A stretch of DNA of 63,606 nt, filler included, from Welwitschia mirabilis (Eukaryota): assembly GCA_051453625.1 (NCBI GenBank). It is 6 parts of one record of this genome, joined end to end, with 100 filler letters (N's around TTAATTAATTAA, not from the genome) between each part and the next. Parts side by side here need not be neighbours in the genome. Positions count along the whole stretch, not along the records: positions 20,443 to 36,663 come from JBOZIK010000001.1; 5 more parts are not named here. The stretch is one strand, 5' to 3'. The position numbers and the translations under genes are program-made. The stretch's first letter is position 1, and each line of letters opens with the position of its first letter. The notes under the pieces are model-generated. The model searched no databases and was not told the origin of the DNA. It was given only the letters and a program-made list of their open reading frames with translations. Of the stretch, positions 1 through 63,606 are shown piece after piece.

Positions 1-1230
1 CAGAATTTTCCAGGATTAGTCTCAACTTTTGAATAAACTTTTCAAGGATTAGTCTCAACCTTTCACAAAGTAGGATAGTAATGCAATAATGCCAATATGC
101 ATGGATATCACTCATTCTTGATATAGTAGATTTGATGGAGCTCTTCTCCTATAGATGCATAATAGATGAAGCACAAGATCTGACCTTGAATGTAGAGATA
201 ATATGAACAATAAATCTTCCTTGGTAAGAAGTATAAATGCTCAGGCTTAATAACAAATATCTTATGATTTTAGTGCTAGTTTCTTAGATCTAAAAGATTT
301 ACTAGATTAATAAAGGTTCCAAAAGTTTCTATGATCATTTATCTTTTGGCTATTTATATTGGAAGGATTTTAGGATTTATTACATTTGAAATGCGCTTTC
401 AATAGCTATAAACAACTAGAAAATGGCTATCTAACAGATACATAATGGATAGAAAATTTGAGTTCTATTTCATCCTATTACCCTTCAAAAGTTTGGTTGA
501 TCCCATTAGGTACTATGACTTATATAAGTCTCCCAAGTGAAAATTTTTATTACCCTAATTTATTGCAGCTTAATATCTAATTGATCCCATATGGGTCTGG
601 TCAACCCCTAGTCCGGTTGCCCGCAACAAAATCTGGTTATCTGCTTGTCCTAATAAATATCTTTTCAATTTTCAAAATTAGGCCTAGTCAACCCCTTCAA
701 GTATCTAGTTGACCCCATAACAATTGGCTTAAGAGTATTAGCTGCATAGTGCTCAGGTCTGGCTGACCCCATCAGAGGTCTAGTTAACCCATTGTAAATC
801 AGTTTAGGGGTACTATTCCTTGGTTCATAGATCTAATCAACCCTATAGTGGATCTAGTTGACCCCTTTTCATTCAATCTAGGGATATTATTATTAGGTCC
901 TCAAATCTGATCAACCCCCAAAAGGTCTAGTCGACCACTTGCCATTTGATTCAAGGACATTGGTTCTCGAGGTTACAGATCTAGTCGATCCCATCAAAAA
1001 TCTAGTCAACCCCTCTAGATTTATTTTATTTTGTCTATCTTTTTCAGGTGCAGTCGACCCCTTGAAAATCTGGTCGACCCATGAACTGACATATTTCTAG
1101 TTTTTAGAACCTAATGGTTTTAGTTTTATCTTTTGACCTATAAGTAATTAACATCTTTTACATAAGATAGAAAAAATTTATTATACAGGAAACATTAGTT
1201 TAACATCAATTGATAAAACATAATCTAACA
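1..1230 (-). mobile_element. SIRE-like Copia LTR (family C), truncated by window edge and inserted into an older Copia pol
   Basis: Reverse complement starts TGTTAGATTATGTTTTATCAATTGATG at 1230 and aligns by eye with the LTR starting TGTTAGACTATGTATTGCTAATTGATG at 53479. It shares the GATCTAGTCGACCCC motif cluster and the 33-bp AAAGGTTGAGACT repeat (1-65). It directly abuts an RNase H remnant. Confidence 0.75.
490..1085. repeat. Cluster of dispersed ~15-bp palindromic motifs (GATCTAGTCGACCCC consensus) in LTR U3
   Basis: More than ten decayed copies, e.g. gatctagttgacccc, ggtctagtcgacc, gatctagtcgatccc, tctggtcgaccc. Repeated palindromic motifs are typical of Sirevirus LTRs. Confidence 0.7.
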
Positions 1231-1240
1231 ATTTATAGTT

Positions 1241-1555
1241 CAAGCTAAGTATATTGTAGTAGGAAGTTGTTATGAACTACTTCTATGGATAAAGCAAACA
1301 TTAAAATATTTTGGTTTGTCTATGAATAGCATTCCTTTTTATTATGCCAATAAAAATATCACTAATATCTCAAAGACTCCCATACAACACTTAAGAACAA
1401 AACAAATTAATATTTGACATCACTTTCCAAGAGAAATTTATAGAGTAGAGATATTACAATGCAATATATTAATACAAATGATCATCTTAAAGATGCATTT
1501 ATAAAAACTCTAGGAACTCAAAGATATATTAACTTATATAGGGACTTAGGAATTG
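1241..1555 (+). pseudogene. Copia/SIRE RNase H remnant
   Basis: Translates QAKYIVVGSCYELLLWIKQTLKYFG...IPFYYANKNITNISKTPIQHLRTKQINI*HHFPRE, matching Copia AEAEYIAAGSCCAQLLWMKQTL...NISKNPVQHSRTKHIDIRHHF. Contains a stop and a frameshift. Confidence 0.85.
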
Positions 1556-2499
1556 GACCTTCTCTAATAAGGTAAGTGATTAGGCAATATCTATTTAAGG
1601 TCTTAACTGCACATTGTATTTATCTTGTGATTTGNNNNNNNNNNNNNNNNNNNNNNNNNNNNNNNNNNNNNNNNNNNNNNNNNNNNNNNNNNNNNNNNNN
1701 NNNNNNNNNNNNNNNNNNNNNNNNNNNNNNNNNNCTTAACTGCACATTATATTTATCTTGTGATTTGATATTCAAATTAGAAGTGGTGATTTTAACTAAA
1801 GTTAGATTATTATGTAATATTCTTTCCAAACTATTACTATGATTTCATGAGTTATATATCCTTTCAAAAATTCTAAAAATTTATTAAAAACATCTCAACC
1901 TTGGCATATGTCTCTTAGTAAGATGTCTTAAAAATTGTAGATGTCTTAACATGCACTATTAATAAGAAAAATAAAAAAACCAAAACACTAGTTGGTATTA
2001 GGATATTATGAAGGCATATGTGTAGGAGGAGTTTTAGACTCTTGAATTTACATTTCTTTTGTCTACTATCCAAAAAATGGAAGAAGTATTAGCAAATCAT
2101 TGATAAATCAACAGTGTCACAGTGGTATTTAGTTGAAGATTTGGTAAATAATTGGAACATTTTTTTTTTTAACTATGCAATATTCTAATTATGTTATTTT
2201 GTGATTAAAATGCTTTTATAAGATGATAGCATATTTCCATTACTATATGTCATTAAGCATTTACTAAATTTTTTTAGTTCCTCTAGAGTATATCTATGTA
2301 ATTTTATTATTCAAGTGGTAATTATGTATCCTAGTCCTTTAAGTGATACATATCTATATGCTTCTATCTTATTTTGAGTAGTGGATATCATGACTATTAC
2401 AACTAGTGATTATGTGCATTTCTCTTAAATAAAAATGTATGATTTTAATTGATTTGTTAAGATTTCACTAATGAGGTTTACTAAGTTTTGGACATCATC

Positions 2500-4235
2500 A
2501 AAAAGGAGGAGATTGTTATAAAACCTAGTTTTGATGATTCTACTTGTCAGATATCTTATTTCATTATGTAGATAGGTTATTACATGAATATTAGATCTTT
2601 ATAGACACTAGATCATAATGGATTTTTGCAAGAAACATCTTACAAATAGGATCAAANNNNNNNNNNNNNNNNNNNNNNNNNNNNNNNNNNNNNNNNNNNN
2701 NNNNNNNNNNNNNNNNNNNNNNNNNNNNNNNNNNNNNNNNNNNNNNNNNNNNNNNNATTAGATCTTTATAGACACTAGATCATAATGGAGTTTTGCAAGA
2801 AACATCTTACAAATAGGATCGAAGGCTAAACTACCAAATCAATTTTTAAAGATTCTTGGGAAAGTGAACACATCTTAAATGAAGATGTTTGGAAATTTGA
2901 AGATATATTAAATGTACTACAATTTAGTGGTAGGCCAAAAACATCTATCATATTCAAGACCACTAAAATAAAAGTTGGATCTAACATGGATANNNNNNNN
3001 NNNNNNNNNNNNNNNNNNNNNNNNNNNNNNNNNNNNNNNNNNNNNNNNNNNNNNNNNNNNNNNNNNNNNNNNNNNNNNNNNNNNNNNNNNNNAGACAACT
3101 AAAATAAAAGTTGGATCTAACATGGATAAAAAAAGTCTACAAAATTGAAGACATTTACACTGAGTCAAAAGAGGTAACAGAGTCGATTTTATTTTAAACT
3201 TATATCTTGAATTTTAGGTGAGATATTAACTTGTACATAGTGAATTGATGATCGTGGAGGTCCAATGATATCATAGTGCAAATTTCATCAAAATCTAAAC
3301 AAGCTAACTTAAGACATCTATAAAGTAAAAACATCTAGAAAGAAGATTTCCATAAAAATGAAGACATCTCAAATGAATTAGCCTATAACATTCAAGATGT
3401 CTTAGATCAAAGTTCATATATATTAAAAGAAAAATTATGCTTTTTAAGAATAGATATTAGCTATCCATTGCACAGTAGTTACATATTTAAACAACTATAT
3501 TTCAAGCTTAAATGGCTAGATCTTTCTCAATATTATAAAGTCTCAAAATCATGATTCTAAAAAGGGATTTTAACACTTCATTGATCAATTAGAAATACAG
3601 ATATTTCTTAGCTATTAATGATCAAATAAAAAGAAATCTTGCATGCGTAAAAGACACTCCACATGAAGAATCAAAGCATCATTAAAAATGAGCTATTACT
3701 ACTATTATTATTTACTTTTTAATCTTCATTGCTATATTCTTAATTCATATTCATGACTACAACAACAACTTTAAGAATCTCAGGATCTTCATCAAAGAAA
3801 ACCCAAACTTATTATTGTATTGCATTTTGGCTTTACATTGTGAACTATTTCATTATTGAATGTTATTGCAAAGTTTATTCTTGAATACTAAACATATTAT
3901 AAAGAAAACCTTATATGGGTGTGCATTTAAAGTTGTGCTAGTAAGAAATTGTTTGTGGTAAAGGTTATTGGTAAGCCAAAAAACCATTATTTCTTAAAAA
4001 TGGAGAGAGTGTTATCCTACGAAGACTCTCATTTGTTGTAAGGTTGGTGGTGCACCAGAAAATTGGTATTTTCTTATAAGTTAAGAATATCAAGAGGTAT
4101 GAGTAGAAGTTATCCTCTGTCTGTGGATGTACCTAGGTTGAAAAACCATGTTATCTTAGTAAGGTCTTTTGTTGTGCATTTCCAATCTATGATTTGGTTT
4201 AAATTTTTATTTGATAAAATACATTCATCCATTTC
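2500..4235 (+). mobile_element. PPT and 3' LTR of the older SIRE-like element
   Basis: CATCATCAAAAAGGAGGAGAT followed by TGTT...GTTTTGATGAT at 2514, the classic Sirevirus PPT/LTR junction. It lies downstream of the RNase H remnant. The right end is approximate. Confidence 0.65.
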
Positions 4236-4239
4236 CTTT

Positions 4240-7200
4240 GAGTTCAAATCGATCTTTAATAACCCATAAGTGGATTAAGGTGAACTTCCCCAGTTAATAA
4301 AAAAAGATGGGGTTTTATGGGCTTTGGTCTAAAAGGATTGTCTTAGTAGCGGCACTAGTGCTATAAGCTAGAATTTCTTCAAGTTTTGTAATTTATCCAA
4401 AATCTAGCAGTAAACTTAGTAATGTTAGAAAAAAGATAATATTTCATGAAAACATGTATGATAGGCTAATGATTAAATATCTTTTCATTGCAAAATTGAT
4501 CAATTATATTTTCTTAGAATGTTAATTTTTGCATGTAAACATGCTTCCTAACAAAGCTCTTGCTTTTTAGCAAAAAATTGATAAAGAAATGATCAACATG
4601 AAAAAATTAACTAAGTAAAAATGTTTAAGTATAGAAATAATAAGATCTTGAAAATTTTTTAATTAATTTTTAATAATAAAGGCCTGAAAATTGAAAAAAT
4701 TCTATAAAACTAAATGCCATACTGCCTAACCAAAATTAAACTTTATTCTTAAAATTTATAAAGACATAGCATTTTGATACAAATCATTGATAATAAGTCA
4801 ATTAAATAACATAGCTTTTTATGCAAGGTTAGCAAACAATCTTGATGTAAGTGCTTAGGAAAGACTACAATGCAATCTAAGAAAAACAAAATATGAAACC
4901 TAATGGAAATTACATTGTCCAAAAATTTAAAAAATAGATTACCTAGATTAATGGCCACATTTATTAAAATTTTTATAAATTTTATTTAAATTTAAAATGT
5001 ATTACATTATAAAATAAACAAGATATCTTCCAAGTAAACATGTAAGCAATCAAAAATTAGTTAAGCAAATCTCCAAGTACATAAGTTAAAGAAAGTAAAT
5101 ATAAACACATCTCCAAATTCCACTTTTATGATTCCAATTTTTACCTTTTTCATAATGATACTTTATTCTTTGTTTTAAGCATTTAAACCAAATTAGGAAT
5201 TCAATGTTATGACATCTTCTTCCAATAGAGCTAAGCATATTGATATATGAAGGAGTCAATGCTACATTAGCAATGAACATCTATTGGCCCAATGTAGTTG
5301 AACATGTCATAAGATAAATAATTAGAGCTACATTGCTAGTGAGCATTTGTAGCCTCGATGCAGTTAACTAAACCCAATTTTTAATTGATCATTATGTAAT
5401 GTGCTCTTTGAAGAGGAGATATTTTAGTTTCTTTTAATTACTCATCATATTCAGTTGATTTTGATGCACATGAAGTGGTCATTGACTCAATATTCTAATC
5501 AAGACAAATTTCATCCCCATAACACGCTTTAAAAATAATCAAATATCTTGAAAGTAGATCCCACTTAGTTCAACCATAATTTTTTGTTATGAGATATTAA
5601 GTAAAACTAACTTTAAAAAGTTAACTTGAAGGTAAGCAAAACCTCTTCTGATAAAATTACAAGTAAACTTAAATTTCACATAATCTGCAATGACAAGGTA
5701 ATAACTTATAATTGGTTTATTTTATTAAGGATCATTAACTACTATCATCTAATATTAAAGACTCATGAAGAGATGGAGGGTAAGAATGATTGGTAAAGTT
5801 AAGGAGGTAGTGCCAAGGTGGTTGGGATAGATGATATAAATTAAGATAATTGTGATTCATTTTGTGGTGTATGTGGTATTTAGGATTTCCTAAATGAACA
5901 TATTTAAAGTGGTGATGATAAAGATGGTAGTTCTTAAGTGGTTTAAGATGTAAAAAGGCATCATGTACAAATTCCTTTAAAATTTCTATTTTTTCAAATC
6001 ATAATTTACTCTAAAAGGATAATATATTTTAAATAAAAACTAACTTAAGGACATGCCAAAAAAGTAAAAATTCCACAATGGATTTTCCAAGGTAATGTAT
6101 ACATAAGGGTTTAAAATGATGAATGTTAAGGTTGGATGTTATGTCAAAGTTATGCAAAGCTATCAAATATTAAAGAGAATACTTGTAAATATTTATGCAC
6201 AACTCTACAAAAATTGGAAAAACATCAACACCAGTAGTGAAATTAATCTATTTTAAATTAGTAATAATTTAATCTTTAGCCTATTTGTATTTACTTAACA
6301 ACTCATGCAAGACATTATTTTGGGATGAAAACAAGGACATGTTGAAACCATTGAAGAAGGAAAATGATCATTAAAAAGTTTATCAGAAAAGGTTTCAAAG
6401 TACAAAGAATTTGTCTTCTTTATTGAGGTTTGAGTCTTGATTAGAAGATAGTGACATGATTGGATTAATATTTTATTGAGAAAAAATAATGATTTTTCAA
6501 AGGATGGATTATTNNNNNNNNNNNNNNNNNNNNNNNNNNNNNNNNNNNNNNNNNNNNNNNNNNNNNNNNNNNNNNNNNNNNNNNNNNNNNNNNNNNNNNN
6601 NNNNNNNNNNNNNAAATAATGATTTTTCAAAGGATGGATTATTAAGAAGCTCTTCACTAATGTTCTTCTCTTTAGTAGGTTTACTAAAGCATTCTTCCTT
6701 AAGTGGTTGCTTAAGAGATAAAGGTTGAGATGCAACATTTTCCTCATTCTTGTTACTTCTTGATTCATCCTCTATTATGTAACTCTTCAATTTATAGTCT
6801 CCTTCAAATGATTACATATTTACTATTGCTTGATTTTTGCCATGTAATGCATCTAATATTACTCTAAAGAATATCCTATTTGTGGATAGTTGTTCACTTT
6901 TTAATGCTTTTACAAACTTAAGGTTTTCTTGTCTTTCTTAATAGGATTCTTCATGGAATTCTTTATGGGTTTATTTCTCATTTCTGAAAGATAGGACTTG
7001 GGTATTATTGATTATTTCAAATCTTTTAAGATTTATAGGTTCATGGAATGTAAGAAAGTTTTCTTCTTCTTGTTATTGTTTAAGAGCCTTATGGATTTGA
7101 GAAGTTTTTCTTAGTCATTTATTGAAGACATTACTAAAGATTTTCATTGGTTTTATTAGTGGTTTCTTCCAATCATGAAGGGGATTAAATCATGTTAGAA

Positions 7201-9905
7201 GAATCTTATAAAAATATTTAAAAGGTATCTTCAAAAAAAGATGAGGAGGCTTGTTGGATGTAAAAAGATTTGGTTAAATGATGAAGAATATTAAAAGGAA
7301 GATGGATGATAAGGATTCAAGAATGATGAATATTAAAATGAAGATGAAGAATACAGATTATAAGGGGTAATGGAAGGCATGGGATCAAACTTTTATTATT
7401 TGATATAAATATTTTCATATTTAAAATTGCAAAGGATTCATTTATATATGGATGAGACTAAGGATACTTTTCAAAGATCTATCTAATGTCAATAGGATGT
7501 AGGGATTATGAAAGATATGAGTTGCATTAAAGGTAATCCCCTAGAATGTATTTAAGTTGAATGAAGTCTCTTATAGTTAATTTGAATTGATAATAGTTTT
7601 GAAAATTATAAGGATAGATAGGTTGTAGTATAGAATTTTTTTGAAGTGGGTTAGGTACCAAAATCCTTGTTAAGTTTTAGAAAATATGTTATAGAATTAA
7701 CTACAAGGTTATGTTTTATTAGCTTTTTGTAGTTTTAAAGGATGCCAGAAGATTTTTGAGAGGTTTTAATTAAAGTTTTATAGGTTTTTAAGAAAGAATG
7801 CTAGTAGCATTAGTCATGGAAGGTAGTGACATTAATTATTTAAGAAGAAATAAGTAGAGAATGTATAGAGTTCATGTTCAGATTAGTGCAATATGATTTA
7901 GATTACGAGGTCTCAAAAAATCTTATTAAAAATTCAAATTGACTATAACTTTGAAAATTGCAGCCTAGTAAAATAAAACTTAATGTTTTAATTTTCTTAA
8001 AATTTTAACAAAAATAAAACTAAGAAAATGAGAAAATTTACAAAAATTTATATAAAAAATAAAAATACAAGATACATAAAAATAAAGCATTAGAGCTTAG
8101 ATTTTCTCCTTTTTCAATCTCAATTTTGGTTATAACCTATAGAAAACTCATTAAACCTACAATATGAAATACTGATATAGAATTAAAATTTTAGTTCTTA
8201 GATGAAAAAACTAAACTTAACAATTTGGACTAATTTGGGTTTCATTGGAAAATGAGTAGTACCCACCACTAGAAGGAAACGTTAATACACAAACAAAAGA
8301 AAAAAAGATCAATTGAGGTATCACTAAAAAAAACCAATACCTATATTAGAAAAATAAAAAATAATTAAAAAATTACAAGAAGAAAACCATGCACTTCTAA
8401 AAAGTTATCATGTTAATATCTTGGACAATGACACCAAAACTCTTTTCATGTATAGAAGTGAATTAAATTTAAATAGATAAAAACCTGGTATTATTTTTTC
8501 ATAAGAATATATGTGGTAATATAATTGAAAGTAGTAGGATTATTTCAACTTGTAATGTAAAGAAAAGATACAAGAAAGATTAGAAATTTAACAATTTTGT
8601 TCATCTTAACTCAGTAACATAAGGGAATGGAAGTACTATAAAGGTCTAGCCAGTTTATCCAATGCTCTAGCTTCATTCCAATGATTTACATATTCTTAAA
8701 ACAGAACTAAAATCATCAAGTCATTAAAGGTTAAGCATAAAGACGTAATCTCATCCACCACATGAATGTTGATGAATTATTCAGTCCCTCTAATTATTCA
8801 TACCCTTTATAAGAATGGAAAGTATAAATGAATGTGCATAAGATCTATCAAATAATAGTAACTATTACATCTTAAAAGTAATCTTAAACAATTCACTTAG
8901 TATAAAAGAAGTTAACAATAATGTATATTTACTTAAATATTACTAATAAAAATTTAATATGCATTAATAATAAAAGAATGAAACCTATGTAAGAACTAGT
9001 CTTACCCAAAGATTGCTAATACTAAATGAATTATACATTAATAATGAAAGGAATAAAAATCAATTCTTATGTTAAAACTAAAAGTATACATTACATCAAT
9101 GGAGAGGGAGGCAAAGATGAATTACTTATCAACTAGCTTTAAAACATTTTACTCCTAAGAAAGATGATTAGAACATCATGATATTCTAGTAATCCAAGTC
9201 TTCCCCGCATTAGCCAACCAAAAGATTCATTACAATGGGGGTTGAAGGACCTTTTATAGATGAGGAAAGACTTCAAAAGAATCATCATTATTGCATTAGA
9301 TGAGTAGTTAATGGATAGTTACATAAGGGAGGTTACATTAGAATGGTTACCTAAGGAGGAAATTACATTTTTTGGCCTACAGCCACAAAGAAGGATTCTT
9401 TATCTTCTTATGCAAACATAGTAATAACATGTTCTTTGACTACTAATGACAGTAGCAATAGATTTCATTTCATATGTCTTTCACATAGTTATTCTTATTA
9501 CACCAAATGTTACTACGATGTATCATCTTGCACTTCTTCTTTGTGTCATTATGTTTGAAGATTTATTTTAGATTAAATTCTAACTTAGCCTATAAGTGGA
9601 TTATGATGAACTCCATGAATTAATTAAAAAAACATAAGTGTTAACATGTTTTGGCTCAGAAAGCTAGTAATGCTACTAGTCCTCGCCCATATGCTAGTGT
9701 TATTTGTTAGAATTTATTCAAGTTTTGCAATTTTCTCTAAAATCCAGTAATAAACCTACTAGTATTAGGAGAAAGTTAATATTTTATGAAAGTATGATAA
9801 AAATGGTAAAAGACGTTATTTTATAATAATTTAATGAATTAAATATTTTCTCTATGTAGAATTAATCAATTATATGACTAGAATGTCAATTTTTATGTGT
9901 AGACA
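4240..9905 (-). mobile_element. Non-autonomous Athila/Tat-like Gypsy element (family D, copy 1), LARD-like
   Basis: LTR homology between 4255-4540 and 9586-9905, both ending GAATGT(T/C)AATTTTT...ACA. Decayed PBS at 8422-8439. Body is homologous to 28300-29990 (inverted) and 31446-34659. No gag/pol motifs recognised. Confidence 0.6.
8422..8439 (-). other. Decayed primer-binding site (TGGCGCCGTTGCC type)
   Basis: Reverse complement TTTTGGTGTCATTGTCCA equals TTTTGGCGCCGTTGCC with C>T/G>A changes, adjacent to the family D 5' LTR. Confidence 0.55.
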
Positions 9906-11933
9906 CCTCTACCTACTACTTTGTTTGTGATTGATTGACCTTCCAAATTATAATGGATGCACTTATAAGACATAATTATTTAACATTGACTACAGGAAAT
10001 TGTGGATGTGCATGTGGGATTAATGCCTATATTCAAGGTTACTTGAGTTAGAACATGGATGGAAATACATGATTATTCTTTGAGTAACATGTGGACATAT
10101 AGCTAGATTATTATTTATAGAAGAAGTTATGAATAATAAGTAGGATCACATAATCATAAATTATAAAACTTATGATGTTATTATATTATTAGATTATGAT
10201 TTATATATCTTCATAAAATAATATGCATTAATTTTCTATTATTGAACTAAATCTATTTAATAAAAATAGAATTTTTAATTAGAGTAATTTCCTCTTGGAA
10301 ATTGTAGCTTATTCAAGAGTATGATATAATACTATTTATAAGTGGACAAAGATTCAATTTATCTACTTCTTTTTTTAATTTTCATGTATCTTCTTTAACA
10401 TTGACTAGCACCACTTGATTTTATCTTATAAGATATTATTATTTTATAGTTTACATGCATGATGATATAAGATTATTTCTAATCCATTTGTAATTGAGGT
10501 GTCAAATTTAACTCACATGTTGTACTAATTTGTAAGATATGATTAATCATAAAAATAATTTCTTAATATATTAAAATGAGACATGTTATTCATATATAAT
10601 AATTAGATTACTAAATCTAGTTTAAATATTAAATTTCAAACCTTTTATAATATCTTAAATGATCCACGATATCTAGGTGTTAAGTTTGATATTTTTATGC
10701 CATTCATAATAGCTTTCATAGGGGTAAGTTTTAGGAACATGTTTTCATCCCCTTGAAATTATAATGGCCTTCTTTGTATGCTATTATAGCTAATGACATG
10801 TAAAAATTGATATTTACATTAAGATATCTCAACCATGTTAGCAATATTAATTCATCATCATAATAGTTTTATGCATCTTTCATGCTTAAGGCTATGAAAA
10901 TCTACTTTTACTAATAGTTTGCCTTAATGCTATTATTTTATAAAATCCTAGCATCATTTAAAGCATGCTAGTGGAAGTTAAAGTGTGCTAATCAACTTAG
11001 GAAGTGACACTGATTTTAGAAGTACCAGTGTTGATTATTATATGTAGAATAGAATAATACTTAAATTCTTATGCCTTCATATTCTAATCAATCCATCTCA
11101 CACATTTTTAAAATTAGTTGATAAAAAATAATATTTTCTATGGGAAATGCCTCAATTTAGCCCCATAACTAAAGAATGATCCCATTACACTTAACTTTAG
11201 TTTAATTAGAGAAGTGTTGATTATCATTTTTACAAAAATACTATTAAATATTTAATCATGAGTTCTTTCTAGACCTCCCATTAGGGATGAGCTAGCTTTC
11301 AAGATAGCATGATATTTCTCAGATTAGCATAAGTGCTTTTCATTAATTATATTCCTTTACTCATGTAATAATAAAGTATTACATATTATTTTCTTATTTC
11401 ATCACTTTGATATCAAGTGGTGATTTCGTTATACTTGTTAGGCTTAGAATTGATTAAGTTGTGTTTAGTACTTTAATATTTCATGTGGGATCTATCTTTG
11501 TATTTTGGTTTCATAATTTGAATTTTTATTAAATCCTTTCTGTGAAAGCTAAAGTGTCTTGAAGGTGCCACCTTCATGTCTATGATGAATAAGATATACC
11601 ACCATGCTTGAGATAAACTACTAGAGTAAGAATACATGAATTTAATTAAAGACTTTTGCTACCTTTGAATTCCTTATGATAATATCAAAATTATGTTTCA
11701 TTTTTAGCTTTCTTATATAATTTTAATTACCTTTTAATTTTACTTGATTTATTAATAGTTTACCACATATATCTCATTGAAGAATGACATTGGGACTATA
11801 CTACAAATGGAAGTCTAGTATATTTGGTAAAATTTGGATTTGGATATGTAAGATTTTTCTTCTTGGGATAATCTTGCATATTATCATAAATTAATAATAG
11901 ATACAAGCATCGATAAATTTAACCACAAATAGC

Positions 11934-11956
11934 TTTTTGACATCATTGTTAAGGAT
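11934..11956 (+). other. Decayed Athila-type PBS of another Gypsy remnant
   Basis: TTTTTGACATCATTGTTAAGGAT versus consensus TTTTTGGCGCCGTTGCCGGGGA, differing by transitions only. Followed by a T-rich 5' UTR-like tract. Confidence 0.45.
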
Positions 11957-12499
11957 AGTGACATGATAGCTATAGTCTAGTATGCATAAAATTTACATTA
12001 CTATAATTATTCTTTAGCTATTTTTATTTTTCCTGTTGTCCTTTATTTTTTTTCTTTATTTTATTTCACTTTATACTACTTGCTTTCTGGTGCTTTTTTT
12101 CTTTCTTTTTGTTCTTTTTATTTTCTCACTAATGGATTTGTATTAATTATGCCTAATACTTGATTGATGAAACTTGATCTAAGACTTCCTTTTTTCCTTT
12201 TGTTTTTGTTTTATTTTTATTTTTCTTTCATTCTTGGTGAAAATTATTTAGAATAGTATTTTAAATTTTCTTATACAAGTTGATCTTCAAGCTTAAAGAA
12301 AAGATAATAAACAACAAAAAAAAATCTTTCTTTTCTTCCTCTTTCTCTCTCTCCATCATTTTTCTATCTCTTTTCTCTTTTCTATCTGAGGTAAATTCCT
12401 TAGTAGGAACTTAAAAATATGTTTAAAGAAGATCATCATTAGTAAATGCTTAGAAAATTCATTTAATACATACATTTTTTTCCTTATATTTCATTGCAT

Positions 12500-15400
12500 A
12501 ATAGTTTTTTAATTTATGCATTATCCCTTTTTGACATTGATGTATAGTTTGAGCCTATTAATCGATGATAATGACATATCTTCCCAACTATTAGCCATTC
12601 TAATACTTAGGAAAACTTCTTTTTTCAAAACTATTTTACATTAAACAACTAGAATTACCATTTGTGTTACTATTAGTATTTTGAATCTAAATTTCTTCAT
12701 CTCTTATAAGTATAATTTTTATGATCCTCTCATACTTTCATAGATCATGTGCATTTAGAAACATGATTGTGATGTTCATACATTAGTAGAATTAGTAATG
12801 TAACTCTGATAATAGATTCATCAAACCTCTTAAGATAAACTATAATCCTTATTATTTTATCTAAAATCACAAAACCCATATTCCATTTAATTCTTAACCT
12901 AAGCAAGATAAGGAATTATGTTTAATATTAATACTTAGACTCTCCCCTTCATGTATTACTTAATCTTATTATGCATCTACATGGAACTTTAATACCTCTT
13001 CACATAATGATCCATCTCCATTTTACCTCTATGAATTTGAACCTAAAGATCCTTTTTCTTATTAAGGAATTTTTATTCTTTGCTTTCTATCATCTCTCAT
13101 TATTCTTGTCCTTTATTTTCTCATAAAAACTAATCATTTTATCTTTTATTTTTGACTAATATACTCCACCTCCTAAAATTTAATAGTTCTCTTTAAATTC
13201 CTTAGAAAACACACTTCATAATTACATAGAATTACAACACCATATCAACATTACACAACGACATTTCAATCAGTAAATTTCTTCCACTTTACAAATATTT
13301 GATAAAATATGCAATAATTAAATTAAATTACTACTTAAATCATTGATCAACTAATAAGAATAAAAGGAGCTTTCTATAGTCCTATAATCTAATCATATGA
13401 ATTTAAAAAGAAATTGATAGTTAAATCAATAAAAATCAAACCATACTCTTTAGGGATGAGAAACAAACTAGTGAGGACATATAAGTAAGAAGAAAAGAAA
13501 AAAAGTGCATTTCTTTTATTGGATCTTCTATTTTAAGAACTTATAATTTCTATCTTTATTAATAAAAACTAGATGAATGTGATTTACTATAGATTAAATT
13601 TACCACTACAAACTTTTGTTATGCATCCTTATGTATATTTTCCACACATAAAACGAAAAAACAAAATTAGAGTAAATTGCCTTTAGTTTTTTCTTGATCT
13701 AGCTTAAAATATTATAATTTTAAAAATATAAGGGCACAATAAAGCATGGGTTTCAATGATAATAAAAATGTAGGTCCAAGAATTTAGGATTTATAATAAA
13801 ATAAAAAGACCTAAAATTTAAGCATTTTATACCATCTATTGAGAATCAAATAAGCAAGATCTAAGAAAAGAAAGAAAGATAAAACCTCCAAATAAACTAA
13901 AGTTTCATTGTCTTTTTCTAGAACTACTATAAGATATGATCTTATGAAGGATTTAGAGAAATTTATTATCAAATTTAAAATATTAATATGTGTTAAGGAC
14001 ATATGTCATGAACATAAAAATGTAACCTTTAATAATAAACATATATGAGTGGTCACTTATTATGAATAAAAATTGTAAAGATGATAAATATGTGAAAAAT
14101 ACCATGGAATTATTATTTTACAATAGATATTATATTTATGTGTTGATATATCATAAAAATATAAAAGACTTATGGAATTTTGGTATTTTACATTAACTTG
14201 TTAATATGTCAAACATTTAGTTACATATGTTGCAAAATGTTTTCTCTTTTGACCATCAAAAGATTGGATGTCATGTTTTAATACATATTATTTTCACTAG
14301 GACAACCAATTATAGGAGGATGATTATATTCATACATTAAATGTTTCTATAATTCATCCATCTTAATAAGAACATATCTTCCTTTAAATTGAATAATGTT
14401 ATCTTTTCTTATGCTATAGTGTCTATATTTGTTGATGTAGAAGTTGTTTTTTAAATGTTCTATAATTTTACTCTTTAATAGTCTTTAGGTATCTACTGTT
14501 TCTAAAGGAGGTTTTGAGCTTATTCTTTTTTACTCATGATATTAAGTTTGAAAATAAAAGTTAATAAAATTCATATATCCTTTTTATTTGAGATATAAGT
14601 TAGGATAAGTAAAAATATATTAAAGACCTTGATAATTAGTTTATACTTAAATTCTTATAATACGTAAATAATAATGTAATAATTTAAGAGAAAGAAGATT
14701 TTTATGAGTGATATATCATGTATAGAGTAATCTATTTCATGTGGATTTAATTTTCAGAATCCATAAGTTGTAATTGTACTCTCTTTTTTAAGAAACCATC
14801 TCAAAACTTTTCTTGATACATCAATGTATATAACACTTAGTTTTTTATTATTTAGGATTTCTAATATAAAAGAATTAATTAATAATTATTTTACATCATT
14901 AGATGATTTTTCATATTTTTCATTTCATTTATATAATTTTTTTTATTTCAGATATCTATTAAAGGACCTACATCTTTTGAAAGGTTTAGAATAAGACATG
15001 TATAATACATTGCAAAACCTAACTCTAATACATGAGTATAATTTACTTTATGATCATTCTAAAGTTTCTTGGATCTATATTTAACACATTCTTTGAAATT
15101 ATATCTAAGAAACTATATTCTTTTCTTCAAAAAAGCATTTAATTTCACAGTCACATATCTTTTTATTCCTTAGAACGTGGAAAAACATTCTAAAATGATT
15201 CTCATAATACTAATAGTTTTAGAAATAAAAAAGTACAACATCAATGACTACTATCATTAAACTACTTAGATATGATTAAAAAATATGATTATGATACTCA
15301 TAAAGGTGGAAGTGGCATTAGTTAATTTAAAAGACATAATGATGAACCTAAATTTCTCTAAACATTTTTTTTCACTTTGACCTATTGATGTTCTGACTTT
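12500..15400 (-). mobile_element. Very old Copia pol remnant (integrase to RNase H)
   Basis: Faint motifs only: GLMNLLSEL-like near 12800-12830 and an NGxAERKN-like stretch near 14240-14260. Many stops. Confidence 0.35.
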
Positions 15401-16399
15401 AGATTTGTCTTAGACAAATACTTAGCTACTTTCATGATAAAAAAGATCTTATATCCTTTGTAATGTTATATTTGTTTCTAATAGTAATCTTATTTAGTTA
15501 TTCATAATTATTATGTAATCTTAAAGTATGATCTTTAATTTTTAAATAAATAATACTAGAGCACTGTAAAAAGATACACAAGAAAGAATGAAATCTTTTG
15601 CTATTCTCTTCTTAAGTTGATTTCTCTGATATCAATTTTATAATAATTATTTAGTATTAGATAAGACCTAGAATTAATTCTGTTATGTACTCTACTTTCT
15701 TATGTGGAAAGTCCATTATATCTCTATAGAAAACACATCTAGATATTTGTTCAAGTAGATAGGAAGAATCTTTTATACGAAAATTAATAATGTTATGTTA
15801 ATAATTATGTAATTCATTATCTATTTAATAATATTTTCCTATGGTATTATTATAACTATTTTTTAATAATATATTCCTTCTATCTTTAAAAACTACTTAG
15901 ATTCCTTTGAGATTTATTTCCCTTCATTATTAATATGCAAGATTTTAGCTTTAAAACTAGAAAACATTTGGACTTGATTATTTTAATATTAAAAAGAATT
16001 AAATAAATGAAAAATGCTACTTAAAATAAATTGTCTACACATTTTTACAAAATTCATTAATAAAAATGAAAAACTAATGGCTATCCTTGGTGTTTCAATT
16101 GAAATTACTTCATATATATTAGAGCACATTAAGTTAAACTTCCTAGTTACTTTATAAGATCTTGGTTTAAATGGTCATCTTATTGCCTTACCAAACTTCA
16201 TGCCTTAAAATTTAGATTCTTAACATTAAAAACTTGTAAAATGTCTCTAAGGTGGCATATTCTTTATAATGAAACATGTCCAAGTCTAGCATGTGTCATT
16301 TAGTAGAATCTCCATCATATAATTCTAGAAGCAACTGATATTCATTTTTGAAATGTCAATTCTTTGAAAATTAATTATGTTACTTTTCATTTCAATTAA

Positions 16400-17200
16400 T
16401 CTATGAAATAGTTTTTCCACTAGATAATAAAATTTTATTTATCAACATGTGTAATGATAATAGATTTTATTTCAATTTGAGCATGAATAAAAATCTCTTA
16501 AATTAGTCAAATTAAGCCATGTAAAGATTGTATCAATATTATGTTAATTTTTCAAATTAATTATGAATTCTTATATATCATTTTCATTCTTCTTTAGAAC
16601 TTTTGAATCAACTTGCAGAATAAGTATTTCCTTGGAGTCATATGTTAAGTTGATCTAGTATGATCTCCAAGTAGATTAGCTTCGCTCAGTCTATTATAAG
16701 ATATACTAAATTAAACTTCTTCTTCACTTTAATCCTATAAAAATTTGACATAGGATATGGATTTTTTCTTACTATTAAAATATTATACTACATCTCTTAT
16801 CTCTTCTATCTAACTTAATTAACATTTATTTAAAATATACTCAAATGCAACTCTACATTTGAGTCCATAGCGGCCATTAATTCAACATATCCTACACCTT
16901 ATTTCTATTTTATCCTTCTTCTTAGATTGACCTTCTTAGTGTTACTTCTTATGATTACTTTTTTAATCCTATTATTTCAACTTATCACATTCATTTTCAT
17001 GGTTGTTACCTTTTTAATGTTCCTAACTATAATCTATATTATGTTTATCTTTATATCCTACAAAATTAGTTCCAATATCACTTCAATAAGATAATATGTT
17101 TTTAATCAAGATTTACAAGTATCTTAAATAGAATTTTAAAAGTCATGATCTTTAATATTTAGTTAGCTAATAGTGTTGTTAAGACCTAGTTATATGTTAA
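16400..17200 (-). mobile_element. Very old Copia RT/RNase H remnant
   Basis: Faint DADWAGD..TRRST-like segment at 16640-16695, PMDSNVEL at about 16845-16875, and an F.MKDLG-like segment near 17145-17165. Confidence 0.35.
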
Positions 17201-18697
17201 GACTAGTTGAGAACTCTTAATCGAGGACTTAAAATCATGATTAAGAATGAAATATTTTCCATCTAACATACACATTATATGATTTTATTTCTTCTTCCAT
17301 TAAAATTGTTGTTTATCATATTAATATTAAATCACATGTTGTTAATCATAGCATAATAGTACTCTTAAATTGATAATCATTATTAAATATTATTATAACT
17401 TATTCTATGTATTGAAACATAATAAGTATTAATTTGTTATCTAAAGTTCACTATCAATCATTGGTGGAGCCCTCTGTTCACGGATAAAACTCGTAATGAA
17501 TACAACTATCTTAAGGTTACTTATTATTTTGGTATATATCTTAAAATATTGATAAAATTAAGATGAAAACTATGATGAAAAATAGAGAATTTTGTTAGAT
17601 AAATGCTTTATTTCATATTCTATGAAAATGTCAAATTCTAGTAATTTATCTTATGTTTAATGATGAAAGAGATGTTATACCTAGTTGGATCATATGTTAG
17701 AGTTAGAAACATTGATAAAAACTAGTTAGCATTATTTAGATTTATTATTTAGTAATGTGCACATAAAAATCAATGTAACTAGTTTTTATAAAATATATAT
17801 CTACCTCATGCACAACACTTGCCTAAACTCTTACATAATATGCATTAATTAATTATGCATTATCTTATTAATATAATATAAACAAGCAACACATTATCAT
17901 TCCTATGTAACTTATCACTAATGTGATCCTTATTACAACTAATGAGTTATGTATTAATCTTTTTCTGATGATCATACTTACATTACCTAAATTATAAAGA
18001 CAGGGAGAGAGAGATGAAACATATAGGAATATTACACAACATGATTGAAAAGTACATATTGACTGCCATAATACCTATTTGGGGATGTTCCATACCTATA
18101 TTACATAACCTTATCTCATGTACTTATATGGAATAATAATAACAATGATGTAATGGTAAAAATGTTTTGAAAGTCACTATTTATTTTCACATGTAATTAA
18201 ATGGTTTAGTGAAAAAAGATTGTTATTTATTCCATTTTACTTTTCATATGGTATCTACAATGTGTCATTACATATGACTTTTAAAATAATTATAGTAATT
18301 TTAGTGCTCGATTTAGGTTAAAATTTTTATTATGTTTTAACACTATTTCATGATAGTAATGAATACTTTAGATTAGTTCATAGTAATGTGCATGTTTCAT
18401 TTTAATTATATTTTTGTATTAATGAAAATTAATCAATGAGATGATTGGAGCTATGTAGAGATATATATTTTAGTGATGTATACCCCTTGATTACATTTAC
18501 TTTATGATTATGATATTTTTATTTTGATTATTTACATATAATTTATTATTGTAAATCATATTTATTTTTATAAGAGGGTAAGCTAAGTAGGTAGGTATGT
18601 GCCAAACAAATGCCTATTGGCACCTAAGCCCATATGAATTATAGGCTCCTACTAATGTATGGGTTTGAACTCAGGTCACTACATGAGCTATGATGTC

Positions 18698-18884
18698 TGT
18701 TAAGCGCTGAAGCATAGGATAAATGGCATTGAAGCACCAATGAACAGCGTCGAAGCGCTGATGAGTGTTGATGAACAAAACCCATGCCTAGAGTGGGTTT
18801 TATAGACAAGAAACGCTGGTGGTTTCAGAGCATTTCTGTGGGCAGAGCATCGAACGGAGTACCCCAATTGAGCCACACTTAATA
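18698..18884 (-). repeat. 187-bp 3' LTR of TRIM-like family A
   Basis: Minus strand reads PPT TGGGGGAGAT, then TATTAAGTGTGGCTCAATT...CTATAAAA...CAGCGCTTAACA. Partial second copy at 19174-19259. Confidence 0.75.
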
Positions 18885-19981
18885 ATCTCCCCCATGGCTC
18901 AAATTAGCTTGTCATGCCAAGTAACAAAAGGGCGGAAAATGCCGAAAGAGCACACAGGTGGAAACTACAACCATGCAAGCAGGAAACACTGCATTAGTAG
19001 GAGACACACAAAAGCTTAGTGCATCACGTGAGAGAGGCGACGTGGAGCAATGGCGCGGAACGACAGCGTGGAGNNNNNNNNNNNNNNNNNNNNNNNNNNN
19101 NNNNNNNNNNNNNNNNNNNNNNNNNNNNNNNNNNNNNNNNNNNNNNNNNNNNNNNNNNNNNNNNNNNNNNNNNTTTATAGACAAGAAACACTGGTAGTTT
19201 CAGAGCGTTTCTGTGGGTGGAGCGTCGAATGGTGTGCCCCAGTTGAGCCACACTTAATAATCTTCCCCATGGCTCAAATTGGCTTGTCATGCCAAGTAAT
19301 GAAAGGGCGGAAAATGCCGAAAGAGCACACAGGTGGAGACTACAACCATGCAAGCAGGAAACACTGCATTAGCAGGAGATACATAAAAGCTTAGTGCATC
19401 GCGTGACAGAGGCGACATGGAGAAATGGCGCGGAACGGCAGTTCGAAGCACAGTGGGGTGGTCAAAAAAGCATGAAGCAGCACCATCGAAGCACAGCGAC
19501 ATGGCCGAAAAAGGCAACCACAGGGATGCTGAAAACGCTCATATGGAGCGCAAAGAAAACAAGGGAAACAAAAAACCGATAAGCGTGAGCCGAAATGGTA
19601 AAGACGCATAGCAGAGTAAACTGACAAGAAAATTCCAAACAAACTGAAAAGAAGTTTTAGGATATGAGGTTTTGAGAGATCATTCCTGTGCTGCAGCAGT
19701 TGACAATTGTACAGGCGTTAAGAGCATGACATGGCAGAACTACAGATAGTTTATGAACCACCTTTGAATAACCAAAAAAGTGAAGACAACTTATGGGCTG
19801 CACCAAAAGGAACGCCAGATCAGGCTAGGCAAAGGCTGCCTTAGGTGGAAAAACTCCGCAGAGTGCGAGGAGCACAAGAATGGCAGCCAAACAGACGACA
19901 GGTGGCGGATAGCACAAGGAAGGGGAGCTATAAAAATAGTAAGAGCCGCAGCTAGAATGAGCACCGATTACAGGAGAAAGG

Positions 19982-20149
19982 CACTTTTGGGAGGTGCTTG
20001 CTATTGGCGATATTGTGGTCAAAAAGGTGCATACCTTTGAAAATCCTGTAGATATGTTAACTAAGCCTTTTCCGAAAGTTAAGTTCAAACAATGTTCGGC
20101 CACCATAGGCCTATATAACCCTTCCCTTCTAGTTAGAACGTCAATTTGA
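19982..20149 (+). pseudogene. C-terminal Copia RNase H vestige
   Basis: Open frame HFWEVLAIGDIVVKKVHTFENPVDMLTKPFPKVKFKQCSATIGL...*, matching Copia HFIRE...KIHT.ENPADMLTKPLP..KF, immediately before a PPT. Confidence 0.85.
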
Positions 20150-20163
20150 GCTAAGGTGGAGAT

Positions 20164-20342
20164 TGCTAAGATGTGTGACTCAAAGTTGAGCCCACATCCC
20201 TAAGTTCTCTAGCTGAGATGACACCTCAAACCATCAGACGCCCATGGTTTCTGTTTGAAATCATTGGGCATATTTCTCTATAAATACAATACAACCTTAG
20301 CTTTCAAAGGTTGAGAGAAAACAATATATTTCTCATATCGCT
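20164..20342 (+). repeat. 3' LTR of TRIM-like family B (last ~8 nt lost in gap)
   Basis: Preceded by PPT AAGGTGGAGAT (20153-20163). 10 mismatches in 179 nt, counted by eye, against the reverse complement of 21867-22045. Confidence 0.85.
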
Positions 20343-20442
20343 NNNNNNNNNNNNNNNNNNNNNNNNNNNNNNNNNNNNNNNNNNNNTTAATTAATTAANN
20401 NNNNNNNNNNNNNNNNNNNNNNNNNNNNNNNNNNNNNNNNNN
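20343..20442. other. Artificial contig linker N44-TTAATTAATTAA-N44 (also at 36664-36763, 52074-52173, 55322-55421, 58583-58682)
   Basis: Identical 12-mer with stops in all six frames, centred in exactly 100 positions at five places. Confidence 0.95.
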
Positions 20443-21844
20443 GCCCCTACGCACTGCATGGCCGAGCACTTCTCATCCATGCCTATGCCATCTGTCATCC
20501 GCGTCTGCCCATTACTATTGCTTTGTCTGCGCGAACACTCTCCGCATCTGCAGCCGCCTCCTACTGGCTTTATGTACGCCCTTGACCACCGTTTTACGGA
20601 CTGCTTCAATCTTCTCTACGCGCCCGCATTTCTTAAGTGCCTTCTTCCATTGCGATCCTTTCCGCTTACACGGCCTCTGCGCCTACACCTACGATNNNNN
20701 NNNNNNNNNNNNNNNNNNNNNNNNNNNNNNNNNNNNNNNNNNNNNNNNNNNNNNNNNNNNNNNNNNNNNNNNNNNNNNNNNNNNNNNNNNNNNNNAACAC
20801 TCTCCGCATCTGCAGCCGCCTCCGACTGGCTTTATGTAAGCCCTTGACCACCGTTTTACAGACTGCTTCAATCTTCTCTACGCGCCCGCATTTCTTACAT
20901 GCCTTCTTCCATTGCGGTCCTTTCCGCTTACACGGCCTCTGCGCCTACACCTACTATGTGCCTTCTGCCAATGCGGTTTGCTCCGCTTGGATGGTCATGT
21001 TTACGCCTCTCGCACACTTTTCGCCTGGCTGTCTCTGTCTGCGCTACGTCTATGTGCATACTTGCTGCTTTCATGGCTTTTCTCACTAGTGCGTTGCTCT
21101 TCGACACTTTTTGCCAGTAAGGCTCATTCCTGCTTGATGCCTCACCTCTGTCTGTGTGTGTCAGCGTTTTTTTAATTTTTTTTTGTTCTTGCGGATTTTT
21201 TTGTTGCTGATCCCTTTCACCAGCCTCCATGACTCCCTTTCGCCAGCGCGTGTGCAGCTTAGAGATTTTGTCTCTATTCCTTCTCGGTTGTGTTTTCCTA
21301 CATTGACAGATCCTTCGCCGCATCGCTGTGATTTCCAAATTTCCCACGGTGCTGCTTTCTTCTACGTCGGCGTCTAAAAGAATCCAGGAACGTCGGAACA
21401 AAGAGAGGCACAGCAGTTGGGAAGAGTGATGACTCTAAAACAAGCACCGAGTAATCTATAGGAAACACAGGGCAGGCAGGAAGATGGCCCAGAGAGGTAA
21501 GCAGTGAACGCAAGCACGGACGCTGAGTAAGGGCGGAAGATAGCAAGTGGACGTGATTCATTGATCCTTTGTAGTGCTGATCATAAGTTGGCACACAAGG
21601 CAAATTTAATTTAATTTCCGGTTTGGCAAGAAGCGAAGCAAAAGCTGTTGAGCCAGGAGGAAACTCCGCGCTAGCGCATAATGGTAGGGAAAACAGTGGC
21701 ATGAGAACCATTAACCAGCGAGGCAGAATGGCAAAGCGCTGAAAAGCAGCATGGAAGAATGGCGGGGCGCCGAAAGCACAACAACGCTAACGGTGCAGGA
21801 GGATGGGCATGTGAAGAATGCGCAGAAGATGGACACGTCAAACG

Positions 21845-21856
21845 GCTCTGATACCA
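21845..21856 (-). other. Primer-binding site, initiator tRNA-Met
   Basis: Perfect TGGTATCAGAGC 2 nt downstream of the LTR end ...GCTCTACA on the minus strand. Confidence 0.9.
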
Positions 21857-21858
21857 TT

Positions 21859-22045
21859 TGTAGAGCAGCGCTATGAGAAATATATTGTTTTCTCTCAAAC
21901 TTTGAAAGCTCAGGTTGTATTGTATTTATAGAGAAATATGCCCAATGATTTCAAACAGAAACCATGGGCATCTGATGGTTTGAGGTGCCATCTCAGCCAG
22001 GGAACTTAGGGATGTGGGCTCAAATTTGAGCCACACATCTTAACA
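21859..22045 (-). repeat. 187-bp 5' LTR of TRIM-like family B
   Basis: TG...CA ends (TGTTAAG...CTCTACA), internal CTATAAAT, followed by the PBS. Confidence 0.88.
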
Positions 22046-22410
22046 ATGTCAATTCCTAAAAATAGAACTTATGGACTCTATATTGCATCATGTCAACTAA
22101 TTATATGTCTACACTATGATGATCATTCTTCTTAATGTGATGATGACTTGGAGATATAAGTTAAACCTTTTAAAACTATACTCCTACTATTTAATCAGAT
22201 GTACATATACATTACAATAGTTATTAAGATATTTTACTATTAAACTATTTGTATTACAATGTATGTATTATATATCCATACATAAATTAATCCTCCTTGT
22301 GTAGTAAAGATCTTTTAGTTATTTTGATTCCTATCCATAATTGTTCTCCATGTATAAACTCCATAAGCATCTTCATTTGTTAAAGGAATAAGTCTTATAG
22401 GTTACACAAT

Positions 22411-22640
22411 TTACTTAGCCACTTAAATTCCCTCATCCAACTCATACTTCCCTATATGAAATATGTCAGACTTATCTAAGGAAATTTTGTGATTATATAA
22501 GCTAAGTCATTACAAAAAAAAGGTTTTACTTAGCCACTTAAATTCTCTCATCCAATGCATACTTCTCTATATGAAATATAAGTCATAGACTTATTTAAGG
22601 AAATTTTATGGTTAGACAAGCCAAGGCAATCTATAAGAAA
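22411..22640. repeat. Tandem duplication, ~115-bp unit
   Basis: TTACTTAGCCACTTAAATTC(C/T)CTCATCCAA...AAGGAAATTTT begins at 22411 and 22526 with no gap between the copies. Confidence 0.8.
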
Positions 22641-23749
22641 GGTTTTGATAAGATCATTTGTTAATTTTTTGTAATAGAATTTTTAAGCATTTGATGACAA
22701 AATATAAAACTATATGTATGGTAGCTACTTCCAACTACCCTTAAATAAGTTATCATGTTAAGAAAAGCTTATAAATCTTAAATGTAATAGCACGTTCCAA
22801 TGAACACTAGATGTTGATAAAAGAGTTACTTATTTTTTTTGGGGGGGGCGGGGAGAAAGGAGTTAGTTTACTTACCTCCTTAATGCTTTACAATACTTGT
22901 AACACTATTATACTTATTATCATAACATAAAAAGCCATATCTTTGGTTGAAATCTAAAAGTCCATAAATAAACCCACTCGTTGGCTTGAGCATGGAAAGC
23001 AAATATTGAATGTAAAATTGTCTTAAAATGTTTATGAAAAAACTTTTCATTGTATTATAGATATTGAACATGGAGCATATTGGACCATTAAACAATTAAA
23101 AATTAATCATTTAAAATATTTAGAAATATAAAAGGCGAACTTAATGAGTTGCATGAGACTAGGAATCAAACTTATGAAAATTACAAATTCAAACGAATAG
23201 AATGAAAAAGTTCCTTAACATACATATCCTTTAAAAAACTTATTTTCCTTATAAATATATATTTTTTTGTAATTATAAATTTTATCTCTTTCCTGAAACA
23301 TAAATAAAAAATGGAGTGGTGATGTTTAAGTTTAAATAAAACTTATTTTATCATTTTTTTTATTTCTAATTTAAGTCTAAAAACAAACAAGAGATTTAAA
23401 GCAAATGAACAATGATTAAAACCTATATCATTCTTCCATCATCTTTATGTTAACTAACTCAAATTCTTCAGGTTCTGTTAGTTTCATTTTTCATGTTTAT
23501 TAGTTCAGAAACTACTAAAGTAAAATACTATAAAGTTTTTTAAAATTAAAAATAACCTTATTATAAATACATTAAGTATGATAAGTGGATTGAGAAATTG
23601 CAGCTCTATCAACCCTTCTCAGAAACGTCCAAATATTTCATTTTTAATAGTTGGATAGAGATACCAAGTTGTATGTTAACAGACTTTCAATGAAGAATTG
23701 CTAAAGAAGATTGATGATATAAAAACAATTGCAATACATATCTGTATGT

Positions 23750-24979
23750 TCATACATCTGTTGAATGGTAGGTGATTTTCCTACCCAAAGGGATACTTTC
23801 GAAGCCTGGCGGAGGTCCAAGGGGACGCCGAATGAAGCCTGGCGGAGGTCGAATGGGACGCTGACTGAATCCCGGCGGTGGCCCAAGCCGACATTGCCTG
23901 AAACCTGGCGGATTTTCGAGACGCAGTTCGTTGATGCTTTGACAATGTCGCAGAAGATAAAGTGCGCTGAGGCATGCTTGCCACAAATAACAAGGCTCAA
24001 CCTGCGGGTCCAGCTTGAAAGCAGAATTGAAGTAAAGAAGTTGAAACTCTTGCGCAGAAGGAAAATTGAAGTAATAAGGAGGAGAGTGAAGCTTGTGCTG
24101 GGGCGTTAGCGTAGAAGGAAAATTGAAATAAGGAGACTCAAGCGCTTGCTGCGCAGTTATTCTAGTCTGTGGATTTAGGTCGAGCATTCTCTCCAGCAAA
24201 TCGACTGCCGATGGTTCTGCAATGTCTGAGAACTTGCAGCGCAGCTCACTTAGCCCATTCGGAAGCGCCCTACATGTGCTTCTTATCGAATCCAGCGTTT
24301 CGAGGTCGGACTCGCAAGGAAAGAGCGGAGAGCCCTGCAGCAGCTCTGCAAACACGCAGCCGACTGCCCAAATATCGATTTCTGGGCCGTATGTGACGGC
24401 GCTTCCGTCCAAAAGCTCTGGGCAGCTATACCAGAAAGGGACCAGTCCTTGTGTCATTTTCTCGTTTGCTAATGGATTCCAGTCCCTGGAGAGCCCAAAA
24501 TCAGCGAGCTTAACGTGGTTTTCATGAGAGATGAGAATGTTATGCGGCTTGATGTCGCGGTGAAGAACGTTGTGACAGTGGCAGTGTTGAACGGCTTGCA
24601 GAAGCTGCTTCATTATCATTTTAATCTCTTCCGCAGAAAATCTTCTTCCTATCTTTTTGGAGGCCTTCAGAAGATCGTTTTCCACATACTCAAAAACCAT
24701 GAAGACCTCGAAAGTATTGGCAACTACCACTTCTTTGAGAAGAACAATGTTGGGATGCGGCTGCAGCTTCCGTAGCAGAGATATCTCCCTTTTAAGCATG
24801 GACGTCTCATATCTGTCTGTGGCGCGAGTTAACGGAGTTCGAAGCTTCTTGACGGCAACGATTTGGCCTGAGGATCTGTGAAGGGCTTTGAATACTTCTC
24901 CGTAGACACCCCCACCCAGCTTCTCCAATTTGATGTACGCATCCATTTTTCCAGGGCAGATTTTTCGCAACCCTATCAT
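23750..24979 (-). CDS. Intronless divergent cyclin-dependent kinase-like (CMGC) protein with PPGF-repeat tail, 409 aa (possible start at second Met, 24946)
   Basis: Uninterrupted ORF with all kinase subdomains: GGGVYG, VAVKK, REISLL, HPNIV, VFEYV, HRDIKPHN, LADFGLSR, WYSCPELL, DIWAVGCVFAEL, PLFP, RITAQQAL. MDAYIKLEKLG resembles CDKA MDQYEKVEKIG. Confidence 0.92.
   Translation of the reverse strand: MIGLRKICPGKMDAYIKLEKLGGGVYGEVFKALHRSSGQIVAVKKLRTPLTRATDRYETSMLKREISLLRKLQPHPNIVLLKEVVVANTFEVFMVFEYVENDLLKASKKIGRRFSAEEIKMIMKQLLQAVQHCHCHNVLHRDIKPHNILISHENHVKLADFGLSRDWNPLANEKMTQGLVPFWYSCPELLDGSAVTYGPEIDIWAVGCVFAELLQGSPLFPCESDLETLDSIRSTCRALPNGLSELRCKFSDIAEPSAVDLLERMLDLNPQTRITAQQALESPYFNFPSTLTPQHKLHSPPYYFNFPSAQEFQLLYFNSAFKLDPQVEPCYLWQACLSALYLLRHCQSINELRLENPPGFRQCRLGPPPGFSQRPIRPPPGFIRRPLGPPPGFESIPLGRKITYHSTDV
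23784..23914 (-). repeat. Four in-frame 33-bp repeats encoding (P)PPGF 11-mers
   Basis: Units start GAAGCCTGGCGG (23801), GAAGCCTGGCGG (23834), GAATCCCGGCGG (23867) and GAAACCTGGCGG (23900). Protein: NPPGFRQCRL GPPPGFSQRPI RPPPGFIRRPL GPPPGFESIPL. Confidence 0.9.
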
Positions 24980-25031
24980 TATAAAGGAAGATAATATGGA
25001 ATATCTAAAATTAGCAATGGAATCTTCATCA

Positions 25032-25090
25032 AAATAGCATATACAGCTGTCCTATCTTTATAATTAGCATGTACAGCTGTCCTGTCTTTT
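25032..25090 (-). promoter_or_regulatory. Candidate core promoter of the kinase: TATAAA inside a 30-bp tandem duplication with two CAGCTG boxes
   Basis: TAGCAT(A/G)TACAGCTGTCCT(A/G)TCTTT occurs twice. TATAAA on the minus strand at 25057-25062, about 80 nt upstream of the ATG. Confidence 0.35.
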
Positions 25091-25149
25091 AGCTTCTTTT
25101 AGGAATCTATTCTTGTTGCTTTCTAACATTGCAAACCTCTTGGTATATT

Positions 25150-26858
25150 CAATTTCTTCTCCTTGAAATTCATGATTTCTCTGGTCTTCTTGATGCAAGC
25201 ATAGCCCCTTCAACATGAATGTTGTCTCATTTCTCCTCTACTCTTGCCTATCCCAAGTTTACAACCAATAAACTTGTCTTCAGTGATCAAGGCAATCATT
25301 TTTTTCCCTGTATCCAAACTATGTTTATTCCTCATAAAACATCTAATGAAGGCTATTTTAGAAAAATTGCTTTCTCCTTTTTTAGAAATGCATAGCCTTC
25401 ACCTTTGTAACTAACTCTACTTGCTCAAGGCCTCGATCAATTAATAGGTCACTCTATCATCCACACCAAATCTCTGTCCAATGCACCCACTTTTGCAAAT
25501 CACCCATCTCTAATTTCAATCTTATTGATTCAATCTTAGATGGCCTTGGACATGAATCCATGGAGTTCATTATTTCAATCCATGTTTACTGGGCTATCAC
25601 TTTTTATAAGGTCTAAGAGATTCTCCTTCAAGAAGACGCTTTTCTCAAGAAATGTCCACTACTTTTGCATGTGCTACTGCTTTCACTACTAACTAAGCTT
25701 CCAATGCTAATTCTTCCAAAAATAATCAATAACCAGCAATTTCTTCTTCACAAACACTACCCAATTAGTCAACATTTAGGGCATGTGGTCAAGGTTATGG
25801 TGAAGGTAGGGAAGAGGTGTCAGTAGCTATTCATTTCAACTTAACCTAACCTATCATTTTCATCTTCTTCCAAGTCCAGCATCCATGAATTCAACTGTCA
25901 TCTATCATATCTACATTCAACTATGTGATGTAGCTTGTCTATGCTTTCATCATGGTAATTATGCTTATATGACTAAATCTCTCACTAATGTTGTCAGTAG
26001 AACTCATCTTTCTAATCTTGAGTGGTGTCCTAACTATGGGGCTACACATCACATGATTACTTTTACATCTAATTTCTTGGATGAAGGCATTTCCCTCATC
26101 ATTACAACCACTTTTTACAATTGATCTCTTGCATGCTGGCATTAGTACTTTACCTTACTGATTTGGTTATTTCCATCTCGAAGATGTGTTATGTATGCCT
26201 TAACTTAACAAGATATTTATAATCTATTCCTCAAGTTTGTTTTTTCTTAAGATGAATCCTAATGATTTCAAGTTAAGGAAAATAAGATGGGACTAGATGA
26301 GACTAGTTAAAATGGTTTCTACACTCTTCAATTCACTCTTAAAATTTCATCTCATTTTCTCTTATTTGGAAGAAAGATAGATCAAGATATTGGATATGCT
26401 TAACTTTCTTATCCCTCCTGTGCTACATTCAAGGTCTTGGTGAAAAAAATTTAACCTTCCTACTTATGGTAGTATCAATTTGAATAAAATGTATCATGGT
26501 TTTCCTCTAGAAAAGACTTGTAGACTTTAGTTTACTAACCATATGTTTAATGCAGAATTCACATCTTATGTATAGGGATCTACACTTATTACTATAAACT
26601 CTAAGTTTTAGTTTTATTTGTTTATTATTAGTGATTACAGTTAATATCTTTAGCTTTATCTACTTATTCATATATTACATGTTTATCATATTTTTCTGTA
26701 CATCAAAAAGATCATTGAAAATATGCTATCTAGAAATACAACCTATATTCAAATTGATGGGGTGAATAGTTCATTTTCTATATTTTTAGTAATTTTCTAT
26801 AAAATGATGGCATCACTCATGATTATCTATTATACATAAATACTTAAGTAAGATGGTG
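25150..26858 (+). mobile_element. Decayed Copia gag-protease-integrase, interrupted by family D insertion
   Basis: EWCPNYGATHHM (WYPDSGATHHM protease) at about 26020-26056. Integrase-like segments resembling HSDVWG, IDDYS, IQTDGG and QNGV up to about 26858. Confidence 0.65.
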
Positions 26859-26859
26859 T

Positions 26860-29800
26860 TTTTTTAACATGTAAAAAATAATATTCTAAGTAAGTATAGT
26901 TGATCAATTTAGCATAGGGAGAGATATTAAATTAATTGTTTTATCATAAAATGATGTTTTCTACCATTTTNNNNNNNNNNNNNNNNNNNNNNNNNNNNNN
27001 NNNNNNNNNNNNNNNNNNNNNNNNNNNNNNNNNNNNNNNNNNNNNNNNNNNNNNNNNNNNNNNNNNNNNNTATTATTTTTCATGAAATTATGAATATTTT
27101 CCTAACATAAGCAAGTTTGTTACTACATTATGAATATCACTACAAAACTTTATGAGAGTCCAGCAAACAATGCTAGTACTACTAGGTAGGACTACTTCCA
27201 TCACTAGTTAGGACTACAAGTGTCATCGTCCTTCTGAGTCAAAACATGAACAAACTCACATTCCTATATCTTTTGGGGGAATTAATAAAATTTCACTTTT
27301 GGAATAAGTTAAAAATAATCTAGAATAAATCTTTAAACCTAATGACACTTGGTGAAAGCATAAGATGACATGTCACAGTGACATGTGGTAGCAATTAGGA
27401 TGAATACATGGAAGACATATGATGTGGCATTTGTTGGTTATGTCATTAGCAGTTAGGAAACATGTCATCACTAGGTTTACATAAGAAGACAAAGAATCTT
27501 TGCTTATGGCTACATGCCACATGTTTATAACTTGCTCCTTAAGTAATTATCCTTAAGTAGCCCCTCTTATGTAACCACCCATCTAATGTATCATGATAAC
27601 ACCTAATGTAATCATAACAAATCTGTCTAAGCCTTCCCTCCTTTATAAAAGGGTCCTAAATGCGTATTGCAAATATCTTTTAGTTGACTTAATATAGGAA
27701 ATACTTCAAGGGTAGGATGACATGGTGCTCTAATAATTTTTTTCAGGGGCAGAATAATTTAAGGCTAGTTGAGGAGTCTCTCTTCTTCACCTTTTTCCAT
27801 TTAATGTAATGTATATTTATTTCAGATCATAATATAAGAATTGGTTTAAATCATTTTATTATTACTACACAATTCATTTAACATTAGCAATATTTAGATA
27901 GAAGTAGTTCTTAAGTAGGTTTCTTCCTTTTATTATTATTACACAATTTGTTTGACATTAGGAATCTTTAAGTAAGTTCACTTAATTATTAAGTTCTTTC
28001 ATATTGAGGATGTTATTAGAAGTTACTTCTTGCCTATTATAGTTTCTATCTTTTAATAGATCTTATGCACATTTGTTCATACTTTTTATGCTTATGAAGG
28101 GCTATAAAGAATTAGTTACACTAGATAACTTACCAACACTCATGTGATGGATAACTTATACGTCCACATCGAGTCTTAATGACTTGATGATTTAGTTTGC
28201 ATTTTAGGATACATGAATCATTGAAATAAAGGTGAAGTGTTGGGCAAATTAATTAGCTCTTTAAAGCGCTTTCGTTCCCTTATATCACCAATTTAAAATC
28301 ACTTTCTTCTTAATTTCCAGATTTCTTTTGTTTTGAATTTTATTTTAAGTTAGAATAATTATCTATCTTTTCTAAAGTTCCCACATATATTCCAATAAAC
28401 GAATGATAAATTAGTTTAAATCTAGTTCACTTTTATAAATGAATAGATTTTGATGCTACTATTGAGAATATATGGGCTAGTTTTTCAAAGTGTATGATTT
28501 TTCTTCTTGTAAAGTTTTTACTTAGTTTTTATTTTTCTAGTGATGGGTATTGGTCCTCATCTAATGATATCTAAACTAATCCTTTTCTCTTTTATTTTTT
28601 TGTGTTTTTCCCCTTCTGGTGATGGGTATTAGTCCTTTCCTATAAAACCCAAATTGACCCATTTTTATTTGAGTTTAGTTTTATAATCTAACTATTTCTA
28701 TATCTGATAATTTCATATTGCATGTCCAGCAACATTCTTATAGGTTGTAACTAAAATTGAGATTAAAAGATGAGAAAAACTAAATTCAACTCTAATCATT
28801 TTTCATGTGTATTTTGTGTTTCTATGATTTTTGTGAGACTCTATAAATTTTATAGCTCTGTAAAGTTTTATTTTTGTTAAAAGTTTAAAAAAATGTTTAG
28901 GTTTATTTTCCTAGGTTGCATTTTTATGAGTTGCACTCAATTTAGGATTTTTTAAAATTTTTTTCAGACCCCATAACCAAAACCATTTCATTTAGACTAA
29001 ACAAAAACTTTGTATTTTTTTCTAATCACTTATGTTTAAAACACTAGCATTATTGTGATTAGTGATGTCAGCCTTCCTACTCATAATAGCCTAAAACTTT
29101 GATGGTAACCTCTTAGAAACTCTTTAAAAATTTTTCAATTATAGGATTCATCTAAAACTATTAAAAATTAGGAAAATATGAATCTTTAGCTAAACTATAA
29201 ATCATTTGACCTAACCCTTTAGAAATGCCTTTCGCACCAAAACCTATCTACTCCTATAGTTTTCATAATTGTGAAAATCCAAACAAATTATAAGGAACTT
29301 TATAAGATCTAAACAAACTTTAAAGGGTTATCTTCAATGTGACTCATACCAACTTAGAGTATGCTTAACCCTATCCATACATGAATCAATCCTTTTACAA
29401 TTTTAAAAATTCTTACATTGAGCAAAAAGAATTTGATCGTATACTCTCCATTTTATCTTAGAATTCATATCCTTTACCCTCATTTATATATTTACCATTA
29501 TTTAGCACTTATCCTCCATTTTTCTTCCAATGTCCTTTATAATTTGATCACTACTCGTCATCTTCATACACTCAACAATCCATTCATCTTCCTTCAAAGA
29601 TACTTTTCAGAGATTTTTAATAGATGTAATTAAATCTTCTTCCAACTTATCATTATTTCATTCATAATCCCTATAAGAAACCACTAATTAAACTAACAAA
29701 AACATTGAACATGTCCTTTAATAAATAGTTAAAAGTAATGATGAAATCCTTAGTGCTCTTAAATAATGATAGTTAGAAAAAAACCTTCATAAATTCTATG

Positions 29801-29995
29801 AAAGAACAAGCCTTAAATACTTTGAAGGAATTAATGAGACTAGAATTAATGACATCCAAATAAAATCCCTTATAAATGANNNNNNNNNNAAACCCTTGAA
29901 ATAACCCATAACAAAACCTATGAAAGAGAACCTTGAATTCCAAAATGCCTTAGAGTATAATTAATTAGGTGCATATAGTTTACACTTTAGAGTAC
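26860..29995 (+). mobile_element. Family D copy 2 (5' LTR ~26860-28220 plus part of body)
   Basis: Reverse-complement homology to 6850-9905. Starts ...TAACATGTAAAAAATAATATTCTAAG, like the D LTR terminus. Confidence 0.6.
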
Positions 29996-29996
29996 A

Positions 29997-32900
29997 TGAT
30001 CATAGGTTTATAGTAATCCATATTTAAACTAAGTGAAACACTTGGTATCATTCTTCCACAGGATATATGTGGTAAATTTAATCAAAAGATACATGATTAA
30101 TTCTACCTGCAATAAAACTCAAAAAACTAAAAAAGAAAAGTTGGGAGAAAATTTAATCTTTAATTGGTAATGTAAAAATATAAAATGCTTTAAGGATCTA
30201 GCTATTCATCCAACTATCCACCTCTTCTGTAATGATTCTTATATCCTAAAACATGCACTAAATTATGAAGTCATTAAGGCTCAGTGTGGAGGATAATCTC
30301 ATCCATCACATGAAAGTTAGTGAGTTATCTAGTCATCCTGATACTTCATAACCATTTAGAAGTGTAGAAATTATAAATTGCAGTGTACAAGATCTATCAA
30401 ATAATAAGAACTATAAATCACAAAAGTAACCTCAAATAACTCACACAATTTGAAAGAACTTGATAATTAAATAAGATCATCTAAAAATTACTCATATCAT
30501 TTCTAATCATTAATAATAAAATAATGAACACTTTTTAAGAATGTCCTACCTAAATATTTCTAATGATAAGTAAATTCCATAATATTAATGAAATGGTATA
30601 AACTAATTATTTTATTAAAATTGAAAGGAATATACATTACATCATAAGAGAAGGATGAAGGAAAAAGACTTTTTAATTAGACTTGGATCATTCTACCCAT
30701 AAGAAAGGTCTTAGAGTATCATGACATTCAAGCCTCCAAGTATTTCCCACATTAAGCTAACTAAAGATGTTCACAGTAAGTACTTAAGGTCCTTTTATAG
30801 ATGAGAAAATTCTAAAGGGATTTCATCATTATTACATTAGATGAGATTAATGGAGAGTTACATAACATGTGCTATAATGGGTGGTTACTTAAAGAAGAAG
30901 TTATAAACATTTGACATTTAGCCATAAAGAGGATTCCTGTATCTTCAAGTGTAAACACAATAATGACATGTATTTTGATCATTAATGCTACTGATAATGG
31001 ATTCCATGTCATGTATCTTCATCTTGATCATGCTTATTAAATCACATATCACTCTGATGTGTTGATTTGTACTTCTGATAAATGTCATCAGAATTAAGAT
31101 TAAATCTAATTTATTATTTAATTAAACCCATAATTACAAAGTGACTAATTCCATGAAACAATTGCAAGAACATGAGTTTTAGGGCAGTTTACTTAAGAAG
31201 GTTGATTTCACTAGTAGACTTTGTCGATAGTGCTAGTGTTTTATGCTAGAATATGATTAGTTAGGGCATAGGCTTTCCAAAGGCTACAATGTACTTTCTC
31301 ATGTTAAGAAAAGTTGAAAATTATATTTCAAAGTAACAAAAAGGATTGAAAACATTAATATGTGATAAAACAATTAATTTAATATTTTTGTTATGCTAAA
31401 TTAATTAATTTAGTTACTTAGAATGTTAATTTTGACATGCTAACACACCTCCTAACTAGTTTTTTATTAGTCTCTTAGCAAAAATTTAAGAAATGATGTT
31501 ATGGAAAAATTGATAAGTGAAAAATGACAAGTAAAGAAATGATATAATTTTTTTTAGAAATTTTTAATCAATGTTTTAATAATTAGACATCAAAATTGGA
31601 AAATTTTTAATAAAAGCAAATGCCATCACCTCCTAACGAGTCTTTCACTAGTTCCTTAGCCAAAATTAAAGAAATGGTGTCATAGTAAAATTAACTAATT
31701 AAAAAATGATAAGTAAAGAAATGATATGACATTTTAAAAATTTTTAATCAATTTTTAAAAATTAGGTATCAAAATAAAAAAATTTATAAAAGTAAGTTCC
31801 ATACCTCCTAATCAAAGTTAAACTTTATCCTCAAAGTTATAAATATAGGAAATTTTATAAGTCTTTTGAGAATAAGTTAATAACATGGCTAGTGAATGAT
31901 TTGATGTATGTACTTAGGCAAAATAATGCAATGCAAGGCTTAGATTAAGATGTAATTTTTATGAAATGCAAAACATTAAAACTAATAGAAAATTCCATTA
32001 TTCATTAATTCAAAATATAAAATACCTAGGTTAATGCCACATTTATTGAAAAGTTCATAAATTTTATTTTAAATTTAAAATGTATCACATTTATTACATA
32101 AACAACATATCCTCTAAGTATTCACAAAAACCATCTTCTAATTCCACCTTTCATATGAATTTACCTTTTCTTCAATCACACCTTATTTTTTGTTTCAAGA
32201 ATTTTGATGTAATTGGATATTTAGTGTTGTGAAATATCCTTTTGAAAGTGTTAAGCATGTTAATAAATGAAGGAGTTAGTGCTACATTGCAAGTGAGCAT
32301 TTATAGCCCCAATGTAGTTGAACATGTCATAAATTATCTTGTTAGAGCTACATTACTTACAAACATTCATAGTCTTAATGTAGTTAACTAAATCTACTTT
32401 TAATTAATTGTAAAATAATGTGCTTTTAGAAGAGGACATATTTTATTTTCTTTTTAATCATCATTCTCATATTCAATGCATTTTGATGCACATAAATGAG
32501 TTATTGACTCATTAGCCTAATCAAAAATATTCTTATTCTCATAAAATTCTTGTAAAACAACTAACTTGACATGAAAGTAGATTCCAACTTAATTCAATCA
32601 TATTTTCCAATTAGGGGACCTTAATTAAAACTAAACGTGGATAAGTTAACTTGAAAATAAATAAAACCTTTTATTGAAAAAATATAAGTAAACATAAATT
32701 CTACCTAGATCAAAATGATAAAGAAATCACTTATTAGTAGTTTCTTCCAATTAAGGATCATTAACTATGATAATCTACTATAAAGTATTCATAAATGAAT
32801 GGAAAGAAAGGATGGTTAGTGGAGTTTATTAGGTGAAATGGAAATGAAAGGGATAGGAAATGGGATTTAAGGCAATGATGATTTATTTAGTGAAGTAGGT

Positions 32901-34659
32901 GATATTGGGGTTTTCTACTTAAAAATGTTTAAAATAGTGATTATATAGGTGGAAGTGTTTAGGTTGTTTTAGGCATAAAAGGGCATCAAGCATAAACTTA
33001 TTTAAAGATCAAAATCTATTCTAAAAGAAAAAATTATTCCAAAAAATTATAAATTAAAATCACACAATGAAGCAAAACATTTTTCAAGACATTTCTCAAT
33101 GCATTGCAAATGTGAAGGCTCAAAATACTAAATGCAATGTTTGAATGACAAGTCAAAATTGCATAACACATTCAACAAGGAGATTGAATCTGTATAAATA
33201 TTTAAACATAAATTCATAAAATTTTCAAGAACATTTATGCTAGTAGTAAAATTAATTCATTTAAAATTAGAAATATTCTAGTCCTTAGCCTGTCTCTATT
33301 TACTCAATAACTTTCATAGGATATTATATTCATGTGAATATAGAGATGTGTTGGAAACCATAGAAGAAGGTGATTGATCATTAAGAAGGATATCAAAAGA
33401 TGGCTTCAAAGGCATAGAATTGCTTTCTTCATTATTAAGGTTTAAGTATTACTCAAAAGATAAGAATGAAAATCTTATAATGAATTCAAGATGTTATTAG
33501 CAAGTTATTGCACAAAGAGTGGATCATTAAAAGGATCCTAGTTAATATTCTTCTCTTCGTTAAGATTCATAAAGGATTCTTCTTCAAGAAATTGTGCAAA
33601 AAACATTAATTGAAGTTCAAAGAAGTCAATGTCTTGTATTTTATTTATTTCACCTATGAATTCATCCTTTGTTGTATAACATTCAAGTTTTCCTTCTTTC
33701 TCAAATGTTTTCTTACTAACTATAGAATGATCATCATTATTTAATGTATCTAATTTTACTCTAAAGTACAATCTAGATGCACCTAATCAATCACTATTTA
33801 AGGTATGTCTAAACTTGGAATCTTCTTAAATATGATTATTGATTTCATTATGGGCTTCTTCCTCATTCCTAAGGGATAACGTTTGGATTTTATTAATCTC
33901 AATCCTTTCAAGATTTCTAGGATTAGGTTTAAAGGATATATAAAGTTATTCCTCTTCTTATTAATTAAGTGTATTAAACATTTGAGTAGTGACTTAATTT
34001 AACTATTGAATATTCTACTTAAGCCTTTGGTTTATTTGCATTTAGGATTTTATAAATCTTGTAAGTATGTCTTCTAAGTCATTTGAAAAGGCTTTTTGAG
34101 GTTCTAGGAGATGAATGATAGTTGATAAATGATGAAAAATATAAAAGAGAAGATGGAGGATATTTAAGGAAAGATGAAGGATAAGAATTAAAGGATGAAG
34201 TGATTTATTAGTTGTATGAAATTAACACATGATGCAAAGATGAAGGAGATGAGAAGTAAGATGAATACTATGGGTCAAAGAATAATGATAATAAAGGATA
34301 AAAATTAAAGGATGATGAATGTGAGGTTAACCTATATGGATTATAAGGAGTAAATAAAGGCATGGGATTAAAATCCTATGGGTTGATATAAGAATTTTTA
34401 AATTGAAATTGTAAGAAGATTGATCATGATATGGATGGAATTGAAGATGCTTTTCAAAGGTCTATCTAAGTTAGATAATGTTTCTTATAGTTCATTTGGA
34501 TTGGTTATGATTCTAGAAGGTATAGAAGTAGACAACTAATTGATTAGAAGGTGTTTAAAATGGATTCAAAGCCCAAATCATGGTTTAATCTTAAGAAAAT
34601 AGTTAATAGTTTCAGCTAAAGATTCATGTTTGTTATATTTTTTATAGCTTTAGAGGAAG
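29997..34659 (-). mobile_element. Family D copy 3 (3' LTR ~29997-31445 plus body), nested in copy 2
   Basis: 30040-31445 is collinear with 8480-9905, and 31446-34659 with 4541-7745. PPT-like GTTAGGAGGTG lies next to the LTR start TGTTAGCATG. Confidence 0.65.
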
Positions 34660-35827
34660 TGTTGGTAACCTAAATTGTGCTTCAAAAGTAGTCAATTATA
34701 GAAATAATGTAATGGTAATTAGGCTTAGAGTAGGATGATTCAAAAAATAAAAGTCATAATCTGGAGAGCACAAGGCAACATACTAATCAAGCACATAATT
34801 TATAAAGAATAACCATTGAAATTTAAGTACAATCTCTTTAAAGTATTTTATATTTTGTTATGAAAAAAAGAACAAGAAAAATGCAACTATTTAATTATGA
34901 AATGCAGAATAAATGATAAATGATGAATGCAAGCCTAGGATAACCAATTTCGAGTTGTTACCATCTAAACTTAGCCCTTATGACCTACATTAAATTAAAA
35001 TTAATCTAAATGAAGGTATTAATCAAACATAACACAAGCCATAAGAGAAATAAGATGATTTAGAGAAAGAAGACATTTTATTCAATAATTCTAATGTCTT
35101 ACAAATACCTCANNNNNNNNNNNNNNNNNNNNNNNNNNNNNNNNNNNNNNNNNNNNNNGAACAATCTCTCCTAATGCTAAAATAGACCATTGAGGCCTTT
35201 GGATGCCTTTGTCACCAATTCTTAAATGTCAAAAAGATGCCTAAATAAGGTCAAATGGAAGTTTGTATAGTTTTCTAAGGTGGTTATGAGTCTAAAAATT
35301 TGTACAGGCAAAAAGGCATCATTAGAAATAAATTATACCTTAATTAACTTAGTTAGGAAGAAGTTATGATGCTGTCATGTTACTATCATCATGTGGATGA
35401 CATATGGCATGACATCCCTTCATCATCCAATCATAGGCTTCCCCATTGGGAGATCCTTGGCATTTGAATTTGAACTATAATGAATGTATCATTCCTTGTG
35501 TCATGTGGATGACATAAGGCATGATAGCATGAAGTTAGCACCACTTAGTCAGCAACTTCATAACCTTTTTCAATGTTATTATGGCCTATGTTGTGGGGAT
35601 GATAAGAGGAATGATAGCCAATTCTTTGAGATTTTTTTTTGATCTTTTCTCTAATATTTCCTTTATTAAATTCCTGCTCTTATGAATGAAAATATAGTAA
35701 TTAAGAACACAATTGAGTTATTGTACTACTTCATGATAAAGTTTCTAAAAATGACTAAATTTAGTTCTTTTTCCTATAAAACATCATCAATTAAAATATT
35801 AAGATATGAAAAATTAGTATCACAACA
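34660..35827 (-). mobile_element. Athila-like Gypsy LTR (family E) interrupting D copy 3
   Basis: TGTTG...CAACA termini. Internal TGTCATGTGGATGACA palindromic motifs. Followed by a degenerate PPT-complement and TAGTCCCT, as at 49786-49815. Confidence 0.5.
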
Positions 35828-36815
35828 TAAAATCACACCTAATGTTTTATTAGTCCCTTAAAAAACAAAGTAAAAGAGGACTTTACGATGGTAATTAATT
35901 AGGGAAAGAAAGCCTCAAGATCTAATTAAAAATCATTTTACATGTTTAGACACACTAGCAATTAAGATAAAGAAGTCATCATAAGAATAAGCATTACATA
36001 AATATCAACTACCAATTTAAGAACACTGTGTATGAGTATAATAGGGTGAAAGAGTCACAATTTTCATATAACTCAAACGATAAGACTACATTAGAAATAA
36101 TAAGTTTATGTATGAAGAGGAATGGAAGTCAACCTCCATATTAATATCTCTCTTACTACCTATCTCCACAGGTGGCTCAATGATAGACTCCTTAATGTCT
36201 GGAAAGTAGTAAGAGATGTGCTCTTATAAGCTAGATGTAGTGACATTGTGATAGATATGAAGCATCTCAGGGGTGCTCACTAAAAAATCCTACTAAATGT
36301 TTAACAAGGTAGCTTTACCCTACTTCTTTATAACTCAAACACATGCCTTCAACTGATCAAGTCATGTGGTCGTATGGACATGAAAATGCTCCATCTGATA
36401 AGATAATCTTTCATGAAAATTCTTCATTTGTAAAGATAATATTTGCTTCATGCTTTCTAATAATTCTATAAGATATTCAAGTGTAATACCTCCAGCTACT
36501 TAAGGCTATCTAGAAGGAGGTGGAGGTGGCTGAGCTATAGGGGCCTTACTAAGAGACAGTGGAGTCATACCTGGGATCTCTATCCCTAGTCTGTGAAAGT
36601 ATGTATCATTAGCTGAAATATGGACTAAATGAGGAGTATCTGCTAGGATAGGGATCTTGAATCNNNNNNNNNNNNNNNNNNNNNNNNNNNNNNNNNNNNN
36701 NNNNNNNTTAATTAATTAANNNNNNNNNNNNNNNNNNNNNNNNNNNNNNNNNNNNNNNNNNNNTTAATTGGGTTAAGCATGCTTGAAGATTGTTATCATA
36801 AGAAATAAGTTTAAG

Positions 36816-37412
36816 TTAATGGATTATCTTATAAGAATTATGAAACACATCGACTAGAAGCATAGATGTTTTGTCATAGCTGAGTTTACAAGGTGAGAAA
36901 CCCAAAGAATTATGCCAAGTCATATAATAAGCCCAAAGAACATTATTAAGATGGAGTATCCATGATTTTTGATACTTGTGATAAAGTTTTAAGAGTACTA
37001 TTTTGATTTCTCGATTAGCATTTTTAGCTTGTTCATTTGATTGAGAATGATAAGCATTAGCTATTTTATGTTTAATTTCAAATAAAAGTAAGAGTTTCCT
37101 AAGTATCTTATTAATAAAGTTAGTNNNNNNNNNNNNNNNNNNNNNNNNNNNNNNNNNNNNNNNNNNNNNNNNNNNNNNNNNNNNNNNNNNNNNNNNNNNN
37201 NNNNNNNNNNNNNNNNNNNNNNNNNNNNNNNNNNNNNNNNNNNNNNNNNNNNNNNNNNNNNNNNNNNNNNNNNNNNNNNNNNNNNNNNNNNNNNNNNNNN
37301 NNNNNNNNNNNNNNNNNNNNNNNNNNNNNNNNNNNNNNNNNNNNNNNNNNNNNNNNNNNNNNNNNNNTAGATCATTGGTACAAGCCACACTTTCTAGAAA
37401 AGTCAAAGGCAT
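36816..37412 (-). pseudogene. Gypsy integrase core fragment
   Basis: KHKIANAYHSQSNEQAKNANREIKIVL...WILHLNNVLWAY resembles Athila [23 protein letters not shown]...W...L.DALWAY. Spans an N gap. Confidence 0.8.
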
Positions 37413-39094
37413 CTTTAAATATTAATGGTTAATAGAATCCTGAATGTAATATTTTCATGGGAATATTGTATCCACTCAAATGACCTCTACAAATGTTTCC
37501 ATGACAAAGAATAAGGATATCTTTTTGCTTCCATTTGAAAACACATTTTTACATTACTTAATCTTTGCATCACCTATGTAGATATGGTTTGATCCATTCA
37601 TAGTTACCTATTCAATGGAGCAAAGATCTTTATTAACTTTTATTCCAATGTGAAGGTGTTTTGAGTGTGATAAGATAATTCATGATATTAGTGTACCAAG
37701 AAGTAGTTTTTTTTAAAGACACTTCACAAAATTACTCAACCATGAAAATTTGTTCCTCTAGAAAATCATCATAAATAGACTGATCAAAAGAATTGGGAGA
37801 AGGTGTGAAGGAATTCTAGAAAGATGATCAACTATTATATTTTTTTTCTACTTTATCCACTATCANNNNNNNNNNNNNNNNNNNNNNNNNNNNNNNNNNN
37901 NNNNNNNNNNNNNNNNNNNNNNNNNNNNNNNNNNNNNNNNNNNNNNNNNNNNNNNNNNNNNNNNNTCACTTCACAAAATTACTCAACCATGAAAATTTGT
38001 TCATCTAGAAAATCATCATAAATAGACTGATCAGAGAATTAGGAGAAGGTGTGAAGGAATTCTAGAAAGATGATCAGCTATTAGATTTTTTTTCCAACTT
38101 TATCCACTATCATCAAGTTAAATTCTTGTAATAAAAGTATCCATCATATAAGGGGTGTACTATAATATCTCTTTGTCATTAAATATATAATGTAGCATGA
38201 TTTATATAAACATTAAGTGTGGAAACCCATGAGGTAATGTCAAATTTTATCTAAATAAAAGATGATTGACAGCCTCTCATTTTTAGTAGTATTATAATTA
38301 AGTTGAGCATTAGAAATGGTTTTACTAATGTATCTAATTACTTTCATCCCTTTCTCATGTTTTTATCTTAACNNNNNNNNNNACTAATGTTGCACATTAG
38401 CTTAAATTCCTTATTCCAATCTAGTTCACTCATAATGGGTCCATTGGTAAGGATGTTTTTAAGATTCTTAGAAGCTTATTGAAAATCATCATTCCACCTA
38501 TACTTAAAATCTTTGTTCAAGAGTTCATGAAGTAACTTACAAATTTTTTTCATATCTTTTATTAATCTATAATAAAATTTGCAATGTTCCAAGACTGATC
38601 CAAGTTGTTTCACATTAGTAAGAGGAAAATGATTTTTAAGGACATCAATTTTTAAAGGATTCAGTTATATACATCTCATTAAAATATGATGTCCTAATAC
38701 TATCCCTTCATTGGTCATAAAATGGTTTTTTTCCCAACTAAGATGAAGTTTACTTTCAATACATCTTTCTAAGACTTGTGCTAAATGATTTAAAGTTTGA
38801 TTAAAATAATCTTCAAAGACTAAAAGAACATCCATAAAAATTTTGATAGAGTTCTGTACAAGATCACTAAAAACTCCCATCATAGCATGTTGAAAGATAC
38901 CTGAAGCATTACATAAATTAAAAGGCATTTTCTTAAAAACATAAGTATCAAAAGGAAAAATGAAAGTAGTCTTGCTTGATNNNNNNNNNNNNNNNNNNNN
39001 NNNNNNNNNNNNNNNNNNNNNNNNNNNNNNNNNNNNNNNNNNNNNNNNNNNNNNNNNNNNNNNNNNNNNNNNNNNNNNNNCCCAGGAGGTAATG

Positions 39095-39794
39095 TCAAAT
39101 TTTATCTAAATAAAAGATGATTGATAGCCTCTCATTTTTAGTAGTAGTATAATTAAGTTGAGCATTAGAAATGGTTTTACTAATGTATCTAATTACTTTA
39201 ATCCCTTTCTCATGTTTTTGTCTTAACTCTCCATCTATAGCAAGATTACTAATGTTGCACATTAGCTGAAATTCCTTATTCCAATTTAGTTCACTCATAA
39301 TGGGTTCATTGGTAAGGATGTTTTTAAGATTCTTAGAAGCTTGTTGAAAATCATCATTCCACTTATACTTAACATCTTTTTTCAAGAGTTCATGAAGTAA
39401 CTTACAAATTTTTTTCATATCCTTTTATGAATCTACAATAAAATTTGCAATGTTCTAAGACTGATCCAAGTTGTTTCACATTAGTAAGAGGAAAATGATT
39501 TTTAAGGACATCAATTTTTAATGGATTCAGTTATATACATCTCATTAAAATATGATGTCCTAATACTATCTCTTCATTAATCATAAAATGGCTTTTTCCC
39601 CAACTAAGGTGAAGTTTACTTTCAATACATCTTTTTAAGACTTGTGCTAAATGATTCAAAGTTTGATTAAAATAATCTTCAAAGACTAAAAGAACATCCA
39701 TAAAAATTTTGATAGAGTTCTGTACAAGGTCACTAAAAACTCCCATCATAGCATGTTGAAAGATACCTGAAGCATTACATAAACTAAAAGGCAT
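39095..39794 (-). pseudogene. Gypsy RT / RNase H fragments (duplicated at ~38231-38975)
   Basis: ORFs 39531-39794 and 39095-39418 carry MPF.LCNA..FQ, FMD, KSHFM.NE.IVLGH and AQLNYTTT motifs. The catalytic DD is degraded to DV. Confidence 0.85.
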
Positions 39795-41843
39795 TCTCTT
39801 AAAAACATAAGTATCAAAAGGAAAAAAGAAAGTAGTCTTGTCAGATCTTCATTTTCAATACATATTTGTTGTATCTACTATTACCATCAAGGAAATAGTA
39901 GAATGCATGTCCTGGTATTCTATCCAATATTTGATCAAGAAAAGGGAGAGGATAGTGATCCTTTTTTGTTACATTATTAAGTCTTTAGAAATCTATGCAC
40001 ATTCTTCACTTATTAACCTTCTTAGATACAACTATTAATGGGCTAATCCACTCACTATCACTTATAGGATACATGATGTCAGCATCTAAACATTTCATAA
40101 TCTCATCTTTAACCACTTAGTTTAGTGTTGAATTTAGATGTCTTTGGGGTTGCCTTATGAATCTTGCATTATCCTCTAGGTATATCTTATTTTGAATAAT
40201 ATATCATGGAATAGGAGATAAGTCCTTGTAACTCCATGAAAAAGCTTTTAGATTTAGATGTAAGAAGTGATATTAAGACTTTCTCAAATTTGGGGTAGAG
40301 AAGACTACTAATGATTAATGACTTTTTAGGGTTATTGTTGATAAATATGTATTTTAATCCCCTTTTTAAGCTCCTTTAAATTCATTTCAAAGTTGACTCC
40401 TTCATGTCTATAAGGGGTTACATAACCATTCTTATCAAAGGTTGTTTCCATGACCTTTGCTTCTTCTTTATCTTGGGTTGNNNNNNNNNNNNNNNNNNNN
40501 NNNNNNNNNNNNNNNNNNNNNNNNNNNNNNNNNNNNNNNNNNNNNNNNNNNNNNNNNNNNNNNNNNNNNNNNNNNNNNNNGTCTATAAGGGGTTACATAA
40601 CCATTCTCATCAAAGGTTGTTTTCATGACCTTTGCTTCTTCTTTATCTTGGGTTGTAATATTATCAAAGTTTTCTTTTATTAGGGGTCCTATAGTACTAT
40701 CAAGTTAATAAAGGTTGATAGAATTAAGACTACTTAAGATTGTTAAGAATTCCTTCATATCATTAGAAAGAGTTGGTTGTTCATGGGGGAGGGCCTTTAA
40801 TTCAAGTGAATAATGAGATACAAATATAACTTATTTAATATCTTTACTAGGCTCATCATTTGAATCCCTCATGTCTTTTTCTACTGCACTAAAGACCTAA
40901 ACTTGAATCTTTTTACTAACTATGTGAAGTTCCATGATTTTAGTTCTAGTATCTATAATGCAATGGGTAGTAGCACAGAAAGCTCTACCTAAAAGCAAGG
41001 AATACCCATCATTATGATTAATTTTAATAATTACGACATCTATGGGGTAATAGGATTTCTCTATTTAGACAACCAAATCTTTGATGATTCCAATAGGCTT
41101 TCTTAATATTAAATCTATCATTTCAAGACAATATTTATTGGTTTAATTTAATTTTCTAGTCCAAAGATTTTTTAAATATGTAGGGCCATGATGTTCGCAC
41201 TTATATCAATAATATCCTTTTTAAACTTCTTATTACCTTCTAATATCACACTAATATTTGCTACCCCTGAATCTTTGAATTTTGGACACTTTGCAATATC
41301 AAGTTAGCCATAGATTGAGCTAAAAATACTTTACTTGGTAATGTTTATTTTTTATTTCTCCTACAAAGGTCCTTCCACACTTTGATATACTTTGGGTTGT
41401 TTTGAAATATGCACCAAAATGATAGTATGGAATTGGCATCTTTCANNNNNNNNNNNNNNNNNNNNNNNNNNNNNNNNNNNNNNNNNNNNNNNNNNNNNNN
41501 NNNNNNNNNNNNNNNNNNNNNNNNNNNNNNNNNNNNNNNNNNNNNAGGATAAATGATGTCAGCATCTAGATGTTTTATGATCTTGTCTTTAACCACTTAT
41601 TTTAGTGCTGAATTCAGACGCCTTTGGGGTTGCCTTATGGGATTTGCATTGTCCTCAAGGTATATTTTGTGTTGAACGACATGTGCTGGAATAGGAGATT
41701 AGTCCTTGTGACTCCAGGCAAAGCCTTCAGATTTAGATGTGAGGAGTGACAGAAAGGCCTTCTCTACTTTAGGATAGAGACAACTACTAATGATTAATGG
41801 CTTTTTGGGGTTATTGTTGATAAAGATGTACTTCAATCCCTTT

Positions 41844-42668
41844 TTAAGCTCTTTCAAATTCATTACAAAGTTGACTCCTTCTCAAATTCATTTCAAAGTT
41901 GACTCCTCCATGTCTATGAGGGGTTCGGTAACCATCCTCATCAAATGTTGACTCCATAGTTTTTGCTTCCTCTATGTCTTGGATTGTAATGTTGTCAAAG
42001 GTTCTTTCCATTGGGGGTTCCATAGTATTGTCGAGTTCACAAGGGTTGATGGAATTAAGACTACTTAAAATAGTTGAGAATTCCTTCATATCATCAAAAA
42101 GAGTTGGTTGTTCATGAGTGAGGGATTCCAATTCAAGTGAATGATGTGGTACAAAAATAGTTGATCTAATATCTTCACTCAATTCATCATTTGGATCTTT
42201 TGTGTCTTTTTTTGCTGTGTTGAGAACTTGAACTTGAATCTTTTTGCTTTCTATATAAAGGTTCATGATTCCTATTCTAGTGTCTATGATGCAATGGGCA
42301 GTAGCACAAAAAGCTCTACCTAAAAGCAAAGGATGCCCGCCATCGTGATTGATCTCAATAATTATGATGTCTATGGGGTAAAAAGCTGCTTCTATTTGGA
42401 CAACCAGATCTTTAATAATTCCAATGGGTTTTCTCAACATTGAGTTAGCCATTTCCAAGACAATTTTAGTTGGTTTAATTCGCTTTTCTAGTCCAAATGT
42501 TTTGCAAATATGCAGAGGTGTGATGTTCACATTTCCACCTATGTCTATAAGAGCCTTCTTAACCTTTTTGTTGCCTTCTAATATCACAATAATGGTTGCT
42601 GCCCTTAGATCTTTGAATTTTGGACACTTTTGTAATACCAAGTTGGCCATAGATTGAGCTAAAAACAC
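41844..42668 (-). pseudogene. Gypsy aspartic protease region, 274-aa open fragment
   Basis: PKFKDLRA..KALIDIGGNVNITP..LEMANS..KPIGIIKDLVVQIE..YPIDII..LLLGRAFCATA..ID matches the Athila protease pattern. Confidence 0.85.
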
Positions 42669-43499
42669 TTTACTTGGTAATGTTCGTTTTTGCTTCCTCC
42701 TACAAAGATCCTTCCAAACTTTGGCATATTATGCATTGTCTTGAAGTATGCGTCAAAATGGTAGTGTGACATTGACATCTTTCATGATGGTTTTGATATT
42801 TTCATCATATGTTGGATTGGAGTTGAGTCTATCCAACCAAGGAGTGAGATGTTTTCTTCCTTTCTTTGATGATTCATCCTTATTTGTTAGAGTAGAAGTA
42901 GAAGGAAATTATGTCTTAATAAGCATTTCTACATCTTCATCCTTATTTTCTTTGATGTTATCATTTTTAGGGGGCTCTTCTAGTGTAGGAATAGTACCTC
43001 TTCGGGTGACCATGTTTTAATATTTCTTTACATCATTTGAGTTAGGTAAGGTATTGAAATATGACATGTCTTATGGTCTTTGGTTTACTAACATAACTTG
43101 TTGCATAACTTCAGCTAAATCTTGTATGCTTTTTTGGGTTTGCTCAATACTCTTATGAGTCCGTTCATGGATGTTTCTTATCTTTATCATGACTTTTTTA
43201 ATTGAATCCTTCTTAGGTTAATTCTATCCTTTATATCTTAGGTTATATGGTTGTTTGAAGGAGGATTTATACTTAGTTTTAAAGGAAGGACTTGATTGAT
43301 GACATGGTTTCTTCTCATCATGGTAATTTCCTTTGTAGTAATTAAGATTTGCTTAGTTTGCATAGCACACTTCTTTCCTCACTACTTTCTTTACTATTGA
43401 TTAAAATGGAAATTTAGTGACTATTGTGATGTATATTTTTGTAACTTATTATCTTACTCAAATCCTTTTAATTAAAAATCTATATATTTCAAAATACAT

Positions 43500-44680
43500 A
43501 CTCTAGTATCAATGGAAGTGAACCAAAATGTCATAACCCATTGAAGACTTATGAGAGAAAAATGAGAATTGATTTTTGAAGAGAATATGGTAACTGAAAC
43601 TTAAGAATCAATGCAAGAAATAAAGATGCGATATAATGCGAATATAAATAAATCTAAATGAAATCCAAAATGAATCTAGTACTACCTTTTTTAGCACTAA
43701 TAAAGGTTTCCCTTAAGACCTATATTATCAATGAAACTATCACTAGATCAAAGATAATATAAACCATAAGGGAAATATGATAGAACTAAATGAATAATTA
43801 AAATAGAGTTTTATATTAAAAGTAGAACCAGCATCTAGATTATAAAATAGCTGAGCTTCAATGGAGGATGCATAGCCCTTCATTAAGGGAATGTCTTTCT
43901 ATAACTCTTGAGATGGATCTCTATCCCTTTAATCTCTTGTCATGAGAATGTCTAGTGTAAATGAAGATGGATAGGAGAGTCGAACGAGAGTTCTATTTAT
44001 AGGGATAAGAAGTGAAACTGTCACATAAATGGCATTGCAAAACATGCTCAATTATAAGAAAGAAATGAATAAAACAGATAAAGATTAACTAGTGGCTACA
44101 ATTGTTGTACTATCTGTCATGAGGACAACAAAGGGAATAATGGCTTAAACATTACATTTGTCATATTGCATATCATGCGGATAACCATGGGGATGAAAAT
44201 CCTTTAGAAAGATGACTTAGTAGTACCAACTCCAATCTAATTAGCACTTTCATATGGCATCTACAGTGTTGTCCTTNNNNNNNNNNNNNNNNNNNNNNNN
44301 NNNNNNNNNNNNNNNNNNNNNNNNNNNNNNNNNNNNNNNNNNNNNNNNNNNNNNNNNNNNNNNNNNNNNNNNNNNNNNNNNNNNNNNNNNNNNNNNNNNN
44401 NNNNNNNNNNNNNNNNNNNNNNNNNNNNNNNNNNNNNNNNNNNNNNNNNNNNNNNNNNNNNNNNNNNNNNNNNNNNNNNNNNNNNNNNNNNNNNTGCAAA
44501 ATAGCTCATAAAACCCCATCAAATACATATAATTTGGCAATGCATCATATCCCTTTGCTTAATGTTTATTAGTTTATAATAAAAACTAGGTAAACAACTA
44601 TAATTACAAGCTAAATTATCTTAAAAAAATTAATCTGGATATTATAAAATAAGCTCATAAATAATCTTAAACACATACAT
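43500..44680 (-). mobile_element. Probable 5' LTR of the Athila-like element
   Basis: Upstream of gag on the minus strand. CTATTTATAG at about 43993 and TGTCATG/GGACAACA palindromic motifs like the LTRs at 34660 and 48428. Ends approximate. Confidence 0.4.
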
Positions 44681-47159
44681 AGAAAAATAACATTTAATCC
44701 ATAATGTATATGGAATGAGAATTTCAAAAATTATGTCTTATAAAAGCTCTAAAATAACTTGAAAAATTATGAAAATGAGTCATGAAGATGAGTCTTGCCT
44801 TTCCCCAAGAAAAATAATATGTTCTATATTGGTTAATAAGACAAAAAAAGTAGATGGGAATGAGAAGTCAGATGATGGATGCTTTAAATTTGGATAACTC
44901 TTTAAATTAAGTATAAACCTGAGCATAGAAATATTACNNNNNNNNNNNNNNNNNNNNNNNNNNNNNNNNNNNNNNNNNNNNNNNNNNNNNNNNNNNNNNN
45001 NNNNNNNNNNNNNNNNNNNNNNNNNNNNNNNNNNNNNAGTCAGATGATGAATGTTTTAAATTTGGATAACTCTTTAAATTAAGTGTAAACCTGAGCATAG
45101 AAATATCATATTTAAAAATTAGAAATATATGAAATATTCTGACAAGCCTGAAGAAAATAATTAGTGAAAATATACTAATTAGGATGAAGCAGATCAATGA
45201 AAGCTCAACAAATGTGCTGTCACAAACATGATTAAGAGCAACATTTAAAACTCTAGAAGACTAAAAATAAACATCACAAAATTGTTAAGGAAACTTATCA
45301 AGTAAGAAATTAACTCTTTATTAAACACCAAATAAGAAAATCATTAAATATTAAGGTCCTAATGATAAGAAAATAAAAAAATGACTTTGAAACAACTAAC
45401 TAAACCACACAAGAAAGAAAAAAGAATGGACATAAGGTAATATAAAAAAGATAGCCTACCCGTCCAAAATTTTTACCTAGCAGACTTCTATAGAAGAAAT
45501 CATAACATCACTTAATTTTAAAATGCATGATTTAATGTATAANNNNNNNNNNNNNNNNNNNNNNNNNNNNNNNNNNNNNNNNNNNNNNNNNNNNNNNNNN
45601 NNNNNNNNNNNNNNNNNNNNNNNNNNNNNNNNNNNNNNNNNNGGATAACTCTTTAAATTAAGTATAAACCTGAGCATAGAAATATTACATTTGAAAATTA
45701 GAGATATATGAAATATTCTGACAAGCATGAAGAAAATAATTAGTGAAAATGTACTAATTAGGATGAAGCAGATCAATGAAAGCTCAACAAATGTGTTGTC
45801 ACAAACATGATTAAGAGCAACATTTAAAACTCTAGAAGACTAAAAATAAACATCACAAAATTGTTAAGGAATCTCATCTAAGCAAGAAATTAACTCTTTA
45901 TTAAACACCAAATAAGAAAATCATTAAATGTTAAGGTTCTAAAATGATAAGAAAATATAAAAATGACTTTTAAACAACTGACNNNNNNNNNNAGAATGGA
46001 CATAAGGTAATATAAAAAAGATAGCCTACCCACCCAAAATTTTTAACTAGCAGACTTCTATAGAAGAAATCATAACATCACTTAATTTTAAAATGCATGA
46101 CTTAATGTATAAAAAAAATTTCATTCAATAAAGCAATGGTTATGATGATGCTAAAAATCAAATCCTTTAAATAATAAGTGATAAGATCAAAGAGTCACTT
46201 AAAAATGAACTTATCTACTTACATCTCAAAACAAACACCTATATCCTTAGAAATTAAATGATCATGTGGAAAGACTATGAGTCTAGAAAATAAGCAATGT
46301 CTCTGATAATACCAGGAACACCACTAATTTCATAGCCTTAAAGTTATTATTATTTATTATTTAACTATCTGTGATGAGGGGAGTGCAACCATAGTAAGAG
46401 AAGTAAGGACCCACAAAGCATGGCTAATTGTCCTCCTAGTAGAGTTCCCACAGCTACCATATTACATTGCTAAAGGCTCATCTTGAGAAAATTTGCCTTT
46501 TTGTACTTGTGGTAGGACATTAGAATGACCATGTTTTTAAGCTATCTCAAATATAAAACATCATGGCCTTATTTTACTTTTTCCCTCATAATTAAAAAGA
46601 CATTTCACATGACCAAATAATCCAAAAGACAAAGGTGAAGTGATAAGATAAAAGACAAAAAAGAATATCCCTAAATAATATAAGGCCTTTTAATTATTTA
46701 GAAAAACATAAAAGATAAAGAATCTTCCTTCAAACTGAAGCTCATAGACATGTGAATGTCTTAAGATTGGATGAATCTAATCTTACCACTATAAAATATC
46801 CAAGTCAAAGACTAGTCATGAAAATAAATACATATCATATTTGAAAGATAATCAAGTAACATCCTAATGGCCTCTAAAGGAAAAAGCTTAGAAAAAATTT
46901 AGACAACGATAGAGAAGAAGTCCTTCTCATCAAGGGGAACCTCTAAGGATAGTGCTTCTATCATGTTTATATCAGAAGGTTGCTCATATATTTTCAACCT
47001 CTATCCATTAACTTTTTGAATTTCTTTNNNNNNNNNNNNNNNNNNNNNNNNNNNNNNNNNNNNNNNNNNNNNNNNNNNNNNNNNNNNNNNNNNNNNNNNN
47101 NNNNNNNNNNNNNNNNNNNNNNNNNNNNNNNNNNNNNNNNNNNNNNNNNNNNNNNNNAA

Positions 47160-47800
47160 AATACCAAAGAAAAATTAAAAAAATTTTATTCAAATCCTAA
47201 AATCTATTCAACACTTTTATTAAAAAGAAAGAAATATTGTTTAAAGGCTATGGTCTTGGATATTATGATCTTTTAAAAAAATAAGAACTAAAACAAATAT
47301 TCATCAATTGATAAAATATAAAAGGTATATGATTATTTTTGAGTAAAAGCAATTGGAGGAAAAGAGTAGAAAGATAAAACTTTGATAACAGAAATTTTAA
47401 AATTCAAATAAGAGATAAAGATATGACAAGTGTCATTGATAAATAATCTCTTATGAAAACTTTGTGAATCATGAGTATCATTATAAAATACATGCAAGGA
47501 GGTACTCAAACAAAGTATCTAAGAAGGTTCTAAAGGCTCTTTAAAATTAAGAAGCTTTCTATCATTTATGTGGATTTTCAATAAGAAAATAAGGCTTTTT
47601 CAATTATCATGACCACATGATATTTTGTCTTCACAAGATTTAGCAGCACTACAAGAGATAAAAAATTCATATAAGTTATGAAAAGATAATCTTTTATCAA
47701 ATTCATGATATAAGGATTTTAAAACATAAATTGCATTCAAAGCTTAATATTAAACATGGGAGACATTAAGGGTATTATTTGGAATCTAAGACTCTATGAA
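47160..47800 (+). mobile_element. Possible decayed SIRE-like gag remnant
   Basis: Faint KKVLKAL, ENK-like and degraded zinc-knuckle-like segments. Many stops. Confidence 0.3.
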
Positions 47801-48427
47801 AAAATTCTTAGATTGAGTGATTAAGATAGGTTTAACATACCAAAAAAGCTTTTTAACATTTAATTCTAAGCATGAATTTTGATTAAAAAGGTAAGATTTA
47901 CCCCAATTTAGAGTTCCAAGATATTCCAAGTTCTATTTTTAAAAAGAGTAATAATTAAAAGTGCAAGTTAGAGTTGTTTTTGCAAAAGAGGAAAAGATGT
48001 TACTTTTTATAGCACATAAAGTTTTAAATAAAAATTATTAAGAGATTTTTAGAGTAGAATTCTCAAAGTGATGTGTTTCATTAAATTTAAGGAGAGGGAT
48101 GTGATTTGGAAAATTACTTAAATATTCGAATGAAAGAAAGGGAAAAATATTATCATTGTTANNNNNNNNNNNNNNNNNNNNNNNNNNNNNNNNNNNNNNN
48201 NNNNNNNNNNNNNNNNNNNNNNNNNNNNNNNNNNNNNNNNNNNNNNNNNNNNNNNNNNNNNAAATTATTAAGAGATTTTTAGAGTAAAATTCTCAACGTG
48301 ATGTATTTCATTAAATTTAAGGAGAGGGATGTGATTTGGAAAATTACTTAAATATTTGAATGAAAGAGAGGGAAAAAGATTATCATTGTTAGGATCATAA
48401 GATAATTTAAAGCAGAAGTAGAAGGAG

Positions 48428-51400
48428 TGTTGTAGTGTGAATTTATGCAATTTTGAAGTCCTTTAGGTAAACTTGTAAATCATATAAATTGCAGAAAACA
48501 CATGCTAGTATAGATGGAAGTTCATGTGAATTTCATAATCCTGTGAAAGCACTAGTCTTAGATTTAGATAATTGATTCTCCAAAGTATTTTTAGTCTTTT
48601 TTCTTATAAAAACTGGAAGGAAATAAATAAGTAAATGTAATGCAATATTGAATAAATATGAAATGCAGTGAATGGAAATGGAAATGGATCTTACTTAGAT
48701 TTTTTATCCTTCTGTTATAAAGACTACTTTCTCGATAACTTATATTAATGAAGAAGAGCATCTACTACTTTTTAACCAATATAAACTGTGAGATCTACCT
48801 AAGTAAGAATATGTAATATGTGATATTAAATTAAATGAAAATGTGATACAAATATACTACTACTAGCTAAGGTCAACCTTAACAAAGGTTGCTCTTATTA
48901 TCTAAATAAATCATAGAACTGTCACTTAACTATGACCAACTTAAANNNNNNNNNNNNNNNNNNNNNNNNNNNNNNNNNNNNNNNNNNNNNNNNNNNNNNN
49001 NAATTTACATCCACTTATAATAGAATAATAACACCTCAATGGAAGAAACTCAGCCTAACACTAAGGAAACCCCTTTCTGCTGCAACTAGATGGACCTCTT
49101 GTTCTTCAAGCTTCCATCACAAGAAGATTAAGTATAAAAGATGGTTTAGACGTAAAGGATGAAAGGATATTTATAGTTTTACAATGAAAGTTCTAGAACC
49201 ATAACCCTAGACATTGGTAAAGAAAACCCCAGCCCAAATGGGTTACTTGACTCCATTTACAATCATATTTATTTCAGAACATGCAAAGATCGGTGTCGTC
49301 CCGCCTGTCATTAGGATGACATAGGGGATGTCACTATGCCACTTGTCTTCATGCCCTACTGTTAGTCTCATAGCCTTTGTCCATGTGCCTAAGGTCATTG
49401 TCCTAACTATCATGAGGACGACACAGGGGATGATGCCTTCGTATACTCTATGTACTCCATGTACTATCATGTGCTATCATGTGCTGCTATGCCATGATGG
49501 GTAGCAATGTTGTCGTCCCCTTTGTCATGCAGATGACAGTGAGGAGAACACATCTCCTAAGCTCCTTAAGTGGAGTAAATCAGTCCTCTTCGCCTTTTTT
49601 CTTCCTTCAATATGCTAACTATCAAAACATGCCTAAAATACCTTCAATTATGCCAAGAATTATGCGTTTCCATGATCATCCTATCGTCTCTTCATAATAA
49701 GCAGAATTACATTTAAACCTGTATAATTATCCTACAAAAGTATTTTAAATACAACATCAGATTCTTACAAATTAGCATTGCCACATAACCCCTTACTTAG
49801 CCTTGTCAGTCCCTAATAAAGGAGGCAATCAACTATATTATGAGCCAATTTAACAAAAATAATCATCATCTAAAGAAATGGAATTTGAGTTCTATTTATT
49901 ATGTAGGAATAGATAATAAAAATTTATTGATATAATTAATGCTGTAGTCATAAGCCCCCTTCTTAAACACATCACAATGGACTAAGTAAATTTCATACAC
50001 ATAAATAAGTCATAGAATGTAATAGTAATAGTCCAGGAAAAAATAATAATATGTATGCATAAATTAAGAAAGTAATGCTAAAACTGATGTGTAAGCTTAA
50101 GTAGTAATAATTTCAAATAATAATGCATGAAAATTTCATTAATATTTCTATAAGGACAAAGTACAGGAGTAATCATGGCATTCTTTTTCTTTAAATGATC
50201 TGAAACATAGTTGCTAAAAAATCAGTAAGTGTGACTGTGCTCCTATTAAATGAATTCCATGAAATATATTCAAGTAACATGAAATCATATCCAAAAAAAA
50301 CTCATCATAAATATGTATCATGAAAGCTCAAAATGATCATTTAAAATTTAAAAATAATAAATTTTTTCTTAATATCTCAAAAGAAATCTTGGAGAGTTGT
50401 CCTACCTCCTCCACCCCCCATTCCCTATAGGAAAAGCAAGATATCCTAGATTGCACAAAGTGAAACGGATAACTGTCATCCCCTCTGTTATGGGGACAAC
50501 ATGCGTGAGATGACAGTGCATAAGATAAATTGATTGGATAAATTAGAAAAATCCAAAAAGATTTGATAGTAAGCAAATAGCGAAAAAATAGAAGAAAAAT
50601 AGCAAAATGGTAAAAATTAAAGAAATATTTAGAAACGCATGACTAGGATGAAATAAACTCATGAGACATAAGAATGTATGAAGTAGAAGANNNNNNNNNN
50701 NNNNNNNNNNNNNNNNNNNNNNNNNNNNNNNNNNNNNNNNNNNNNNNNNNNNNNNNNNNNNNNNNNNNNNNNNNNNNNNNNNNNNNNNNNTTATGAGCCA
50801 ATTTAACAAAAATAATCATCATCTAAAGAAATGGAATTTGAGTTCTATTTATTATGTAGGAATAGATGACAAAAATTCATTAATATAATTAATGCTGTAG
50901 TCATAAGCCCCCTTCTTAAACACATCACAATGGACTAAGTAAATTTCATACACATAAACAAGTCATAGAATGTAATAGTAATAGTTCAGGAAAAAATAAT
51001 AATATGTATGCATAAATTAAGAAAGTAATGCTGAAACTGATGTGTAAGCTTAAGTAGTAATAATCTCAAATAATAATGCATGAAAATTTCATTAATATTT
51101 CTACAAGGACAAAGTATAGGAGTAATCATGGCATTCTTTTTCTTTAAATGATATGAAATATAGTTGCTAAAAAATCAGTGAGTACGACTGTGCTCCTATT
51201 AAATGAATTCCATAAAATATATTCAAGTAACATGAAATCATATCCAAAAAACTCATCATAAATATGTATCATGAAAGTTCAAAATGATCCTTTAAAATTT
51301 AAAAATAATAAATTTTTGCTTAATATCTCAAAAGAAATCTTGGAGAGTTGTCCTACCTCCTTCACCCCACCATTCCCTATAGGAAAAGCAAGACATCCTA

Positions 51401-52310
51401 GATTACACAAAGTGAAATGGATAACTGTCATCCCCTCTGTCATGGGGACAACATGCATGAGACGACAGTGCATAAGATAAATTGGTTGGATAAATTAGAA
51501 AAATCCAAAATGATTTGATAGTAAGAAAGTAGCAAAAAAATAGGAGAAAAATAGAAAAATGATAAAAATTAAAGAAATATTGAGAAACGCATGACTAGAA
51601 TGAAATAAACTCATGAGACATAAGAATGTATGAAGTAGAAGAAAGCAATACTTCATCCTTTAAGATGTCCTAGAATCCATGATTATTTAAATTCTATAAA
51701 TGGATGTATGTAAAACCAAAAAACCACACAAAAAAAAACATTATCATAAAATAAAAAGATCACATCAATCAAAGTGAAAGAAATGCATCAATTAAAACAT
51801 GTGAGTGAAAATAAAAAGATAACTAGAAAATTATCAAATGATCAAATCTGAATTATAATATGGAAAAAGATACTATAATAATTTTTAAAAATCCTAAATA
51901 AGACAACTAAGAGAAATCATAATAAAGATGGACAAATAAAAACATGAAGAAGATTTACTTTTCTATCCAAAAATTAACCCTTAGCAAAGTCCCTTAGAAG
52001 AAATTATAAAATAACTTGATAAGGATTTATGACATAATGTAAAAATTCATATAATTTCACTCAAATAGGCTATNNNNNNNNNNNNNNNNNNNNNNNNNNN
52101 NNNNNNNNNNNNNNNNNTTAATTAATTAANNNNNNNNNNNNNNNNNNNNNNNNNNNNNNNNNNNNNNNNNNNNTATGTCAAGAATTACATGTTTTCATGA
52201 TCATCTTATCATCTCTTCATAATTAGCATAATTGCATCTAAATCTGTATAAATGTCCTACAAAAGTACTCCAAATACATCATCAAATTCTCACAAATTGG
52301 CATTGCAACA
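48428..52310 (-). mobile_element. Athila-like Gypsy element (family F): 3' LTR 48428-49785, 3' UTR, 5' LTR fragment 52174-52310
   Basis: TGTTGTAGTG...CATTGC(C/A)ACA termini. 49655-49785 is repeated at 52174-52310. PPT complement TAACCCCTTACTT follows 49785. The interior is lost at the linker gap and the flanks show no TSD match. Confidence 0.55.
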
Positions 52311-53478
52311 TACTCTACTTTTGTTCTTAATTGATTAAAAACCTATTCAAATAAACCGAAAACATACTCTAAACATGTTGTTAAATATCTCTAATTTGGC
52401 TTAAAATAGTAGAATTTAGATTTTATAAAATATACAAAAGTCATTTAGAAATAATAATCAATAAAAGAGATAAAATAACAAAATCTATGAAGAGTGGAAA
52501 CTAGTATAGATCCATATATGAATAAGTAAAATCTTTTAATTGACATGCCATTTACTTAATGCAAATCATTATTAAGTTACTTTACCTCTAATACTTGCTT
52601 CACNNNNNNNNNNNNNNNNNNNNNNNNNNNNNNNNNNNNNNNNNNNNNNNNNNNNNNNNNNNNNNNNNNNNNNNNNNNNNNNNNNNNNNNNNNNNNNNNN
52701 NNNNNNNNNNNNNNNNNNNNNNNNNNNNNNNNNNNNNNNNNNNNNNNNNNNNNNNNNNNNNNNNNNNNNNNNNNNNNNNNNNNNNNNNNNNNNNNNNNNN
52801 NNNNNNNNNNNNNNNNNNNNNNNNNNNNNNNNNNNNNNNNNNNNNNNNNNNNNNNNNNNNNNNNNNNNNNNNNNNNNNNNNNNNNNNNNNNNNNNNNNNN
52901 NNNNNNNNNNNNNNNNNNNNNNNNTATAGAACATATAGAACATGTGAAACAGTGATGAAGAGAATAATGTCAAATTAGGGATGACTAAATAATATCATTT
53001 CATAGAAACTAGAATTTTGTCTATCAAATAAACCTAACTTAGTGCTTTAACAAAGTTATTAAATATTCATGTTGATAAATTATGTAACGAGTTGCACAAA
53101 TGTTAAGAATCCATTTCTCATCATGAGTTATGTGCTAATTCATATCAATAAAGTCAAAGTTTTCAGAGTCTACATTTGATTCAAAATTTTAAACATCATC
53201 AAAAGAATCAAATTCTTTAGTTACTACATTTTCTTTAGATGTAAACTTTACCTNNNNNNNNNNNNNNNNNNNNNNNNNNNNNNNNNNNNNNNNNNNNNNN
53301 NNNNNNNNNNNNNNNNNNNNNNNNNNNNNNNNNNNNNNNNNNNNNNNNNNNNNTTTAGCTACTACATTTGCTTTAGATGAAAACTTTACCTTGTCTTAAG
53401 GAGTCCTAAGAAGCTCATAATATAACCTTATCTTCTACATTGTAAACACTAATATTTCATCTTCTTAAAAATGGTATT

Positions 53479-55140
53479 TGTTAGACTATGTATTGCTAAT
53501 TGATGTCAAAATAATGTTTTCTGTAAAGCAAATTTTATATATCTTGTGTAGAAAATGTTAAACATTTACAAGTCAGATGATAAAGTAAGAATGTTATATA
53601 TTAATCACTGAAAATTATCAAGTTTAATTACCCTCTTGAGGGGTCAAATAGACTTTCAAGTGGTTGACGACGCTTGGAGTATACTCTCAGAATTGAACTG
53701 AATTNNNNNNNNNNNNNNNNNNNNNNNNNNNNNNNNNNNNNNNNNNNNNNNNNNNNNNNNNNNNNNNNNNNNNNNNNNNNNNNNNNNNNNNNNNNNNNNN
53801 NNNNCAAGTTTAATTACCCTCTTGAGGGGTCGACTGGACTTTCAAGTGGTTGACGACACTTGGAGTATACTCTCAGAATAGAACTAAATTCAGAGGGATC
53901 GACTAGACTTTTGAGGAATCGACTAGACATGAGAACCTAAACACTAGTATTCTTAAATAGATTATTAAGGGATCGACTAAACCTATGAGGGGTCAAATGG
54001 ACCTAAGCATTATGCACTTAATATCCCTAAACCAATTGTCAAGGGGTCGACTGGATACCTAAGTAGTCCACTGGACCTAATGTAGATAACTAGAATGGAT
54101 TTTTATTAAGATGAATAAGTGACTAGATAATTATGTGAGTGACCAACTGAGGGGTCAACTAGATCCTGAGGTATCAATCGGATATGAAGTTGTAAGAAAA
54201 TAGGACAACTAAAAGTTTACTTGGATGACCTATTTAAGTCATGGCACCAGAAGATGTTAACATGATGTTTGAGGGGTTGACTACCCAGAATGGAAACATA
54301 ATTTTATATGCATTATGTATCTCTTATATATCCATTGTGTTGTTTTTACTTGTAATAAATGCTAAAAACCTTCAATTATAAAAATCTAATAGAGAAATCA
54401 CTAAAAAATCGTTTTGACTTTTTATTGAAGAACTGAAACTTGTGATTTTCATTGTAACATATTGGTGCTACATTCTTGACCAAGTATGATCCATCATCTC
54501 TTGTATCTTTGCATAAGAGGTCAGATCTAGTACTTCATTATTGTATCATCTATAGGAAAAAAGCTTAATTACTATCATTTAAGCCAAAGAACGAGTAATA
54601 TCTATGAACTAAGGCATTCTATCATCACTACCACATATTATAAAAGGTTGAGAATTAGCCTACAAAAGTCTGTTGAAAGGTTGAGACTTAGCCTACAAAA
54701 GTCCATTGAAAAGTTTGAGACTTAGCATACAAAATTCTATTGAAACGCTAAGACTTAGCCTATAAAAATCCATTAAAAGATTGAGACTTAACTTGTAAAA
54801 GCCCATTAAAAGATTAAGACTTAGCCTATAAAAGTTTATCTATAAATATTAAAGGTGAATCTATAATACTTAAAAGAGTTAATGAATATCCAGATTAGGC
54901 TTCGTAATAATTTAATCATTGAGAGTGGAGTAGGGGTTTTTTAAATCACTATAAAAATTACGTGCATCTGATCACCATTTTTATGTTTTTTATTATTTTC
55001 ATTTTTCTGAATACTTTGATTTTTTATTTTTATGCATGAGCTTGTTAGTGATTTATTTTAAGCAAGTTTTTATTATGAATTTTTTTGATTATTTCAAAGA
55101 ATCTATTCCCCCCTTCCTTTTAGGGTTCTCAATTCCTATA
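53479..55140 (+). mobile_element. SIRE-like 5' LTR (family C)
   Basis: Starts TGTTAGAC. GGGGTCGACTAGATC motif cluster at 53635-54285. Ends after the CTATTCCCCCC tract. Followed by decayed PBS TTGTATCAAAGC (55143-55154) and gag. Confidence 0.8.
54643..54841 (+). repeat. Six tandem ~33-bp repeats in LTR
   Basis: Consensus AAAGGTTGAGACTTAGCCTACAAAAGTCCATTG, units starting at 54643, 54676, 54709, 54743, 54776 and 54809. Confidence 0.85.
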
Positions 55141-55206
55141 ATTTGTATCAAAGCTAAGTTGAATCCATTTTTCCGATTTTAACTAATCTAAACTGTAGTA
55201 CTAAAA

Positions 55207-55321
55207 ATGAGTAATCCCTTTAATGATTTTTCTATGAGTCATTCACATTTATTTAATGAATCAAATTATGCATACTAGAAAGCTAGAATGAGAATATTTC
55301 TTATATTTCTAGATGTAAATA
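55207..55321 (+). pseudogene. SIRE gag N-terminus
   Basis: MSNPFNDFSMSHSHLFNESNYAY*KARMRIFL matches RPPLFDGSNYAYWKARMRIFL. Trp codon changed to stop. Confidence 0.8.
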
Positions 55322-56399
55322 NNNNNNNNNNNNNNNNNNNNNNNNNNNNNNNNNNNNNNNNNNNNTTAATTAATTAANNNNNNNNNNNNNNNNNNNNNNN
55401 NNNNNNNNNNNNNNNNNNNNNAGGTGGACCTGGAAAAACCTGTGAAGTAACAAAGATTTGAGATCAAGCTTGGGAGAAGCTGATCATCGATAATAAAGAA
55501 GGGGAGTTCCTAAACCACTGTAAACCCTGTGTGCATCCAAAATTGGTAGTTATGATTTTCTGTTTTTTGATTCTTTACATTTAGTTTTTCATTTCTTATA
55601 TGTACATTCTTGATTTTGTTATTTTTACATGCAAATAGTAAATATATAACTTTAATTTATTTTAGAGCTTAAGTCTTTGAAAGAACTTATTCACCCCCTT
55701 CNNNNNNNNNNNNNNNNNNNNNNNNNNNNNNNNNNNNNNNNNNNNNNNNNNNNNNNNNNNNNNNNNNNNNNNNNNNNNNNNNCCCTTCCATGGATACTCT
55801 AGTTGAGGAATTTTTTAGCATGTCCTTCCTAAATATCTATGTTTATATCTATTTTTTTAAGATAGTATATGGTTATATGTTTAAACAGATTATAGAAAAA
55901 AAAGACTCATAGCGATTAAATAAAAGAGTTAAAAGAAATACTCTAGAACTCGATAGAGAAAGGAGATTCTCCTTTATGGATTTTATGTTATCATTACAAG
56001 ATGTACCAAAATCCTCAATTCAAAATGAAGATGATTTGGAAAAACTTAGCAAGAGTTGTACCAAGAATGTGAAAAACTAGCAAAAAGTATTAATGATTTA
56101 AACAAGGNNNNNNNNNNNNNNNNNNNNNNNNNNNNNNNNNNNNNNNNNNNNNNNNNNNNNNNNNNNNNNNNNNNNNNNNNNNNNNNNNNNNNNNNNNNNN
56201 NNNNNNNGTGAAAAACTAGCAAAAAGTATTAATGATTTAAACAAGGTTATAAAATCTATCACCAAGAAAAAGAATGATTTAGAATCAAGTTTTGAAAGAG
56301 TAAAATCCAAAAACATTAATCTTACTTTACAGGTAAAATATTTATCATATTTTGTTAATATGTTTTTAGGCAGATCTGCCAAATTGGAATAAATTCTTA

Positions 56400-58582
56400 A
56401 AGTTTAAAAACCAGTTGGAAACAAATCAAGCATTGGATTTATCTCACAGAAACCTCAAGCACAACAAACTCAGATAACCAATTATGGTAATGTTCTTTCC
56501 AAACTTACANNNNNNNNNNNNNNNNNNNNNNNNNNNNNNNNNNNNNNNNNNNNNNNNNNNNNNNNNNNNNNNNNNNNNNNNNNNNNNNNNNNNNNNNNNN
56601 NNNNNNNNNNNNNNNNNNNNNNNNNNNNNNNNNNNNNNNNNNNNNNNNNNNNNNNNNNNNNNNNNNNNNNNNNNNNNNNNNNNNNNNNNNNNNNNNNNNN
56701 NNNNNNNNNNNNNNNNNNNNNNNNNNNNNNNNNNNNNNNNNNNNNNNNNNNNNNNNNNNNNNNNNNNNNNNNNNNNNNNNNNNNNNNNNNNNNNNNNNNN
56801 NNNNNNNNNNNNNNNNNNNNNNNNNNNNNNNNNNNNNNNNNNNNNNNNNNNNNNNNNNNNNNNNNNNNNNNNNNNNNNNNNNNNNNNNNNNNNNNNNNNN
56901 NNNNNNNNNNNNNNNNNNNNNNNNNNNNNNNNNNNNNNNNNNNNNNNNNNNNNNNNNNNNNNNNNNNNNNNNNNNNNNNNNNNNNNNNNNNNNNNNNCAG
57001 TTGGAAACAAATCAAGCATTGGATTTATCTCATAGAAACCTCAAGCACAGCAAACTCAGATAACCAATTATGGTAATGTTCTTTCCAAACTTACATGTCA
57101 TTTTTGTGGAAAAATAGATCATCCAAAGTTTATGTGCAATACTAAAAAATTAATGTTATTTTCAAATTCTGTTAGTTCTTTTTCATTTAAATTTATCCCT
57201 AAGAAGAATGTACTACTTAATTCCAAAAAGAATATGTGGATGAAATCTAATAATCTTAAAAGTTTGTTGATCCAGACAGCTTTCAAAGTTTCAAACAGCA
57301 CAATTTGATATCTTGATAGTATATGTTTAAGGTACATAACAGGAGATAAATCTAGATTCAAATATCTAAGCCACTTTGATGAAGGAGAAGTGATCTTCAG
57401 AGACAATAGAAGAGGAAAAATAGAAGGGATTAGAAGCATTAGTAGAGGTAATCTTCCTAGAATTAATAAAGTTTTATATGTAAGTGGTTGAAGCATAATT
57501 TATTGAGAATTAGTCAAATTTGTGACAAAGATTATAAAGTAGTATTTGATAAATTGAAATGTGAAATTGTGCTTGAAAAATCAAATGATGTGGTTCTTAG
57601 AGCTAGTAGAATAGATAATGTGTATAGCATAGATCAATCAATTTCTCCTTCCTATTTCTCGAATGTTCCTCAAGATGAGTTATGACATAAACATTTAGGA
57701 TATGTTAATTATGATCAATTAAAAATGATTATTTGAAAAAATATCATTAGAGGAATTCCTAAGATAAATATAAAACAATATGGGTTGTGTGATGTATGTC
57801 AAAAAGGAAAACAAATTAAAACCTCTCATAAGAGTAAAACTCATGTTTCCACTTCATTGCCATTAGAACTTATTCATATGGATTTACTTAGACCTTCTTA
57901 AACTTGTAGTCTAGGTGGAAAACATTATTTTTTTACAATGGTTAGTGACTACTCTAAATATACTTGGATTAACTTTTTGTTTAATAAATCTAAAGCTTAT
58001 AAGAATTAGGTTGAAATTTGCAATAAGATCCAAAATGAAAAGGGTTACACCATAAAGAGAGTAAGAAGTGATCACAGTGGTGAATTTGGAAACCATTTTT
58101 TAAAAAAATATTACATTAAAAATAGTATTAATCATCAATTTTCAACTTCAAAGATACCACAAAAGAATGGTATAGCTAAAAGAAAGAATAGATTACTTCA
58201 AGAAATGGTTTAAACTATGCTAAATGATAAAGAAGTACGTAAGTCTTTTTGGGCTAAATCCGTTAGTACAACATGTTATATTATTAATAGAGTTTATTTT
58301 AAATTGGGTACTGATAAAATACCTTATGAGCTATGGAATGGAAGACAACCAAATGTGTCATATTTTAATGTGTTTAGAAGTAAATGTTATGTTCTAAAAG
58401 ATAGGGAACATTTGAGTAAATTGAAGTAAAAGCTGACGAAGCCATCTTTTTAGGATACTCAATAAGAAGCAGAGCCTACTGTGTATTTAACAAAAGAAGC
58501 CTAACTATAGAAGAGTCAATAAATGTGCAAATTGATGAGATTGACCCAAATGTAAACAACTCAGATGAAGAAGAAATCATAA
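56400..58582 (+). mobile_element. Degenerate SIRE-like Copia gag-protease-integrase
   Basis: NKSSIGF; zinc knuckle CHFCGKIDHPKFMC; *YLDSICLRYITGD (WYLDSGCSRHMTGD); KHNLLRISQICD; LELIHMDL; RVRSDHSGEF; FWAKSVSTTCYIINRV; PYELWNGRQPNVSYF. Confidence 0.9.
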
Positions 58583-58682
58583 NNNNNNNNNNNNNNNNNN
58601 NNNNNNNNNNNNNNNNNNNNNNNNNNTTAATTAATTAANNNNNNNNNNNNNNNNNNNNNNNNNNNNNNNNNNNNNNNNNNNN

Positions 58683-60290
58683 GGAAAGTAGATGAGTTTG
58701 GATTTTCTGATAATTCCCATATGCTATTCTACAAAGATCTAGACCCATAAGGTTTTTAAAATTTATTGAAATTAGTTTTTAGGCATTTGAAGGTATTAGG
58801 TTTTGGATTTTAATTCATGTTGTTGAGTGCACATAATTCATCATAGACATTGTTCTAACAGAAAAAAGGCCAAGACATTTTTCAACCTCATGATTAAGGT
58901 TTTAACAAAGTAGAAATTATTTTTTCTTAATAGTAGTTTTTTCCTTTGTTTAATTATTACTCTTTCATGATTTCAATTCCTTCATTGTGATAGTTAATTT
59001 TCCAATATTTCTAGTATTAGTTTTCAATGGTTTCTCCAATGCTTGTTTGACTATAAAGGCATCTTCACTCATCTTAATGCTTTTCATTTGTCTCAGTTAC
59101 CTTTTTAATGTGGGTACTTAAATTTTTGTTATCTGCCATGATTTACTCTATTCTTGTAATTATTACAATTTTGATTAACATTAATCTAATGGAACTTTTA
59201 TAATATTCCCTCCATAGGTAAATTCTAATCATTTGATGAGTGTTAGGTATGAGACCTTCTACAAAGTAATATATCAACTTCCATTTTTCAATATTATTTA
59301 CTAGATATCTAATAACATAAGAGGATAATCTCTTAAAAGCTATGACATAGCCCTTCCCTTTTAGCTATCTAAAAACATTAATCCTTTTTCAAAGGCCTTG
59401 AACTTTGGAGTTTGTAAGGTATCTGTTAGGAAAATTTCTTTCCATTNNNNNNNNNNNNNNNNNNNNNNNNNNNNNNNNNATGGTATAATTAGTTTTTTAC
59501 ATTTTATATCAATGCCATTTTGAATACCATCAAATAGAGTATATTGCTGATCAATTTCCCTATGGTATAAAGGAAGTAATCAAGATCAATTAGGAATCAT
59601 AATGAATCATCAATTTCTTTCTTATTATTATTAGAAAATGCACTTAAATATTTTACCTTCACATCCTCTTTGTTAGGAAAATCTATTGAATTGTGAATTT
59701 CTCAATTTCTCCTCTACAAGGCATCTCTTAAGGTTTTAAATACTTTTAGTATGAAGTCTAAATTCTTTTTTTACTTTAGGTTTGATGAGAAATTCCTTAA
59801 TAAACTTGAGCCTTCTCAATGATAGGAAAGAATTAAAAGTTGTTTATGAAGTTCCTTTCTTAAAATTTGATTTTTATTGTTTTAATAAATGAGAGGAAGG
59901 TTGTTTTTAGAGTATTGATTTATAAACCAGAGATTAATTTTCTACAAGTTACATTTGTAATTATTAGACAAGATGAAGAGGGAAAGTCTTGAATTTTAAA
60001 AGATGTAGATAAATTGAAAACTCGATGTGGTTTCTGCATAATTCATTTACACTCTTAATAATCAAAAAGATAACTTTCTATGTTTTTACTAATAAATATA
60101 GATTATTTATTTTCTTATTTCCTTAACATAAAAGAAAAATTAGTTTGATGTTGCACTTAAGTAAAATGTAATTACCAATAGAAATTACTATAAAAGAATA
60201 GAAGAACTTAGCTAATAAATTAATAAAGAAAAGCAAAGAAGACTAAAATTCCAGAGAGACCAGCAAATTCCTAACAATAATGTCAAAGTA
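58683..60290 (-). mobile_element. Highly decayed Gypsy-like internal region with PBS at ~60267-60288
   Basis: Reverse complement CTTTGACATTATTGTTAGGAAT resembles a decayed TTTGGCGCCGTTGCCGGGGA. Coding motifs are not clearly recoverable. Confidence 0.35.
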
Positions 60291-62336
60291 TGAAAGAATT
60301 CTTTTGCAATTTGAGTTAATCCATGGAGATGCATAATTAGGACATATCTGATCCTTCATTCAAATTTATTGAATGAAATCTGATTTAGAATTTTAATAGG
60401 GACTAAGCAAATTTAGATACTAAGCAAGTTTAGATTTTAGGTTATCAAAAGAAATATCAAATAAATATTAGAAATCCTTGCTAAAGCAAAGAAAGAGATG
60501 TAATATTAAAAGCTACCCTATTTACAAAGAGGTAAATTTTTTTTAAGATCATACTTTAATCACCAAAACCCTAGACATAAAGATGAACTGAGTCTTTACA
60601 GGTAAAGTTTATAAAAGTTTGATCGATTAATATTTCTTTTGCTTACACTCTTATAAGGTTTATGAGAAAGTAAACAACTATAGTTGTAAATTTAACATCT
60701 TAAAAAATCTTAGAAATCTTTGAAAATAATGGCAGCTAAATAAAAAATTACATTCCAAATCAACGGAAACTTATAAATACCCTTTTTTGCATCATCACAA
60801 AATAAGTAGTTGTACAAGATGATTTCTTCTCTTCATTCTAGCCTTTTAAAACTCAAAAACATGAGAGAGAACATTTTAACAATTTAGCATAGAACTCTAT
60901 CTATTATAGTAATTAGTCAAAAGGCATTTAAGACTTAACACTTAATAGTTTAGCTGATTAATGGAATTACTGTATAGAGGTATTGTATATACAATTAACA
61001 TTCACCAGATACAATGTTTATTACATGAATACAATAAAGGAAATATGACACTTCTAATAGAAAGCCCTGGTTCTTCTCCTAAGTTAAATACTTCCTATCC
61101 TTTAATCATATTATTACTTTTATTTACCCTTTTAGACCTCGTTTGCATTAATAAGAATGTTATCAATCAATCCATTACAAGTATCATTCACAATATCATA
61201 ATCTAAATCCTTCATAATTAATATCAAGAAGTATTAGATCATAAAACAATGATAAAATCTTTTATTTTTATGCTCTTATAATGATGAGCTTATTTAAATA
61301 TTTCTACTTAATGCATAATCTTAAGATATTATACTTAATGAATAGGACAGATCCTGGGGTGATATGCTTAGGTAAATTTTTATTTTCATTATTATTTAAT
61401 CCAGTTAAAGTTTTAACTCTTTAAGTTCTATGTCATATCCCATATTTTATAAATCTTATTTACTTTAATATTAAGTATACTAAGCTTTATTCAAATGATT
61501 AATTATCATTATTTAGATTCCTTATTAAAATAAGATGTCATTTTAAATTAACCTTAGTTTTTAATTTACCATAAAAATAATAAAAATTATCTTAAAAGGG
61601 ATTTTATGATAAAGCTATCTAAACATTTAAAATTACATAATCCCATTATCTAAGAAATTAANNNNNNNNNNNNNNNNNNNNNNNNNNNNNNNNNNNNNNN
61701 NNNNNNNNNNNNNNNNNNNNNNNNNNNNNNNNNNNTTAAATTCTTGGTAAATGTGATAGATGTACTATATTATGAATGAATATTTTCTTTTTTATGTTAT
61801 GTGATTGAAAGATTTTATGTATTTTAAAATAAATATGCATTTGAAAAAGTACATGCACTCTTACCTCAAACAAAGAATGATAAATGAGTAGATTTACTCT
61901 ACCATGACTTTTATGTTCTTGAGATGTGTAAGGATACTTTGTTCATATCATACACATTACTTTATTCATTGGAATTGAAGAGTTTTCCTAATTGTGCCAT
62001 GTGCCACTTTTACAAATTGTGCATATATTATTTGATGCATGTCTTAGATGAGTTAAACTTACTTATGAGTCTATAAAGGATTAAAAAGAGCTAGCACGAG
62101 GAAATGATGCATGTAATTAAACTTGCTAATTGAAGCAAGAAAATTACTCGCCTTAGTTAGTTGCATGAGTCATAAATGTAATCTTTTTTTATACTCTAAT
62201 GTCACTTATCCCACTTATCAATGCTAAATTATATGATCTTGTGATCTTGAGCTATGTGCCTTTGTTTGTCTATATATAAAGATCCTTTCCTCTATTGTAA
62301 AAGGAGATACTTTTATTTTATTTCTTACAAGTGTAT

Positions 62337-62361
62337 TTCTTCTTCTTCTTCTTCTTCGTCT

Positions 62362-62414
<53 letters not shown>
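62337..62414. repeat. Compound microsatellite (TTC)n(CT)n
   Basis: Directly visible, about 60 nt downstream of CTATATATAAA. Probably in an LTR R region. Confidence 0.95.
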
Positions 62415-62416
<2 letters not shown>

Positions 62417-63606
62417 CTGTGAAGCTTGGAGCTTGGATCATGGAAGCTTCGAGCTAAGGAACTCTTAAGCTTGGATTGTCGTCATCTTCAACTATCAAGG
62501 TCTCACTAATTTTTCTAAGAAATATATTTACTCTTAATGTTTATATGATTTATTTTTTCTATTGTAATGATGTGATATTGCATTAGGAAATTATTTATAT
62601 CATTTCTACAATTATCTTGTAAAACATTATTCCCTTCTATTGACTCTTATCAAGATGTTATAGTCAGATATAAGGGGTCTCATGTGCTTGGTGATGAAAG
62701 ATTACTAATGGATGATTATGACCAAGTGACCATGTGGTTTACTATTAAAAAAACATAAATTTGGGTACCCATGTTTATTTAATATTATAATTTTTATCTA
62801 TTATGCATTTGAACCATCTTATTAGGGGTAACTCGGATCCTTAAAAACCTCTTTAAGCTAGTACTCTTACATGGAAATCCCAAGGCTTATAGTAAGTGGT
62901 TATTTTTTTGAATTTATTCGATTTTTATTTTACAATTATTTAAATTAATAACTTATTTAAGATATTTTATAAGTAATTAGTTAGTATATCCATTATTTTA
63001 CTGATCCAAGCTATTACTTAAGTAGCTGTAGAAACTTTATCATATTTTTATTATGGTAAAATTAAATTTCCAGAACAGAGGCATAGGATAAAAACATGAT
63101 ATCTTATTATTTAGTAGGTATAAATTAGTGAATTATTTTTACTAAGTCTACTATTTTGTTATGAATGTAAAAATGAGAAAATAGTAATTTTTTTAATGGG
63201 TAATTATTTTTAAAAAAATTTACTTGTAAAATACATTAGAAAATAAATCCAAAAAATAGTAAGTATGTAACTTATGTTTCTATACCAATCTGTTAAAATA
63301 TCTACAACATTAATCATCTTGCATTGTAAGTAGTTTAATACACATTCCAAAATATCTTAAATCATTTAAAAACAAAGTAGTTTAAAAGTTATGGTCATTT
63401 TAATGAGGTGTAGTAGGATTGTAATTTTAGGAAATTTGATATTTTTTAACCTTAGATTATAACCTTAGAAATAATATTTCTAGAATTCCAAGATACTTTA
63501 AGTTAGGTTCTAAGAATTCTATAATGTATTTAGTTTCTAAAAAAATACATAATTTATTTTTCTTCATAATTAATTAATTACTAGTTTTTAACTATAATAT
63601 CTCCTT

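Follow-up and report, generated by a model that had tools for sequence, protein, structure and literature searches.

An intact, intronless kinase gene whose product carries four PPGF motifs in its C-terminal tail lies on the minus strand of the 63,606-nucleotide stretch of DNA analysed here (the window), and of this anatomy we are highly confident. Our overall explanation, that a diverged CDK-type kinase docks on GYF-domain proteins through its PPGF array, has in our estimate somewhat less than an even chance of being right; the docking component, i.e. that binding of GYF domains would be the function of the array, is suggested by the motif sequence and is, if anything, a shade more tentative.

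The reading frame, as translated from the window, runs uninterrupted from an ATG at 24946 to a TGA stop at 23750-23752 (coding sequence 23750..24946, minus strand, 398 codons plus the stop) and gives a protein of 398 amino acids, P0002. The gene is intronless: the ORF is continuous and, in the PDB phmmer alignments, its product is colinear with CDKs from residue 1. Pkinase was the sole non-transposon Pfam domain among the 36 ORFs of the window that were scanned. Two further long ORFs that overlap the tail had no Pfam match, a protein search with a 294-aa transposon ORF of the window was without match, scanning the window for Rfam families and tRNAs returned nothing, and tblastn revealed no second copy or paralogue of the kinase gene in the window. 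The coding sequence coincides with a CpG-rich and GC-rich block containing 64 CpGs (23800..24966), which starts 20 nt before the ATG and reaches as far as the last PPGF, the nearest CpGs beyond it being at 23626 and 25434. GC content is 0.50 in the tail and 0.49 in the kinase domain, with CpG observed/expected ratios of 0.90 and 0.87, respectively; the flanks are AT-rich and CpG-depleted (ratios of 0.11 and 0.29), and the shift occurs at the ORF ends. A young-looking, transposon-like block in the neighbourhood is also CpG-rich (ratio of 0.72) and, consequently, sequence youth rather than function could explain part of the composition signal.

The kinase domain (residues 4-274; 24125..24937, minus strand; Pfam PF00069, E 1.5e-67) displays the G-loop GGGVYG, VAVK, REISLL, HRDIKPHN, DFG and CPE, and is modelled by AlphaFold2 with a pLDDT mostly above 90. 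In a 98-sequence alignment it keeps all 18 invariant and 24 of the 30 near-invariant columns of the family; retention of the complete invariant set at about 40% identity points to purifying selection having acted on the gene over a long time. Judging from these residues, the kinase is probably catalytically competent. How it is controlled is less clear. In CDKs, three arginines form a cluster that coordinates the activation-loop phosphate. Here, T165 of the activation loop matches the CDK3 T-loop Thr in the PDB phmmer alignment, and R53 and R130 of the cluster are kept, but the third Arg, that of WYRAPE, is replaced by Ser174 (WYSCPE). In the cyclin-binding helix region, REISLL subsists as a remnant of the PSTAIRE helix, whereas the PSTAI part is replaced by TSMLK, with one residue inserted, and an Arg takes the place of the near-invariant Gly that precedes it. 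The alignment also shows that the CMGC insert is shortened. Since the WYRAPE Arg is absent and the CMGC insert is short, CDK-style regulation is uncertain.

The protein had been described in the first-pass annotation as a CDK-like kinase, and Pfam, PDB phmmer and Foldseek agree on this. The best PDB phmmer matches were CDK3, CDK2/CDC28-like kinase (two entries) and CDKL1, followed by CDK1 and CDK2 (E 1e-52 to 1e-47). The top Foldseek matches to the kinase model were CDK2, CDK3, Pho85 and CDK5 (target-normalised TM of 0.79-0.91 for these four), and also CDK11 and CDK12. In a feature-based atlas the MHK, MAPK, CDKL1 and GSK3 clusters score equally, and we therefore call the kinase CMGC, with CDK as the nearest family. 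Its identity to any match does not exceed 43%. In a quick maximum-likelihood tree of 38 rows it falls inside no starred clade and sits on an end branch of 1.06, against a median of 0.29; it thus joins none of the named CDK classes covered by the tree (CDKC/CDK9, CDKD/CDK7, CDK20, CDK5/Pho85, CDK10 and CDK12/13), the rows of which left out CDKA, CDKB, CDKE, CDKG, CKL and outgroup kinases. The protein thus shares with CDKs (CDK1/2/3/5 and Pho85, plant CDKC and CDKD) the fold, the catalytic motifs and the activation-loop Thr position, and begins at a residue equivalent to the N-terminus of CDK2/3, but it differs from them by the changes listed above, by its intronless gene and by a 124-residue tail that has no relative. 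By its sequence and its predicted structure, it is a strongly diverged protein kinase of the CDK family (CMGC).

The tail, i.e. the 124 residues C-terminal of the kinase domain, is an extension built by in-frame tandem duplications. Reading of the sequence reveals an in-frame tandem duplication of the C-terminal end of the kinase domain itself (YFNFPS, then YYFNFPS; 24062..24130, minus strand), inside which is found a PPYY (PPxY-type) motif at residue 289 (24071-24082, minus strand); a third and weaker copy, YFNS, is at 24023-24034 (minus strand). There is also a Cys-/Leu-rich block (residues 298-343; 23918..24055, minus strand), for which AlphaFold2 predicts two helices, 298-311 and 318-343, with low to moderate confidence (pLDDT 55-69 over the block). 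Translation and repeat searches then place four tandem 11-residue units, of consensus PPPGFSQRPLG, at residues 345-388 (23783..23914, minus strand), so that the location previously given for the array was correct apart from its start, 23784, which was one base off. These units had been thought to end the tail; they are indeed near the C-terminus, but ten further residues (389-398; 23753..23782, minus strand; GC 0.33, zero CpG) follow. The region from 344 to 398 is predicted by AlphaFold2 to be disordered and devoid of secondary structure, with a pLDDT below 50 for residues 344-377 and 379-398. When the tail was shuffled, its frame remained open in only 157 of 20 000 cases. However, three other frames are almost free of stops over the same region (1 and 2 stops in the two other minus-strand frames, 2 in one plus-strand frame) and the frames of the tail could not be told apart by a codon-usage likelihood derived from the kinase domain; openness alone is thus weak evidence that the tail is coding.

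Could the array be absent from the mature protein? Typical CDKs end, according to the alignment, about 20-25 residues past the kinase domain, and if an intron or early polyadenylation removed the array the present protein would likewise stop soon after that domain. But the reading frame is continuous, every duplication of the tail is a multiple of three nucleotides, GC and CpG remain at coding level up to the last PPGF to fall only about 50 nt before the stop, and the AATAAA matches on the 3′ side are found only at 248 and 385 nt past the stop. We thus regard removal of the array as very improbable.

The PPGF motifs begin at residues 346, 357, 368 and 379 of 398 (23900-23911, 23867-23878, 23834-23845 and 23801-23812, minus strand), i.e. 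with an exact period of 11 residues, or 33 nt. Tandem Repeats Finder detects a 33-nt period at 23801-23887 (2.6 copies, 81% matches, score 118), and a second repeat search (family D5) agrees with it. The initial description of the array, four 11-aa repeats with an invariant PPGF and with variable linkers and synonymous positions, is borne out by the translation, the column counts and the simulation. The codons it quoted were also recovered by translation: CCA GGT TTC, CCG GGA TTC and, twice, CCA GGC TTC, with CCG before each. The four units are 48-79% identical pairwise at the DNA level. Within the PPGF codons there are no changes in the 8 first- and second-position columns and 3 changes in the 4 third-position columns, all of them synonymous; in the remaining 7 codons, a minimum of 14 changes is required over 14 first- and second-position columns, and the linkers are thus saturated. 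In a neutral simulation that started from the unit consensus and was matched for divergence (mean pairwise identity of 0.617 simulated and 0.611 observed), a run of at least four invariant residues appeared in 33 of 16 307 stop-free trials; at a milder divergence (identity of 0.734) it appeared in 775 of 20 150 trials (3.9%). Both figures assume a star tree and a uniform substitution model, and apply to only four units. Gene conversion alone was considered as a cause of the identity of the motifs, and rejected because the PPGF codons differ at three synonymous sites. On balance, PPGF has likely been kept by selection, conservation of the motif amid varying surroundings being seen here between four units of one protein.

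Another interpretation takes the array for a young minisatellite in coding sequence, without function of its own, within an orphan, intronless and retrocopy-like kinase gene that is perhaps silent or only weakly expressed; PPGF would then only look conserved, as the repeat would be recent and small. Indeed, the gene is both intronless and orphan, so that a young or unexpressed copy has to be considered; the tail visibly derives from tandem duplications, one of which repeats the end of the kinase domain almost unchanged; several frames have hardly any stops across the tail; the CpG-rich state is found in the nearby young-looking transposon block as well; and four units make for thin statistics, as the milder simulation illustrates. 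Yet units that have diverged to the extent described, with saturated linkers, show not a single non-synonymous change in PPGF along with three synonymous ones; the kinase has retained its whole set of invariant residues; the limits of the CpG-rich block are those of the ORF and leave out the UTR-like flanks; and no A-run is seen immediately 3′ of the stop codon. We consider it rather unlikely that the array is neutral in this way.

GYF adaptors, GIGYF1/2 in animals and EXA1/PSIG1/MUSE11 in plants, control immune-receptor translation, virus susceptibility and mRNA decay, and their PPG-Phi clients known to us are RNA-binding or decay factors. That PPGF is a published ligand of the GYF domains of plant PSIG1/EXA1 and of GIGYF1/2, as had been pointed out at the outset, is confirmed by the literature (PMC5657617, PMC7910438, PMC10187677). 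According to PMC5657617, PPGF is recognised by the GYF domain of PSIG1/EXA1, and binding is lost in the SMG7 mutant G933A; PMC7910438 describes in URT1 a conserved PPGF, proposed as a contact for EXA1. Mutants of the GYF pocket also exist, namely PSIG1 Y575A and GIGYF2 W557A. PMC10187677 shows that the GIGYF1/2 GYF domains bind PPG-Phi, that the Smy2-type pocket accepts Phe, and that ligands include the PPPPGF-containing tetraproline region of TTP, three PPPPGF in ZNF598 and RPPPGL in TNRC6. The ligand consensus given in PMC10187677 and PMC5657617, in which PPG precedes a hydrophobic residue (F, L, I, M or V), fits all four units of the array, one of which reads RPPPGF. The array therefore has in common with TTP, ZNF598, TNRC6, SMG7 and URT1 the core PPG-Phi motif, with Phe at the last position except in TNRC6, and, with ligands of GIGYF/Smy2-type domains, the presence of several copies in a disordered region, disorder being predicted in the case of the kinase tail. 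However, these five proteins are RNA-binding or RNA-decay factors and not kinases, and their motifs are scattered and have been shown to bind, whereas the tail presents a regular 11-residue array, on a kinase, and is a candidate ligand by sequence. A literature search found no coupling of this kind between a kinase and a GYF protein.

Tethering through PPGF and GYF is plausible but unproven as a mechanism. Each PPGF would adopt a polyproline-II turn fitting the hydrophobic groove and the Phe pocket of a Smy2/GIGYF-type GYF domain, which in a plant host would be of the EXA1/PSIG1 type. Avidity or rapid rebinding could result from having four weak sites set 11 residues apart, and the kinase would thus be concentrated on the GYF-4EHP particles of translational repression and mRNA decay, where it could phosphorylate neighbouring proteins. 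A bolder version, in which a lineage-restricted former CDK, no longer regulated as a CDK, would be hard-wired by its four-fold PPGF to the GYF/4EHP (EXA1-type) repression machinery as a dedicated kinase for mRNP and decay factors in P-bodies or stress granules, seems unlikely to us. Should docking on GYF proteins be real, a kinase attached via a multivalent array of motifs would bring signalling to GYF particles, and would show clearly how a protein can gain a new function when a short linear motif is duplicated in tandem after an old catalytic domain. With a silent gene or a neutral array, we would be dealing with an ordinary orphan retrocopy-like kinase gene in repeat-rich DNA.

A functional tail might also be read by a different binder of proline motifs, either a Ca2+-dependent penta-EF-hand protein of the ALG-2 type, which recognises PxPGF, or a module of the WW, SH3 or profilin type. 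Plants have proteins of the ALG-2 type, but one look at the plant literature gave nothing usable on them, and this counts against such a reader. In its favour, P.PGF occurs in 3 of the 4 units, and the PPYY motif upstream, at residue 289, is of the PPxY type. PMC4346919 defines the ALG-2 type-2 motif as PxPGF and reports a crystal of ALG-2 with a Sec31A peptide containing PPPPGFI; by sequence, three units thus resemble the ligands Sec31A and PLSCR3, but the latter, as described there, are mammalian trafficking proteins with single sites and not four-unit arrays. Moreover, the first unit (NPPGF) fits PPG-Phi and not PxPGF, and the residues kept in all four units are precisely the PPGF core that defines GYF ligands. 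We therefore find another reader quite improbable.

In searches for relatives, the full-length protein retrieved only kinase-domain matches, at 40-42% identity, without any orthologue or paralogue among them. The tail (residues 275-398) gave 259 candidates in a word search, none at E≤10; in comparisons with Pfam, PDB sequences and the ESM Atlas it gave nothing beyond one PDB match, which at E 0.68 was regarded as due to chance. In line with the initial remark that no canonical plant CDK class is known to have such an array, none of the 120 nearest kinase matches has two or more PPG[FILMV] motifs, and a single PPGF is present in just 3 of them. An exhaustive HMMER search of the tail against 1.84 billion representatives yielded four matches at E≤0.001, all of them unrelated long repeat proteins. 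Only one tail match, P0125 (1216 aa; E 1.5e-07, 50% identity over 43 residues), shares the motif: it has PPPGF arrays of its own, also with an 11-residue period, and 10 PPGF in total. But it is not a kinase, having only a weak match to MIF4G_like_2, and its linkers differ; it looks like a case of independent repeat evolution and not of homology.

Finally, the region upstream of the gene contains a match to TATAAA (25057..25062, minus strand), by consensus only, the upstream end of which is 116 nt before the ATG. A repeat search showed that it is placed between the two copies of a 28-nt direct repeat (25032-25059 and 25062-25089).

The kinase P0002 is encoded on the minus strand by an uninterrupted ORF that begins with an ATG at 24946, stops with a TGA at 23750-23752 and gives 398 residues, as established by a stop-to-stop scan and direct translation. 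The frame stays open for 35 more codons upstream of the ATG, and comparison with PDB sequences aligns the ATG position with residue 1 of CDK3. Near the C-terminus lie four tandem units (minus strand, 23783-23914, from translation and repeat analysis) that read NPPGF, GPPPGF, RPPPGF and GPPPGF; translation places their PPGF motifs at residues 346 (23900-23911), 357 (23867-23878), 368 (23834-23845) and 379 (23801-23812), i.e. with a period of exactly 11 residues. Tandem Repeats Finder reports a 33-nt period at 23801-23887 (2.6 copies, 81% matches, score 118), and a search for repeat families in the window recovered the same array as family D5. The first-pass annotation had described a four-fold PPGF array in a CDK-like kinase, and translation bears this out down to the codons then quoted. 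The array also lies where it had been placed, except that it starts at 23783 and not at 23784, and the tail does not strictly end in it, since ten residues follow before the stop.

That the protein is a CDK-like kinase is well founded: Pfam Pkinase spans residues 4-274 (E 1.5e-67), and CDKs come top among both sequence and fold matches in the PDB. The best four sequence matches are CDK3, a CDK2/CDC28-like kinase (two entries) and CDKL1, followed by CDK1 and CDK2, with E-values from 2.6e-52 to about 1e-47. An AlphaFold2 model built from an alignment of 97 hits has a mean pLDDT of 80.4, mostly above 90 in the kinase domain, and Foldseek matches it to CDK2, CDK3, Pho85, CDK5, CDK11 and CDK12 (target-normalised TM 0.79-0.91). 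In a 98-sequence alignment all 18 invariant columns and 24 of the 30 near-invariant ones are retained, including the Gly-loop, VAVK, the alpha-C Glu in REISLL, HRDIKPHN and DFG, and T165 aligns with the activation-loop Thr of CDKs. The protein differs from CDKs, however, in that the cyclin-binding helix has a substituted PSTAI part with a one-residue insertion, WYRAPE has become WYSCPE with loss of the Arg, and the CMGC insert is shorter by about 20 residues. The best of the 904 significant matches reach 40-42% identity, over the kinase domain only, and are a mixture of plant CDKC-like, CDK20, CDKD/CDK7, Pho85, CDK5 and protist kinases. That no invariant residue has been lost at such divergence, in a 398-codon ORF, points to purifying selection acting on the kinase domain over a long time. 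In the ESM Atlas, MHK, MAPK, CDK20, CDKL1, CDK2-like, CDK8 and GSK3 clusters score equally; the first cluster, like the nearest kinase hits, is from plants. A quick maximum-likelihood tree of 38 rows, which left out CDKA, CDKB, CDKE, CDKG, CKL and outgroups, gave P0002 a branch of 1.06 (median 0.29) and put it in no supported clade. It can fairly be called a CDK-like CMGC kinase without an assignable class.

Because the array was made by duplication, the real issue is whether PPGF was held constant while the rest drifted. One main rival explanation sees in the array a young minisatellite without function, carried by an orphan, intronless and possibly silent gene copy. Pairwise DNA identity between the four units is 0.48-0.79 (mean 0.611). 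The remaining seven codons of the unit have undergone at least 14 changes in their 14 first- and second-position columns, whereas the PPGF codons show none in eight such columns and at least three in their four third-position columns, so that the pattern first described, an invariant PPGF with synonymous variation between variable linkers, is indeed there. These three synonymous differences also speak against gene conversion as the cause of the PPGF identity. Four copies of the unit consensus were made to diverge neutrally in a simulation, on a star tree with uniform substitutions; stop-free trials were counted, and any cyclic run of at least four invariant residues was scored, which allows for the motif having been chosen post hoc. 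At matched divergence (identity 0.617), 33 of 16307 stop-free trials produced such a run; the figures were 111 of 17688 at identity 0.660 and 775 of 20150 at 0.734. The evidence for constraint on PPGF, coming from a simple model and four units, is thus fair, not strong.

Another main rival is that the tail (residues 275-398) is absent from the mature protein. In favour of a coding tail, its frame is continuous with the kinase domain, every duplication in it is a multiple of three, and it was open in only 157 of 20000 nucleotide shuffles. Most telling is its composition, which is like that of the kinase domain (GC 0.50 and CpG o/e 0.90, vs 0.49 and 0.87) and unlike that of the flanks: CpG o/e is down to 0.29 on the 3′ side and 0.11 on the 5′ side, with 0.13-0.14 elsewhere in the window, and GC drops from 0.52 at 23800-24099 to 0.28 at 23500-23799. 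The run of CpGs starts at the last PPGF (23800) and ends 20 nt ahead of the ATG (24966); beyond these limits the next CpGs are at 23626 and 25434. On the other side, over the length of the tail only one and two stops interrupt the other two minus-strand frames and two interrupt one of the plus-strand frames, and a codon-usage score does not pick the coding frame. A nearby transposon-like block is CpG-rich as well (o/e 0.72), and 51 of the 63 CpGs of the CDS touch a third codon position, so that their survival reflects a lack of methylation-driven decay, or youth, and not protein-level selection. Two further long ORFs overlap the tail, at 23765-24109 (plus, 114 aa) and 23701-24105 (minus, other frame, 134 aa), so three of the six frames are nearly stop-free there; neither ORF has a Pfam match. 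The last 16 codons (23753-23800) are AT-richer and without CpG, which puts the boundary of the protected block inside the ORF, just past the fourth PPGF; the half-unit ESIPLG that comes last resembles a unit of the repeat with decayed CpGs.

For the tail we found no Pfam family, PDB relative or Atlas neighbour. The kinase domain ends in YFNFPS (24119-24130, minus), which recurs in frame about 18 codons later as YYFNFPS (24062-24076, minus), the DNA being almost identical save for a 3-nt insertion; a third, weaker copy follows within the block 24023-24130 (minus). At least two separate tandem duplication events have thus lengthened the tail. A PPYY site lies at 24071-24082 (minus). AlphaFold2 predicts two helices in residues 298-343 (pLDDT 55-69) and disorder in residues 344-398 (pLDDT below 50), a stretch that takes in the four units as well as the final ten residues. 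A word-based search with the tail gave 259 candidates, none at E≤10, and an exhaustive search of 1.84 billion representatives gave four proteins at E≤0.001, all long repeat proteins unrelated to kinases and not taken as relatives. One of them, P0125 (1216 aa, with a weak MIF4G_like_2 match), has PPPGF arrays of its own with an 11-residue period and ten PPGF in total, most of them in arrays; we take its likeness to the tail as probable convergence, with P0125 perhaps a separate instance of a protein that has acquired a multivalent PPGF array. Among the nearest 120 kinase hits, three have one PPGF and none has two or more PPG[FILMV].

Single motif sites are weak, and several together provide avidity. 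GYF ligands have reportedly been screened by Kofler and colleagues, whose work is cited in the papers below. The best-supported mechanism would be multivalent docking of the kinase, through its four PPGF, on a GYF-domain protein of the Smy2/GIGYF type, because the units match published GYF ligands and fall in a stretch of predicted disorder; that the motifs do bind is inferred. The GYF domain of Arabidopsis PSIG1 (EXA1), a P-body protein, recognises PPGF and binds SMG7 through a C-terminal copy, binding being abolished when the motif carries G933A or the domain Y575A (PMC5657617), and URT1 keeps a PPGF in a disordered region for which its authors proposed contact with EXA1 (PMC7910438). In humans, the GYF domains of GIGYF1/2 take up PPG-Phi peptides in the form of a polyproline-II helix, where the Gly is needed on steric grounds and Phe is accepted by the Smy2-type pocket; the ligands discussed there include the tetraproline region of TTP with PPPPGF, the three PPPPGF of ZNF598, mutation of which abrogates binding, and RPPPGL, common to TNRC6A and TNRC6C, and EXA1's own PPPGF is thought to be autoinhibitory (PMC10187677). 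The remaining main rival is use of the motif by another reader, with the ALG-2 type as candidate: the ALG-2 type-2 motif is given as PxPGF (PMC4346919), which fits three of the four units. Our preferred reading, GYF docking, rests on one locus, and that P0002 is a dedicated kinase of the GYF/4EHP machinery seems to us unlikely. CDK-type kinases and PPG-Phi ligand motifs were already known; their combination and the regular array appear to be new, and neither a kinase with a PPGF array nor a CDK docking on a GYF domain was found in the open-access full-text literature, judged by listings and abstracts.

The window has a GC content of 29% outside masked stretches (6.2% is masked as N), which together with the extreme CpG depletion outside the kinase ORF is what old repeat DNA under heavy methylation would show; the repeat landscape looks plant-like. 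Pfam scans of 36 ORFs revealed no other cellular gene, and the window holds no second copy of the kinase gene, Rfam family or tRNA detectable by scans; besides three ORFs with retrotransposon domains, the only Pfam matches were DUF3915 (E 0.0073) and DUF5349 (E 0.1), both below cutoff and taken as chance. For a 294-aa ORF at 41847-42728, neither Pfam nor the database search gave a match. Reverse transcriptase fragments at 38668-38979 and 39534-39848 (E 4.3e-09 and 1.8e-08) lie on both sides of an RNase H fragment at 39098-39424 (E 7.1e-19), all on the minus strand, so parts of these decayed retrotransposon pol pieces (38668-39848) are duplicated or nested. No repeats flank the kinase gene in a way that would mark it as mobile-element cargo. 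The sole long inverted repeat pairs 20159-20342 with 21867-22050, beside the kinase gene; its 184-nt arms are 94% complementary, 1524 nt apart, and enclose tandem 162-nt units (20534-20957). The surrounding block (18000-22100) differs from everything else in the window in being GC-rich (0.43) and in having retained CpG (o/e 0.72), and it has the look of a younger non-autonomous DNA transposon. Judged by eye, a pair of overlapping ORFs at 19768-20149 (plus) is similar to the C-terminus of a copia-type polyprotein; a Pfam scan of the one at 19768-20037 gave no match. As consensus matches only, AATAAA occurs 248 and 385 nt past the kinase stop and TATAAA has its upstream end 116 nt before the ATG, between two 28-nt direct repeats (25032-25089) that are 89% identical.
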